From the NCBI GenBank assembly GCA_965250285.1, contig OZ252299.1, positions 1,120,001 through 1,184,000 of the forward strand: a stretch of DNA of 64,000 bases, read 5' to 3'. The position numbers and the translations under genes were made by a program. This document shows positions 1 to 64,000 of the stretch, piece by piece; position 1 is the stretch's first letter, and the number at the start of each line of letters is the position of its first letter. A model generated the notes under the pieces. The model was not told the origin of the DNA. It saw only the letters and a list, made by a program, of their open reading frames with translations, and ran no database searches. Source of the stretch: Myxococcota bacterium (GTDB lineage Bacteria; Myxococcota_A; UBA9160; UBA4427).

Positions 1-591
1 ACGCGCGACATGGTCAAGCCGCTGCTCGAGGTGCTGGCCGGCGTGCCGACCGTCGTCTACGGCGTCTTCGCGGCGTTGACCATCGCTCCAGCGATTCGCG
101 GGATGGGCGAGGACATCGGGCTCGCCGTGTCGAGCGAGAGTGCACTCGCGGCCGGGCTCGTGATGGGCGTGATGATCATCCCGTTCGTCTCTTCGCTCTC
201 GGACGATGCGATCACCGCGGTGCCGCGTTCACTGCGCGAGGGTTCGCTCGGCCTCGGAGCCACGCCGTCGGAGACGATTCGACTTGTGCTGCTGCCCGCT
301 GCGCTGCCGGGGATCGCTGGCGCCGTGCTGCTGGCCGTTTCGCGCGCGGTCGGCGAGACGATGATCGTGGTCATGGCCGCCGGCCTCGCCGCCAACCTGA
401 CCGCGAATCCGTTCGCAGCGGTGACGACCGTGACTGCGCAGATCGTGACGTTGCTCGTCGGTGATCAGGAGTTCGAGAGCGCCAAGACCCTCGCGGCCTT
501 CGCCCTCGGTCTGACGCTCTTCGTCGTGACGCTCGCGCTCAACGTGGTCGCGCTGGTCACCGTTCGGAAGTACCGGGAGCAGTATGAGTAG
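1..591 (+). CDS. pstC: Phosphate ABC transporter permease PstC (5' truncated by window)
   Basis: LAGVPTVVYG, EAA-like loop, SRAVGETMIVVMAAG motif; overlaps pstA start. Confidence 0.95.
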   Translation, partial: TRDMVKPLLEVLAGVPTVVYGVFAALTIAPAIRGMGEDIGLAVSSESALAAGLVMGVMIIPFVSSLSDDAITAVPRSLREGSLGLGATPSETIRLVLLPAALPGIAGAVLLAVSRAVGETMIVVMAAGLAANLTANPFAAVTTVTAQIVTLLVGDQEFESAKTLAAFALGLTLFVVTLALNVVALVTVRKYREQYE

Positions 592-1876
592 CGGCGGCGA
601 GTTCGATCGGGCCGCGTTCCAGAAGCGGCTGGCACGGCGGCACCGCAACGAGGCGCTGTTTCGCTTCGCGGGGCTGTCGGCCATCGGGGCGGCCCTGGCC
701 ATGCTCGTGCTGCTGCTCGGATCGGTGTTGATCCAGGGGCTGCCCGCCTTCAAGACCCACGATGTGCGCCTCGAGCTCGATCTCGCCCCCGACCTGGTGG
801 ACCCGAACGGTGATGCGTCGCGCGCTTCGATCCGAGCCGGCAACTACGCGGCGGTGGTCAAGAAGGCGCTCTACGCCGAGTTCCCCGAAGTGAAGGGGCG
901 CACCGCCAAGCGCAAGCTTTCGGCGCTGATGAGCCGGGGCGCGGCGTACGACGTGCAGGATGCCGTGCTGGCCGACCCCAGCCTGATCGGTCGCACGGTG
1001 TCGTTCGATCTACCGCTCTCCGCCGACGCCGCCCTGTATCTGAACGGGCACATTCGCCGCGACGTCGACGCGGCCCAGCGCCGACTGAACGATGCCCAGC
1101 TCGATGAGCTCGATCACCTGAAGGCGGCCGGCCAGATCAGGACGCGCTTCGCCGTCGAGTTCCTGACCGCCGGCGACAGTCGCGAGCCCGAGCTCGCGGG
1201 CGTCGGGGGCGCGCTCTGGGGCTCGCTCTACACGCTGGCCGTCACGCTCCTGTTGAGCTTTCCCGTCGGTGTTGCCGCGGCCATCTACCTGCAGGAGTTC
1301 GCCTCGCAGAACCGGGTGACCGACTTCATCGAGGTCAACATCAACAACCTCGCAGCCGTGCCGTCGATCGTATACGGCCTGCTCGGTCTGGCCGTTTTCC
1401 TCGGCTTCTTCGGCATGACGCGTTCTGCGCCGGTCGTGGGCGGGATGGTGCTCTCGCTGATGACGTTGCCGACGATCATCATCGCCACTCGGGCCTCGCT
1501 GCTCGCAGTGCCCCCCTCGCTTCGCGAAGCCGCGATGGGGGTTGGGGCCTCGCCCGTGCAGGTGGTGTTCCACCACGTGCTACCCATGGCACTGCCGGGC
1601 ATTCTGACCGGCACGATCATCGGTATGGCTCGCGCGCTCGGCGAGACGGCACCCCTGCTCATGATCGGCATGGTCGCGTTCGTCGCCGACGTGCCCTCGT
1701 CGTGGACCGACCCGTCCACCGTGTTGCCCGTGCAAATCTTCCTCTGGTTCGACGCGCCCGAGCGCGCCTTCGCCGAGAAGACGTCCGGGGCCATCATCGT
1801 GCTGCTCGGTTTCCTCTTCGTGATGAACGGTGCCGCCGTCTGGTTGCGCCGCCGCTTCGAGCGTCCGGTTGCCTGA
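584..1876 (+). CDS. pstA: Phosphate ABC transporter permease PstA with long N-terminal extracytoplasmic domain
   Basis: [28 protein letters not shown] motifs; between pstC and pstB. Confidence 0.95.
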
Positions 1877-1914
1877 CTTCGGCTCTTCGAACCCGCACTT
1901 CATGGAGCTCGCCC

Positions 1915-2706
1915 ATGTCCCCGGAGATCGTCGTGGATGATCGCCAGTCAAAGATCCGCATCTCGACGCAGAAGCTGAGCGTCTTCTACGGCGAGAACCA
2001 GGCGCTGAAAGAGGTCGATCTCGACATCGTCTCGAACTCGGTCACGTCGCTGATCGGACCGTCGGGGTGTGGCAAGTCGACGTTCCTGCGCTGTCTGAAT
2101 CGCATGAACGATGTCGTGCCCGACTGTCGAGTCGAGGGCCAGGTCACGCTCGACGGCGAAGACATCTACCGCGAGGGGCTCGACCCGGTCGAGCTGCGCG
2201 CACGCGTCGGCATGGTGTTCCAAAAACCGAACCCGTTCCCGAAGTCGATCTACGACAACGTCGCGTACGGACCCAAGATTCACGGGCTCGTCGAATCGAA
2301 GGCGCACCTCGATTCGCTGGTTCACTCGTGTCTCGAGCGCGTCGGTCTCCTCTCCGAGGTCGAAGATCGGCTGTCTGAGCCGGGGACAGGTCTCTCGGGC
2401 GGGCAGCAGCAGAGACTCTGTATCGCCCGCGCCATTGCGGTGAACCCCGAGGTGATCCTGATGGACGAGCCGTGCTCGGCCCTCGATCCGATCGCCACGG
2501 CTCGCGTCGAAGAGCTGATCGACGACTTGCGATCCAGCTACACGATCGTGATCGTGACCCATTCGATGCAGCAGGCCGCGCGCATCTCGCAGCGCACGGC
2601 GTTCTTCCATCTCGGCAAGATCGTCGAGGTCGGGGATACCGAGCAGGTGTTTACGAGCCCGCGTGACGCGCGCACCGAGGACTACATCTCCGGCCGCTTC
2701 GGGTGA
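1915..2706 (+). CDS. pstB: Phosphate ABC transporter ATP-binding protein
   Basis: [44 protein letters not shown], ends YISGRFG; GGAG RBS before ATG 1915. Confidence 0.97.
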
Positions 2707-2859
2707 TCCGGGCGCCCTTGCCCGGAATCCCTAGAATCGACCCTTCGCGATCGACGGCCGAGCGGGCCGTCGGCCGGGGGAGGCGGCGCGTTGCGCTCGA
2801 CGCGCAGGGGTTTCGTTGACGTACGCGAACACGCAGGCCCCGCGCCGAAGTGAGACGTC

Positions 2860-3897
2860 ATGAGCGATGACGCTGCTCTGCTCGACGCCGAAGATCGGCC
2901 CGCCCCGCGCGGCCGCATCGCGCTCGCGCTCGGCAGCGGCGCCGCGAAGGGCTGGGCGCACATCGGCGTCATCCGCGCCCTCGAGGCCCGCGGCGTTCGA
3001 CCCGAAGTGATCTGCGGGACGTCGATGGGCGCCATCGTCGGCGCGGCGTATGCCGCCGACCAGCTCGACGAATTCGAAGAGTGGGCCGGAAGCCTCGAGT
3101 GGACGAGCGTGGTGAGCTTTCTCGACCTCGCGATGCGAGGGGGACTCATCAAGGCGCAGCGCCTGTTCGAGTTCTTCGCCGAGCAGCTGCCCGAAGCGCG
3201 CATCGAAGATCTGCCGCGTCCCTTCGCCGCCATCGGCACCGACCTCGCGACGGGCCAGGAGGTCTGGATGCGAGAGGGCTCGCTGGTCGACGCCCTGCGC
3301 GCGACGATCGCATTGCCGGGCTTGATCACCCCGTCGCGCTGGCAGGATCGTTGGATGGTCGACGGCGGGCTCGTGAACCCCGTGCCGGTCTCGCTCGCGC
3401 GGGCGCTCGGCGCCGACTTCGTGATCGCGGTCGATCTCAACACGACGCTGCTCGGACGCCGCCTGAACGAAGAGGCGCCTGCTGAGGGCGAACGCGAAGC
3501 CGCCGACGAAGCCGAAGCGGCGGAGGCGGCGCTCGCCGAATGGGAGGGGTCGGGTGGGGCCGAAGGCGAGCGCGAAGCCGCCGCGTTCGGCATGGACTTC
3601 GCCGATCGGCTGAACGTCGCGTTTCGCGAGATCGCCAACGAGTGGCGCGAGCGCTTCGGCTCCGAAGCCCCGCCGCGCGCCGACATGCCGAGCCTCTACG
3701 ACGTGCTCGCCAATTCGATCAACATCATGCAGATGCGGATCGGCCGAAGCCGCATGGCCGGCGACCCGCCCGAGCTGCTGATCACCCCGCGGCTCCACGA
3801 CTTCGGGGTGCTCGATTTCGACCGCAGTGCCGAGGCGATCGAGGAGGGCGCGCGCGCGGTCGAGCGGGCCTGGGCCGCCGGCTTCTCGACCCGCTGA
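2860..3897 (+). CDS. Patatin-like phospholipase (RssA-like)
   Basis: GSGAAKGWAHIG, GTSMG nucleophile elbow, DGG motif. Confidence 0.9.
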   Translation: MSDDAALLDAEDRPAPRGRIALALGSGAAKGWAHIGVIRALEARGVRPEVICGTSMGAIVGAAYAADQLDEFEEWAGSLEWTSVVSFLDLAMRGGLIKAQRLFEFFAEQLPEARIEDLPRPFAAIGTDLATGQEVWMREGSLVDALRATIALPGLITPSRWQDRWMVDGGLVNPVPVSLARALGADFVIAVDLNTTLLGRRLNEEAPAEGEREAADEAEAAEAALAEWEGSGGAEGEREAAAFGMDFADRLNVAFREIANEWRERFGSEAPPRADMPSLYDVLANSINIMQMRIGRSRMAGDPPELLITPRLHDFGVLDFDRSAEAIEEGARAVERAWAAGFSTR

Positions 3898-3965
3898 GGG
3901 CGCCTGGGCGCCGCGATCAGCCGATGCGCTCGGGCCGCCTGGGCGCCGCAATTTCCCGATCCGCC
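3868..3965. repeat. Degenerate ~35-bp triple tandem repeat spanning the patatin stop codon
   Basis: gcctggg(c/g) units begin at 3868, 3902 and 3937. Confidence 0.5.
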
Positions 3966-4033
3966 GCCCTTCACAGGGTGCCTTCGCTGCCTACACTTCG
4001 AGCGTCACGGCCCGGGGTCGTGAGGAGGACGCC

Positions 4034-4936
4034 ATGACAGCCGATGCTCGAACCCTCGTCGTCGCCACCGACTTCTCGCCGACCGCCGCGGTCGCCCTCG
4101 ATCGGGCCTGCGAGCTCGCGCTCGTTCGGGGCGACAAGCTCGTCCTCACCCACGCGGTCTCGATCGAGCCGGTGCCGATGGCCGGCCCCGAGCTGCTGGT
4201 GCTCCCGGTCGACTACGAATCGAAGATCCACGAGGCTTCGGAGACGGCGCTGCAGAAGCTCGTCGACGAGGTGAAGCAGAAGGGCGTCGACGTGAGCGGG
4301 TCGCTCGCCGTCGGGCCGCCGGTGGACGTCGTGCTCGAGTCGGCGAAGGAGCACGATGCCGCGATGATCGTGCTCGGCACCAAGGGCATGTCGGGCTTCA
4401 AGCACCTGCTCCTCGGCAGCGTGGCCGAGGCGGTCGTCCGCAAGGCGCACGTCCCCGTGCTGACCGTCCACCCCGGCGCCGACAAGCCGCTCTCGTCGAT
4501 CGACCACGTCATCGTGCCGACCGACTTCTCCGACCAGGCGGCCCACGTGCTCGAGCACCTGAGCGACGTGCTCGCGGCGGACAAGAAGCCCAAGCTCACG
4601 CTGGTGCACGTCTATCAGCTGCCGGTGATCGTCGCGCCGCTCGTCGGGCTCGCGCCCGAGATGCCGACCCTCGCTGAGGATGCGCGCGAGGAGGCCCACA
4701 AGGCCCTAGATCCGCTGGCCGAGCGATTGCGTGCGCAGGGCTTCGAGGTCGAGGTGATCGGACGCGAGGGCGATCCGGCCACGGTGATCAGCGAGATGAC
4801 CGAGACGCCGGGCGCCGACCTCGTCGTGATGTCGACGCGGGGCCTCTCGAAGCTCGAGCAGATCCTGCTCGGCAGCACCACGGAGCGCGTGGTCCAGCAC
4901 GCCCACTGTCCGGTGCTGACGCTCCGCAGGGCCTGA
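4034..4936 (+). CDS. Universal stress protein (two USP domains)
   Basis: VVATDFS / IVPTDFS and two LLGS..E.VV..A..PVL motifs; GAGGAGG RBS. Confidence 0.93.
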   Translation: MTADARTLVVATDFSPTAAVALDRACELALVRGDKLVLTHAVSIEPVPMAGPELLVLPVDYESKIHEASETALQKLVDEVKQKGVDVSGSLAVGPPVDVVLESAKEHDAAMIVLGTKGMSGFKHLLLGSVAEAVVRKAHVPVLTVHPGADKPLSSIDHVIVPTDFSDQAAHVLEHLSDVLAADKKPKLTLVHVYQLPVIVAPLVGLAPEMPTLAEDAREEAHKALDPLAERLRAQGFEVEVIGREGDPATVISEMTETPGADLVVMSTRGLSKLEQILLGSTTERVVQHAHCPVLTLRRA

Positions 4937-4958
4937 GCGCGTTCGGCCGAACGCGCTC
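4935..4958. terminator. Perfect 24-bp palindrome between convergent genes (possible terminator hairpin)
   Basis: gagcgcgttcgg-ccgaacgcgctc; no U-tract. Confidence 0.45.
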
Positions 4959-5036
4959 CGATCTGCCAGGGGCCAGACGTCGAGCCGGTCGCGCCCCGAT
5001 CTGCCCGGGGCTAGACGTCGAGCCGGTCGCGCCCCG
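4958..5036. repeat. 38-bp tandem duplication containing the 3' end of the holin-like gene
   Basis: ccgatctgcc(a/c)ggggc(c/t)agacgtcgagccggtcgcgcc twice, 2 mismatches. Confidence 0.9.
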
Positions 5037-5427
5037 GGCCGGGGCCGGGCTGCGGCCCCGCGACGATGACTTCGACGTGGCCCTTCGGCCCGATGAACAT
5101 GTTCCCGATGAACGCCACCGCGCCGATGATCAGCGAGCCCATCATCGCGGTGCCGAGGCCCGCGACGTACACGTCGGGCATCAGCCAGCCGACGAGCATG
5201 AGCATCGCTCCGTTGATCACCCACAGGAACAGGCCCATCGTGAAGATGGTGGCGGGCAGCGTGAACAGGATCGCGATCGGGCGGACGACCGCGTTCACGA
5301 AGCCGAGCACGAGCGCAGCGAGAAAGAACTCGGCGGCGCCGCCGCTCACGTGGATGCCGTCGAGCAGCCCCTCCGCGGCGAAGAGCCCCACGACGTTCAA
5401 TGCCCAGCGAATGATGATGCCCTGCAT
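5011..5427 (-). CDS. Four-TM 'phage holin family' (YvlD-like) membrane protein
   Basis: ALVLGFVNAVVRPI..FTLP..IFTMGLFLWVING motif. Confidence 0.85.
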   Translation of the reverse strand: MQGIIIRWALNVVGLFAAEGLLDGIHVSGGAAEFFLAALVLGFVNAVVRPIAILFTLPATIFTMGLFLWVINGAMLMLVGWLMPDVYVAGLGTAMMGSLIIGAVAFIGNMFIGPKGHVEVIVAGPQPGPGPGRDRLDV

Positions 5428-5490
5428 GACGGTCTTCCTCTCATGGGACGCATGCCGACACGGGCGGACGCGTCTTCGTCGCTCGCCCTC

Positions 5491-5567
5491 GCTGCGAACG
5501 GGCCCCGTCGTCGTTCGACGCGCGCTGCGCACGGGCCCCGTCGTTGTTCGACGCGTGCTGCGCACGG
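5491..5567. repeat. 33-bp intergenic tandem repeat (~2.3 copies)
   Basis: gctgcg(a/c)acgggccccgtcgt(c/t)gttcgacgcg(c/t) at 5491 and 5524, partial copy at 5557. Confidence 0.85.
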
Positions 5568-5586
5568 CGGTTGCGTCGCCGGACGC

Positions 5587-6636
5587 TCAGTCTGACACAG
5601 GCGCGTCCGCGCGGCCGGGGACGAGCACGGCGGCGCCCTCGAAGCGCCCGCCCCGCAGATCGTCGAGCGCCTGCTGAGCGTCCTCGAGGGCATAGCGATG
5701 CGTGTGCGTCTCGATCCGGGTGCGTCCGGCGCGCTCGAGGAAGCGCGTCGCGTCCTGGCGCGTGAGATGCGCGACCGATGCGACCTCGCGCTCCTCGAAG
5801 AGCCGGGCGTAGGGAAACGACGGGATGTCGCTCATGTGAATCCCCGCGCAGACCACCCGTCCGCCGGGCCGCACGTCGGCGAGCGCCTTCGGCACGAGTG
5901 CGCCGACGGGCGCGAAGAGGATCGCCGCATCGAGGGGCTCGGGCGCCGGCTCGTCGGAGCCGCCGGCCCAAGCGGCGCCCAGGTCGCGCGCGAAGCGCTG
6001 CCCGGATGCGTCGCCGGGTCGCGTGAACGCCACGATCTCACGACCGTCGTCGCGGGCGACCTGGGCGACGATGTGGGCGGCCGCGCCGAAGCCGTAGAGG
6101 CCGAGCCTGCGAACGTCGCCGGCCCGCTCGAGGGCGCGGTGCCCGATCAGCCCGGCGCAGAGCAAGGGCGCCGCCGAGACGTCGTCGTAGCCGCTCGGCA
6201 GCGCGAAGGCGTGATCGGCCCAGGCCACCGCGTACTCGGCGTAGCCCCCGTCGACGTGGTGTCCGCGAAAGCGTGCGCTCGGGCAGAGGTTCTCCTGGCC
6301 TCGCCGGCACGCATCGCAGGCGCCGCAGACCCAGGCGAGCCAGGGCAGGCCGACGCGGTCACCGAGCGCGTGCCGCTCGACGCCCTCGCCGAGCGCGACG
6401 ACCACCCCCACCGCCTCGTGCCCGGGCACGATCGGCGAGGCCGAGCCGTCGAGCTCGCCATCGACGACGTGCAGGTCGGTGCGACACACGCCACAGGCGC
6501 GGATCTCGACGAGCACCTGGCCGGGGCGAGGCTCGGGGATCGGCACCCGTTCGAGCGTGACGTGACCGTCCCCCGCGCCGTGGTGGCGTTGGGCCCACAT
6601 GCGGGCGTCGTCGTGCTTCGCTTGGGATTCGTCCAT
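5587..6636 (-). CDS. Zinc-dependent alcohol dehydrogenase (propanol-preferring type)
   Basis: CGVCRTDLH, GHE, CGACDACRRGQENLC, GLYGFGAAAH; start may be 6600. Confidence 0.93.
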   Translation of the reverse strand: MDESQAKHDDARMWAQRHHGAGDGHVTLERVPIPEPRPGQVLVEIRACGVCRTDLHVVDGELDGSASPIVPGHEAVGVVVALGEGVERHALGDRVGLPWLAWVCGACDACRRGQENLCPSARFRGHHVDGGYAEYAVAWADHAFALPSGYDDVSAAPLLCAGLIGHRALERAGDVRRLGLYGFGAAAHIVAQVARDDGREIVAFTRPGDASGQRFARDLGAAWAGGSDEPAPEPLDAAILFAPVGALVPKALADVRPGGRVVCAGIHMSDIPSFPYARLFEEREVASVAHLTRQDATRFLERAGRTRIETHTHRYALEDAQQALDDLRGGRFEGAAVLVPGRADAPVSD

Positions 6637-6760
6637 CGATCCGCCCGATGCTCACTCGTCGCGGCCGAGCGTGCACGTCGGGCCCGACCGGTGTGGGCGA
6701 TGCCGCCGCGCTGTCTCGGCGACGCCGCCCGCGCGATTCAAGCGCCGCTTCGCGCCACGA

Positions 6761-7432
6761 TCATCCGAGCCGGGCCAGCGCCGCGAAGCCCGTCGACCAG
6801 TCGGGGCCGATCGATTCGGCACCGGGTGCATCGCGGGCGACGTGCCACCAGGTCGGTCGGAAGCCGCCGTCGTCGAGCATCCACAGGCGCTGGGCCCGCG
6901 CAGCGAAGCTCGCGACGTAGTCGCGCGGCTTGATCTCGCCGATGAAGCGCCAGAGCGAGGGATCGCATTCGTCAGGCACGTCGCCCCGCGGCCGCAGGCG
7001 CTCGGGGGGGCGGTCGAAGTCGGGCTCGCCGTCGTTTTCCCCCAGACCGGCGCCCGGGCCCAGGAGTGCGCCGCGCACGAGCTCGGCCCGGGCGCCCGCG
7101 AGTAGCAGCGCCACGTAGGCCCCGAGCCCGGCGCCCGCGATCACGAGGCCTGCGGCTTCGCCGTGCCGGGCGGCGACCGACGACAGCGCGGCGTCGGCGT
7201 CGGCGACGAAGAGCTCGGGCGTATAGCCGCCGCCTCGCACGTGTCCCGAGGCGCCGTGGCCCGAGAAGTCGAGCGCATGGACCGGGCCGGCCCACGCGAT
7301 CTCGCTCGACCAATCGACGGTCGAGCCGTGGAGCGCGTGCAGCAGCAGCAACGGCGTGCCCGGGCCATCGGCGAGATGGTGACACGCCAGGTCGACGCGG
7401 GCGTTCTTCACGGTGTGCGTTTCGAGCGGCAA
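6761..7432 (-). CDS. Short alpha/beta-hydrolase-fold protein lacking the nucleophile serine
   Basis: LLLLHALHG, ALDFSGHGAS; elbow reads GAGLG; TTG start. Confidence 0.8.
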   Translation of the reverse strand: MPLETHTVKNARVDLACHHLADGPGTPLLLLHALHGSTVDWSSEIAWAGPVHALDFSGHGASGHVRGGGYTPELFVADADAALSSVAARHGEAAGLVIAGAGLGAYVALLLAGARAELVRGALLGPGAGLGENDGEPDFDRPPERLRPRGDVPDECDPSLWRFIGEIKPRDYVASFAARAQRLWMLDDGGFRPTWWHVARDAPGAESIGPDWSTGFAALARLG

Positions 7433-7459
7433 GGGCGTCTCCCAGCGGGCGCGATCGAT

Positions 7460-8401
7460 TCAGGCTTCGAGGAAGTCGAGGATCAGCTCGGCGGTGGCAC
7501 CGGGCTGCTCGATGGCCATGAAGTGTCCGGCGTCGGGCACGACGGCGCGCTCGACGTCGGGGAAGTGGGCCAGGCGGTCGCTCAGCACGGGCTCGGGCAG
7601 GGGGCCCCACGTGTCGGGTTCGCCCCCGATCACGGCCAGCACCGGCACCGGGACATGTCGCCACATCGGCGCGATCCAGTCGGGTCGGAACGGGCCGAAC
7701 CCTGCGCCCGCCATCGGGTCGGACTTCCAGCGCCAGCCATCCGGGTCGCGACGCGCGCCGAAGTGCGAGAAGTAGGCGAGCCACTCGCGGCTGAGTCGCG
7801 GGTTCTGGTGCTTTCGCCGATCGATCAGCGCCTCGACGTCGGCGTAGGGGCGCCAGTCGCTGCGGGTCGCCAGCGTGCGACGTCGGTCGAGGTACTGCTC
7901 CATGCGTTCGGCCACGCTCAGGTGGATCGGCATCGGCTCTCGGCCGGGCGGCGTGAAGCCCTCGTCCGGCGGCCCGAAACCGTCGAGGTTGACCAGCTGG
8001 CGGACGCGCCCTTCGGCGAGCATCGTCGTGTCGGTGGCCTGGCCGCCTCCCTTGCTGTGGCCGACGAGGTGGACGGGCTGGCCGATCCAGTCGATGACGG
8101 TCAGCACGTCGTCGATGTCGTCGGGCCAGCGGTATGCGTCGACCCAGCTGCTGTCACCGTGTCCGCGCGCGTCCATCGCGATCACCCGAAACCGATCGGC
8201 GAGCAGCGGCGCGAGCAGGTCGAAGCAGTGGGCGTGATCCCACATGCCGTGCGTGCAGAGTACGGGCTGGGCTTCGGGATCGCCCCACTCGATGACGTGC
8301 AGGCGCACGCCGTGGCCGTCGACGAAGGCTTCGCGCTCGGGCAGCACGGCGCCGTCGAGGGGCGGCGGGGCGTCGCTGCGGGCTGCGTCTTGCTCTCTCA
8401 C
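7460..8401 (-). CDS. Alpha/beta hydrolase
   Basis: HG oxyanion, DARGHGDS, GHSKGG nucleophile, AGHF catalytic His. Confidence 0.9.
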   Translation of the reverse strand: MREQDAARSDAPPPLDGAVLPEREAFVDGHGVRLHVIEWGDPEAQPVLCTHGMWDHAHCFDLLAPLLADRFRVIAMDARGHGDSSWVDAYRWPDDIDDVLTVIDWIGQPVHLVGHSKGGGQATDTTMLAEGRVRQLVNLDGFGPPDEGFTPPGREPMPIHLSVAERMEQYLDRRRTLATRSDWRPYADVEALIDRRKHQNPRLSREWLAYFSHFGARRDPDGWRWKSDPMAGAGFGPFRPDWIAPMWRHVPVPVLAVIGGEPDTWGPLPEPVLSDRLAHFPDVERAVVPDAGHFMAIEQPGATAELILDFLEA

Positions 8402-8438
8402 GTTCTCTCCCCTCTGCGCGGGCGCGAGTCGGTCGGGT

Positions 8439-9728
8439 TCAGTGCGTTCGGGCGAGGTCGCGCGCACGCAGCGCGAGGCCGCTCGCGACCGAGACCAGCT
8501 CTTCGCCCCCTCGCACCTTCTCGGGGCCGAAGCGTTCGGTGAAGATGCGGCGGACCGCCGGCACGAAGCTCGAGCCGCCCGTCATGAAGACCCGGTCGAC
8601 GCGCGACGGGTCGGTGCCGGTTTCGGCGAAGAGGCCGTCGAGGCAACGCTCGATGCCCGAGAGCTCGTCTTCGATCCAGGCCTCGAACTCGGTGCGTTCG
8701 ACGCGCGCCTCGATGTGCACCGGGTCGTCGTGAAAGACGAACGTGGCGGTCTCGTCCTGCGAGAGTGCCGACTTCGTCGTCTCGACCGACCGGTACAGGG
8801 CGTGCCCGAGGTCGGCTTCGATCACGTGGATCAGGGCCTCGATCTTCTCGGGCTCCTGTGCCCCGTCGAGGGCTTCGAGCAGGAAGCCCATCGTCTTGCG
8901 GCTCTTCAGGAACGACAGATGGTGCCAGCGCTCGAGGTCGCGGTAGATCCAGTTCGGCAGCGGCACGGCGTTGCCCATGAACACCTGGTGGAGCGACCCC
9001 TTGCCGAGGCGCTCGGCGATCACGTGCCGCACGATCTTCGCGTCGAACGCGTCGCCGGCGATCGCCACGCCGGCAGTGCCGATGATGTCGTCGGCGTCGC
9101 GCGCCCGACCGCGATGTGAGGGGCCGACGGGCAGCAGGCAGAAGTCGCTCGTACCGCCGCCGAAATCGGCGATCAGCACGAGCTCGTCGCGGTCGAGGCT
9201 CTGCTCGTAGTGATGTGCGGCCGCGACCGGCTCGTACTCGAAGACGGGCTCGGGCAGGCCGGCCTCCCAGAGCGCCGCCTCGAGGCGCGAGACGGCACGG
9301 CGGTCGTCCTGCTCGTCATCGGCCTTCGCGAAGCGCACGGGGCGACCGACGACGATCGGCCCCTCGATCGCCCCGAGCTGCTCGGCCGACTGGTCGCGCA
9401 GCGGGCGCACCAGCTCGCCGATCAGGTCTTCGAGGGTGCAGGTGCGGCCCATGACGTTCGTCGACTTGAAGAGGCGGCTCGCGAGGAACGACTTCAGACT
9501 CTGGACGAGCCGGCGCTCGTGCTCGCAGTGCAGGTAGCGCTCGATGGCGTCCGGCCCGGCGGCGCTGTGCACGGGGCCTTCGTCTTCGTCGCGGCCGAAG
9601 AAGAGCACCGAGCGGAAGGTCGGCTCGTGGGCGGCGCCGAAGCGAGCGAGGCGCACCTCGCCGCTGTCGCTGGCCCACGCCATCGCGCTGTTCGTCGTTC
9701 CGAAGTCGAGCCCGAAGCCGGCGGACAT
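8439..9728 (-). CDS. Hsp70-family protein (YegD-like, ATPase domain only)
   Basis: GLDFGTTNS, YEPVAAA, IADFGGGTSD, MTGGSSFVP. Confidence 0.9.
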   Translation of the reverse strand: MSAGFGLDFGTTNSAMAWASDSGEVRLARFGAAHEPTFRSVLFFGRDEDEGPVHSAAGPDAIERYLHCEHERRLVQSLKSFLASRLFKSTNVMGRTCTLEDLIGELVRPLRDQSAEQLGAIEGPIVVGRPVRFAKADDEQDDRRAVSRLEAALWEAGLPEPVFEYEPVAAAHHYEQSLDRDELVLIADFGGGTSDFCLLPVGPSHRGRARDADDIIGTAGVAIAGDAFDAKIVRHVIAERLGKGSLHQVFMGNAVPLPNWIYRDLERWHHLSFLKSRKTMGFLLEALDGAQEPEKIEALIHVIEADLGHALYRSVETTKSALSQDETATFVFHDDPVHIEARVERTEFEAWIEDELSGIERCLDGLFAETGTDPSRVDRVFMTGGSSFVPAVRRIFTERFGPEKVRGGEELVSVASGLALRARDLARTH

Positions 9729-9971
9729 GGTGGCGTCGCCTCCCATCGCTCCAACGACGAAAGCCCGACTCCGTCGCCAGACACCCCCTCCGGCGCGGAC
9801 GGGGACGTCCAGGGACGTCACGGGCGCGTGGAGCGGCTGCAGGGTCGCAGTCGGGTCTTCGGTTCGTTGGAAGGCCGGGAGAGTGCGAAAACTCGAGTCG
9901 GGTCGCAAGGGCTCGCCCAAGCCAGACGCGAGAATGTGTCGCGCCGGACCGGTCGGGCCGGGGGGCGCGGG

Positions 9972-10694
9972 TCAGTCTTTCGCGCTGCTCTGCCCGACGC
10001 GGCGGATGCCGCCCATCGAGAAGTCGAAGAGCCCACCGAGCAGCCGCGCGCGCGTCGCCGCGCGCCGCTGGGGTGGGGTCTCGGTGTACTCGGCGATGGC
10101 GGCCCAGCAGAGGCCGACGACGAGGCGGGCGGCCAGATCGGCGTCGAAGCGCTCGGCGACGGCGCTCCCGGCCGAGTCGGCGATGCGGGCGTAGTCGGTG
10201 GCGAGACTCTCGATCCAGCGCTCGCGGTTCGCTCGGAGGAACGCGCGCACGCGTGGATCGCGGCTGTCGCGCTCCTTCAGCTGGATGCGCCAGATCGAGT
10301 CGTCGGCGTCGGCCAGATCGAAGAACAGGCTCGTGCTGCGCATCGCGATGTCGCGGATCGACCGGCCCGGCGCGGGTCGATGCAGCTCGCGCAGCTCCGC
10401 GCGGAAGACGCGCGCGTGCTCGTCGAGGATCGCGAGGAGCAGCTCGGTCTTGTCGTCGAACTGGTGATAGAACGATCCCACCGAGACGCCGGCGGGCTCG
10501 AGGATGTCGTTGCGGAGGTTCACCCCCGCCAGCCCCTTGGCCGCGAAGGCCGCACGCCCGGCTTCGATCAGTCGGCGACGTGTCTCGAGGGCCGGACCGC
10601 GCCGGCGCGCCGGCGCCCCCGCACGCCCACTGACGCTTCGTCCCGCGTTCGGCCCCGCACCCCGCCCGCTGCTGCTCGTCTGCGACTTGGCCAC
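9972..10694 (-). CDS. TetR/AcrR family regulator
   Basis: RRRLIEAGRAAFAAKG...AGVSVGSFYHQFDDK HTH; start uncertain. Confidence 0.88.
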   Translation of the reverse strand: MAKSQTSSSGRGAGPNAGRSVSGRAGAPARRRGPALETRRRLIEAGRAAFAAKGLAGVNLRNDILEPAGVSVGSFYHQFDDKTELLLAILDEHARVFRAELRELHRPAPGRSIRDIAMRSTSLFFDLADADDSIWRIQLKERDSRDPRVRAFLRANRERWIESLATDYARIADSAGSAVAERFDADLAARLVVGLCWAAIAEYTETPPQRRAATRARLLGGLFDFSMGGIRRVGQSSAKD

Positions 10695-10961
10695 GGCCCG
10701 AGAGTATCCGAAATCGACAGTCGCCCGGCAGAATTCGGCGTTGGCCCGGTTCGGGAGCGCGCTCAGGTGGGCGAGACCCGCCCATCTGGCGTGAAGCCGC
10801 GATCAAAGCGATCTTGGTGTGCGCGCGTTGGGTGCCGGGACGCGGTCGAGTCCCAGCGCCGTCGACGGCGCGCTCGAGCGCCGGCGACCCGACTTCGAAG
10901 CAGCGTCTGCGGTGCAAGCCGCGGCGGAGCCCGGGGTAGTCGTCGAGCCAAAGGGGGGATC

Positions 10962-13616
<2,655 letters not shown>

Positions 13617-13656
13617 GTCGTGAGCATGAGCCACGGACACGCGTGGGGGCTGAACC

Positions 13657-13765
13657 GATGAGCCGCGAGACCGAGGTCCGTGCGCGGGCCCGTCGACTGA
13701 TCGAGGTCGCCCGTCTGTCGTGGCGGAGGCGGGGGTGATGAGCCGCGAGATCGAGGTCCGCGTGC
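13657..13765. repeat. Duplicated 5' end of the E2-like gene (80-bp spacing)
   Basis: gatgagccgcgaga(c/t)cgaggtccg at 13657 and 13737. Confidence 0.85.
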
Positions 13766-14922
13766 CCGACATCGGTGACTTCGAGGCGGTCGACGTCGTC
13801 GAGATCCTCGTCGCGCCCGGCGACCGGGTCGCCATCGAAGACCCGCTGGTCAGTCTCGAGAGCGACAAGGCGACGATGGAAGTGCCGAGCCCGGTCGCGG
13901 GCGAAGTGCGTGCGGTCAAGGTCGCGCTCGGTGATGCGGTGAGCGAAGGCTCGCTGCTCGTCGTCGTCGCGGGGAGCGAAGCGGCCGAGCCGGCGCCGGC
14001 CGAAGCGGTGGCCGCGCCGCCGCCCGCCCCGATCGAGCCGAGCCTCGAGTCGAGCGAGGCGACCGCGCCGGCAGCGTCTTCGCCCGCGTCTCCGCCGCTC
14101 GCGCGCTTCGCGCACCCTGCGCCGGCTGAGCCGATGGCTCCGGCCCCGGGCGTCGACCGTCCCGTTCGGTCGCACGCAGGGCCAGGGGTGCGGCGCTTCG
14201 CGCGCGAGCTGGGCGTCGACCTGGCGGGCGTCGAGGGCAGCGGCCCGCACGGCCGCGTGCTCGAAGGCGATCTCAAGCACCACGTGCGCTCGACCTTCGA
14301 ATCGGGCGGGGCCCGCGGCGGAGCGGCCATCGCGGGCTACGAGCGCAGCGCCGACGTCACCGACCTCGAAGCGTGGCGCAGGCGCATTCCGACCCCGAAA
14401 GGTGAAACCGCGCCGCCGACGGCGGCCGTGGTGTTGAAGGCGGCGATCGCCGCACTGCGGGCCTTCCCCGAGCTCGGCGGGGTCGAGGAGGGGCGGCCTC
14501 TGGTCGTGGCGGTCGACGGCGCCGCGGTCGGGGGCACGACGCAGCCCGCCCTCGTCGCGCAGGCCGATCTGCTCGGTGTTCGCGAGCTCGCGCAGGCGCT
14601 GGATACGCCGGCCGAGACGGCCGCCGGGATCGATCCCGTGTTTCGGCTGACGACCGACGAGGGGCGCGGCGGACGGCGCCTGCAGCCGGTGCGGGGCGCG
14701 CGCGAACGCTTCGCGCTCGCGGTGGGGCCCGTCGAGGTCGTGCCGCACTGGACGGGCTCGGCCGACGACGCCATCGAGCCCGACTCGACCGCGGGCTTCG
14801 AGCCGAGGCTCTCGATCCCGATCGCCGTCGATGTGGCCCCCGACGTCGCGCCCGAGCTCGCCGATCGGTTCCTCGACCACTGGGCCGAGATCCTCTCGGC
14901 CCCCGCAAGGCTGCTGCTCTAG
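13738..14922 (+). CDS. AceF-like protein: lipoyl domain + peripheral subunit-binding domain + degenerate acyltransferase domain
   Basis: LESDKATMEVPSP lipoyl Lys; HAGPGVRRFARELGVDL..V.GSGPHGRV; C-terminal domain lacks DHR..DG. Confidence 0.85.
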   Translation: MSREIEVRVPDIGDFEAVDVVEILVAPGDRVAIEDPLVSLESDKATMEVPSPVAGEVRAVKVALGDAVSEGSLLVVVAGSEAAEPAPAEAVAAPPPAPIEPSLESSEATAPAASSPASPPLARFAHPAPAEPMAPAPGVDRPVRSHAGPGVRRFARELGVDLAGVEGSGPHGRVLEGDLKHHVRSTFESGGARGGAAIAGYERSADVTDLEAWRRRIPTPKGETAPPTAAVVLKAAIAALRAFPELGGVEEGRPLVVAVDGAAVGGTTQPALVAQADLLGVRELAQALDTPAETAAGIDPVFRLTTDEGRGGRRLQPVRGARERFALAVGPVEVVPHWTGSADDAIEPDSTAGFEPRLSIPIAVDVAPDVAPELADRFLDHWAEILSAPARLLL

Positions 14923-15034
14923 CCGTCTCGCGATCGCGCGGCCGGCCACTCGACGGTGCGCCCGAACGACCCACTCGCCGGGCGCAGCGGGCCCGGTTGC
15001 ACCGCTCCGGGTGAGCCGGCACAGTCGCGCCCCC

Positions 15035-15739
15035 ATGAGCGAGCTCGGATCGGCCATGTGGAAGGCGCTGGGTCTCGTCGCGGGGCTCGACGCCGAATTC
15101 CTCGAGATCGTCGCGCGGTCGATGCAGCTGAGCCTCGTCGCCCTGGCGCTCGCGTGCGTCGTGGCGCTGCCGCTCGGCGCGGCCCTCGCCCTGGCGCGCT
15201 TTCCCGGCCGGGGCGCGATCGTCGTTCTGTTGAATGCCTCGATGGGCCTGCCGCCCGTCGTGATCGGCGTCTTCGTCTACCTGCTGCTCTCGCGCTCGGG
15301 CCCTTTGGGCGGGCTCGGCTGGCTGTTCACGATGAAGGCGATGATCGTCGTTCAGTTCATCCTGATCACGCCGATCATCGCTTCACTGACGCGCCAGACG
15401 ATCGAGGATCTCTGGGGCGAGTATCGCGAGCTGCTGACCAGCCTCGGCGCCTCGAAGCGTCAGTCGATCCCGACGCTGCTCTACGACGGTCGGCACCGAC
15501 TGACGACGGGGGTGCTCGCCGGCTTCGGGCGGGCGATCGGCGAGGTCGGCGGCATCATCATCGTCGGGGGCAACATCGCCCACGCAACGCGCGTGATGAC
15601 GACGGCCATCGCCATGCAGACGAGCAAGGGCGATCTCGAGCTGGCCCTCGCGCTCGGCCTCGTGTTGCTCGCGCTCGCCGTGGCGGTCAACGCCCTCGCC
15701 GCCTGGCTCACGCGTCGCACCGCCGAGGTGTCGGGATGA
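15035..15739 (+). CDS. tupB: Tungstate ABC transporter permease
   Basis: MGLPPVVIG, SRSGPLG, FGRAIGEVG..IIVGGNI...TRVMTTAI. Confidence 0.9.
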   Translation: MSELGSAMWKALGLVAGLDAEFLEIVARSMQLSLVALALACVVALPLGAALALARFPGRGAIVVLLNASMGLPPVVIGVFVYLLLSRSGPLGGLGWLFTMKAMIVVQFILITPIIASLTRQTIEDLWGEYRELLTSLGASKRQSIPTLLYDGRHRLTTGVLAGFGRAIGEVGGIIIVGGNIAHATRVMTTAIAMQTSKGDLELALALGLVLLALAVAVNALAAWLTRRTAEVSG

Positions 15740-16461
15740 GCGGCGGCGACGGGATCCTGCCGCTGCGCTTCGCTTCGGTCGGCTTCGAAGCCGGCGGCCG
15801 CGAGCTGCTCGGCGACATCGACTTCGAGGTCGAGCGCGGCCGGCCCGTCGTGGTGCTCGGCCCAAACGGCGCGGGCAAGAGCCTGCTGCTTCGCCTCGCG
15901 CACGGGTTGATTGAGCCATCGCGCGGCCGGGTCGAATGGCAGGGACCGCAGGGCGACCGCGCCGGCCCGGCGCAGGCCATGGTGTTCGCCGAGGCCGTGT
16001 TGCTGCGTCGGTCGGTGGCCGCGAACGTCGCGCACGCGCTCGGCGTGCGCGGGATCTCGGCGCCCGAGCGCCAGGCGCGCACCCGGCGCGTGCTGGCCGA
16101 CACGGGCCTCGAGGGCCGCGCGGCGCAGCCCGCACGATCGCTCTCGACGGGCGAGAAGCAGCGGCTCGCACTCGCGCGGGCCTGGGCGCTCGAGCCCGAG
16201 GTGCTCTTTCTCGACGAGCCGACAGGCTCTCTCGACCCGGCAGCGACAGCGCAAGTCGAGTCGATCGTCGAACGCCTCGCGGCCGAGGGGCGTCAGATCG
16301 TGATGACGACGCACGATCTCGGGCAGGCGCGGCGCATTGCGGGGCGTGTGCTCTTTCTGCATCGTGGGCGCCTCGTCGAAGACGCGCCGGCCGATGCGTT
16401 CTTCGATGCACCGGCGAGCGACGAGGCGCGTGCCTTCCTCGCCGGCGATCTCGTCTGGTAG
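15736..16461 (+). CDS. tupC: Tungstate ABC transporter ATP-binding protein
   Basis: GPNGAGKS, LSTGEKQR, FLDEPT; ATGA overlap with tupB. Confidence 0.88.
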   Translation: MSGGDGILPLRFASVGFEAGGRELLGDIDFEVERGRPVVVLGPNGAGKSLLLRLAHGLIEPSRGRVEWQGPQGDRAGPAQAMVFAEAVLLRRSVAANVAHALGVRGISAPERQARTRRVLADTGLEGRAAQPARSLSTGEKQRLALARAWALEPEVLFLDEPTGSLDPAATAQVESIVERLAAEGRQIVMTTHDLGQARRIAGRVLFLHRGRLVEDAPADAFFDAPASDEARAFLAGDLVW

Positions 16462-16532
16462 GGGGCCGCCGAGCGGACCGCTCGAAAGCTCGAACGCCAA
16501 AGCAGGAAAGGTTCGACCCGGTGTCGCTTCGT

Positions 16533-17429
16533 ATGCTCCTCTCGATTCGTGTGGCCCTGATCGCGTGTGCCTCGCTCGCCGTCTTCGCTTCGGCTCGGGC
16601 CGACGACACGCAGACGCTCACCCTCGCGAGCACCACCTCGACCGAGAACTCGGGGCTCCTCGGCTATCTGTTGCCGAAGTTCACCGAGCAGACCGGTATC
16701 GACGTGCGGGTCGTCGCAGTCGGGACCGGCGCGGCGCTCGAGCTCGGGCGCAACGGCGATGCCGACGTCTTGCTCGTGCACGACACCGAGTCGGAGGAGG
16801 CCTTCGTCGAAGCAGGGCACGGCGTCGAGCGCGTCGACGTGATGTACAACGACTTCGTCCTCGTGGGGCCGAAGGACGACCCGGCCAAGATCGTCGACAA
16901 GGGCGGGGCGCAGATCACCGTCTCGTTGCGGCGGATCTACTACACGCGCGTGCCCTTCGTCTCTCGCGGAGACGACTCGGGGACCCACAAGGCCGAGCGG
17001 CGCATGTGGCGGCGCTCGGGCAAGAATCCGGTCGCCGGTCGCGACGCGTGGTACCGAGAGACCGGCTCGGGGATGGGGGCCGCGCTCAATACGGCCAATG
17101 CGATGGGGGCGTACACGATCAGCGATCGCGGTACGTGGATCTCGTTCCGCAATCGCGGTGACATGAAGATCGTGATCGAAGGCGACCCGCCGCTCTTCAA
17201 CCCGTACGGCGTGATCCTGGTCAACCCCGAGAAGCACCCGCACGTGAAGGCCGAGGCGGGGCAGGCGTTGATCGACTGGCTCGTGAGCGACGCCGGGCAG
17301 AAGGCCATCGGCGAGTTCCAGGTCGAGGGAGAGGTGCTCTTCCACCCGAACGCGAAGCCGGCGGGCGAGGAGGCGGGGGCACCCACTCCGCCTCCTCCTG
17401 CGCCGAAGCCGAGCGGCGAGGCGGGTTGA
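16533..17429 (+). CDS. tupA: Tungstate-binding periplasmic protein
   Basis: signal peptide, ASTTSTENSGLL, VGTGAAL, YNDF, SRGDDSGTHKAE. Confidence 0.9.
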   Translation: MLLSIRVALIACASLAVFASARADDTQTLTLASTTSTENSGLLGYLLPKFTEQTGIDVRVVAVGTGAALELGRNGDADVLLVHDTESEEAFVEAGHGVERVDVMYNDFVLVGPKDDPAKIVDKGGAQITVSLRRIYYTRVPFVSRGDDSGTHKAERRMWRRSGKNPVAGRDAWYRETGSGMGAALNTANAMGAYTISDRGTWISFRNRGDMKIVIEGDPPLFNPYGVILVNPEKHPHVKAEAGQALIDWLVSDAGQKAIGEFQVEGEVLFHPNAKPAGEEAGAPTPPPPAPKPSGEAG

Positions 17430-17480
17430 GACGCCCGGCGGGCCCATCCGGCCGGCACGGCCTGAGCGGCAGTCGACCCC

Positions 17481-18311
17481 TCAGTCCTCGTACTTCGCGG
17501 GTCGCTTCTCGAGGTTCGAGCGTACGGCCTCGATCTGGTTCGGCTTGCCGATCAGGCCGACCTGCAGCTTGGCCTCGAGTGCCAGCCCGTCGGCGACGTC
17601 GAGATCGCGCGTCTCGTTGAGCAGCTGCTTGCTCGCCCGGACGGCCGAAGGCGACTTCGAGGCGATCGTCTGCGCGAGCTCGAGGGCGTCGTCGAGCGGG
17701 CGCTCCGAGACCTTGGTCGCGAGACCCAGCTCGACCGCCTCGGGGCCCTCGACGATGCGGCCGGTGAACGTCAGGTCCTTCGCGACGTCGAGGCGAACGA
17801 GATTGCGGAGCGTCTGCGTGGCCGACATGTCCGGCACGAGCCCCCATTTGATCTCCATGACCGACATGCGCGCATCGGGCGCGACGAAGCGAATGTCGGC
17901 GCCGAGCGCGATCTGCAGTCCGCCGCCGTACGCGACCCCGTGGATCGCCGCGATCACGGGCTGCGGCACCTCCTGCCAGATCCAGGCGGGGGTCTGCGCC
18001 GTGTTCGCCGGCGTGTCGTCGAGCGTCTGCAGCAGGTTGAGCCCAGGCTTCTTGTCGCCGGTGTCGGCCTTCTCTTGTTGGCCCCCCGCGTTGCCCATGG
18101 CCGCGAAGTTGCTGAAGTCGAGGCCAGCGCAGAAGCCGCGGCCCTCGCCCGACAGCACGATCGCGCGGACGCTGTCGTCGGCTGCGAGCTGTCGACCGGC
18201 CTCGGCGAGGGCGACGAACATGTCGCTGTCGAGCGCGTTCATCTTGTCGGGGCGGGCGAGTCGGACGTCGGCGACGCCGTCCTGGATCGAGATGCGCACG
18301 CGGTCGGACAT
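17481..18311 (-). CDS. Enoyl-CoA hydratase/crotonase family protein
   Basis: RPDKMNAL, FCAGLDF, AYGGGLQIALGADIR, EIKWGLVPD. Confidence 0.93.
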   Translation of the reverse strand: MSDRVRISIQDGVADVRLARPDKMNALDSDMFVALAEAGRQLAADDSVRAIVLSGEGRGFCAGLDFSNFAAMGNAGGQQEKADTGDKKPGLNLLQTLDDTPANTAQTPAWIWQEVPQPVIAAIHGVAYGGGLQIALGADIRFVAPDARMSVMEIKWGLVPDMSATQTLRNLVRLDVAKDLTFTGRIVEGPEAVELGLATKVSERPLDDALELAQTIASKSPSAVRASKQLLNETRDLDVADGLALEAKLQVGLIGKPNQIEAVRSNLEKRPAKYED

Positions 18312-18580
18312 GGGGACTCCTCGGTGGTGATCGCGCGGGGGCGATCCGCGCAGGGCCGGGCACGGGGCGCGGCCCGAGAGTGGGGGCAGGGGGCCTGCCG
18401 GGCGGTCGCCAAGCATACCGGATGGGTCGGGCGCGATCCGGGCCCATGTGGGCGCGCACATGGGGCCCCGTGTCCCGATTCGGGGATTCGGGGCCCGAAC
18501 CCGGTCGCCGAGCCCGCGATCACCGGGCCGGGCGGCGCGGTCGCCTCAATCTCGACCCGGGCTCGACCGATGAACCCCCC

Positions 18581-19870
18581 ATGGCTGCTGCACCCCGAAT
18601 TCAAGCTGCTGGTCCCCGAGACTCGGCCGAGCCCGCCCACGGCGCGCTTCCGACGCTCCCCGAAGTCTGCACCGAGATCGAAAGCTGCTTCGACCGCCAC
18701 GGTGCGCTCGGCGTGTTGGTGATCGACGCCCACTCGCTGCACGGCGTCGAGCAGAAGCACGGCGACCGGGCCCGGCTCGAAGTGCTGCATGCGCTCGCGG
18801 CGCTCGTGCACGGGATTCGAGAAGATCGGCTCGAGGGAGATGACCTGGTCGTCCTCGGCGAGATGGGCCGCAACGAAGTCATCGTCCTCTTCTTTCGCGA
18901 GCCGACGAGCGCGGCCTTCTACCGACAGGCGATGCCCGGCTTCGACCAGACCCTGCGCCGACGCCTCGAAGAGCGCGGCGGCAAGGATTTCTACCCCTAC
19001 CTGAGAGGCACCCCCACGCTCTGGACCGGCATGTCGGTGGGCATCCGCAACCCGCAGTACAGCGTGCCGACGCAGCTTCGGCAGCTGGTCGAAGAGGCGC
19101 GCGCCGATGCCGATCTGAGCCGACGCTTCGCTGCCCGTGAGAGCAAGCAGCAGATCAGTGAGCTGATCCTCGACCACGGCATCTACTCGGTCTACGAACC
19201 CATCGTCGACGTGTCGACGCGCACCGTCTTCGCGTATGAGGCGCTCGCGCGCGGACCGCAGGGGACGCCGTTCCACTCGCCGGCCGCGCTCTTCGGTGCG
19301 GCCGCGAAGCACGACCTCGTGTTCGAGCTCGACTGTGTCTGTCGCATGTCGGGGCTGCGCGGCGCGATCGACTTTCCCGAGGACACGAAGCTCTTCCTGA
19401 ACGTGCTGCCGACGTCGATCCACGACCCGAACTTTCGCACGGACCGGCTGATCCAGACGCTCGCCGAGTGCCAGCTGCGCCCGACCGATGTGGTCTTCGA
19501 GATCAGCGAGCAGGAGTCGATCCGCGACCTCGCCGCGTTCCGCGACCTGCGGGACGAGTACCGCGCCCTGGGTTTTCAGTTTGCGCTCGACGACACCGGC
19601 GCGGGCTACGCGGGGCTCGAGGAGATCGTCGAGCTGCAGCCCGAGTTCATCAAGATGGACCGCAACATGGTCTCGGGCATCGACGAAGACCCCGCCCGTC
19701 AGGAGGTGCTGACGGCGCTGCTGACGGTCGCCGAGAAGATGGGCTCGAAGGTCATCGGCGAGGGCCTCGACCGCCTGGAAGAGCTCGAGATGCTCGGCCA
19801 GCTCGGCATCCACTTCGGGCAGGGCTGGCTCTTTGGGCACCCGACGCCGCTCCGCGCTTCCGATCGCTGA
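18581..19870 (+). CDS. EAL-domain c-di-GMP phosphodiesterase with degenerate GGDEF-like N-terminal domain
   Basis: YEALARGP, LFLNV, FEISE, ALDDTGAGY, IKMDR, EG; N-part has GEMGRNEVIV in place of GGDEF. Confidence 0.88.
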   Translation: MAAAPRIQAAGPRDSAEPAHGALPTLPEVCTEIESCFDRHGALGVLVIDAHSLHGVEQKHGDRARLEVLHALAALVHGIREDRLEGDDLVVLGEMGRNEVIVLFFREPTSAAFYRQAMPGFDQTLRRRLEERGGKDFYPYLRGTPTLWTGMSVGIRNPQYSVPTQLRQLVEEARADADLSRRFAARESKQQISELILDHGIYSVYEPIVDVSTRTVFAYEALARGPQGTPFHSPAALFGAAAKHDLVFELDCVCRMSGLRGAIDFPEDTKLFLNVLPTSIHDPNFRTDRLIQTLAECQLRPTDVVFEISEQESIRDLAAFRDLRDEYRALGFQFALDDTGAGYAGLEEIVELQPEFIKMDRNMVSGIDEDPARQEVLTALLTVAEKMGSKVIGEGLDRLEELEMLGQLGIHFGQGWLFGHPTPLRASDR

Positions 19871-19876
19871 GTTCGA

Positions 19877-20488
19877 TCAGCCCCTTCGGTACTCGAGCAG
19901 CAGATTGTTCGCCGGCATCGCGTGACGGGCGCTGCGCGTCAGCCCGTTCGTTTCGGCCAGCGCATCGACGCGGTCGAGTGAGCGAATGCCCCACGCCGGG
20001 TCGCGGCTGCGCAGGCTCTCGTCGAACGACAGGTTCGAGGGCGCCGTCTCGACGTCGCTCTCGAGGAACGGCCCGTAGAGCACGAGCCCACCCCCCGGCT
20101 CGAGCAGCCGCCCGGCGCCCGCCAGCAAACCCTCGCACGCCGCAATCGGTGCGATGTGGATCATGTTCGCGCAGAGGATCACGTCGATGGGCCTCAGGTC
20201 GGCGCTCCAATCGGACTCGGTCGTGTCGACCAAACGCGCGGGGCGGACATTCTCGAGACCGAGGTGACTCACCCATGCATCGATGCTCGCGACGTGCTCC
20301 ACCTCGAGATCGCTCGGTTGGAAGACCGCGTCGGGAACCGCCTCGGCGAAGTGCACGATGTGCTCGCCGCTGCCCGACGCGATCTCGAGGACGCGCATGT
20401 CGGCCGAGAGCAGTGGCCGTAGGCGCTCGAGGATGGGTGCTCGGTTGCGCTCGGTCGCGGGAAAGTGGAGTCGAGCGTCGTCGCTCAT
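19877..20488 (-). CDS. DUF938 SAM-dependent methyltransferase
   Basis: ATERNRAPIL, LEIASGSGEH, NMIHI, YGPF, MPANN. Confidence 0.92.
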   Translation of the reverse strand: MSDDARLHFPATERNRAPILERLRPLLSADMRVLEIASGSGEHIVHFAEAVPDAVFQPSDLEVEHVASIDAWVSHLGLENVRPARLVDTTESDWSADLRPIDVILCANMIHIAPIAACEGLLAGAGRLLEPGGGLVLYGPFLESDVETAPSNLSFDESLRSRDPAWGIRSLDRVDALAETNGLTRSARHAMPANNLLLEYRRG

Positions 20489-21393
20489 CGACGCGGATCG
20501 GTCGCGCGGGCGACTTCGCGGTCGAGGAAGTCGACCACGGCAGCACTGAACTTGTCGTTGCGATCGCCCGCGACCATGTGCCCGGCACCGGTGACGTCGA
20601 CGAACTTCGCATGGGGCGCCTGAGCGAGGAACGTCTTGGCGTTCTCTTCGCTCAGCAGATCGGATTGCCGGCCGCGCACGAGCAGGGTCGGAACGACGAG
20701 CCCCTCGGCCGACGCATCGAGCAGGTTCAGGTCGTCCTGGTGATCCTCGTACTCGTCGAATCGGCCCTCGATGAACGCGGGATCCCAGTGCCAGCGGTAG
20801 CGACCGTCCTCGCGCATCCGGAGGTTCTTCTTGAGCCCGTCGAGGTTCTTGGGGCGCGGGCGGTGCGGGTTGTAGGTCGCGATGGCGTCGGCCGCCTCTT
20901 CGAGGTTCTCGAAGCCTTCGGGCTTCTGGCGCATGAACTCGATGATGCGCCGTGCCCCCGACTCCTCCATGCGCGACGCGATGTCGACGAGGACGAGCGC
21001 CCGGGCCCGGCGTTCGGGCTCGCCTGCGCGCTGTGACTCACCGAGCGCCAGCAGGCTCGAGATGCCGCCGAGGCTCGCGCCGACGAGCACCGGCTTCAGG
21101 TCGAAGGCGTCGGCCACCGCGGCGGTGTCTGCGGCGAACGCGCGGTGCCGGTAGTCGCCGTCCGGGGCCCACTCGCTATCGCCGTGGCCGCGCAGATCCA
21201 TCGCGATCGCATGCCAACCATGCCTTGCAAGCACCTCGCCGGTGCCCGACCAGGCGTGCCGCGTCTGGCCGCCGCCGTGGAGCAGCAAGACAGGCGGCGC
21301 CTCGGGCTCGCCCCAGGCATCCGCCGCGAGGGCGAGGCCCGTGGCCCCGCGCAGGGTGATCGATCGCTTTTCGAGGGTCGAGGCGTCGGTCAT
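20485..21393 (-). CDS. Alpha/beta hydrolase
   Basis: LHGGGQTRHAW, GASLGG, WHWDP, AGHMVAGDRND. Confidence 0.9.
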   Translation of the reverse strand: MTDASTLEKRSITLRGATGLALAADAWGEPEAPPVLLLHGGGQTRHAWSGTGEVLARHGWHAIAMDLRGHGDSEWAPDGDYRHRAFAADTAAVADAFDLKPVLVGASLGGISSLLALGESQRAGEPERRARALVLVDIASRMEESGARRIIEFMRQKPEGFENLEEAADAIATYNPHRPRPKNLDGLKKNLRMREDGRYRWHWDPAFIEGRFDEYEDHQDDLNLLDASAEGLVVPTLLVRGRQSDLLSEENAKTFLAQAPHAKFVDVTGAGHMVAGDRNDKFSAAVVDFLDREVARATDPRR

Positions 21394-21418
21394 CGGTCCT
21401 TCTTCGGCCGGGTCGAGC

Positions 21419-22261
21419 TCAGGCGGGCAGGCCGACCATGTCGGCGCTCAGCTTCCAGAGTCGCTCGGCAGCGTCGTCGTCGAGGGCGAGGTCGGTGGGG
21501 CGCTTGGGCTTCTCGTTCTGAAAGTACAACCCCGTCGTGTCAGCGAGCTCGGGCGACGTGCAGAGATGGATCGACGTCCTGGCGCCGTCGGCGGGCGAGC
21601 GCAGGAAGAACTTGGTCAGTGGGTGGATGAGCTTGAAGAGCCAGCCATTGTCTTGACCGAGATTCGTGTCGACGGCGCCGGGGTGCAGGCAGTTGACGGT
21701 CACGTCGTCGCCTTCGACGCGCGTCGCGAGCGCTCGGGTGAACAAGATGTTGGCGAGCTTCGAGTTGCCGTAGACGCGCATGCCCGAGAAAGACCGCTCG
21801 CTCTGGAGGTCGTCGAAATCCCAGCTCGCGAAGCGGTGCGCCTCGCTCGACACGTTGACGACCCGCGCGCCGGGCGTCTCGACGAGACGGTCGAGCAGCA
21901 GTCGGGTCAGCAGGTAGTACGCCAGGTGGTTGGTGCCGAACATCGCCTCGAAGCCGTCATCGGTGGTCTTGCGCGAGAGCAGCACGATGCCGGCGTTGTT
22001 GAGGAGCACGTCGATCCGCGGGCAGGCGTCGAGCAGCTCGGGCGCGACGGCCCGGATGTCGTCGAGCCGCGAGAGGTCGGCGCGGTGCACGCTGATCTCG
22101 GCCCCGGGGCGATCGGCGAGCAGCTCGGCGCGCACCTGGTCGGCTTTCTCGGTACTGCGCGCGACGAGCGCCAGCCTTGCGCCGGCGCGGCTGAGCGCAT
22201 CGACCGTCGCGCGACCGATCCCCGACGTCGCGCCGGTGACGACGCAGGTCTTGCCGCTCAT
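21419..22261 (-). CDS. Short-chain dehydrogenase/reductase (retinol dehydrogenase-like)
   Basis: TGATSGIG, NNAG, YGNSK, LHPGAV. Confidence 0.92.
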   Translation of the reverse strand: MSGKTCVVTGATSGIGRATVDALSRAGARLALVARSTEKADQVRAELLADRPGAEISVHRADLSRLDDIRAVAPELLDACPRIDVLLNNAGIVLLSRKTTDDGFEAMFGTNHLAYYLLTRLLLDRLVETPGARVVNVSSEAHRFASWDFDDLQSERSFSGMRVYGNSKLANILFTRALATRVEGDDVTVNCLHPGAVDTNLGQDNGWLFKLIHPLTKFFLRSPADGARTSIHLCTSPELADTTGLYFQNEKPKRPTDLALDDDAAERLWKLSADMVGLPA

Positions 22262-22312
22262 GTCCAAGCCGATCTCCTCCCGCTGCACGCGACGAACTCG
22301 GCGGTGCAGCGG

Positions 22313-22579
22313 TCAGAGAACGTAGAGGATTCGATCGTGACCCGAGAGGGCTCGGTAGACGTCGTCGAGCTGCTCGCGGCTGCGTGCCGTGAACGTGACG
22401 GTCACCGAGCGGAACCGGCCGTTGCGGCTCTCTTTCGAATCGACCTCGGCGTCTTCGAAATCGTCGATCAGTGGCTGAATCAGTGAGACGACGAGCTCGG
22501 TGAACGAATCCTCCGACTTCCCCATGGCTTTCACGGGAAAGCGCATGGGGAAGCGGAGGGGATCTTCGGGCTCGGTCAT
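22313..22579 (-). CDS. ybeD: DUF493 / YbeD family protein
   Basis: FP..FPVKAMG, SRNGRFRSVTV, QLDDVYRAL. Confidence 0.85.
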   Translation of the reverse strand: MTEPEDPLRFPMRFPVKAMGKSEDSFTELVVSLIQPLIDDFEDAEVDSKESRNGRFRSVTVTFTARSREQLDDVYRALSGHDRILYVL

Positions 22580-22624
22580 CGTGTGGTGTCGCTCGTCGAC
22601 AGGGTGGGCGGCCCAACAGACCGG

Positions 22625-23752
22625 TCACACGCGATAGATGGCGCCCATCTTCTGTCGGTTCTCGTTGATGTCGCGCAGCACCTCGGTGGCTGCATCGGCC
22701 ACCTCGATCCCGGCCACCTCATCGTCCTCGGCCTTGAGCTCGTCCATGTCGACCCAGTTCGCGTACACGTGCTTCGTGCGGTCGGTGATGATGCCCGCCT
22801 TCAGCAGGGTCTTGATGAGCACCCGGAAGATGTTGGTGTTGTTGGTCATGTCCTGGCGGCGGTCTTCCTCGGTGAATGCTTCGAGCACCGCGCCGCGCAC
22901 CTCGCGCCAGTCGAGGCCGAACTCGCCATAGATGCCCTGCTTCTGCTCGCTGTTCACGAGGTTGAAGAGCAGGATCTGGAAGACCTCGGCCGACCAGTCC
23001 TCGACGAAGATCGCCTCTTCTTCGTCGAGCTTCGGGATCGTGCGGTCGGCCCAGATCTTTCCGAACTTGTGGTGGCCGGCCTCGTCGGCCATCGTGAACT
23101 GGATCAGCCGCTTGAGCAGCGGGTCGTAGGTCTCACGCTGGATCGTCGCGAAGGCACCCATCGCGAGGCCCTCGATCATCATCTGCATGCCGATCAGCTT
23201 CTTGTAGACCGCGGGCGAGCGGATGATGTCGGTCAAGAAGTGGCGCACCGTCGCGCCCGACTCGACCGGGGTCCCCCACCGAGCCTTGACGTAGTTGCTG
23301 AAGCCCGCGACGTGGCGCGCCTCTTCGCGGGTCTGGTTCGCGGCGTATTCCTGGCTGCCCGGGTCGCGCAGAATCGACGTCAGGCTGGCCGACAGCGACA
23401 GCGCACCCTGCTCGCCGTGCAGAAGCGTCGACACGATGAAGCGCGTGTTCTGGTTCGCCAGGCGAATCTTCTGCTGCTCGTCGAGCTTGTCTGCGATCGA
23501 CGTTTGCAGCTCGATGCAGAACTCGGCCGGCATGATGAGCTGCTCTTCGAGGTTCATCGTGTGCGCATCGAAGTCGAGGTAGCGCTTGTCGTTCGGGTCC
23601 CAGAAGTGATCGACGGTTGCCGAGATGATCTCGTCGAACGCATCGGTCCGCTCCGCGTAGCGATCGACCGCGATCAACGGGTCGAAGTCATCGCGATCGA
23701 CGATGTTGTAGATCGGGTCGTAGGTGATGTGTCGTTCGGTGGGGGCGGACAT
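22625..23752 (-). CDS. Ferritin-like di-iron carboxylate protein
   Basis: HGEQGAL, EEARH, IEGLAMGAF, DEAGH (two ExxH motifs). Confidence 0.85.
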   Translation of the reverse strand: MSAPTERHITYDPIYNIVDRDDFDPLIAVDRYAERTDAFDEIISATVDHFWDPNDKRYLDFDAHTMNLEEQLIMPAEFCIELQTSIADKLDEQQKIRLANQNTRFIVSTLLHGEQGALSLSASLTSILRDPGSQEYAANQTREEARHVAGFSNYVKARWGTPVESGATVRHFLTDIIRSPAVYKKLIGMQMMIEGLAMGAFATIQRETYDPLLKRLIQFTMADEAGHHKFGKIWADRTIPKLDEEEAIFVEDWSAEVFQILLFNLVNSEQKQGIYGEFGLDWREVRGAVLEAFTEEDRRQDMTNNTNIFRVLIKTLLKAGIITDRTKHVYANWVDMDELKAEDDEVAGIEVADAATEVLRDINENRQKMGAIYRV

Positions 23753-23810
23753 CGGTGGATCACTCCTGCTGTGACGTCTTCAAGACGTCCTGGATCGTTC
23801 GACGCCGTGG

Positions 23811-24476
23811 CTACTCGTCGTCGTCGTTCTGGGCGCGTTCGAAAGCGGGGTACGTGCCGCGCAGCTGGATGCGCGTGAGCGTCTCGATGACGGTCTCGCG
23901 CGAGGCACGGGTCGGGTCTTCGGCCCACCACGCGATCACGCGAGCCCACATGCCGACGAGGGCCTGCGAGACGACTTCGGGATCGAGCAGGTCGGAAAGC
24001 TGACCGCTCGCGATGAACTGGCGACGTACGTCGGCCACCGAGCGAGCCAGTCGGTCGAGCACGTCGTGCTCGACCTGCGCCGACTCGGCGTCGCCGCTGA
24101 AGACGACGCGAATCATGTCGCGGTTGTCCTCGGCGAAGTCGATCAGGGCGGTGGCGTGCGCGCGCAAGCGTTCGGGGAGCGGGGCGGCCTCGTTGCGCGC
24201 GCGCTCCACTCGCCGGTTCAGCTCGTCCACTGCGGCATCGACCAGCTCACGAAAGAGCGCGTGCTTGTCGCTGAAGTGGTTGTAGAACGTGCCGGCGGCC
24301 ACGCCCGCATGGGCGGCGATGTCGTGTGTCGTCACCTTGTGCAGGCCCTGCTGGGCGAAGAGTGCCTGGCCACTCTCGAGCAGCCGCTGGCGCGTGGCCG
24401 CGCGCGCGCGCGCGGCCACGGTCTGGCGACCGGCGGCGGGGGCGTCGCTCGGGCTGTCCGATCCGGTGACATTCAT
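23811..24476 (-). CDS. TetR/AcrR family regulator
   Basis: TRQRLLESG..LFAQQG...DIAAHAGVAAGTFYNHFSDK. Confidence 0.9.
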   Translation of the reverse strand: MNVTGSDSPSDAPAAGRQTVAARARAATRQRLLESGQALFAQQGLHKVTTHDIAAHAGVAAGTFYNHFSDKHALFRELVDAAVDELNRRVERARNEAAPLPERLRAHATALIDFAEDNRDMIRVVFSGDAESAQVEHDVLDRLARSVADVRRQFIASGQLSDLLDPEVVSQALVGMWARVIAWWAEDPTRASRETVIETLTRIQLRGTYPAFERAQNDDDE

Positions 24477-24499
24477 GTCAGTCGGTGACAGTATCGTCA
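24467..24499. promoter_or_regulatory. Two tandem TGAC-N6-GTCA palindromes (putative TetR operator) overlapping a minus-strand -10 (TACTGT)
   Basis: tgacattcatgtca 24467-24480 and tgacagtatcgtca 24486-24499 at the tetR start. Confidence 0.65.
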
Positions 24500-24642
24500 G
24501 TCCGAAGCGGCAGCAAGAGACCTCGTTCGCCCGCATGCACGGCTCGACCCGCGTCTCGATTCCCCTCGGGGCGGTGGGCGTCGCTCGTTCGATCGCGCAT
24601 CGTTCGGTCGGTCCCCGACGATGCGGGCCCGAGGAACGCACG

Positions 24643-25104
24643 ATGGCTTCGATCCGGACCGCGGTGAAGGCGCTGATCCTGCGCGAGGGGCGGCTGTTGG
24701 TGAACCACTGCCGCAACGCCGGCGGCGAGTACTACGCGCTGCCGGGGGGCGGTCAGCGGGTCGGCGAGCCGGCCGACGAGGCCCTCGTGCGCGAGTGTCG
24801 TGAAGAGATCGGCGTGACCGTCGAAGTCGGGCCGCTGTGTTTCGTCCGAGATCACATCGTCGCCCACCACACGCACTCGTACGTCACCGAGTCACCGCAT
24901 CAGCTCGAACTGCTCTTCGCGTGCACGCTGCGACCGGGTGAAGAGCCGCGGCTCGGACCCGAGCCCGATGCGCAGCAGCTCGGCGTCGTTTGGCTCGGCG
25001 CAGACGAGCTCGCTCGGGTGACGGTCAAGCCGTCGTGGCTCGTCGACGTCGTTCGGGTCGGTGGGATCGGCTCTCTGTCGGTGTACCAGGGGGATCGAGA
25101 CTGA
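24643..25104 (+). CDS. NUDIX hydrolase
   Basis: LPGGGQRVGEPADEALVRECREEIG Nudix box. Confidence 0.9.
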   Translation: MASIRTAVKALILREGRLLVNHCRNAGGEYYALPGGGQRVGEPADEALVRECREEIGVTVEVGPLCFVRDHIVAHHTHSYVTESPHQLELLFACTLRPGEEPRLGPEPDAQQLGVVWLGADELARVTVKPSWLVDVVRVGGIGSLSVYQGDRD

Positions 25105-25119
25105 GCCGTTCGAGGGGAC

Positions 25120-26313
25120 TCAGCGGTCGACGGTCTGCGCCATGCGCTCGACCACCTCGTCGAGGATCGACTTCGACGTGGCGAAGTTGATCCGCGCGAA
25201 GTCGCGGTAGCCGGTGCCGAACGAGCGCCCGTCGGTGAGCGCGACGCGCCCCTGCTCCCGAAAGCGAGCGGCGGGCGAGCCGTCGAGGCCGAGCGGCGCG
25301 AAGTCGACCCACGTGAGGTAGGTGCCTTCGGGTACGCTGGGATCGAGCTCGGGGAAGCGCTTGCGCAGCAGGCCGTCGAGGTAGCGGCGATTCTCGTCGA
25401 GCACGTCGACGATCACGTCGAGCCACGCGTCGCCGTCGCGCCACGCTGCGACGGTCGCTTCGAGGCCGAGCATGCCCAGGCCACCGCGCACGCGCCGCGG
25501 AACGTGGCCCAGGAACCGCTTCTGCAGGCCGGGCGACCCGAAGTGTGCGACGGCGCAGCGCAGCCCGGGCGTGTTGAACGACTTGCTGGCCGAATTGAAC
25601 GTGACTGTACGCGCCTCGACTTCGGGCGCGAGGCTCGCGAACGGAACATGGCGCCGACCGTCGAAGACCAGGTCGGCGTGGATCTCGTCGGCCAGGACGA
25701 CGACGTCGTGGCGCAGCACCAGCTCGGCCATGTGCTCGAGCTCGCCGCGATCGAAGACGCGACCGGTCGGGTTCTGCGGATGGCAGAGCAGCAGCGTACG
25801 CGCGCCCCCGACGAGCGCGCGCTCGAGGTCGTCCCAGTCGATCTCCCAACGCGCGCCCCGGCGCACCAGGTGGTTCTCGACGAGCAGCCGCCCCGACTCG
25901 CGCACGGCCTTGAGGAAGGGGGGATACACCGGTGTCTGCGCCACGACTTCGCTGCCCGGCTCGGAGAGACAGTCGAGGCCGATGAACAGGCCTTGCATGA
26001 CGTCGGCCATGACCTCGACGCGCTCGAAGTCGACGTGCCAGCCGAAGCGGTCCGCCATGCGAGAAGCGAAGGCCTCGCGGACGCCCGTCGCGTTCGGGTT
26101 CAGTGGGTAGCCGAGATCCTCGAGCTCGATCGCGCGCTCGAGCACGCGGCGCACCGGCTCACAGAGGGGGAAGTCCATCTCGGCCACCCAGGCCGGAAGG
26201 ATGTCTGCGTCGAAGGTGTTCCACTTCTCACTCGGCCTCTGGGCGAGCACCTCGGGCTCGAGCGCATCGATCGCCGCGCGCAGCTTCGCTTCGGGGTCGG
26301 CGGCCTCGGTCAT
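25120..26313 (-). CDS. PatB/MalY-type PLP-dependent C-S lyase (cystathionine beta-lyase)
   Basis: WVAEMDF, CHPQNPTG, DEIHAD, SASKSFN, PEGTYLTW. Confidence 0.92.
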   Translation of the reverse strand: MTEAADPEAKLRAAIDALEPEVLAQRPSEKWNTFDADILPAWVAEMDFPLCEPVRRVLERAIELEDLGYPLNPNATGVREAFASRMADRFGWHVDFERVEVMADVMQGLFIGLDCLSEPGSEVVAQTPVYPPFLKAVRESGRLLVENHLVRRGARWEIDWDDLERALVGGARTLLLCHPQNPTGRVFDRGELEHMAELVLRHDVVVLADEIHADLVFDGRRHVPFASLAPEVEARTVTFNSASKSFNTPGLRCAVAHFGSPGLQKRFLGHVPRRVRGGLGMLGLEATVAAWRDGDAWLDVIVDVLDENRRYLDGLLRKRFPELDPSVPEGTYLTWVDFAPLGLDGSPAARFREQGRVALTDGRSFGTGYRDFARINFATSKSILDEVVERMAQTVDR

Positions 26314-26756
26314 GCTCGCAGGCTCCCGGCCGCCGCGAACCACGCGCGGAGCTTCGCCTCGATGTCGTCGCGGACCGACCGAAACGACTCGAGTCGGGCG
26401 GCTTCGTCGCCGTCGGCCGATGCGGGGTCGGGATGCGGCCAGTGCAGCCGATCGACGTCGCCAGCGAAGACGGGACAGACCTCTTCGGCACACAGCGTGA
26501 CCACGTGGGTGACGCGTTCGACTGCGATCGCGTCGACGCCCTTGCTGACCTGGTCGGTCGCGTCGATGCCGCGCTCGGCCAGGACCTGCACGGCCTCGGG
26601 GCGAACCTCGCCGGGCTCGCTGCCTGCGCTCGCGACGTCGACGCCGGGCGGCGCGAGCCGACGCGCCAGCCCTTCTGCGAGTTGGCTGCGCGCCGAGTTC
26701 GCGACGCACATGAACAGCACGAGATCGCCGGCCTCGACGGGGCGCGGTTCAGGCAT
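26310..26756 (-). CDS. arsC: Thioredoxin-type arsenate reductase / LMW-PTP family
   Basis: FMCVANSARSQLAE, TLCAEEVCP, HWPHPDP. Confidence 0.82.
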   Translation of the reverse strand: MPEPRPVEAGDLVLFMCVANSARSQLAEGLARRLAPPGVDVASAGSEPGEVRPEAVQVLAERGIDATDQVSKGVDAIAVERVTHVVTLCAEEVCPVFAGDVDRLHWPHPDPASADGDEAARLESFRSVRDDIEAKLRAWFAAAGSLRA

Positions 26757-27927
26757 CGCCGCCGTCTCCTTCTTCGCCCGCGAGCCCGAACTCTGCGAGC
26801 AGGGCGTCGCGGTGGGCGTCGAGTGCCGGGGCCGCGCCGCCGGGCGGCGGCGCGAAGCCCGAGAGCTTGATCGGCTGGCCGGCGACGCGCATGGGCTTGC
26901 CCGCCGGTGTTCTGGCTTCGCTCACCATGTCGCGTGCCCGCACCTGGGGGTGCTCGAGCACCTGCGCGACGTTCTGGATCGGACCGCAAGGGATCTCGGC
27001 CGCCTCGAGGCGCGCGAGCCAAGTTTCGGCGGGTTCGGTGATCAACACAGACTCGATCTCGTCGCGCAGGCGCGCTTCGTGTTCGGCGCGGCCGGCGTTG
27101 TCGGCGAACGCGGGGTCGGCTGCGAGTCCGGGCCGGCCGATGCAGGTGCAGAGCCGTTCGAACAGAGCATCGTTGCCGGCCGCGATCACGATCGGGTGAT
27201 CGAGGGTGTCGAACGCACGAAACGGCGCGATCGATGGATGTCTCGAGCCGATCGGACCCGGCACATCGCCCGTCGTCTCGTAGCGGGCGATGGCGTTCTC
27301 GAGCAGCGCGACCTGGCAGTCGAGCATCGCGACGTCGAGATGCCTTCCCTCACCGCTGCGCGCGCGCTCGTGCAGCGCCGTCAGCACGCCGATGGCGGTG
27401 AAGAGGCCCGCTGCGATGTCGCCGATCGAGCTGCCGACGCGCGTCGGCGAACCGCCTGGCTCGCCGGTGAGGCTCATCAAGCCCCCCATCGCCTGGGCGA
27501 TCAGGTCGTACGAGGGGCGCGTCGAGAGCGGGCCGGTCTGACCGAAGCCCGAGGTCGACGCGAGGATCAAGCGTGGGTGCCGCGCATGCAGGTCGGCCCA
27601 GCCGTAGCCCAGCCGTTCGAGGGTGCCGGGCCGGTAGTTCTCGACGAGGACGTCGGCGCGCTCGAGCAGCGCATCGAAGATCTGCCGGTCTGCCTCGTCC
27701 TTCAGGTCGAGGGCGATGCTCTCCTTGCCACGATTGATCGACGTGAAGTAGGCCGATTCGCCCTCGACGAAGGGGCCGATCGCGCGCGCATCGTCGCCCT
27801 GGCCCGGGCGCTCGACCTTGATGATCCGAGCCCCGAGATCGCGCAGCAGCTGCGTGCAGAAGGGCCCGGCGAGGACGCGGGTGAGGTCGACCACGACGAC
27901 ATCTGAAAGCGGACCGGAAGCAGGCAT
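26749..27927 (-). CDS. CaiB/BaiF family (class III) CoA-transferase
   Basis: DLTRVLAGP, NRGKESIALDLK, ENYRPG, SGFGQTGP. Confidence 0.93.
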   Translation of the reverse strand: MPASGPLSDVVVVDLTRVLAGPFCTQLLRDLGARIIKVERPGQGDDARAIGPFVEGESAYFTSINRGKESIALDLKDEADRQIFDALLERADVLVENYRPGTLERLGYGWADLHARHPRLILASTSGFGQTGPLSTRPSYDLIAQAMGGLMSLTGEPGGSPTRVGSSIGDIAAGLFTAIGVLTALHERARSGEGRHLDVAMLDCQVALLENAIARYETTGDVPGPIGSRHPSIAPFRAFDTLDHPIVIAAGNDALFERLCTCIGRPGLAADPAFADNAGRAEHEARLRDEIESVLITEPAETWLARLEAAEIPCGPIQNVAQVLEHPQVRARDMVSEARTPAGKPMRVAGQPIKLSGFAPPPGGAAPALDAHRDALLAEFGLAGEEGDGGDA

Positions 27928-28136
27928 CCGCCAAAGGTACCGCGAGGTGGAGGGGTGGCCGCTGCGCCGCGCACGATTCGGCGCAGCGCCGGTCTCTTTC
28001 GCCACTCGATGGATGTATCTCGCGTCACGACACTCGAACCACTCGGGCTGAGGTCGCCAGGCGCTATCCTGCCGCCGCATCGAGTGACGACTCGGCCGCA
28101 TCCGCATCCAAGAACCGTGGGAGAGTGGGAGAAACG

Positions 28137-29540
28137 ATGACTTCGGCTTCGTACGACGTGGTGGTGATCGGTGGGGGACCGGGGGGCTACCCGGCGGCCA
28201 TCCGCGCGCGCCAGCTCGGCCTCTCGGTCGCGCTCGTCGAGCGCGAACACCTCGGAGGGATCTGTCTCAACTGGGGCTGTATCCCGACGAAGGCGCTGCT
28301 GCGCTCGGCCGAGGTTGCGCACACCCTCGACCGGCTCGACGAGTTCGGCTTTTCGGCCGAAGGCATCCAGGTGGACTTCGATCAGGTGATCAAGCGCTCG
28401 CGCAAGGTGGCCAAGCGGCTCACCACCGGCGTCACGGGGCTGCTCAAGAAGAACCAGGTCGACGTCATCGACGGCCACGGCCGCCTCGACGGCGGTGGCC
28501 GCGTCGTGGTCGAGAAGGACGGCGCGCAGGTCGCCGACCTGACGGCGCGCCACATCGTGCTCTCGACCGGTGCGCGCGCCCGCGTGCTGCCGGGGCTCGA
28601 ACCCGATGGCGATCGCGTGTGGACCTACAAGGAGGCGATGGTGCCCGAGAGCCTGCCCGCCTCGGTGCTCGTGATCGGCTCGGGCGCGATCGGCATGGAG
28701 TTCGCCAGCTTCTACCGCGATCTCGGCACCGAGGTGACGGTCGTCGAAACACTGCCGCGGATCCTGCCCGTCGAAGATCACGAGATCTCGGCCGCGGCGG
28801 CCAAGCAGTTCAAGCGCCGCAAGATCGCGATGCATACGAGCGCCACCGTGTCGGCGCTCGACCGCAAGCCCGACGGCGTGACGGCGACGATCGAGCCCGA
28901 GTCGGGAGAGCCGATCCAGCTGACCGTCGACCGCGTGATCCTCGCCGTCGGCATCACCGGCAACGTCGAAGACCTCGGTCTCGAAGGCACGGGCGTGCAG
29001 GTCGATCGGGGGCACGTGGTGACCGACGAGTGGGGCCGCACGGGCGAGCCGGGCATCTACGCGATCGGCGACGTCGCCGGGCCGCCGTGGCTCGCGCACA
29101 AGGCAACCCACGAAGGCGTGATTGCGGCCGAGCACATCGCCGGTGTGCCCGGAATGCACCCGATGGACAAGGCCAAGATCCCGGGCTGCACCTATTGCCG
29201 GCCGCAGATCGCGAGCGTCGGCCTGCGGGAGCACGAGGCGGCCGAGGCCGGTCGTGAGGTGCGGATCGGGCGCTTCCCGTTCGTGGGCAACGGCAAGGCG
29301 ATCGCGCTCGGCGAGAGCGACGGGCTGGTCAAGACGATCTTCGACGCGAAGACGGGCGAGCTGCTCGGGGCGCACATGATCGGTGCCGAGGTGACGGAGC
29401 TGATCCAGGGCTTCGTCGTGGCGATGAACCTCGAGACGACCGAAGCCGAGCTGATGCACACCGTCTTCGCGCATCCGACGCTCAGTGAAATGATGCACGA
29501 GTCGGTCCTCGAAGCGTACGACCGAGCGATCCACATCTGA
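28137..29540 (+). CDS. lpdA: Dihydrolipoamide dehydrogenase (E3)
   Basis: GGGPGG, GGICLNWGCIPTK, GSGAIGMEF, AHPTLSE. Confidence 0.96.
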   Translation: MTSASYDVVVIGGGPGGYPAAIRARQLGLSVALVEREHLGGICLNWGCIPTKALLRSAEVAHTLDRLDEFGFSAEGIQVDFDQVIKRSRKVAKRLTTGVTGLLKKNQVDVIDGHGRLDGGGRVVVEKDGAQVADLTARHIVLSTGARARVLPGLEPDGDRVWTYKEAMVPESLPASVLVIGSGAIGMEFASFYRDLGTEVTVVETLPRILPVEDHEISAAAAKQFKRRKIAMHTSATVSALDRKPDGVTATIEPESGEPIQLTVDRVILAVGITGNVEDLGLEGTGVQVDRGHVVTDEWGRTGEPGIYAIGDVAGPPWLAHKATHEGVIAAEHIAGVPGMHPMDKAKIPGCTYCRPQIASVGLREHEAAEAGREVRIGRFPFVGNGKAIALGESDGLVKTIFDAKTGELLGAHMIGAEVTELIQGFVVAMNLETTEAELMHTVFAHPTLSEMMHESVLEAYDRAIHI

Positions 29541-29585
29541 GCGAAGCGACTTGATGGCCCCGCCTCGACACCCGAGCGAACGCGT

Positions 29586-30593
29586 ATGAGTGATCTGCTT
29601 CAGATCGATGGTGCGAAGCCCGCAGCGCCGCGTGCGCCGAAGCCGCCTTGGCTCAAGGTGCGACTGCGGCAATCAGAGGGGCTCGACGAGACCCGTGCGC
29701 TCGTGCGAGAGCTCGGGCTGAACACGGTCTGCGAAGAGGCGGCGTGCCCGAATCTCGCCGAGTGCTGGGCGTCGAAGCACGCGACCGTGATGATCCTTGG
29801 TCGGGTGTGCACGCGGGCGTGCGCGTTCTGCAACGTCGATACGGGTCTGCCCGAGCCGGGCGTCGACGATGACGAGCCGGCCCACGTCGCTGAGGCGGCG
29901 GCGCGGCTCGGCCTCGAGCACGTGGTGATCACCAGCGTCGATCGCGACGATCTGTCCGATGGCGGCTCGCAGCACTTCGTCCACTGCATCGACGCGGTGC
30001 GCGAGCGCTCACCCGGCACGACGATCGAGGTGTTGACGCCCGACTTCCGACGCAAGGCCGGGGCGCTCGAACGGGTCGCGGCCGCTCGCCCCGACGTCTA
30101 CAACCACAACCTCGAGACCGTCCCGTCGCTCTACCGCCGGATCCGCCCCGGCGCGAACTACCGGCATTCGCTGGCCATCCTGCGACTCGCGAAGCAGGTC
30201 GAGCCGACGCTCTTCACGAAGTCGGGCATCATGCTGGGGCTCGGCGAGACGCGGGACGAAGTGCTGGCGCTGATGGACGACCTGCGTGCCCACGACGTCG
30301 ATTTCGTGACGATTGGCCAGTACCTGCGACCGACGCCGCGCCATGCGCCCGTCGATCGGTACGTCGAGCCCGATGAGTTCGAAACCCTCGCAGAGGAGGC
30401 ACGGCGCCGCGGCTTCCTGCTCGTCGCGTCCTCCCCGTTCACGCGGTCGTCGTACCACGCAGGCGCCGACTTCGCGCGGCTTCAGGCCGCGCGGCGGGCT
30501 CGGATCGCGGGCGGCGCCGAGGCTCCGAAGCCCGGTTCGGGCGCGACCGGCGCCGCGGCTCCGAAGTCGGGTTCGGGCGCGACCGGGATCTGA
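29586..30593 (+). CDS. lipA: Lipoyl synthase
   Basis: [34 protein letters not shown]. Confidence 0.97.
30513..30586. repeat. 36-bp in-frame tandem duplication at the lipA 3' end
   Basis: encodes [12 protein letters not shown] / [12 protein letters not shown]. Confidence 0.85.
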
Positions 30594-30697
30594 GCGCCCC
30601 CGTCGCCATCCCGCCAGGCCACGTCGCTGGACGTCCTCGACCGGGCGCCGGGCAGTCTCCGCTCAGGCCGATCGCGCGGCGCGCCGAAACGTTCGGT

Positions 30698-31198
30698 ATG
30701 CGCACCCTCATCGCCCTCTCGGCGTTCTTCGTCGTCGTCTCCGGCGGCCTCGTGATCACCCTCGAAGGTCCCAAGCACATCCCGGCCATTGCCGAGATCA
30801 TGCCCGGCGTCGAGGCTGCATCGGAGCACAAGGTGTTGGTCTTCCTCGTCGGCGACAGCCAGGGGGTGGACACCGTGCGCCACTCGGTCGATCCCCGGCG
30901 CATCGTCTGGTCGAGCCCCGAGGCGGTCGCGTTGAAGGAGGGCCGGATCGTCGCGGCCGGCCAGCACGCGGTGGGCGAGCCGATCAAGCAAGCGGGATGG
31001 ATGGATCGCGAGATCGAGATCTTCACGGTCGCGAAGCGCGATCTCTTGCCCGCCAAGGGCGGCGCCAGCGACGGCGAGGGCGTGGAGGTCGACCCCGAGC
31101 GCATGGCCCGTCTTCAGGAGCTCGTGAACAAGCCGACGCTCACCTACGGTGAGCAGCTGTTCGTGCTTCAGGCGATGAACGACGGCATCTCGTTCTAG
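30698..31198 (+). CDS. Hypothetical protein with N-terminal signal/TM segment
   Basis: 166 aa, host-like codon usage, hydrophobic N-terminus; no motif recognised. Confidence 0.7.
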   Translation: MRTLIALSAFFVVVSGGLVITLEGPKHIPAIAEIMPGVEAASEHKVLVFLVGDSQGVDTVRHSVDPRRIVWSSPEAVALKEGRIVAAGQHAVGEPIKQAGWMDREIEIFTVAKRDLLPAKGGASDGEGVEVDPERMARLQELVNKPTLTYGEQLFVLQAMNDGISF

Positions 31199-31727
31199 GC
31201 GCAGACTCGTCGATCCCGGGCGCCCCAAGGCAGGGCGGTTGAACGGGCGCAACGGACCCGACCGATTCAGCCCCGCTCGCGCGCGGCCGCAGTCGCCGTG
31301 CCCAGGGCAGACTCGAACCTCTTCCCCTCGGGTTGACCGCTCCAGGCTTCACCCACGCTCTCCAGTCTGACGCGCATCTGCCTGATTCCACGGCAGAACT
31401 GGGCTCGACTGGGCCGAGCCGTCTCGTCTGTGCGGTCTTGCGGATTTCTGCACGTTCCGTACGTCGACCCGTACAAGCGGACGAAGTCTCTGATCGAACG
31501 CGTGCCTTCTGCGCCGAGTACGAATGGAGCGTGAGGTGGTCGGCGCTTCGATCATCGCGGTCGAGGTGATTTGCGAGCCGAGCACGGCCCCGCTGCTCGG
31601 CGCCGGCCTCATCGGTCTCCCGCTCCGACGCCGCTCCGTCTGAGGCCAGCTGCGCCGCCCGCTCACGAGCGGGCGCTCGACACAGGGGGTTCTCGACCTG
31701 GCGGTGGCTCTCGCGTAACGCGCACGA

Positions 31728-31947
31728 GCGCGCGCGTGCGGTTCAGCCGCGTTGTTTCAGCTGGCTCTGGTCGCGGTACCAGTCGATCGTGTCCTCGGCG
31801 CGCGCGCGCGGTTCAGCCGCGTTGTTTCAGCTGGCTCTGGTCGCGGTACCAGTCGATCGTGTCCTCGGCGCGCGCGTGCGGTTCAGCCGCGTTGTTTCAG
31901 CTGGCTCTGGTCGCGGTACCAGTCGATCGTGTCCTCGGCGCGCGCGC
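31728..31947. repeat. 70-bp near-perfect triple tandem repeat of the DUF482 gene 3' end
   Basis: gttcagccgc...gtcctcggcg units at 31741, 31811, 31881; one variable base. Confidence 0.97.
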
Positions 31948-33025
31948 GTTCCTGCTCGAGAAACTGCTTCACGGCGCCCGCGAGCCGCGGGTCGGCGAGA
32001 TAGTGGACGCTGCGCGTCGGGTAGGCGTCGAAGCCGCGCATCTGCTTGTACTCGCCGCCGGCGCCGGGCTCGAACTTCTGCAAGCCATAGTCGATGCAGT
32101 GCTCGACGGCGGCGTAGTAGCAGACGTTGAAGTGCAGGTGCCGCAGGTCGACGGTCGCCCCCCAGTAGCGCCCGTAGAGCGTGTCGCCCTTGGCGACGTT
32201 GAACGTCCCGGCGATGGGCTCGTCGCCGCGCCACGCCACGATGAACACGAGCCGGTGCTTCCAGCGTTGGCGCAGTAGATCGAAGAGCTCTTCGTTCAGG
32301 TACTGCCGGCCGTAGTAGTGGCCGCGCACCGTCGCGACATAGAACCGATACATCGGCTCGAAGAGCTCGTCGGGGATGTCCTCGCCGACGTGGTGGCGGA
32401 TCTCGACGCCCTGTCGATCGAGCTCGCGTCGCTCGCGCTTGATCTGATTGCGACGCTTGCTGCGAAAATGGGCGAGGTAGTCGTCGAACGTTGCGTAATC
32501 GTGGTTCAGCCAGTGGTACTGCAGCCCGACGCGCAGCATGTAGTCGCTTGCCTCGAGGCCTTCGATCTCGTCCTCGAGGCAGAAATTGACGTGCACGCCC
32601 GATAGCTCGTTGCCCTCGCAGGTCGCGCGCAGGGCCTGGGCCAGCAGATCGCGCCAGGGCCCCGGGTCTTCGCCTTCGGCGACGAGCAGCCTTCGGCCCG
32701 TGACCGGCGAGAAGGGCACGCCGACGAGCATCTTGGGGTAGTAGGCGATGCCGGCGCGCTCGGCCGCGTCGGCCCAGCCCCAGTCGAACACGAACTCGCC
32801 TTCGCTGTGGCTCTTGATGTAGAGCGGGGCGGCGGCGACGAGGCGCCCATCCTCACGGATGGTCAACGGCCGGGCGTCCCAGCCCGTTCGCGGTCCGACG
32901 CAACCCGCCTCTTCGAGCGAGGCCAGCCAGTCCCACTCGAGAAAGGGCGATGCGTCGCCGACGAGGGTGTTCCACTCGTCTCGGTCGATCGCAGCGACGC
33001 CCTCAGCGAGCTCCAGCTCCGGCAT
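31883..33025 (-). CDS. DUF482 / FemAB-like GNAT-fold protein
   Basis: YIKSHSEGEFVFDWGWA, YYPK..VPFSPVTG, LYGRYWG, LHFNVCYY, EPGAGGEYK..RGF. Confidence 0.9.
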   Translation of the reverse strand: MPELELAEGVAAIDRDEWNTLVGDASPFLEWDWLASLEEAGCVGPRTGWDARPLTIREDGRLVAAAPLYIKSHSEGEFVFDWGWADAAERAGIAYYPKMLVGVPFSPVTGRRLLVAEGEDPGPWRDLLAQALRATCEGNELSGVHVNFCLEDEIEGLEASDYMLRVGLQYHWLNHDYATFDDYLAHFRSKRRNQIKRERRELDRQGVEIRHHVGEDIPDELFEPMYRFYVATVRGHYYGRQYLNEELFDLLRQRWKHRLVFIVAWRGDEPIAGTFNVAKGDTLYGRYWGATVDLRHLHFNVCYYAAVEHCIDYGLQKFEPGAGGEYKQMRGFDAYPTRSVHYLADPRLAGAVKQFLEQERARAEDTIDWYRDQSQLKQRG

Positions 33026-33098
33026 TCGGCGCAGCATAACAGCCGTGCGCAGAAGCCGTGGCGTCGAAGCCCCGGTCTGGCCGAGCTACCATGAGGCC

Positions 33099-33566
33099 AT
33101 GTCCGAAAGCTCGAACGCGGTCGACTCGCCCGACCGGCAAGCATCCGGCGGGGACGAGGGGCGAACGCCCGATTCTCCGGGCGACGAGGCCCGAGCGAGT
33201 GCGTTCGGACGCGAGCGCGCGCATCGGCCCATCCGAGCCGCGGCCGGCGAACCGCCGCCCGACGCGCCCGAGCGCGAGGGTGGGCTCCAGACTCAGATCC
33301 GAAAGAAGACCACGCGGCCCGACAAGTACAAGGTGCTGCTCTACAACGACGATTACACGCCGATGGAGTTCGTCGTCGCGCTCCTGCAGAAGCTTTTCGG
33401 CAAGGGACCCGCAGCGGCCACCCAGATCATGCTCGCGATCCACAGATCTGGAATCGGGGTGGCCGGTGTCTATGTGCTCGAGGTCGCCGAGACCAAGGTG
33501 GCTGCGGTGCATCGAATGGCGGAGCAGCGGGGCTATCCCCTGCGGGCAGGCCTGGAAAAGGAATGA
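33099..33566 (+). CDS. clpS: ATP-dependent Clp protease adaptor ClpS with extended N-terminus
   Basis: YKVLLYNDDYTPMEFVV, IMLAIH..G, EVAETK, YPL. Confidence 0.95.
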   Translation: MSESSNAVDSPDRQASGGDEGRTPDSPGDEARASAFGRERAHRPIRAAAGEPPPDAPEREGGLQTQIRKKTTRPDKYKVLLYNDDYTPMEFVVALLQKLFGKGPAAATQIMLAIHRSGIGVAGVYVLEVAETKVAAVHRMAEQRGYPLRAGLEKE

Positions 33567-33573
33567 AAGAGGC

Positions 33574-35832
<2,259 letters not shown>

Positions 35833-35835
35833 CCA

Positions 35836-36483
35836 TCACGCGGCCCGGCCGCGGATCAGCTCCTCGTAGAACCCCATCAGGATCGACACCGTCACGCCGA
35901 CGACCCAGTTCGGGCCATCGACGAGGCAGTAGTGCGCGTGGAGCGCGTCGGCGCTGCGGCGGCGCAGCTCGTAGGCATCGGCGCTGAACACTCGGTCGAG
36001 CGGGATCTCGACGATCTCTTCGACCTCGCGCGGATTCGGCCGAAGCTCGAGCGGGGGCTCGAGGACGCCCACGTACGGCGCGATGTGATGACCGCTGTGC
36101 GAGACGTAGTCACCCAGTCGACCGAGGACGCGGACGTCGCTCGGCGCGACCCCGATCTCTTCGTGTGTTTCGCGCAGCGCCGTCGCCTTTCGGTCGGCGT
36201 CGGTCGCATCGGCGTGGCCGCCGGGAAAACAGAGGTGGCCCCCCGACGAGAGCGCGGGATGTCGTCGCGTGAGCAGCAGCTGCAGCGCGTCGTCGTACGC
36301 GACGATCGGGATCAGGACCGCCGAAGGCCGTGCGTTCTTGCGCGTCGCTTCGGGCAGGGGCTGCTCATGGTGGAAGTTGCGAAGAGGTCGCTGGGCGCGG
36401 CCCACGTCGCTGTCGAAGTGGGCTGCGAGCGACGCGAGCGTCTCGCGCAGCGGCGGGTGGTCGAATTCGGAGTCGATCCCCAT
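35836..36483 (-). CDS. CoA pyrophosphatase (NudL-like NUDIX)
   Basis: SAVLIP, LLTRR, FPGG....D.....TALRETHEEIG, NPREVEE. Confidence 0.88.
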   Translation of the reverse strand: MGIDSEFDHPPLRETLASLAAHFDSDVGRAQRPLRNFHHEQPLPEATRKNARPSAVLIPIVAYDDALQLLLTRRHPALSSGGHLCFPGGHADATDADRKATALRETHEEIGVAPSDVRVLGRLGDYVSHSGHHIAPYVGVLEPPLELRPNPREVEEIVEIPLDRVFSADAYELRRRSADALHAHYCLVDGPNWVVGVTVSILMGFYEELIRGRAA

Positions 36484-36540
36484 CGACCCCGAACCTAGCA
36501 GGCCCGCTCGACGCGCCCGCCCGCGATCGCCGGGGTTGGT

Positions 36541-37377
36541 TCAGGCGGAGAGGCCCGTGAGCCGGGCGCTCTCTTCCCACAGGCGCTTTGCGAGCGCTTC
36601 ATCGAGCGCAGCGTCCGAGGGCCGCTTCTCGGTCGTCTCCATGAAGTAGCGCCCCGTCTTGCCGTCGAGCTCGGCATCGCATGTCAGCATGAGCGGCCCT
36701 TGTGCGCCTTCGTCGACGCCCTTGAACATGAAGCCGACCGCCTTGCGCGCGATCCAGGGCATGTCGCGCACGATGTCGGTGGCGATGGCGCCGGGATGCA
36801 CCGCGTTCGAGGTGACGTCGGTGCCCTCGAGGCGCCTCGCCAGCTCATTCGAGAAGAGCAGGTTTCCGAGCTTGCTCTGGTTGTAGGCCACGCTCGCCTT
36901 GTATGGCTTCTCACCCCGAAAGCTCTCGAAGTCGATCGCGCCGCGCTTGTGGAGCATCGAGGTCAGGTGCACCACGCGTGCGGGCGCGCTCGCCTTCAGC
37001 TTGTCGAGCAGCAGATTCGTCAGCAGGAACGAGCCGAGGTGGTTCGCACCGAACTGCATCTCGAAGCCGTCGGCGGTCGTGGCGGCCTTCTGGGGGAACA
37101 CTCCGGCGTTGTTCACGAGGACGTCGATCCGGTCGAGCTCGGCGTTGGCCCCGTCGGCGAACGCCCGGATCGAATCGAACGAAGCGAGGTCGATCTCGCG
37201 CAGCTCGAGCCGGCCCGAGAAGCCGGCATCGGCCTCGATCTCGCGCTGAGCGGACCGCGCCTTCTCGAGATCTCGGCAGGCCATCACGACGTGGGCGCCT
37301 CGACGCGCGAGCTCGAGGGTCGTCTGCTTGCCGATGCCCGAGCTCGCGCCGGTGAGTACGATCGTCTTGCCCTGCAT
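36541..37377 (-). CDS. Short-chain dehydrogenase/reductase
   Basis: TGASSGIG, NNAG, YNQSK, VHPG. Confidence 0.92.
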   Translation of the reverse strand: MQGKTIVLTGASSGIGKQTTLELARRGAHVVMACRDLEKARSAQREIEADAGFSGRLELREIDLASFDSIRAFADGANAELDRIDVLVNNAGVFPQKAATTADGFEMQFGANHLGSFLLTNLLLDKLKASAPARVVHLTSMLHKRGAIDFESFRGEKPYKASVAYNQSKLGNLLFSNELARRLEGTDVTSNAVHPGAIATDIVRDMPWIARKAVGFMFKGVDEGAQGPLMLTCDAELDGKTGRYFMETTEKRPSDAALDEALAKRLWEESARLTGLSA

Positions 37378-37400
37378 GTGGGTCCTCCCGAGACCGGATC

Positions 37401-38942
37401 CTATCCCAGCTGTTCCTTCCACTTGCCGCGCCGGAAGCTCCAGATCAGCAGCACCGAGCGCGCGATGTGGTCGACGACGAGGGCGTACCACACCCACACG
37501 ACGTCCCAGTGCAGCACGAACGCGAAGAGGCACGCGAGCGGCACGCGGAACACCCAGTTGCCGAGCGCCGCGCCGAGCATCGGCGTCCAGGTGTCGCCGG
37601 CGCCGCGGTGGGCACCGCCCAGGGTGAAGTGCAGCTGGAGAAAGGGCTGACCGATGGCGAGGGCGAGCATGAAGGGGCCGAGCGCAGCGACCACCGCGGC
37701 GTCGCTGGTGAACGCCTCGCCGAGGGGTTGTCGGAACACGGCGTAGAAGAGCCCGAGCGGGATCGACGTGCCGATGGCGAGCCAGACCGCGCGCACGCCG
37801 GTCTTGGTCGCGGTGTCTGGATCCTTCGCGCCGAGGGCCTGACCCACGAGTGTCGCGCAGGCCTGCGCATAGCCGCTGCCCGGGATCCACGAGAACGAGA
37901 GCAGCGGCACGCCGACGGTGTAGGCCGCCACCGCGACGGTGCCGAACGACTCCGACAGCACCCAGAAGTAGCTGAGCAAGCCCAGGTTCAGCACGACGCG
38001 TTCGCCGATGCCCGGCAAGGCGATGCGGACGACCTCGCGCGTCTGGGGGTTGACGCGCCCGAGCTCTCGCCAGTCGAGCCGGTCGGGGGCGTCTTGGCGC
38101 TTGTTCACGAACACCGCGATCAAGAGCAGCAGCCCGACCCCCTGGCTGATCGCCGTGGCCACACCCGCGCCGGTGAGACCCATCGGAGCGAAGCCGAGCT
38201 CGCCGTAGATCAGCACCCAGTTGAGCGCGAGCTTCACGACGGTGACCACCGCGCCGATGAACATCGGCGTGCGCGTGTCCTTGTTCGCGCGCAGCGCGCT
38301 CTCGAGCACGATGCTGACCGCGAGGAGCGTCGACGAGCCGATGACGAGGCGCAGGTAGGGCAGGCCGGCGTCGACCACCTCGTCCGATGCGCCGAGCAGA
38401 TCGAGGAGCGGGCGGGGCGCGACGAGCATCGACGCCGTGAAGAACAGCGTCACCACGACGCTCACCTGCATCGAAGACACGAGGGCCTGCCGCGAGCGTC
38501 CGGGGTCGCCTGCGCCGATGCCTCGCGCCATCAAGGCCACGCAGGCGAGACCGACCGCAAAGAGCGCCGACTGAATCAGGTGGAAGAGCTGCGTCGCATA
38601 GCCGACGGCGGCGAGGGCGGTCGCGGGCGCGATGTCGCCCTGCAGGTGGCCGATCATCATGCGGTCGACGATCCCCGCGATGCTCATCAGCACCTGCGAG
38701 AGCATGACCGGCACGCCGAGGCGAACGATCTCGGCGGTGATGCCGGTCTTCACGGCGACGCGGCGCGGGCCGATCGGCTCGGGATGGATGGCGCGGCTCG
38801 CGGCCGCGAGCGTCGTCGAAGGAAGCGTGGGCCCCGCTTCGGGATCGCCGAGGTCTTCGATCTCGCCCTCGACCGAACGCGCGAGGGCCTCGTCGTCGTC
38901 GGTCGAGCTCGCCTCGTCTTTGGGATCCGACCGCCGGGACAT
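37401..38942 (-). CDS. MATE family efflux transporter
   Basis: VDRMMIGH, LRANKDTRTPM, GLTGAGVATAIS, RGAGDT..PM; many TM segments. Confidence 0.9.
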   Translation of the reverse strand: MSRRSDPKDEASSTDDDEALARSVEGEIEDLGDPEAGPTLPSTTLAAASRAIHPEPIGPRRVAVKTGITAEIVRLGVPVMLSQVLMSIAGIVDRMMIGHLQGDIAPATALAAVGYATQLFHLIQSALFAVGLACVALMARGIGAGDPGRSRQALVSSMQVSVVVTLFFTASMLVAPRPLLDLLGASDEVVDAGLPYLRLVIGSSTLLAVSIVLESALRANKDTRTPMFIGAVVTVVKLALNWVLIYGELGFAPMGLTGAGVATAISQGVGLLLLIAVFVNKRQDAPDRLDWRELGRVNPQTREVVRIALPGIGERVVLNLGLLSYFWVLSESFGTVAVAAYTVGVPLLSFSWIPGSGYAQACATLVGQALGAKDPDTATKTGVRAVWLAIGTSIPLGLFYAVFRQPLGEAFTSDAAVVAALGPFMLALAIGQPFLQLHFTLGGAHRGAGDTWTPMLGAALGNWVFRVPLACLFAFVLHWDVVWVWYALVVDHIARSVLLIWSFRRGKWKEQLG

Positions 38943-38986
38943 GGTGGGGCAGCCTAACGGATGCCCGTGGCGGCCGCTCCGGCGCG

Positions 38987-39814
38987 TCAGTCGAGTCGGC
39001 GGTTCAACCCGAAGCGGTCTGCACCGCGCAGCATCACGGTCGGCGGCGGTGTCGGATCCCAGATCGTGGGCTCCCAGGCCGTCATCGGAATGCGCACGCG
39101 TTGGTCGGGGGCGCTGAAACGCAGGCCCATGGCGGTGCGGGCTTCGTCGGTCGGGTTGTCCGATGCATGCCACAAGTTGCCGTTGAACACGATGAACTCG
39201 CCGTCGTGCACGGGTGGGCGCACGATCTCTGCCTCCGGTTCGACGGTGCGCGCGAGCTCGAGCGCGCGGTCGTCGTTCTGCAGCTCGAGCATCGTCACTG
39301 CGCCTGTCGAGAGATCGTCCTCAGGGCGACGGCCGTAGCGATGCGAACCGGGCATGATCTTGAGTGCGTTCTCGGGCGTGGTGTTCGCGGCACCCATCCA
39401 CACGCTGACGCCACTCACGTGATGGAACTCGTTGTCGCTGTGCCAGTGAAGGCGCCCGCCGGCGTCCTGGGCGAAGCAGATCGTCGCCCACAGCATCACG
39501 TCCGGCCCGATCAGCTCGGCGACGCGATCGGCGATGGCGTCGCGCTGGGCCGTTTCGAGCAGGCGGGGCGACAGCGCGTGCAGGCTCTGGAACCAGGGCG
39601 TATCCGCGTAGCAGCTCTCTTGATCAGCGTAGATGCGCTCGAGGTCCTCGCGCGATGGGTAGAAGTATCCGCGGGTGCGCGCGAAGGCGGCCTTCAGCTC
39701 GGGCTCCAGCGCGCGAGCTTGGCCCGGCTCGAGCAGGGGGAAGGGCCCGATCCAGCCGGCCTCGTCGAAGTGGCGACGTTCGTCTTCGGTCAGCCGAGTG
39801 GCCGGCGTGCTCAA
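38987..39814 (-). CDS. Phytanoyl-CoA dioxygenase (PhyH) family Fe(II)/2OG oxygenase
   Basis: WHSD (HxD), IMPGSH, LWHAS, distal Arg; TTG start overlaps ispH stop. Confidence 0.85.
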   Translation of the reverse strand: MSTPATRLTEDERRHFDEAGWIGPFPLLEPGQARALEPELKAAFARTRGYFYPSREDLERIYADQESCYADTPWFQSLHALSPRLLETAQRDAIADRVAELIGPDVMLWATICFAQDAGGRLHWHSDNEFHHVSGVSVWMGAANTTPENALKIMPGSHRYGRRPEDDLSTGAVTMLELQNDDRALELARTVEPEAEIVRPPVHDGEFIVFNGNLWHASDNPTDEARTAMGLRFSAPDQRVRIPMTAWEPTIWDPTPPPTVMLRGADRFGLNRRLD

Positions 39815-40740
39815 TCGCGCAGCTCGGCCGGCAGCTTGAAGTGCATGCCTTCGTCGACCTCGGGGAGCGAATCGCGCACGACGCCCTCGCCGGCCAGTCG
39901 CTCGAGTCGCTGCACCACCTGTTCGACGAGAAACTCGGGCGTCGAGGCGCCGGCGGTCACGCCCACGCAGGCGACATCGGCGAGCCAGCGCTCGTCGATG
40001 TCATCCGCCGACTGAATCAGATGGCTCAGTACGCCGCGCTTCGTCGCGACCTCGACCAGTCGGTTGCTGTTCGACGAGGCGGGCGCGCCGACGACGAGCA
40101 CGAGCTGGCAGTGATCTGAGAGTGCCTTCACGGCATCCTGACGGTTCTGTGTTGCGTAACAGATGTCGTCGCGCTTCGGCAGCTGGATCTGCGGGAAGCG
40201 CTCGGCGAGGGCGTCCATGATCTCGCGCGTGTCGTCGACCGAAAGCGTCGTCTGAGTGACACAGCCGAGCTTCTCGGGCTGAGTGACCTCGAGCTGCTGC
40301 ACGTCCTCGACGGTCTCGACGAGGTGCATTGCACCGGGCGCCTGGCCCATGGTGCCTTCGACCTCGACGTGGCCGGCGTGGCCGATCATCACGATCTCGA
40401 AGCCTTCGCCCTGCATGCGGCGAACCTCGTTGTGCACCTTCGTCACGAGTGGGCAGGTGGCGTCGATCGTGTCGTGGGACTGATCTGCGGCCCGTCGGCG
40501 GACGTCGGGCGAGACGCCATGCGCGCTGAAGATGAGCTTCACGCCTTCGGGTGCCTGCTCGGGCTCGTCGACGAACACGGCGCCCTTGGCGCGCAGGTCG
40601 TCGACGACGTGCTGGTTGTGGACGATCTCGTGGCGCACGTAGACCGGCACGTCGCTGCGCTCGAGGGCGCGCTCGACGATCTCGATGGCGCGATCGACGC
40701 CGGCACAGAAGCCGCGGGGGCTGGCGAGCAGGATCTTCAC
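39811..40740 (-). CDS. ispH: 4-hydroxy-3-methylbut-2-enyl diphosphate reductase
   Basis: PRGFCAGVDRA, IVHN, DATCPLVTKVH, ICYATQNRQ, SSNS, TAGASTP. Confidence 0.97.
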   Translation of the reverse strand: MKILLASPRGFCAGVDRAIEIVERALERSDVPVYVRHEIVHNQHVVDDLRAKGAVFVDEPEQAPEGVKLIFSAHGVSPDVRRRAADQSHDTIDATCPLVTKVHNEVRRMQGEGFEIVMIGHAGHVEVEGTMGQAPGAMHLVETVEDVQQLEVTQPEKLGCVTQTTLSVDDTREIMDALAERFPQIQLPKRDDICYATQNRQDAVKALSDHCQLVLVVGAPASSNSNRLVEVATKRGVLSHLIQSADDIDERWLADVACVGVTAGASTPEFLVEQVVQRLERLAGEGVVRDSLPEVDEGMHFKLPAELRD

Positions 40741-40969
40741 GCCGTCAGGGTAGCAAGGCCGCGCGCGAGGCGGTCGATCCGGCAGGGTTCGAACGCGGCA
40801 GACAGCGCGGGGCGGTCGATCTGGACGCGTGCGCGCGGGGCGGCGCCGCGCCGCGCGGCCGTTACACTGAGGCACCCGCGTCGCGTCCCCCCGCTCGCCC
40901 CTGCGCCGGCCGTCGGACGCCCGATGCGAGATCTGGACAGCTCGATTGCGAGCGAAAGGAGAAGGTCCC

Positions 40970-42175
40970 ATGGCCGACCTCGAACAGTTTCGACAGGACA
41001 CCCGCGCGTGGCTCGAAGAGAACGGGCCCGAGAGCATCCGTGGCATGTCGGCCGACCCGATCAACGGGGTCTGGGGCGGCCGCCGGGGCGACTTCGCTCA
41101 CCCCGATCAGAAGATCTGGCTCGAGCGCATGGGCGCGAAGGGCTGGACGGCGCCGACCTGGCCCGCCGAGTTCGGCGGCGGTGGCCTGTCGAAGGCCGAA
41201 GCGAAGGTGCTCGCCGAGGAGATGCGCGCCCTGAAGCTGCCGCCTGCGCTGATTGGCTTTGGCCTCACGATGATCGGCCCGACGCTGCTCCAGTTCGGCA
41301 CCGATGATCAGAAGAAGGAGCACCTGCCGCCGATCGTGCGCGGCGAGATCCGCTGGTGTCAGGGCTATAGCGAGCCGGGTGCGGGTAGCGACCTGGCTTC
41401 GCTCGCGACGAAGGCCGAGGACGATGGCGACGGCTACGTCCTGAACGGCACGAAGGTGTGGACGTCGTACGCCGACAAGGCCGACTGGATCTTCGCTCTC
41501 GTGCGCACCGGCCCGGTCGAGCCCAAGCACGATGGCATCACCTTCCTGCTCCTCGATATGGACTCGCCCGGCGTTTCGGTCTCGCCGATCAAGCTGATCA
41601 GCGGCAGCTCGCCGTTCTGCGAGACGCACTTCGAGAACGCGCGCGCGCTCAAGAAGAACGTGATCCTCGGTGAGAACAAGGGCTGGACGGTGGCGAAGGC
41701 GCTGCTCGGTCACGAGCGCTCGATGATCGCCGACGCATTCGGCGCAGGCGGCGGCAAGTCGAAGTCGGCGCGCGGCCGGCTGGTCGACATGGCGGCCGAC
41801 TATCTCGGCGAATCGAGTGGCGGCGTGCTCGACGACGCGATCGTGCGCGACGAGATCGTGCAGGCCGAGATGGATACGCGTGCGTTCGGGCTCACCGTGC
41901 AGCGCAGCAAGGACAACGCGAAGGCCGGTCACATGCCCGGCGCCGAGACGAGCATGTTCAAGATCTACGGCACCGAGCTGAACCAGAGGCGGCACGAGCT
42001 GATGGTGCGCATCGCCGGGCCTCAGTCGCTCGGCTGGGAAGGGCCGGGCTTCGACGACGAGGAGCTCACGCTCACTCGCGACTGGCTGCGCACGCGCGGC
42101 AACACGATCGAGGGCGGCACCAGCGAGGTGCAGCTGAACATCATCGCCAAGCGTGTGCTTGGCCTTCCCGACTGA
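40970..42175 (+). CDS. Acyl-CoA dehydrogenase
   Basis: WCQGYSEPGAGSDLASL, GTKVWTS, TIEGGTSEVQLNII. Confidence 0.93.
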   Translation: MADLEQFRQDTRAWLEENGPESIRGMSADPINGVWGGRRGDFAHPDQKIWLERMGAKGWTAPTWPAEFGGGGLSKAEAKVLAEEMRALKLPPALIGFGLTMIGPTLLQFGTDDQKKEHLPPIVRGEIRWCQGYSEPGAGSDLASLATKAEDDGDGYVLNGTKVWTSYADKADWIFALVRTGPVEPKHDGITFLLLDMDSPGVSVSPIKLISGSSPFCETHFENARALKKNVILGENKGWTVAKALLGHERSMIADAFGAGGGKSKSARGRLVDMAADYLGESSGGVLDDAIVRDEIVQAEMDTRAFGLTVQRSKDNAKAGHMPGAETSMFKIYGTELNQRRHELMVRIAGPQSLGWEGPGFDDEELTLTRDWLRTRGNTIEGGTSEVQLNIIAKRVLGLPD

Positions 42176-42193
42176 GCGCTGGAGCCCCCGAAG

Positions 42194-43336
42194 ATGGAAC
42201 TTGTACTCACCGAAGACCAGGAAATGATCTCGCAGACCGCGGCCGACTTCGCGAACGATCGCTCGCCGATCACGCGATTCCGCGAGCTGCGCGACTCGAA
42301 CGACGAAGTCGGCTTCAGCCGCGCACTGTGGAAGGAGATGGCCGAGCTCGGATGGGTGGGCATCGCCTACCCCGAGAGCGTCGGCGGCGCCGACATGGGC
42401 TTTGCCGAGCTCGCGCTCGTGCTCGAGCAGCTCGGCCGCCAGCTCGCGCCCGAGCCGCTGCTGTCGTGCGCCGTCCTCGGTGGCCGCGCGCTACTGCACG
42501 CGGGCACCGATGCGCACAAGAAGGAGTGGCTCCAGCCCATGATCGAGGGCGACAAGCTCGTCGCGCTCGCGACGCAGGAGCCCAAGAGCCGCTGGGCACT
42601 CGAGCACGTCACCACGACGGCGACGTCGAGCGGCGGGGGCTGGCAGATCTCGGGCACGAAGATCCAGGTGCTCGACGGTCATGTCGCCGATGCCTTCGTC
42701 GTGAGTGCCCGCACGTCGGGCGAAGCCGACAGCGAGCAGGGCGTCGGTCTCTTTCTGGTGCCGGCCGACGCGCCGGGCGTCGCGATCGAGCGGCAGCATC
42801 GCCTCGACGATCGGGGGGCGGCGATCGTGACGCTCTCGAACGTCGAGGTCGGGGCCGACGCGCTGCTGGGTGATGCCGAGGGCGGTCTCGCCGTGCTGCG
42901 GCAGGTCGTCGAAGAAGGCACGGTGGCGCTCTGCGCCGAGATGCTCGGCGGCATGGCTCAGGCGTTCGACATGACCATCGAGTACCTGAAGGAGCGCGAC
43001 CAGTTCGGCGAGAAGATCGGCTCTTTCCAGGGGCTGAAGCACCGCGCAGCGCGCGTCTTCATGGAGGTCGAGCTGTCGCGCAGTGTGGTGATGGCGGCCG
43101 CGCGGGCGCTCGATGCGGGCGACCCGGATGCGCCGAAACTCGTGAGCCTTGCGAAGGCCCGGCTCTCGGACGCCTACGTGCTCGCCACGAACGAGGGCGT
43201 GCAGATGTTCGGCGGCGTGGGCATGACCGAGGAGTACGACATCGGCCTGTTCATGAAGCGGGCGCGCGCGACCGAGCTCACGTTCGGCGACGCGGCCTTT
43301 CACCGCCGCCGTTGGGCGGAGATCTCGGGGTACTAG
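42194..43336 (+). CDS. Acyl-CoA dehydrogenase (likely heteromeric partner)
   Basis: YLKERDQFGEKIGSFQGLKHRAA, QMFGGVGMTEE. Confidence 0.92.
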   Translation: MELVLTEDQEMISQTAADFANDRSPITRFRELRDSNDEVGFSRALWKEMAELGWVGIAYPESVGGADMGFAELALVLEQLGRQLAPEPLLSCAVLGGRALLHAGTDAHKKEWLQPMIEGDKLVALATQEPKSRWALEHVTTTATSSGGGWQISGTKIQVLDGHVADAFVVSARTSGEADSEQGVGLFLVPADAPGVAIERQHRLDDRGAAIVTLSNVEVGADALLGDAEGGLAVLRQVVEEGTVALCAEMLGGMAQAFDMTIEYLKERDQFGEKIGSFQGLKHRAARVFMEVELSRSVVMAAARALDAGDPDAPKLVSLAKARLSDAYVLATNEGVQMFGGVGMTEEYDIGLFMKRARATELTFGDAAFHRRRWAEISGY

Positions 43337-43338
43337 CG

Positions 43339-44385
43339 CTGTCCCTGACGCCGGAACAGAGGCTGCTGCGAACCTGCCGTGGTGAGCCCGTCGATCGACC
43401 GCCCGTCTGGCTGATGCGCCAGGCGGGCCGGTATCTGCCCGAGTACCGCGCGGTGCGCCAGGGCGTGAGCTTTCTCGAGATGTGTCGCGACGTCGACCGC
43501 GCCGTCGAGGTGTCGCTGCAGCCGATCGACATCGTCGGCAGCGAAGCCGTGATCATGTTCCAGGACATCTTCACCCCGATCCCGGGGATGGGCGTCGATC
43601 TCGACTTCGCGCCCGGGCCGATCGTGGCCGAGCCGATCCGAAGCCAGGCGCAGGTCGACGCGCTCGTCGTGCCCGATTCGCGCGAGTCGGTGCCCTTCGT
43701 GTTCGAGATCATCCGCACGCTGCGCCGTGAGCTCGAGAGCCGGCGCATCCCGCTGCTCGGTTTCGCGGGCGCACCGTTCACGTTGGCGGCCTACATGGTC
43801 GAGGGCAAGGGCTCGAAGGATTTCGGCACGCTCAAGCGCATGATGCACCGCGAGCCCGCGCTGCTGCGATCGTTGCTGGCAAAGCTCACCGATCTCACCG
43901 TCGACTATCTGGCTGCGCAGCTCGAGACCGGCAGCCAGGCCGTACAGCTCTTCGACACCTGGGCGGGGCTGCTCTCGCCCGCCGAGTACCGCGACTGGGC
44001 GCTGCCCTACCACCGAGAGATCGGCGACCGCCTCGACCGCTCGCTCGGCCCGTTGATCCTGTACGTGAACAACGGCGCTCATGTCGTCGACGCGGGCGTC
44101 GAGTCGGGCTTCGACGTGCTCTCGCTCGACTGGCGCTGTCGACTCGACGAGGTCGCGAAGCAATACGGCGACCGCATCTCACTGCAGGGCAACCTCGATC
44201 CCTGCGCGCTGGCTGCACCGCCCGAGCAGATCGCGCAGTGGGTTGGCGAGATGCACCGGGCCGCGGCGCCGGCGCGGGGTCACATCATGAACCTCGGCCA
44301 CGGCCTGCTGCCCGAGACGCCCGTCGAGGGCGTGAAGGCCTTCATCGCCGCGGTGAAGGCGCTGCCGACGCGCGACATCGGTTGA
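43339..44385 (+). CDS. hemE: Uroporphyrinogen decarboxylase (start CTG 43339 or TTG 43312)
   Basis: PVWLMRQAGRYLPEY, GFAGAPFTLAAY, QGNLDP, NLGHG. Confidence 0.95.
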   Translation: MSLTPEQRLLRTCRGEPVDRPPVWLMRQAGRYLPEYRAVRQGVSFLEMCRDVDRAVEVSLQPIDIVGSEAVIMFQDIFTPIPGMGVDLDFAPGPIVAEPIRSQAQVDALVVPDSRESVPFVFEIIRTLRRELESRRIPLLGFAGAPFTLAAYMVEGKGSKDFGTLKRMMHREPALLRSLLAKLTDLTVDYLAAQLETGSQAVQLFDTWAGLLSPAEYRDWALPYHREIGDRLDRSLGPLILYVNNGAHVVDAGVESGFDVLSLDWRCRLDEVAKQYGDRISLQGNLDPCALAAPPEQIAQWVGEMHRAAAPARGHIMNLGHGLLPETPVEGVKAFIAAVKALPTRDIG

Positions 44386-44408
44386 GGCCGGGCGGTGGGC
44401 AGGCGGGC

Positions 44409-45395
44409 TCAGAGACGCGTGAGCCTGAGTACGCCCTCGACGACCAGGTTTCGTTCCTCGTCGTAGGGGATCTCGGCATCCAGTTCGATCGTCAGCAGCT
44501 CGCCAAATCGCGAGCCGCGCGCCGGAACCATCAGTGCGCGGTCGAACTGCGTGATGAGGAGCGCCCCCTCGAACTGGTTGTCGTTCTCGAAGTCGCCGAC
44601 TAAGTCGAAGGTCGCCGCAGGTCGCCCGTTTTGAAAGCACTGGCCTGCGACCTCGACGGCGTCCCCAAATCGACCCTCGACGGTGCCGCTCGCGCGACCA
44701 TTGCACGGCGATTCGTAAGGCGGAGCGCCGACGAGCAAGGTGCGAAAGTCGGCATCGCCCACGTAGAAGCCGCTTGCGGGATGGGCCCCGGGCTCGAGCC
44801 GTTCGAAGTGGTCGATCTCGATGCGAACGGATGCTGTCGCGGCGCACGGGTCGAGGCCGCCGCGGTCCAGCATGACCTCGAAGTCCCCGTCATAGCCGTC
44901 TCGGAGACACACGCCCGGTGTGGGGCCGTTGATGTGGTACCAGCATCGATCGTCCTCGAGCCAGACGAACGCGAATGCCTCTGCCGCGATCCCGAAGTCG
45001 CCCACGGCGCCATCCCACTCGTCGATGGTCACAGCCGCGATGAAGCTCGCGAAGTCGGCTACGCGCAGCTGAGCTCGCGAGGTGAGGCCGATCGGCACGG
45101 AGCCCACGCCGGCTTCGATGGCGGCGCCCACGCGAGATAGTTGGGTCGGCTCGCCGTCGACATCCGTCTGCGCTTGCGCGACCAGCCGGAAGTCGCCGGC
45201 CGTACTCGCTGGGGTGTCCGACGCGTCGCACTCATCCCGCACGTCGAGCTGCTCGATCTCGACCGTGACCGCGGCCCACGCCGTCGGGATCGACAGCGCG
45301 AGCGACGCAGGGTCGTTCGAGGGGTCGCAGGCCGAGACCATCAGCGACGCGGGCAGGAGAGCGGTCAGCAGGAGCAGTCGGGTGAGCGAGGGCAT
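44409..45395 (-). CDS. Hypothetical lipoprotein, atypical codon usage
   Basis: hydrophobic leader ending MVSAC (lipobox-like); several Cys; contains a TTA codon. Confidence 0.65.
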   Translation of the reverse strand: MPSLTRLLLLTALLPASLMVSACDPSNDPASLALSIPTAWAAVTVEIEQLDVRDECDASDTPASTAGDFRLVAQAQTDVDGEPTQLSRVGAAIEAGVGSVPIGLTSRAQLRVADFASFIAAVTIDEWDGAVGDFGIAAEAFAFVWLEDDRCWYHINGPTPGVCLRDGYDGDFEVMLDRGGLDPCAATASVRIEIDHFERLEPGAHPASGFYVGDADFRTLLVGAPPYESPCNGRASGTVEGRFGDAVEVAGQCFQNGRPAATFDLVGDFENDNQFEGALLITQFDRALMVPARGSRFGELLTIELDAEIPYDEERNLVVEGVLRLTRL

Positions 45396-45477
45396 CGTCA
45401 TTGAGGTGCGGGCCGGTGGGCCGCGGGGAATTGCGATCCCCGGAGACTAGCGGGTCACGCGCGCCGCCGGCGTGTGC

Positions 45478-46758
45478 TCAGAACCCCGCCCAGCGCGGCA
45501 GCGCGAGCGACAGCGCGGGGATCGCCGTCACGAGGGCGAGCACGATCAGCATCGCCGCGTACATGGGCAGCAGCGGCCGCAGGATCGATCGCACGTCGGT
45601 GCCGCCCACGGCGCAGCCGACGAAGAGCACGGAGCCGACCGGAGGCGTGCAGAGCCCGATGCAGAGGTTCAACACCATCACGACGCCGAAGTGAACCGGG
45701 TCGACGCCGAGCGCCGTGACGATGGGCAGGAAGATCGGCGTGAAGATCAGAACGGCCGGGGTCATGTCCATGAAGGTCCCGACGAGCAGCAGCACGAGGT
45801 TGATGAGCAGCAGCGTGAGCCAGGGCGAGTCGCCGAGTGCGAGGATCGAATCGGCGACCTCGGTCGGCACACGCTCATACGCGAGCAGCCACGAGAGCGC
45901 CACAGACGTCGCGATGAGCAGCATCACGACGCCCGTCGTGCGCCCGGCTTCGCGCAGCACGTCGGGCAGATCGCCGAGCCCGATCTCTCGGTAGGCGAGG
46001 GCGAGGCCGAGCGCGTAGACGACGGCGATCGCAGAGGCTTCGGTGGCGGTGAAGATCCCCGCGACGATCCCACCCATGACGACGACCAGCAGCCCGAGGC
46101 TCGGCAACGCATCGATCGTCGCGCGGGTGAGTCGACGGGTTCGACCGTCTCGCTGGGTCGGACGGCGCGACGAGAGGGCCGCCGCGACCATCAGGGCGGC
46201 GCCGACGAGGAGCCCGGGGCCGTAGCCGGCCAGGAAGAGCGCCGCGATCGAGACCCCGCCGCTCGCGAGCGAGTAGACGATCAGGATGTTGCTCGGTGGA
46301 ATGATCAGGCCCGTCGTTGCGCTCGAGACGTTCAGCGCAGCGGCGAACTCGCGCGCGTAGCCCTCTGCGCGCATGCGTGGCCCCATCACACCTCCAACGG
46401 CCGATGCCGCGGCCACGGCTGAGCCCGAGATCGCGCCGAAGAGCATCGAGGCGACGACGTGGACGTGGGCGAGCGGCGCGGGCAGGCTGCGCGTGACGAT
46501 GCGCGCGAGTTCGATCAGCCGCCGCGCGATGCCACCCCGGCTCATCAGTTCACCCGAAAGGATGAAGAACGGGATCGCCAGCAGCGGGAACGAGTCGAGG
46601 CTCGTCGCCATCCGCTGCGCGACGGTGATCAGCGCAACATCGGCCGGCAGCACCACGATCAGGGCGAGGGTCGAAGCTGCACCGATCGCGAAAGCGACCG
46701 GCACGCGCAGCAGGAGCAGCAGCAAGAGCATGAGCGCGAGGGTGGCAGTCGCCGTCAT
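45478..46758 (-). CDS. dctM: TRAP transporter large permease (DctM)
   Basis: LLAIPFFILSG, FGAISGSAVA, IIPPSN, GLCTPPVG. Confidence 0.93.
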   Translation of the reverse strand: MTATATLALMLLLLLLLRVPVAFAIGAASTLALIVVLPADVALITVAQRMATSLDSFPLLAIPFFILSGELMSRGGIARRLIELARIVTRSLPAPLAHVHVVASMLFGAISGSAVAAASAVGGVMGPRMRAEGYAREFAAALNVSSATTGLIIPPSNILIVYSLASGGVSIAALFLAGYGPGLLVGAALMVAAALSSRRPTQRDGRTRRLTRATIDALPSLGLLVVVMGGIVAGIFTATEASAIAVVYALGLALAYREIGLGDLPDVLREAGRTTGVVMLLIATSVALSWLLAYERVPTEVADSILALGDSPWLTLLLINLVLLLVGTFMDMTPAVLIFTPIFLPIVTALGVDPVHFGVVMVLNLCIGLCTPPVGSVLFVGCAVGGTDVRSILRPLLPMYAAMLIVLALVTAIPALSLALPRWAGF

Positions 46759-47294
46759 GGCTTCCCGCCGTTCGGTGCTTCGCCGGGGACTCGGCGCGTT
46801 GCCTCGACCAGGGAGAGGCCGGCGTGCGTGGCGATGACGAGCCCGGCGACCGGGAGCGCGGCATACACCGCGCCCATCGGCAGCCCGAGTGCGGCCGAGC
46901 GCTGACCGAGCTCGAACGACATCGAGACGAGCCCGAGACCTCCGCCGATCATGACGCTGCTCGCAAATGCGAGGACGACCCCGTGCGCGACCACGGTCAC
47001 CACGCGTTCGACAACTCGGGGTGTCGCGCGCGGCCACAGATCGACCGCGACGTGCGTCCCGCGACCGGCTGCGGCTGCGGCGCCGACGAGCCCGATCCAC
47101 ACGAGCAGCGTGCGGGCGAGCTCGTCCGTGCCTGCGCTCGGCTGAGCGAGGGCGTAGCGTGAGAAGACCTGCCAGACGACGTTCACGACCGCGGTTGCCA
47201 GGAGCACCGCCAGCGCCGTGCCCACGATGCGATCGAGCGCGATGCGTGCCTCGGCGACGCGGTCGGCCCGGGGCTGCGATTCGCCGGCGCTCAT
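46755..47294 (-). CDS. dctQ: TRAP transporter small permease (DctQ)
   Basis: QVFSRY, TDELAR..LVW, HVAVD; 4 TM. Confidence 0.9.
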   Translation of the reverse strand: MSAGESQPRADRVAEARIALDRIVGTALAVLLATAVVNVVWQVFSRYALAQPSAGTDELARTLLVWIGLVGAAAAAGRGTHVAVDLWPRATPRVVERVVTVVAHGVVLAFASSVMIGGGLGLVSMSFELGQRSAALGLPMGAVYAALPVAGLVIATHAGLSLVEATRRVPGEAPNGGKP

Positions 47295-48283
47295 GGGCCC
47301 GTCGCCTCGATGCGGTCGAGCAGGGGGCCGACCTCGGGGTCGGAGCGCATCCGTTCGCGCACGCTCTTCGTGGCGGCCACGAAGGGTCGCTTGTCGGGGC
47401 GCACGATCTCGACGCCCGCCGCCTCGACCGCTTCGAGGGCGCGGGCGGTCGCATCGCTCCAAAGTCGGCGCTGCAGCGTCGCGGAGTCGCGGGCCGACGC
47501 TTCGAGCCACCTGCGCTCGTCTGCATCGAGGCGATCCCAGAGCAGCGTGCTGACGAGCAGGACGTCGGGCACCGCGGTGTGCTCGTCGAGGCTGTAGACG
47601 CGGGCGACTTCGAAGTGCCCGGCGCGCTCGAACGAAGGCGGATTGTTCTCGGCGCCGTCGACGACGCCCTGCTGCAGCGCGGTGTACAGCTCGCCCCATG
47701 CAATGGGCGCGGCCGCCCCGCCGAGGGCGCCGACCATCGCGATCGCGGTCGGGCTCTCCTGCGTGCGGATCTTGAGGCCACGCAGGTCTTCGGGCGTGTG
47801 GATCGCTCGATCGCGGGTGTAGAAGCTGCGGTGGCCCGCGTCGTAGAAGGCGAGTCCACGCAGACGCCCCGGCGTCGATGACTGGAGCAGCTCGCGACCG
47901 ACGTCGCCGTCGAGCACCGCGAAGCGGTGGGCGTCGCTGCGAAACAGGTAGGGCGCCGACAGCACGCGATAGCCCGGTGCGAAGTTCTCGAGGACGGCCG
48001 CCGAGACCTTCGTCAGGTCGAGGCTGCCGATTTGCAGCAGCTCGAGACACTCGCGCTCACTGCAGAGCTGTTCACTCGGATAGAGATCGACCCGCAAGCG
48101 GCCGTTCGAGCGCGTCTCGACATGGCGCCCGAACGCGCGCATCGCCTCGTGAACCGGGTGGCTCGGTGCGAGGCCATGACCGAGCGTGAGTCGCTTGGGT
48201 GCCGTCTCGGACGTGCATGCGAACCACGCGCAGGCGAGTGCGAGCAGGGCCCCCTCCGCGCGGCGCAAGCGCGCGAGGCTCAT
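47291..48283 (-). CDS. dctP: TRAP transporter substrate-binding protein (DctP)
   Basis: DLRGLKIRTQ, GELYTALQQGVVDGAENN. Confidence 0.92.
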   Translation of the reverse strand: MSLARLRRAEGALLALACAWFACTSETAPKRLTLGHGLAPSHPVHEAMRAFGRHVETRSNGRLRVDLYPSEQLCSERECLELLQIGSLDLTKVSAAVLENFAPGYRVLSAPYLFRSDAHRFAVLDGDVGRELLQSSTPGRLRGLAFYDAGHRSFYTRDRAIHTPEDLRGLKIRTQESPTAIAMVGALGGAAAPIAWGELYTALQQGVVDGAENNPPSFERAGHFEVARVYSLDEHTAVPDVLLVSTLLWDRLDADERRWLEASARDSATLQRRLWSDATARALEAVEAAGVEIVRPDKRPFVAATKSVRERMRSDPEVGPLLDRIEATGP

Positions 48284-49335
48284 GCCCCAGCCGACGCCCC
48301 CGCGTGCCGCCGGACGAGCGCGGCGACGGCCTCGACCCAGGCGGGGTGATCGTTGAGCGAGGGCACGAGCTTCATCGACTGCCCCCCGAGCTCGGCCCAC
48401 TGCTCGGCGAGCTGCATGCCGAGCTCTTCGAGCGTCTCGAGGTTGTCGGCGACGAACGCGGGCGAGAGGACGGCGAGGTGCTCGACGCCCCGATCGCGCA
48501 GCTCGTGCACGACCTCGTCGGTATAGGGCTTGATCCAGGGCGTGCGGCCGAGACGCGACTGGAACGAGGTCGTCGTCGCAGCCGGGTCGAGCCCCAGGGC
48601 GTCGACGATCAGCGCCGTCGTGCGGTGGCACTGTGCGCGGTAGCAGTTTCGGTTGGCCGTTCGAATGGCGGCACAACAGTCGTCCTGGGCGAGACAGAAC
48701 GTGCCCGTCGGATCGCTCTCTCGGATCTGACTCTCGGGCAGCCCGTGGTAGCTGAAGAGGACGTGGTCGGCTTCGTAGCCGTCGAGCGCGTCGCCGGCGA
48801 CCTGCCGCCAGGCGTCGATGAAGGCCGGGTCGTCGAAGAAGTCGCCGATCGTCGTGAGCGGGCGCACGTCCCAGTAGCGACTCTGCTCCTCCTGCACGTG
48901 CGCGAGCACCGACGCCGTGGTCGCGGCCGAGTACTGCGGGAAGAGCGGCAGCACGAGGACGCGATCGACGTCGGCATCGCCCAGACGTTCGAGGCCCGCG
49001 GCGATGCTCGGCTGGCCGTAGCGCATGGCGAGGACGACCTCGAAGTCGCTCCCGAGCGCCTTCGACACGCCCAGGGCGAGCGCCTGCGAGTGGACCATGA
49101 GCGGTGAGCCCGCATCCGTCCAGATCTTCGCGTAGGCCGCGGCACTCTTTCGCGGTCGCGTCGGCAGGATCACGCCCTCGAGGAGCAGCTTGCGCGCGAT
49201 GGCCGGCATGTTGAGAACGCGCGGGTCGGACAGGAACTCGCGCAGATAGCGGCGCACCTCGCGCGGTCGCGGCGCGTCGGGCGTGCCGAGCTGAACGAGG
49301 AGCACACCGATACGCGAAGGCGGGGAGGGCGGCAT
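48280..49335 (-). CDS. hemH: Ferrochelatase with Cys-rich internal insert
   Basis: LLVQLGTPD, AMRYGQPS, LFPQYS, FSYHGLP, FQSRLG, FVADNLETLEE. Confidence 0.96.
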   Translation of the reverse strand: MPPSPPSRIGVLLVQLGTPDAPRPREVRRYLREFLSDPRVLNMPAIARKLLLEGVILPTRPRKSAAAYAKIWTDAGSPLMVHSQALALGVSKALGSDFEVVLAMRYGQPSIAAGLERLGDADVDRVLVLPLFPQYSAATTASVLAHVQEEQSRYWDVRPLTTIGDFFDDPAFIDAWRQVAGDALDGYEADHVLFSYHGLPESQIRESDPTGTFCLAQDDCCAAIRTANRNCYRAQCHRTTALIVDALGLDPAATTTSFQSRLGRTPWIKPYTDEVVHELRDRGVEHLAVLSPAFVADNLETLEELGMQLAEQWAELGGQSMKLVPSLNDHPAWVEAVAALVRRHAGASAGA

Positions 49336-49397
49336 GACCTGGCAAAGATGCCACAGGCGCACCCGAGGTCACCCCGGCGTTCGACCCGCCGCACCGT

Positions 49398-50129
49398 TCA
49401 GGAAGGTCTTTCCCACCAGCGGCCCATGAAGGCCGAGAGCAGCATGTACAGCGCGGGATAGACCAGCGAGATCTCGATGGCGTGGGTGCGAGCGGCCCAA
49501 TCGGGGTTGAGGATCGCGATGGCGAGCCAGGCCGCCCAGAGCATGCCGCCGTAGCTGATCGAGTAGCGCATCCACAGCTTGGGCAGCTTCGAGGGGTACA
49601 GATACTTGAAGGGCACGAACACCATCAGGCCGAGCCCCGCGACCCAGACCGCGCCGCCCCAGGGCGAGATGTCGAACTTCCACAGGTAGATCGCCAGGAT
49701 GTTCCAGTAGGACGGGAACCCGAGGAAGAAATCGTCGTCCGTCTTCGCGTCTTCGCGCGAGAACCCGTAGGCGCTGCTCAGAATCGGAATGGCGATCCAC
49801 CAGGGCGACGGCAGATTGCCGGCCGAAGCCATGAAGATCGCCCCCACGACGACGAAGTTCAGGAAGTCGACCATGTCGTCGAGACGCCGACCGTTCATCT
49901 GCGGCAGGTGGCGGGTGACGCCGACCATGCGCGCGAAGGCCCCGTCCATCGAGTCGATGCTGAGGGCCAGGAGCATGTAGATGGTTGCGACGTCGAGGCG
50001 GCCGAACGAGATCTCGAGCAAGGCGAGCCCGCCGAGTACGCCCCCCATGGCGGTGAAGAGGTGCACACCCCAGCTCAGGGCGCGCCCGCCCGGCGTCGAG
50101 TCGGGAGCCATGTCACCGTGAGCGCTCAT
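49398..50129 (-). CDS. CDP-alcohol phosphatidyltransferase, phosphatidylcholine synthase-like
   Basis: VHLFTA, IDSMDGAFAR...GRRLDDMVDF, FFLGFPSYWN. Confidence 0.8.
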   Translation of the reverse strand: MSAHGDMAPDSTPGGRALSWGVHLFTAMGGVLGGLALLEISFGRLDVATIYMLLALSIDSMDGAFARMVGVTRHLPQMNGRRLDDMVDFLNFVVVGAIFMASAGNLPSPWWIAIPILSSAYGFSREDAKTDDDFFLGFPSYWNILAIYLWKFDISPWGGAVWVAGLGLMVFVPFKYLYPSKLPKLWMRYSISYGGMLWAAWLAIAILNPDWAARTHAIEISLVYPALYMLLSAFMGRWWERPS

Positions 50130-50265
50130 CTTGCGGTCCCCATTGCCCGATGTGTGGGGGACGCGGCAGGGCCGCGCGGGCTCGGTGCGACCACCTTACC
50201 AGAAGCGCGCGGGGCGCTCCGAGAGGGCGATCGGCCCCGCGGCGCGAGATAGATCCATCGTTTCA

Positions 50266-50294
50266 TTGCCGGCGCGGAGGGCGCGCGGTACCAC
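50266..50294 (+). promoter_or_regulatory. Putative sigma70-type promoter for E2-lipB
   Basis: TTGCCG-17 bp-TACCAC. Confidence 0.45.
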
Positions 50295-50352
50295 CGCCGG
50301 GCATCGAACGAGCACGTCGGGCCCGCTGGGGTGGGTCGCGAAGGAGTCTGGA

Positions 50353-51684
50353 ATGTCGATCGCACTGGAGCTGCCGTCCCTCGGCGAGAGCGTCGTCGAA
50401 GGCACCGTCTCGCGCTGGCTCGTCGCCGAGGGTGAGTACGTCGAGATGGATCAAGCGATCGTCGAGGTGACGACCGACAAGGTCGACGCCGAGATCCCGT
50501 CGCCGAGCGCCGGTGTGATCGAGAAGATCCTGGTCGCCGAGGGCGACGTGGTCGAGGTCGGTGCGCAGCTCGCGCTGATCGACGCCGACGCGCAGCCCTC
50601 GGCCGCGGCACCCGCCGCATCAGCGGCTCCAGCCCCTGCCCCGGTCGCGCCTGCGCCCACGCCGACCCCCGCGCCCGCACCCGCCCCCCCGCCCGAAGCC
50701 GCGCCCGCGGCGACGCCGGTCGCGCGCCGCATGGCCGAAGAGGCGCGGGTGCCGCTCGATCAGATCGCAGGCAGTGGGGCCGGCGGGCGCATCACCAAGG
50801 CCGACGTCGAGCGGGCCACCCAACCCGAGCCGGCCCCGGTGGCGCCGGCCCCCGCCGCAGCGGCCCCGGTCGCCCCCGCACCGCAGGCAGCGGCGCCGGC
50901 ACCCGCGCGTCCCCCCGTGCCCTCGCCCTCGCCCTCGCGCACGACGGCGAGCAAGCCCGCGTACGCCACGTACGCACTCAAGGAGGGCGACCGCGTCATC
51001 CCGATGACGCCGATGCGCCGGATTACCGCCGAGCACATGGTCTACTCGAAGCACACCAGCCCGCACGTCGGCACGGTGGCCGAGATCGACATGGGCGGCG
51101 TCGCCGACGTGCGCCAACGACACAAGCGCGCCTTCGAGGAGGCGCACGGCTTCGGTCTCACGTTTCTGCCGTTCATCGTGCACTCGGTCGTGCGGGCGCT
51201 GCGCGAGTACCCGGCGCTCAACGCCTCGGTGCTCGAGGACGCGATCGTCGAGAAGCGCGACATCAACGTGGGTCTCGCCGTCGAGACCGAGAAGGGGCTG
51301 GTCGTGCCCGTCGTTCGGCAGGCAGACCGCCTCTCGCTGGCCGGCCTCGCGGCGGCGATCGACGACGTCGCGACCCGAGCACGCAATCGCAAGCTCACGG
51401 CCGACGACCTTCAGGGCGGGACGTTCACGGTCTCGAATCCGGGCCGGAAGGGGAATCTCTACGGCTTCGCGATCATCAATCAGCCGCAGGTCGGCATCGT
51501 GCGCATGGGCGAGATCGTGAAGCGACCGGTGGTGCGCAGCGTCGAGGGGCAGGACGCGATCGTGATCCGGCCCATGATGCATCTCTCCCTCTCGTACGAT
51601 CACCGCGCCGTCGACGGCGCGCCGGCCAACGGCTTTCTGTGGCGGATCCGGGATCTGCTCGAGACCGCAGACTTCGACGTCTAG
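50353..51684 (+). CDS. Dihydrolipoamide acyltransferase E2 (SucB/DlaT-like), catalytically intact
   Basis: VTTDKVDAEIPSP lipoyl domain, PSBD, GGTFTVSNPG, LSYDHRAVDG; AAGGAG RBS. Confidence 0.93.
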   Translation: MSIALELPSLGESVVEGTVSRWLVAEGEYVEMDQAIVEVTTDKVDAEIPSPSAGVIEKILVAEGDVVEVGAQLALIDADAQPSAAAPAASAAPAPAPVAPAPTPTPAPAPAPPPEAAPAATPVARRMAEEARVPLDQIAGSGAGGRITKADVERATQPEPAPVAPAPAAAAPVAPAPQAAAPAPARPPVPSPSPSRTTASKPAYATYALKEGDRVIPMTPMRRITAEHMVYSKHTSPHVGTVAEIDMGGVADVRQRHKRAFEEAHGFGLTFLPFIVHSVVRALREYPALNASVLEDAIVEKRDINVGLAVETEKGLVVPVVRQADRLSLAGLAAAIDDVATRARNRKLTADDLQGGTFTVSNPGRKGNLYGFAIINQPQVGIVRMGEIVKRPVVRSVEGQDAIVIRPMMHLSLSYDHRAVDGAPANGFLWRIRDLLETADFDV

Positions 51685-51754
51685 AGCGAGGGCGGCGCGC
51701 GGGGTGCAGCGTGAAGCCGCGCCGGCCCGGGCAGGGGTCGAGTAGACTCACGTC

Positions 51755-52489
51755 GTGCAGAGCGAACCCGACATCGGAGCCACCGACGCGCTGGCCGTGG
51801 CCTCTCCAACCGGCGGCGATCTGAGCGTCGAGTGGTGCGGGCGCGTGCCCTATGCGCGTGCGCTCGAGCTCCAGGCCGCGGCCCGACTGGCCCGGGCGCA
51901 GGGCGAGACCGGAGATCGACTGCTTCTGCTCGAGCACCCGCCGGTCGTGACCCTGGGCCGCAGCAGCCACGATGCCCACCTCCTGCTCGACCGCGACGCG
52001 TACGCAGCGCGCGGCATCGAGGTGTTCGAGGCGGCGCGCGGGGGCGACGTCACCTACCACGCGCCGGGGCAGCTCGTCGGCTACCTGATCGTCGATCTCG
52101 ACGCCCGGGGCGAGCGCGACCTGCACCTCCACGTGCGGCGGATCGAGGGCGCGTTGATGCGCGCGCTGTCGACGTTCGACCTCGCGACGAAGCGCGTCGT
52201 GGGTCGTTCGGGTGTCTTCGTGGATGCGCCGGGTGCCGGCCCCGACCGCAAGCTCGCGTCGATCGGCGTCGGCGTGAAGCGCTGGGTCACGTGGCACGGC
52301 TTCGCGCTCAACGTGACGACCGATCTCGATGGCTTCGACGTGATCGTGCCCTGCGGTCTCGACGACGTCGTCATGACGTCTGTAGCGCGTGAGAGCGGGC
52401 GGGCCTCGCTCGGCCTCGATGCCGAGGCGCGCGAAGCGGTGGCCGAGGCCTTTCGCGCGACTTTCGGTGCAGGAGATGCTCGAGCGTGA
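51755..52489 (+). CDS. lipB: Lipoyl(octanoyl) transferase
   Basis: LLEHPPVVTLGR, RGGDVTYHAPGQLVGY, KLASIG, HGFALNV, IVPCGL. Confidence 0.96.
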   Translation: MQSEPDIGATDALAVASPTGGDLSVEWCGRVPYARALELQAAARLARAQGETGDRLLLLEHPPVVTLGRSSHDAHLLLDRDAYAARGIEVFEAARGGDVTYHAPGQLVGYLIVDLDARGERDLHLHVRRIEGALMRALSTFDLATKRVVGRSGVFVDAPGAGPDRKLASIGVGVKRWVTWHGFALNVTTDLDGFDVIVPCGLDDVVMTSVARESGRASLGLDAEAREAVAEAFRATFGAGDARA

Positions 52490-52956
52490 GCACGCCGGGT
52501 CCGCCGCCGCTTCGTCCGTTCGGCCTCGTGCTGCACCACGACGGGCGTTGGAGTCACGAGGGGCAACCGATCCTGAACCGCCGGCTGCGCGAACACTTCG
52601 ATCGCTCGGTCGAGTACCTGCCCGAAGAGCAGAAGTACATCGTTCGGCTGCGCCACTTTCGCGGCGAGATCGTGATCGAAGAGGCGGGCTTCTTCGTCCG
52701 CGAGGTCGACGCGGACCGCGGCGAGGTGATGCTCTCGGACGGCTCGCGCTCGGCCGTCGACCTCTCGACGTTGCGTGCTTCGCCGATCGACGGCGCGCTC
52801 CTCTGCCGCGTGAAGCCCGAAATGGGCGGCGGGGGTGTGCTCGCTCGCTTCACGCACGCCGCGCAGTCCGAGCTGCTCGGGGCCATCGAACTCGATGACG
52901 CCGACGCGCCGGGGGTCGTCTGGGCCGGCCGCTGGACGTCGCTTCCCAACGTCTAG
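52486..52956 (+). CDS. DUF1285-like hypothetical protein
   Basis: DGRWSHEGQPI.NRRL..HF motif; GTGA overlap with lipB. Confidence 0.65.
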   Translation: MSTPGPPPLRPFGLVLHHDGRWSHEGQPILNRRLREHFDRSVEYLPEEQKYIVRLRHFRGEIVIEEAGFFVREVDADRGEVMLSDGSRSAVDLSTLRASPIDGALLCRVKPEMGGGGVLARFTHAAQSELLGAIELDDADAPGVVWAGRWTSLPNV

Positions 52957-52984
52957 GCGCGGCGCGCCGCGCACCCGCGTCGCC

Positions 52985-53062
52985 TCCGCCGTGACCGGCG
53001 CTCGAGCGCGTGCATGCCGCCGGTCCGCCGTGACCGGCGCTCGAGCACGCGCACGCAGCCGA
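52985..53062. repeat. 39-bp intergenic tandem duplication
   Basis: tccgccgtgaccggcgctcgagc at 52985 and 53024. Confidence 0.85.
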
Positions 53063-53085
53063 TCTGCGTACGCGGGAGCCATCGA

Positions 53086-53113
53086 TTGACGCGGCGCCGG
53101 GGCCGCGTACTCT
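53086..53113 (+). promoter_or_regulatory. Putative sigma70 promoter for tRNA-Cys
   Basis: TTGACG-16 bp-TACTCT. Confidence 0.6.
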
Positions 53114-53168
53114 CTGCGGTCCTTCCACGCCGGGCGTGCGCGTTCGCCTGGCCGGGCGCAAGCCCCGA

Positions 53169-53242
53169 GGCGGCGTAGCCAAGTGGTAAGGCACGGGCCT
53201 GCAAAGCCCTGATCACCGGTTCGAATCCGGTCGCCGCCTCCA
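53169..53242 (+). tRNA. tRNA-Cys(GCA), CCA encoded
   Basis: GGCGGCG/CGCCGCC acceptor, gggc-ctGCAaa-gccc anticodon arm, GGTTCGAATCC T arm. Confidence 0.97.
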
Positions 53243-53291
53243 CTTCGCCTCCCCCATCCATCCTCCCCGCTCGTCCGCCGCCTGCGACCTG

Positions 53292-53485
53292 GTGCGCTCC
53301 GTGACGTGATGCGACGGGTGTTCGGACGATGCCCCCGTTCGGGCGTGCGCCGTGGCCGTCGACCTGTTTGCACGCGAGTTTCGTCCTCGAAGCGAGACCG
53401 TTCGAGCGTCTGCTTGGGTGGCAGCTTCACGGCCACGTCGAACACGCGTGCTGCTGGTGGCACGCGATCGTCTAAGCTGAACCGA
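53292..53485. repeat. ~195-bp direct repeat, copy 1
   Basis: aligns with 54998-55193, about 24 mismatches plus one 2-bp indel by manual count. Confidence 0.93.
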
Positions 53486-53802
53486 CTTGTACGTCTGGCA
53501 GATCCGGTTGCCGTTGGCGAACGATGGCATGAGTCGGCGCGAACCCTTCGTTGCTGCGCGGCCGGCGCTCGGCCATGCGCGTCGGAGCCCGGCTCAGGCC
53601 CGTCGCCGTCAGGCGCATCGCTCGAGCCCTTCCCGATCGGTCCCCTCGATGACGCCGCCGCCCGCCCCACGCGGGGGTCGGGTCGGCCGCCATGCGCAGG
53701 CCCGGGTCCCTGCAGTAGACTCGCGCGCCGCCGCTCGCGAGCGCCATCGACGCCCAACGCGGTGACGAACGACGACGTCGGTCTCCTTCACGCATACGTC
53801 CG

Positions 53803-54777
53803 ATGCGTTCCGGCGGACTACGAGGGGCGGTCAAGCTGCGACTCTGGGGCATCACATTCTTCTTCAACCCGTCCCGCTCGGTTTTGCGGAGCGAGAACTA
53901 TCGAGTGTTCCGCGAGGCGTCGCGCCGCCAGGGGCTCCCGCTGCTCGCGATCGAGCTCGCGTTCGGAGACGACGCGTTCGAGCTGAAGCCCGGCGTCGAC
54001 GCCGAGATCCTGGTTCAGAAGCGCGCCCGCAGCGTCCTGTGGCAGAAGGAGCGAATCGTCAATCTCGCAGTCGAATCGCTGCCGCCCGAGGCCGAGTTCG
54101 TCTGCTGGATCGATGCGGACCTCGTCTTCGACGATGACGATTGGATTGCCGAGACCGAGGCGCTGCTCGCGAGCAACGTGGCGGTCCAGCCGTTCTCTCA
54201 GATCATCTTTCTGCCCGAGGGCGGCCGTGTCGAGGACTTTCCGAGTCGCGAGATCGGGCGGTCGATTTCGAGAGGATCTCACGAGGGACACTTCGACGAT
54301 TCGGTCGCGTATCGACTCAAGGGCTGGCGCCGCAAGTTCGCCGGCGTGACCGGCGGCGCCTGGGCGACGCGACGCGGCTTCCTCGAGGACGTGGGCCTCT
54401 ACGATCGGTGCGTCGTCGGCGGCGGAGACCGCGAGTTCTCGCTGGCCATCGGCTACCGACCGGGGCGAGCCCCGCTGCAGCGGGTCAAGATTCACCACCC
54501 GCCCGTGCGCGCGCACATCCTCGACTGGCAGCGACGGGTCCACGAGTGCGTCGGCCGTCGCTTCACGTGCCGAAAGGGCGTCATCCACCATCTCTGGCAC
54601 GGCAATCGAGAGCGTCGGCAGTACGACGATCGCCACAAGATCCTGGCCGAGCACGACTTCGACCCCGAGACCGACCTCGTGCTCGACGAAGAAGGCTGCT
54701 GGACCTGGGCGCCGGGTCGGGAAGCACTGGCCAGCGCGGTCGAGCGATACTTCGATTCACGCGACGACGACGGCTGA
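53803..54777 (+). CDS. Hypothetical GT-A-fold glycosyltransferase-like protein
   Basis: WQKERIVN, CWIDAD (DxD), VGGGD, IHHLWHG; start uncertain. Confidence 0.65.
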   Translation: MRSGGLRGAVKLRLWGITFFFNPSRSVLRSENYRVFREASRRQGLPLLAIELAFGDDAFELKPGVDAEILVQKRARSVLWQKERIVNLAVESLPPEAEFVCWIDADLVFDDDDWIAETEALLASNVAVQPFSQIIFLPEGGRVEDFPSREIGRSISRGSHEGHFDDSVAYRLKGWRRKFAGVTGGAWATRRGFLEDVGLYDRCVVGGGDREFSLAIGYRPGRAPLQRVKIHHPPVRAHILDWQRRVHECVGRRFTCRKGVIHHLWHGNRERRQYDDRHKILAEHDFDPETDLVLDEEGCWTWAPGREALASAVERYFDSRDDDG

Positions 54778-54997
54778 CCGCTCCACTCCGCCTCGAGCCC
54801 AGACGAGACCACGTTTCGTCTCGAACCCGCGCGTGCGTACCCGGAGACGCTCTGGTGCGAGCGCGCGAGCTGCGCGCGTCGCCTCGAATCGCTCGGCCCG
54901 GGCCGCCGTACGGTGACGCCGCGCGGTCAGCTGATTGCCCCGCGTCGCCGGCCCCGACCCACCGGGTGGCTTCGATGCCCGCCGGCGACGAGTCTCT

Positions 54998-55193
54998 GTG
55001 CGCTCCGTCACGTGATGCGACGGGCGTTCGGACGATCCCCCCGTGCGGGCGCGCACCGTGGCAGTCGACCTGTCTGCATGCGAGCTGCGTTCTCGAAGCG
55101 CGAGACCGGTCGAGCGTCCGTTCGGGTGGGAGCTTCACGTCCACGTCACACACGCGTGCCGCCCGTGGCACGCGATCGTCTATGCTGAACCGA
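54998..55193. repeat. ~195-bp direct repeat, copy 2 (ends in -10-like TATGCT upstream of the S41 peptidase)
   Basis: aligns with 53292-53485. Confidence 0.93.
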
Positions 55194-55234
55194 TTCGCCG
55201 CCGGCTCGGCGGCGCCGTCGAGGATCGAGGCCCG

Positions 55235-56581
55235 ATGCCGACCCGTCGTCCCCCGTCGCACCGCTTCGCCCGCCGCGCGCTCGCGGTCTGCGTGCTGGTG
55301 CTCTCTGCGGGCTGGGCCGGATGCCGCAACGACACGTGCTCGACCGAGATGCACAACGCGTCGCTGTTCCAGCTGATGGAGTACTACTACTTCTTCAACG
55401 GCGAGCCCGACCAGGTCGCGAAGTATCAGGGCGTCGACCCAGCGTCGTTCGCTGGCCCCGAGGCGGTGCTCGACTACCTGCGATACCAGCCCGACCTCTA
55501 CGATCGGGGCTTCACCTACATCACCACGCCTCAGGTCGAAGAGCAGTTTCGCAATGCCGGCCTGCTGGTCGCGTTCGGCATCGGTCTGCTCTCGCCGGCC
55601 GAGGGCGAGCTGTTCGTGTCGTACGTCGAGCCGCTGTCGCCCGCGTGGCGCGCGGGACTCGCGCGCGGGGATCAGCTGATCGAGATCGACGGGGTGACGG
55701 TGGCCGCGCTCGAGGCTTCGGGCGCCACGCGGTCGGCGCTCGGTCCCTCGGTCGAGGGCTATCAGGTGACGTTCCTGGTCGAGAAGGGCGACAGCAGCGG
55801 TCAGCAGGAGATCACGCTCGCGAAGGAGACGATCGTGAGCGACGTCGTGCCCGACGTGTGGGACGTCTTCGACGTCGACGGTGAGGACGTCGGCTATCTG
55901 CTCTTTCACTCGTTCATTCCGCCCGCGATCAGCGAGCTACGCGCTGCCTTCCAGAGCTTCGCCGATGCGGGCGTGACCAAGGTCGTGATCGACCTGCGAT
56001 ACAACGGCGGTGGCCATCTTGCGATCGCCGAGTCGATCATCAACGTCCTGGGCGGCGACGGCAACGTCGGCGAGGTGCAGTACACGGCGCGCTTCAGCTC
56101 GAGTGAGCCGGCCCAGAGTGAGGACGTCGAGTTCGCCGCCGACGAAGACGCCTTTCCGGTCGACACCATCGTCTTCATCACGACGGCTCGCAGTGCTTCG
56201 GCCAGTGAGTTGCTGATCAACGCCCTCGAACCGCATCGCACGGTGCTCGTGGTCGGCGACACGTCGGGCGGCAAGCCCGTCGGGCAGGGCGCGATCGACT
56301 ACTGTTTCGGCGAGTACCGACTGCGTGTCGTCGCATTCGACCTCGTGAACAGCGAGGGCGAGGGCGAGTACTACGCCGGGATCGACGCCGATTGCCCGGC
56401 CATCGACGATCTGGGGAACGCGCTCGGCGATCCCGCCGAGGCGTCGATGGCCACGGCGCTCACCGCCGCCGCGACCGGCGCGTGTCCGCCAGCCACGGCG
56501 CGCGCAGCCACCGCGCCGCGCGCACCGACCGTGCCGGCCTGGCTCGGCCCGACGCCGGTGCCCTGGCTCGACGTCTACTGA
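55235..56581 (+). CDS. S41 family (tail-specific) peptidase lipoprotein with PDZ domain
   Basis: lipobox WAGC, SPA..AGL.RGD PDZ, IDLRYNGGG, SASASE, GKPVG. Confidence 0.9.
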   Translation: MPTRRPPSHRFARRALAVCVLVLSAGWAGCRNDTCSTEMHNASLFQLMEYYYFFNGEPDQVAKYQGVDPASFAGPEAVLDYLRYQPDLYDRGFTYITTPQVEEQFRNAGLLVAFGIGLLSPAEGELFVSYVEPLSPAWRAGLARGDQLIEIDGVTVAALEASGATRSALGPSVEGYQVTFLVEKGDSSGQQEITLAKETIVSDVVPDVWDVFDVDGEDVGYLLFHSFIPPAISELRAAFQSFADAGVTKVVIDLRYNGGGHLAIAESIINVLGGDGNVGEVQYTARFSSSEPAQSEDVEFAADEDAFPVDTIVFITTARSASASELLINALEPHRTVLVVGDTSGGKPVGQGAIDYCFGEYRLRVVAFDLVNSEGEGEYYAGIDADCPAIDDLGNALGDPAEASMATALTAAATGACPPATARAATAPRAPTVPAWLGPTPVPWLDVY

Positions 56582-58071
56582 GCCGCCGATCCGGCCGCCT
56601 CGTCTGGCGCGAGCCCGGTGCCCATCAGGTGCACGTAGAACTGCACCATCGGTCCGAGTGAAGCGACGGCGATGCGCTCATCGAGTCCGTGGAATCGCGA
56701 GATGTCGTCGCGATCGACGATGACCGCCGCAAAGCGGTACGTGTCCTCGGTGACGTCCTGGTACTGGCGCGAGTCGGTGCCACCCATCAGCAAGCCGGGG
56801 ACGACGATCGCGTCGGGAAAGATCGTTCGTGCGCTGCGTTCGATGCTCTGCCACGACGCGTTGTCGGTCGACGACACCGACGACGGGTCGCGGCCGATCT
56901 CGCCCGCGCGCACCTCGATGCGATCGTCTTCGACGAGCGCGCGCACGCGCTCGGTGACCGATTCGGCGGTCTCGCCCGGGATCACCCGAAAGTTGACCTT
57001 TGCCGTCGCGGTCTGCGCGAGCACGTTCTCTTTCGGGCTGGCCTCGAGCATCGTCGGGGCGGTCGTCGTGCGCAGCATCGACGCCATGATCGGATCCCGC
57101 CCCGCGGCCGCCCGCGCGATGATCGGATCGAAGAGCCAGCGATTCGCGGTCACGAGCCGCACCGCGAACGGCGACCGGGCGCCGATGCGCTCGATCATCG
57201 TGCCCATCGTGTCGTTGACCGAGGCGGGGAAGGGCGACGCCTGGAGCGCCACGATCGCCTCGGCGAGCGCGCCGACGGCCGTCTCGTCCGGTGGGGTCGA
57301 GCTGTGGCCCCCGTCCGCCGACGCGCTGATATCGAGGGTCAGGTAGCCCTTCTCGGCGACCGCGATCATTGCGATCGGCGCGTCGAGGCCCGGAAGCGTG
57401 CCGACCGAGACCATGCCGCCCTCATCGAGGACGAAGGCGAGGCGCTCGCCGCGCGACTCGAGCAGGCGCGCGATCTCGTGCGCTCCGGCGCCGCCGCCCA
57501 CCTCTTCGTCGTGGCCGAACGCGAGGTAGATCGTGCGCGCGGGCTTCATGTCGCGGGCCAGCATCCACTCGACCGACTCGATCAGCGCGATCATGATGCC
57601 CTTCATGTCGAGGGCGCCCCGGCCCCAGACGTAGCCGTCGTCGACCACGCCACCGAAGGGCGGGTGGGTCCAGGCATCGAGCGTCGAGTCGTCGACGGGC
57701 ACGACGTCCATGTGCGCGAGAAAGGCGACGGGCAGCAGCGACGGGTCGGTGCCCTCCCATTTGAAGAGCAGGCTCTCGCCATTCACCACATCGCGCTCGA
57801 GCGCGGCGTGGGTGAGGGGGTAGGTGGCTGCGAGCCAGTCGTGGAGGGCATGAAAGGCCTCGGCGCTGGCGTGCGGCTCGCCGCGGGCCGAGATCGTCTC
57901 GAACCGAAGGGCTTCGCCCAGATGCCGGGCGACGCGGTCGGCATCGATCTCTGCGAGATCGGCAGGTTCGACGGCGTCTTGCACCGGCGCCTCGGCGCGC
58001 AGCGCGTTCACCACCAGGATCACGAGCAGAGCGGCGAACGCGCCGCCGACGATGAGCAGGGCTCTCTTCAC
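56575..58071 (-). CDS. M20 family metallopeptidase (PM20D1/carboxypeptidase S-like)
   Basis: AHMDVVP, GRGALDMKG, GHDEEVGG, DEGG, GGTDS, HGLDERI. Confidence 0.92.
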   Translation of the reverse strand: MKRALLIVGGAFAALLVILVVNALRAEAPVQDAVEPADLAEIDADRVARHLGEALRFETISARGEPHASAEAFHALHDWLAATYPLTHAALERDVVNGESLLFKWEGTDPSLLPVAFLAHMDVVPVDDSTLDAWTHPPFGGVVDDGYVWGRGALDMKGIMIALIESVEWMLARDMKPARTIYLAFGHDEEVGGGAGAHEIARLLESRGERLAFVLDEGGMVSVGTLPGLDAPIAMIAVAEKGYLTLDISASADGGHSSTPPDETAVGALAEAIVALQASPFPASVNDTMGTMIERIGARSPFAVRLVTANRWLFDPIIARAAAGRDPIMASMLRTTTAPTMLEASPKENVLAQTATAKVNFRVIPGETAESVTERVRALVEDDRIEVRAGEIGRDPSSVSSTDNASWQSIERSARTIFPDAIVVPGLLMGGTDSRQYQDVTEDTYRFAAVIVDRDDISRFHGLDERIAVASLGPMVQFYVHLMGTGLAPDEAAGSAAQ

Positions 58072-58174
58072 GCTTGATCTCTCCGTGGCGTGCACCAAAG
58101 CGGGCCGGGACTGTGCGGAGACTAGCCCGGTCGCCCCGGCCGCGGCCGCGCGCGCGTTCCGCTGCCCTTGCTGG

Positions 58175-58406
58175 CAAGCGCTCAGCACGCCCTCGAGCGA
58201 GCACGCCCTCGAGACAGACGACGGCGTCGACGCGAGTCGGCATGATCCACGCACGCTTGCGTTCAAGCGCCGAGCATACGCTCGAGACAGACGACGGCGT
58301 CGACGCGATTCGGCATGATCCACGCGCGCTTGCGTTCAAGCGCCGAGCACGCCCTCGAGATAGACCACCGGGTCTTCGCGGATCGGCATGAAGTACACGC
58401 CCTGCT
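58175..58406. repeat. 73-bp-period diverged triple repeat of the metF 3' end
   Basis: gttcaagcgccgagca at 58261 and 58334; third copy 58175-58260 with an internal duplication. Confidence 0.9.
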
Positions 58407-59085
58407 CGCGCCTGCGGGCCCACGCGAGCGCATCGCGACCGAACCGCTGGGCCGCGTCGAGCGTGGGCTCGAACGTGCACGGAAAGACGACGCCGTTCTT
58501 CGTCTCCCAGTAGCGTCGCGACGCCGCACGCGTGACCGGCGAGATGCCCCAGTACATGTCGGTCGAAGGGCCCAGGGCGTCGGCCCAGATCTCCATCCAG
58601 CGCAGATCGAAGAAGGGCTGCGTGAAGAAGCCATCCGCCCCGGCATCGAGCTTGGCGCGCGCCGTCTCGAGCTCGCCGCGAATCGACTGCCTGTAGGGAT
58701 CGAGCGCGGCGTGAATCGTCAGATGGGGCGCGGCGGCCTTGAGCGCCGCGATCAGCTGGGCGCTCGTCGTCGGGTGGACGAGCCGCCCGGGCGTCTGGGG
58801 CGGGTCGCCCCGCACGACGATCACGCGCCGCAGGTCGAGGGCGTCGAGGCGCGCCACCCAGCGATCGATCTCGGCCAGGTCGACATCGAGGGCGCGCAGG
58901 TGCGGGATCGCGTGGGCGAAGCGCGGGCGGGCCAGGGCGCACGCATCCCAGCTGCGCAGGTCGAAGCGCTCGAGATCGGGGATGTTTACCGTGCAGAGCG
59001 CCGGGAACCGTGCGCCGACCGCCTCGAGCTCGGCGCGCAGGCGCTCGGGGCTCCGGGGCACGAGCTCGACCGAGATGCGATCCAT
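58336..59085 (-). CDS. metF: Methylenetetrahydrofolate reductase (short MetF-like)
   Basis: ISVELVP, IPHLRA, VRGDPP, KLDAGADGFFTQPFFD. Confidence 0.85.
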   Translation of the reverse strand: MDRISVELVPRSPERLRAELEAVGARFPALCTVNIPDLERFDLRSWDACALARPRFAHAIPHLRALDVDLAEIDRWVARLDALDLRRVIVVRGDPPQTPGRLVHPTTSAQLIAALKAAAPHLTIHAALDPYRQSIRGELETARAKLDAGADGFFTQPFFDLRWMEIWADALGPSTDMYWGISPVTRAASRRYWETKNGVVFPCTFEPTLDAAQRFGRDALAWARRREQGVYFMPIREDPVVYLEGVLGA

Positions 59086-59125
59086 GCGAAGCCTCCTCCG
59101 GAGGGAGGCAGACTAGCATGGTTGG

Positions 59126-59141
59126 ATCAGCATATCCGGAT
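59126..59141. promoter_or_regulatory. ATC-N10-GAT imperfect palindrome overlapping a minus-strand -10 (TATGCT) upstream of metF
   Basis: ATCAGCATATCCGGAT in an AT-rich patch. Confidence 0.5.
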
Positions 59142-59169
59142 GTAGTAATTCAGTCTGAGGCCGGCGGGC

Positions 59170-59988
59170 TCACGCCCCGGCGTCGCTCCCTGCGGCAATC
59201 GGCTCGGGCCGGTCGACGTCGTCGGGCTTGACGTCGAGGTGGCGCCCACCCGGCTCGAAGATGCGCGCGCGGGCGAAGCCGCGTCGATGCGCGAAGAGCT
59301 GCAGCGACGTGCCGATCACGCCCAGGCCGTAGGTCACCGAACGGCGGAAGTTGATCGAAGACGCGTCGTCGAAGTAGGCGGCCGGGCAGGTGACCTCGCC
59401 GATCTCGAACTCGGCGTGGATGATCTGGGCGAGCATCTGATTGTCGAACACGAAGTCGTCCGAGTTCTCGAGCAACGGCAGGCGTTCGAGCACCTCGCGC
59501 GTGAACGCGCGGTAGCCCGTGTGGTACTCGGAGAGCTTCGCGCCGCAGAGCAGGTTCTGCGTCGCCGTCAGCAGCCGATTCGCGAAGTACTTGTAGGCCG
59601 GCATGCCGCCGGCCCGCGCCTTGCCGCCGAGGATCCGCGACCCGAGCACCACGTCAAAGGGCCCGTCGGTCAGCATGCTGATCATCGCGGGGATCAGCTT
59701 CGGCGTGTACTGATAATCGGGGTGGAGCATGACGGCGACGTCCGCCCCGAGTCGCAGCGCCTCGGCGTAGCAGGTCTTCTGGTTGGCGCCGTAGCCGCGG
59801 TTCTGCGGATGCACGAGGGTGCGGAGCCCGAGTCGCCGGGCCACCTCCACCGTCTCGTCGGACGACGCGTCGTCGGTCACCACGACCTCGTCGACCAGAT
59901 CCATCGGGATCTCGTCGACGGTCTGCTCGATCGTGCGCGCCGCGTTGTAGGCGGGCATGACGACGACGATCTTCTTGCCGTGGAACAT
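59170..59988 (-). CDS. Glycosyltransferase family 2 (DPM synthase-like)
   Basis: [33 protein letters not shown]. Confidence 0.92.
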
Positions 59989-60193
59989 GGGGCTTCCGTC
60001 TCTTTCGTACGCCGGTCTCGCACGGCTGTCTCGCACGCCTGCGCCGCATGCCTCCGCCCGGCACACGCTCGCTCGCCGTGATCTGGGCGCCGATGCTTCG
60101 GTCGGCCGAACGATCGTCCGATGCGATGGGGCGCCGTCTCGAGCCGGTTTCGCTCGGCCCGCCGGGCCGAAGGAGTATAGACTCGGGGCCCTT

Positions 60194-60275
60194 GCCCGGG
60201 TGGCGAAATGGTAAACGCGGCCGACTTAAAATCGGCTGTCCACAGGACATGCAGGTTCGAATCCTGCCCCGGGCA
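60194..60275 (+). tRNA. tRNA-Leu(TAA), CCA not encoded
   Basis: GCCCGGG/CCCGGGC acceptor, gccga-ctTAAaa-tcggc anticodon arm, long variable arm, GGTTCGAATCC. Confidence 0.96.
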
Positions 60276-60325
60276 CCCTCAACCTTCCAGTCTCGACGGA
60301 ACGGCGGTTCTGCCGTGACCGGCCG

Positions 60326-60793
60326 CTAGCCGGTTGCCTCCGCGAGCAGCTCGTCGATGACCGCCGCGAAGTTCGGGTTGAGCTGGGAGCGGTTTCGTTC
60401 GAGGGCCTTTCTGCCGCCGTGCGAACCCACGATGAGTCGCATCGAGGCCTTGAAGCCGGCCCAATACTCGTCGTCGACGAGGCCCCATTCGACCTGCAGC
60501 CAGGCGCTCTCGATGCCGCGCAGGAAGCGCATGACCAGCAACTGAAAGCGGATGCGCTCGTTGCGGTCGAGTGAATCGTAGTCGCTCAATGCGCGGACGT
60601 AGAGGTCGAGCATGACTTCGTCTTCGATGACACGATCGATCCACGACTCGGTCGACTCGCTGATGCGCGTGATGGCCGAGAGCTGATGGCTGCGATTGCT
60701 CTGTCGGATCTGTAGGGCGAGATAGGCGAGCGTCGCGATCGTCGCGATGGCGGCGAGCAGCTCACCGAGGTTGCCGAGCTCTTGCAGGGTCAC
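60326..60793 (-). CDS. Hypothetical membrane-anchored protein
   Basis: MTLQELGNLGELLAAIATIATLAYLALQIRQ N-terminal TM; function unknown. Confidence 0.75.
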   Translation of the reverse strand: MTLQELGNLGELLAAIATIATLAYLALQIRQSNRSHQLSAITRISESTESWIDRVIEDEVMLDLYVRALSDYDSLDRNERIRFQLLVMRFLRGIESAWLQVEWGLVDDEYWAGFKASMRLIVGSHGGRKALERNRSQLNPNFAAVIDELLAEATG

Positions 60794-60829
60794 GGCGCGG
60801 TGCGCGCTTCTCTGCGGTGCATCCGTGGC

Positions 60830-61141
60830 TCAGCTCACCACGCCGTGCGCGTCGATGATGCGCTCGCGTACGCCGTCGGTCTCGAGCAGGTCCTCGAGTG
60901 AATCACGGTCGAGGAGCGTGGTGCGGTAGTAGTGAAACTCGGGTTCTTCGATCTCGAGGCGGAAGATCTCGCGCGGCGTCTCGAACACCTGGCGCAGGCG
61001 CAGGTGCTGGCCCGGGCCGCCGGCGAGGATCTGCGCACGCAACGAGTCGACGATGCGGCCTTCGCGGCCGAACGGGTCGAACTCGGCGGGCTCGGATGTG
61101 CGCCGCTTGTTCGTGAGCTTGTAGTTGCCGGGCGGTCTCAT
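60830..61141 (-). CDS. Small hypothetical protein
   Basis: 103 aa, host-like codon usage. Confidence 0.6.
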   Translation of the reverse strand: MRPPGNYKLTNKRRTSEPAEFDPFGREGRIVDSLRAQILAGGPGQHLRLRQVFETPREIFRLEIEEPEFHYYRTTLLDRDSLEDLLETDGVRERIIDAHGVVS

Positions 61142-61176
61142 GGGCACATGAGGATACTCGCTCCGGCTCCCGTCGA

Positions 61177-61605
61177 TCAAGCGAAGCGGAAGGACGAAAC
61201 TCCGAAGCGAGATGCTCTGCGCCGCACGAGCGTCCGTCGACGTTGGCGCGATTGCTGCAAAGCGCGAAGCAGCTCGCCGAGTGCGAACAGGTCGGGGCTC
61301 GTCGGCGCGAAGTCGACGCGCAGGCGACCGCCGAGCGACTGGTCGACCTTGCCGCACAAGAGCGCGGGCGCCGAAGTCGTGATCGACCAGCTCACCGTTC
61401 CGTGCAGCTTGAGCGTGCGCTGGTGCGGCAGCGTGAGCACGAGCTCGAGGCCATCGCCGGGCGCCGGTACGACGTCGGCTTCGAGATGGGCTTCGAGGGA
61501 GCTCAGGTGCGTGCAGGTCGCCGACAGGAACTCGCCGTGACCCGTCCGCGCGAGTGCGGCGGGGAGATGAACGCGCAGGCGTTCGGTCTGGAGCCGGAGA
61601 CCCAT
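61177..61605 (-). CDS. PilZ-like domain protein (degenerate motifs)
   Basis: RLQTERLRV..., HLSSLEAHL, L.L.LP...L.L.GTVSW pattern. Confidence 0.55.
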   Translation of the reverse strand: MGLRLQTERLRVHLPAALARTGHGEFLSATCTHLSSLEAHLEADVVPAPGDGLELVLTLPHQRTLKLHGTVSWSITTSAPALLCGKVDQSLGGRLRVDFAPTSPDLFALGELLRALQQSRQRRRTLVRRRASRFGVSSFRFA

Positions 61606-61880
61606 CGGTGGTCCTCCTGCCGGGCGCCCACACGCTCGGCCGGCGAGATCACCGGGCGAGGGCAGGGCCTCGCTCCCCGTTTCGGTTTCAGCGATGTGCA
61701 ACTTGAGTGCAGCTTCGCCTGGCCGATGCGCACGCGACCGGCGGTGCGGGGACCCCGCCCCGCGCCAGCCCGTGTGCGGATCAAGCCCCGGTGCCGGCGA
61801 GACGATGAGCGGCGAAGCCTCGAACGGCGACGCGTCATCGCGATTCGCACCGCAGAGGCCGCGAACGGCAGGAGAACGAC

Positions 61881-63158
61881 GTGGGCGACGAGTGGGATCC
61901 CCAGAGCTTCGACGAGGCCGCCGCCGGCGCGCTCGAGTCGCTCGACCTCGCGCCCGGCACGCTCCAGCGTCCGCTTCGAACCAGTCAGCGCAGCGTTCTG
62001 CTCGAGCGCCGATTCGGTGACGGGCCCAGCCCGATTCCGTGGGATCGAGACCTCGTGCTCACGGCCGACGTGCGCGCGTTCGCGCTCGCTGACTTGCTCA
62101 AGCTGATCCACTCGAGCCGCAAATCGGGCTACCTGCTCTTCAATCACGAAGACCACGAGAAGAGCGTGTTCATCCATCGCGGTGAGGTGGTCTTCGCGAC
62201 CTCGAATCAGCGGGTCGATCGCCTGGGTGAGTGTCTGCTGCGCGAAGAGCGCATCTCGACCGAGCAGCACGCCGAGGCCGAGCGCCGCTTCACGCGCGAG
62301 GGTCGGTTCGGCAAGGTCCTCGTCGAGCTCGGCGTGTTGACACCCCGCGATCTGTGGGATGCCGTGAAGCTCCAGGTCGAAGAGATCGTGCGCTCGCTGT
62401 TCGCGTACGCGGCGGGCGAGGTGCACTTCTGGGAGGGCGAGATCGAGCCCGACAATGTCGTGCGCCTCTCTCTCCCGACGAAGCGCTTGATTTCGGAAGG
62501 GCTCCGTCGCCGCGACGAGCTGATGCGCTTTCTCACGACCCTCGAAGCGCCGACGACGAAGCTCGAGGTGCTCGACGCGATGCAGGGCACGATGTCGGCG
62601 AGCGAGCGGTCGTTCATCGACGGTCTGGCGTCGGGCGACGAGTTCAGCTCGATCTGCCGACGCATCGGTCTCGATCCGCTCTCCGCGGCGCGCACCGTCA
62701 AGCTGTTGATCCTGGCCGGGGCGGTCCGCCTCGACAAGGGCGAAGCCAGCGAGACCGACGACCTCGGCGCGACGAGTGAGAGCGTCGATTCGGAAGCGCG
62801 CATCTGCCAGGCCGTGAACGATCACCTGCGCCTGCTCTCCGAGCTGCTCGCCCCGCTCATCGCCATGGAGGGCCCGAGCGACGTGGCCGACCGGCTCGCC
62901 GCGGCGATCGCCGAGGTCGCCATGCGCCACCCGGGTCTGCTCGGCGACGTGCCGCTCACGCCCGAGGGCCTGCCCGAGCCCGACGGGCTGCTCATGCGGG
63001 CCCTTCGTGTGGCGGGCGACCGCGAGCGGATCGTTTCTTCGGCGCTCACCGAGGTCGCCGCGTATCTCGAGTTCGAGCTGCGCAACCATCCTCAGATCGA
63101 CGACGCGACGCCGTATCTCGAGGCCGTCGAGCCCCTGCGCGCGCGCCTCGAGATCTGA
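61881..63158 (+). CDS. DUF4388 (PATAN-like) domain protein
   Basis: LADLLKLIHSSRKSGYL, GEVVFATSN...RLGECLL, FGKVLVELG. Confidence 0.85.
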   Translation: MGDEWDPQSFDEAAAGALESLDLAPGTLQRPLRTSQRSVLLERRFGDGPSPIPWDRDLVLTADVRAFALADLLKLIHSSRKSGYLLFNHEDHEKSVFIHRGEVVFATSNQRVDRLGECLLREERISTEQHAEAERRFTREGRFGKVLVELGVLTPRDLWDAVKLQVEEIVRSLFAYAAGEVHFWEGEIEPDNVVRLSLPTKRLISEGLRRRDELMRFLTTLEAPTTKLEVLDAMQGTMSASERSFIDGLASGDEFSSICRRIGLDPLSAARTVKLLILAGAVRLDKGEASETDDLGATSESVDSEARICQAVNDHLRLLSELLAPLIAMEGPSDVADRLAAAIAEVAMRHPGLLGDVPLTPEGLPEPDGLLMRALRVAGDRERIVSSALTEVAAYLEFELRNHPQIDDATPYLEAVEPLRARLEI

Positions 63159-63352
63159 TCCGCCCCTGATTCCAGCGCTCCGCCGAGCCCTCGAGGCCCC
63201 TGCCCCCGTTCGTGCTCGAGGCGGGGCCAGGCCCCGTCTCTGCACCCATCGGCGAGGCCGAAGGCAGGCCGAGGCGTGCTGCTAGGCTCGGCCGCCGAGC
63301 GAGGGCTGGCCTCGCACCGCAGGCGAAGCGAGCCATCGACGGAGGAGCACGC

Positions 63353-64000
63353 GTGGCGCGCCGAAGGGATTCGGGATCGCGAGGCGCTGGCGCACGCCCG
63401 GCCCGAGGGCGCGGGCCGGGGCGAGGACGACGGTCCGGCGGTCGCGAGTGGATTCACGGGCTGCACTCGATCGCCGAAGCGCTGGCTGCGGGCCGCCGCG
63501 AGCTGCATGCGCTGTGGCTCCGAAAGGGCCCGCCGCGCCGCGAGCTCGAGCCGCTGGTCGAGGCGGCCCGCGCCGCCGGCGTGCTCGTGAAGAGCGCCGA
63601 GGCCGACGAGCTCACCGACCGGCTCGCCGACGACGGCATCAACTGGCAGGGCGCGCTGCTCGAGGCCGGGCCGATCCCCGAGCTGGCGGGCATCGGGCCG
63701 CTGCTGCGCGCGCAGCCCGAGGGGCCCGTGCGCCTCGTAGCGCTGGACGGCGTCGAGGACCCCCAGAACGCGGGCGCCATCGCGCGGGTCGCCGATGCCG
63801 CGGGCGTGGGCGGGCTGCTGATGACCGAGCGGCGGGCGCCTCCGCTGAGCGCCGCCGTCTCGCGGGCCAGTGCCGGCGCCATCGAGTGGCTGCCGACGGC
63901 TCGGGTGCCGAACCTCGTGCGCGCGCTCGAGGGGCTCAAGGAGCGGGGGGTCTGGGTGCTCGGGGCCGACCTGCGCGACGCCGAGCCGCTCTGGCGGGTC
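63353..64000 (+). CDS. rlmB: 23S rRNA (guanosine-2'-O)-methyltransferase RlmB (3' truncated by window)
   Basis: GTG after GGAGGAG; WIHGLHS, ALDGVEDPQNAGAIAR, ASAGA, VPNLVRALEGLK; missing from the ORF track because it runs off the end. Confidence 0.9.
   Translation, partial: MARRRDSGSRGAGARPARGRGPGRGRRSGGREWIHGLHSIAEALAAGRRELHALWLRKGPPRRELEPLVEAARAAGVLVKSAEADELTDRLADDGINWQGALLEAGPIPELAGIGPLLRAQPEGPVRLVALDGVEDPQNAGAIARVADAAGVGGLLMTERRAPPLSAAVSRASAGAIEWLPTARVPNLVRALEGLKERGVWVLGADLRDAEPLWRV

Follow-up and report, generated by a model that had tools for sequence, protein, structure and literature searches.

The described protein closest in design to the one analysed here is E3BP (mammalian PDHX; fungal protein X, 7r5m), which has the same succession of lipoyl domain, subunit-binding domain (PSBD) and dead acyltransferase-fold domain and is derived from an E2 (PMC10156792; this and all later citations refer to excerpts of the papers). 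In that excerpt, E3BP is presented as a eukaryotic gene and the reason for its catalytic inactivity as unknown, and the fungal protein keeps the first helix and the C-terminus of the old two-fold interface. The PSBD of E3BP is E3-specific, and tethering is split between two E2-type chains. MRPS36, the E3 adaptor of the eukaryotic OGDHC, is likewise a non-catalytic adaptor between a peripheral subunit and the E2 core, but it is small, has no acyltransferase fold and is described in the excerpt as lacking prokaryotic orthologues; the same text treats an inactive paralogue as a eukaryotic strategy (PMC9974300).

Among bacterial E2s, the AceF of E. coli and Azotobacter (7b9k, 4n72, 1eaa) provides the reference. 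In E. coli E2p, H603, D607 and S551 are catalytic, helix H1 (R407) is the docking site of the lipoyl domain, and Q443 and E447 lie within helix H2 (PMC8421416); H2 and the C-terminal knob make the two-fold contact between trimers (PMC10849603, PMC8421416). For the E. coli PSBD, five residues in contact with E1 or E3 have been listed, along with V364, a residue of the dimer (PMC10849603). The PDH/ODH complex of Corynebacterium glutamicum (AceE, AceF, OdhA, Lpd) is an earlier example in which the lipoyl domain of one chain works with an acyltransferase site that belongs to a different chain; there the E2 is active and a second acyltransferase is fused to E1o (PMC7568260), and other excerpted work also describes actinobacterial complexes with an active E2 (PMC12995895). 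No precedent for a dead E2 adaptor in bacteria was found in a literature search that covered listings and openings of abstracts outside the subscription journals.

In this study, we analysed a window of 64,000 nucleotides (the whole stretch of DNA examined) from a Myxococcota bacterium. Its genome, G000, consists of one contig of 6.25 Mb and is 95% complete. It was compared with G001, a genome of the same genus, and with the other 66 genomes of the family, in 44 of which AceF was recovered and checked. The original prediction, made from the letters of the window, had proposed that the gene behind aceE encodes a catalytically dead E2, a candidate E3BP-like adaptor that docks AceE and E3 onto the intact E2 at 50353 or passes acetyl groups to another acceptor.

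Anatomy of the aceF product

The features of the window that concern the complex are given in Table 1. In the product of the gene behind aceE, hereafter the dead AceF, PF00364 (E 1.5e-18) spans residues 6-76 and contains ESDKA with K44, and PF02817 (E 1.2e-13) covers residues 146-179, where the PSBD keeps all five E1/E3 contacts and V364; the predicted intact lipoyl domain and AceF-type subunit-binding domain were both recovered, the latter with its AceE-binding residues. PF00198 reaches only E 0.091, compared with 6e-76 for the E2 at 50353. When aligned with intact AceF of the family, Y-D-H-R-V-I-D-G corresponds to V366-A367-P368-D369-V370-gap-A371-P372 and F-T-I-S-S-L-G to F302-R-L-T305-T-D-E, and the C-terminal end LSAPARLLL matches the family's LSHPANLLL. 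Replacement of both catalytic motifs, a shortened C-terminal domain with its end kept and an unbroken frame had all been anticipated and were borne out, the shortening being mainly one deletion of about 40-45 residues that removed the N-terminal elbow and helix H1.

Table 1. Positions, within the window, of the dead aceF gene, its domains and other genes of the complex
Feature	Position	Strand	Evidence
Catalytically dead AceF orthologue (pseudo-E2), 394 aa	13738..14922	+	One open frame, 394 codons
Lipoyl domain, D-K44-A motif intact, K44 codon 13867-13869	13753..13965	+	PF00364 E 1.5e-18; dN/dS 0.046
PSBD with equivalents of E. coli H327, P330, R333, R337, F339 (L), R354 and V364	14173..14298	+	PF02817; motif table against PMC10849603 (excerpt); dN/dS 0.073
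Degenerate acyltransferase-fold domain without elbow and helix H1	14344..14919	+	AlphaFold2; Foldseek; VIA
Helices H2 (DVTDLEAWRRR) and H3, conserved; in E. coli E2p they belong to the two-fold interface between trimers	14344..14475	+	Mean identity 0.88 and 0.87 in six dead homologues
T305 at the catalytic Ser551 position; T, H or R in homologues	14650..14652	+	Alignment
Former D-H-R..D-G motif, now A-P-D-V-A-P, His to Pro368	14836..14853	+	P368 and D369 invariant in 6/6
C-terminal helix and knob (..DRFLDHWAEILSAPARLLL); R391 equals E. coli R627	14845..14919	+	Mean identity 0.83
aceE, homodimeric pyruvate dehydrogenase E1, single genomic copy	10965..13616	+	TIGR00759 1484 bits, cut-off 860; genome tblastn; dN/dS 0.115
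lpd (E3), alphaproteobacterial type, sole lpd over cut-off in the genome	28125..29540	+	TIGR01350; 64.5% to Azospirillum
lipA (by similarity), directly after lpd	29586..30593	+	Similarity
Intact SucB/DlaT-like E2 beside lipB; probably the E2 of SucA	50353..51684	+	PF00198 E 6e-76; TIGR02927 SucB_Actino best, below cut-off

The C-terminal domain was modelled with AlphaFold2 from a 5-sequence alignment (pLDDT 77.9). Foldseek gave E. coli E2p (4n72) as the top match of the model (E 3.7e-11, TM 0.72), and VIA aligned 185 residues of it to E. coli E2p with Z 19.8, starting at about E. coli residue 422-423. The features of an active acetyltransferase are missing, with the DHR motif absent, Ser551 not conserved and H1 and the elbow deleted, and those of an AceF orthologue (lipoyl domain with DKA, PSBD, acyltransferase fold and adjacency to aceE) are present. 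Alignment and model argue strongly that the protein would be catalytically inactive. Relative to the orthologous AceF of E. coli and Azotobacter, the dead AceF keeps the fold, the PSBD contacts, H2, the knob and the neighbouring aceE, but it has lost H603, D607, the D602-R604 bridge, a conserved S551, the elbow and H1; it has one lipoyl domain and there is no lpd in its operon.

In contigs from 4 runs (one study), no indel or base difference occurs within the gene, although the one run that covers it unbroken may be the source of the assembly. An assembly artefact or frameshift was ruled out, the same anatomy being found in G001 and in the proteins P0003-P0006 at 50-75% identity over the domain.

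Several side observations were made around the gene. Its first 23 bases recur 80 bases upstream with 22/23 identical (13658-13738), and this repeat starts a frame of 26 codons, the stop codon TGA of which shares bases with the aceF ATG (TGATG); the gap between aceE and aceF is only about 53 bases in G001, and the repeat looks specific to G000. A tungstate/molybdate-type ABC transporter (permease, ATPase and binding protein; 15037-17429) follows the gene directly, and a permease match also lies near aceF in G012 and G015. A promoter scan gave nothing above chance.

Orthology and selection in the dead clade

A search with the C-terminal domain as the query (7,993 candidates) recovered 5 proteins including the query, and G001 supplied a sixth; as the original prediction had suggested looking for, these are His-less relatives, and the motif is missing in all six. 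A profile search of 1.84 billion representatives returned mostly lipoyl-domain matches and added only P0017 and P0054 as new AceFs, and a scan of metagenomes found at least 80 loci of 26-32% identity, no match among those listed being as similar as the members of the dead clade are. A search of longer proteins for fusions of the dead AceF found none, which is weak evidence. Outside the genus of the window, the motif was intact in 44/44 of the family AceFs checked (of 66 genomes).

In the tree of lipoyl domain and PSBD (one outgroup row of branch length 10 disregarded), the dead clade falls inside the family AceF on a stem of 0.24 (97/99), and the stem is about 2.6 on the tree of PSBD and C-terminal domain, from which the spurious frames L031 and L032 and the partial L030 were left out. 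Only the C-terminal domain went through this burst of change. An extra paralogue was rejected, the dead gene standing at the same locus as the intact family AceF and within its tree, and the gene is, as a correction to the earlier reading, the aceF orthologue itself.

The dN/dS values were calculated by the Nei-Gojobori method, a crude one, from the single pair G000/G001, and amounted to 0.046 for the lipoyl domain, 0.073 for the PSBD, 0.36 for the linker, 0.33 (CI 0.22-0.48) for the C-terminal domain and 0.115 for aceE. These values show that the lipoyl domain and PSBD of the dead AceF are under purifying selection, and a carrier and AceE adaptor retained by selection is, as far as can be read from the sequences, supported. 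That the C-terminal domain evolves as fast as the flexible linker (0.33 and 0.36) counts against strong constraint, in what is one pair of genomes. A normal AceF in close relatives together with a neutrally evolving C-terminal domain had been named beforehand as the outcome that would speak against an adaptor; the former was found outside the genus and the latter was not, given the dN/dS interval and the conservation of the interface helices.

Among the six dead AceFs, mean identity is 0.88 in H2, 0.87 in H3, 0.83 in the C-terminal helix, 0.82 in the PSBD and 0.21-0.56 in the catalytic segments, and the order is opposite in intact AceFs (H2 0.63, H3 0.63, C-terminal helix 0.67, catalytic segments 0.69-0.84). 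Only 21 of 93 family-conserved columns of the C-terminal domain survive in the dead clade. Its invariant sites are clustered, with 47 adjacent pairs against a maximum of 45 in 10,000 shuffles. That 42 of these 79 invariant sites depart from what is usual in the family, as in FLDHWAEI, suggests a new constraint. A recent neutral pseudogene, or an enzyme still transferring acetyl groups by itself, would agree with the small membership of six and is very hard to credit when the frame is open in 6/6 homologues down to 50% identity, dN/dS of the lipoyl domain and PSBD is under 0.1, and the catalytic His, the Asp and H1 are missing in 6/6.

Further AceFs without the arm are known as proteins without genomes, P0017 and P0157 (His to Pro, Ser to Trp) and P0054 and P0155 (Asp lost), which are still about 55-60% identical to intact AceFs and appear to be early stages of the same degeneration. 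A single origin of the arm-less AceFs (dead clade, P0017 and P0054) was not rejected (p-AU 0.079). Dead AceF proteins are misnamed as acetyltransferases in annotation, as in the P0054 cluster.

Two E2s of different origin and their reciprocal loss

Four PSBD proteins were found in G000: the dead AceF, the E2 at 50353, an AcoC-like hydrolase fusion and, outside the window, an orphan E2 of the PdhC/mitochondrial type (C1:3101985), which is intact and best matched by TIGR01349, just under the cut-off. PF00198 matches only two proteins of the genome, neither match being in sucA. The PSBDs of both intact E2s lack H327 and R337, and that of the 50353 E2 lacks V364 as well. The PdhC-type E2 has EKS as its lipoyl motif, and substitutions at the motif Asp lower reductive acylation (PMC6270654). 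Its dN/dS between G000 and G001 is the mirror image of that of the dead AceF, with a relaxed lipoyl domain (0.32) and a constrained catalytic domain (0.13). Since an AceE-type PSBD is absent from the intact E2s and the lipoyl domain of the PdhC-type E2 carries EKS and is relaxed, the dead AceF is likely to be the tether of AceE and the main carrier, and a carrier and tether role is in our view very probable.

The PdhC-type E2 of G000 follows two acyl-CoA dehydrogenase-like genes and precedes a CBS-domain gene and an nqr-like cluster (C1:3099226-3105959), a context common to intact and dead PdhC-type copies in several genera. Two stand-alone, distant PF00198-like proteins of about 280 aa, L285 (G012) and L286 (G022), have a YDER motif and neither lipoyl domain nor PSBD.

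The gene order of Azospirillum is E1a-E1b-pdhC-lpd-lipA, and, whether dead or intact, the PdhC-type gene of genus g14 likewise immediately precedes lpd. No full-length E1-alpha was found in 4/5 of the genomes with intact PdhC tested. In 7/68 genomes there is another lpd, fused to a lipoyl domain and of the kind found in aceE-aceF-lpd operons; of the six with a strong match to this second lpd, 5/6 are without a PdhC-type match and G032 has both. G018 (94% complete), in which neither a PdhC-type match nor the second lpd type was found, fits neither pattern. The aceE-aceF set and the lipoyl-fused lpd are presumably of gamma/beta type. These data fit a chimera in which aceE-aceF came from one source and pdhC-lpd-lipA from another, and in which each E2 is retained to serve the peripheral enzyme that belongs with it.

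Searches recovered the PdhC-type gene from 53 of the 66 other genomes, the remaining 13 giving a partial gene or none, so that its specific gain in the genus of the window was rejected. In 30 genomes its motif is intact (among them a frameshifted gene in G031, one with an in-frame stop in G083 and a fragment in G026), and in 23/66 it is dead, without DHR..DG and the arm with H1 and with the knob kept; the lipoyl Lys motif is retained in the dead copies wherever that part was recovered. His is changed to Pro in 9/9 of the dead g14 cases. The dead loci are L225:5087-6460 (G029), L241-L249, L281-L284, L294-L300, L304, L305 and L314, nine of them directly upstream of lpd, and the dead PdhC-type E2s next to lpd are, as judged by sequence, the closest bacterial analogues of E3BP. 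On the AceF tree (41 genomes; G006, G007 and G021 left out, the PSBD missing from their stretches), the intact or dead state of the PdhC-type E2 needs 4 changes, i.e., about four losses.

Of the 23 genomes whose PdhC-type E2 is dead, 22 have an intact AceF, and from the other one, G081, AceF was not recovered; the situation is reversed in the genus of the window, with AceF dead and the PdhC-type E2 intact. No genome has both E2s dead, a comparison that on the AceF side comprises one lineage with genomes (2 genomes). Both are intact in 30 genomes, and the intact PdhC-type E2 in the genus of the window could be chance. The median dN/dS of the AceF catalytic domain is 0.108 where the PdhC-type E2 is dead (9 pairs) and 0.22 where it is intact (5 pairs; disjoint pairs from 16 computed); the difference is not significant (p 0.06) and suggestive only. 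The dead PdhC-type domain is heavily eroded in some lineages, with dN/dS up to 0.6 and G033 as an example, and this erosion fits slow loss. Of all segments, the knob is the one best preserved in dead AceFs and dead PdhC-type E2s alike.

As to the partner of the dead AceF, the original prediction of the E2 at 50353 is not favoured by the evidence, which speaks for the orphan PdhC-type E2, and we regard the latter as a fairly likely partner. Docking of AceE and E3 on the SucB/DlaT-like E2 at 50353, in a PDH/ODH hybrid as in Corynebacterium, is rather improbable: this E2 is intact, DlaT-like and strongly conserved (dN/dS 0.048 between G000 and G001), and the AceE of C. glutamicum has an E2 of this kind as its partner (PMC7568260), but SucA has no other obvious E2, no lineage-specific change distinguishes the genus of the window from 11 relatives except one His codon in G001, and reciprocal losses and gene order concern the PdhC-type E2. 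The exception is YDPR for YDHR in the SucB/DlaT-like E2 of G001 (L067:8270-8281, codon CCC), which is a difference of one base and could be an assembly error; the motif is intact in 11/12 of the family copies aligned. If real, it would leave the PdhC-type E2 as the only intact PF00198 enzyme found in G001, and as the sole active E2 there. Compared with C. glutamicum, SucA here has no PF00198 domain and the carrier E2 is dead.

It is also quite improbable that AceE and the dead E2 make no acetyl-CoA, the acetyl-lipoyl group being hydrolysed or passed on (e.g. to the aco-like lipoyl-PSBD-hydrolase) and pyruvate being oxidised by a ferredoxin oxidoreductase. G000 does have two alpha subunits of 2-oxoacid:acceptor oxidoreductases and an AcoC-like hydrolase, the latter also present in G001, but both systems occur in relatives with intact AceF as well and so do not track the loss, and the reciprocal losses would be left unexplained. 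The aco-like cluster of G000 (C1:1336717-1340019) comprises E1-alpha, E1-beta and a lipoyl-PSBD-alpha/beta-hydrolase fusion without an E2 catalytic domain; it is also found in G018, G028 and G033 (L315-L317) and, by Pfam matches, in G001.

A possible mixed core and its meaning

The reading that we mildly favour as a whole is that the active-site-less AceF is a likely carrier and AceE tether in a chimeric PDH, from which acetyl groups would likely pass to the PdhC-type E2, with the C-terminal domain predicted to dock through a two-fold knob-into-hole contact. AceE, held on a PSBD that is likely dimeric, would acetylate lipoyl-K44; binding and acetylation by AceE are suggested by the dead AceF being the sole E2-type protein of the genome with an AceE-type PSBD. 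The arm would carry the acetyl group to the active site of the PdhC-type E2, which would bind the alpha-type Lpd and supply the transacetylase in the genus of the window, and the PdhC-bound Lpd would reoxidise the arm. Both E2s would be needed as tethers and one catalyst would be enough, so that either could lose catalysis. H1 may have been the first element to go, as lipoyl domains dock on it and would be trapped at a dead site.

Docking of the dead domain, which would likely use the knob and H2, on the PdhC-type core is a prediction from sequence for which we see an even balance. To our knowledge, co-assembly of cubic-type and icosahedral-type E2 domains is not known. A carrier and tether that does not dock is unlikely, yet the strongest competitor: the C-terminal domain would self-associate as a dimer or small oligomer or slowly erode, and acetyl would be delivered in trans to any E2 met. 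Its dN/dS equal to that of the linker, tips about four times longer on the PSBD and C-terminal tree than on the lipoyl and PSBD tree, and the gradient of erosion among dead PdhC-type domains would all agree with this, as would the self-trimerisation of fungal E3BP through the old two-fold surface (PMC10156792) and the non-specific anchoring of lipoyl domains on E2 (PMC8421416). Against it stand the 42/79 invariant positions off the family consensus and the knob as the segment kept best in the two dead groups.

More generally, and with confidence a little short of even, we propose two co-assembling E2s of different origin, AceF tethering AceE and PdhC tethering E3, with repeated conversion to a dead adaptor (about four times in PdhC, one to three times in AceF) by deletion of H1 and change of His to Pro, the knob being kept.

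The comparison with E3BP stands in part. By alignment and model, the dead AceF likewise appears to have an inactive C-terminal domain homologous to acyltransferases; it resembles the fungal protein in the parts of the old two-fold interface that are kept, and tethering would again be split between two E2-type chains. Where E3BP binds E3, the PSBD of the dead AceF carries gammaproteobacterial E1/E3-contact and dimer residues and would tether E1, so that the protein would be a mirror image of E3BP. Its rise took place within a bacterial family and started from two E2s that had come from different sources, not from a duplication, and it does not descend from the eukaryotic E3BP lineage, as it nests in the bacterial family AceF, in trees that were built without E3BP sequences.

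The dead bacterial E2s are likely to be a bacterial parallel to E3BP, which has been thought to be confined to eukaryotes. The family provides independent bacterial origins of dead E2s in both directions, together with relatives in which both E2s are intact and half-way forms, so that the causes and the course of an E2's conversion into an adaptor can be tested with small recombinant proteins. If the proposed conversions are real, the family would contain bacterial E3BPs and, in the genus of the window, the first E1-binding mirror image, and would replay the origin of eukaryotic E3BP with its intermediates. The complex of this bacterium would then be a PDH whose lipoyl arm belongs to one E2 chain and whose transacetylase site belongs to another, unrelated one, and in which domains of cubic and icosahedral type may be mixed.
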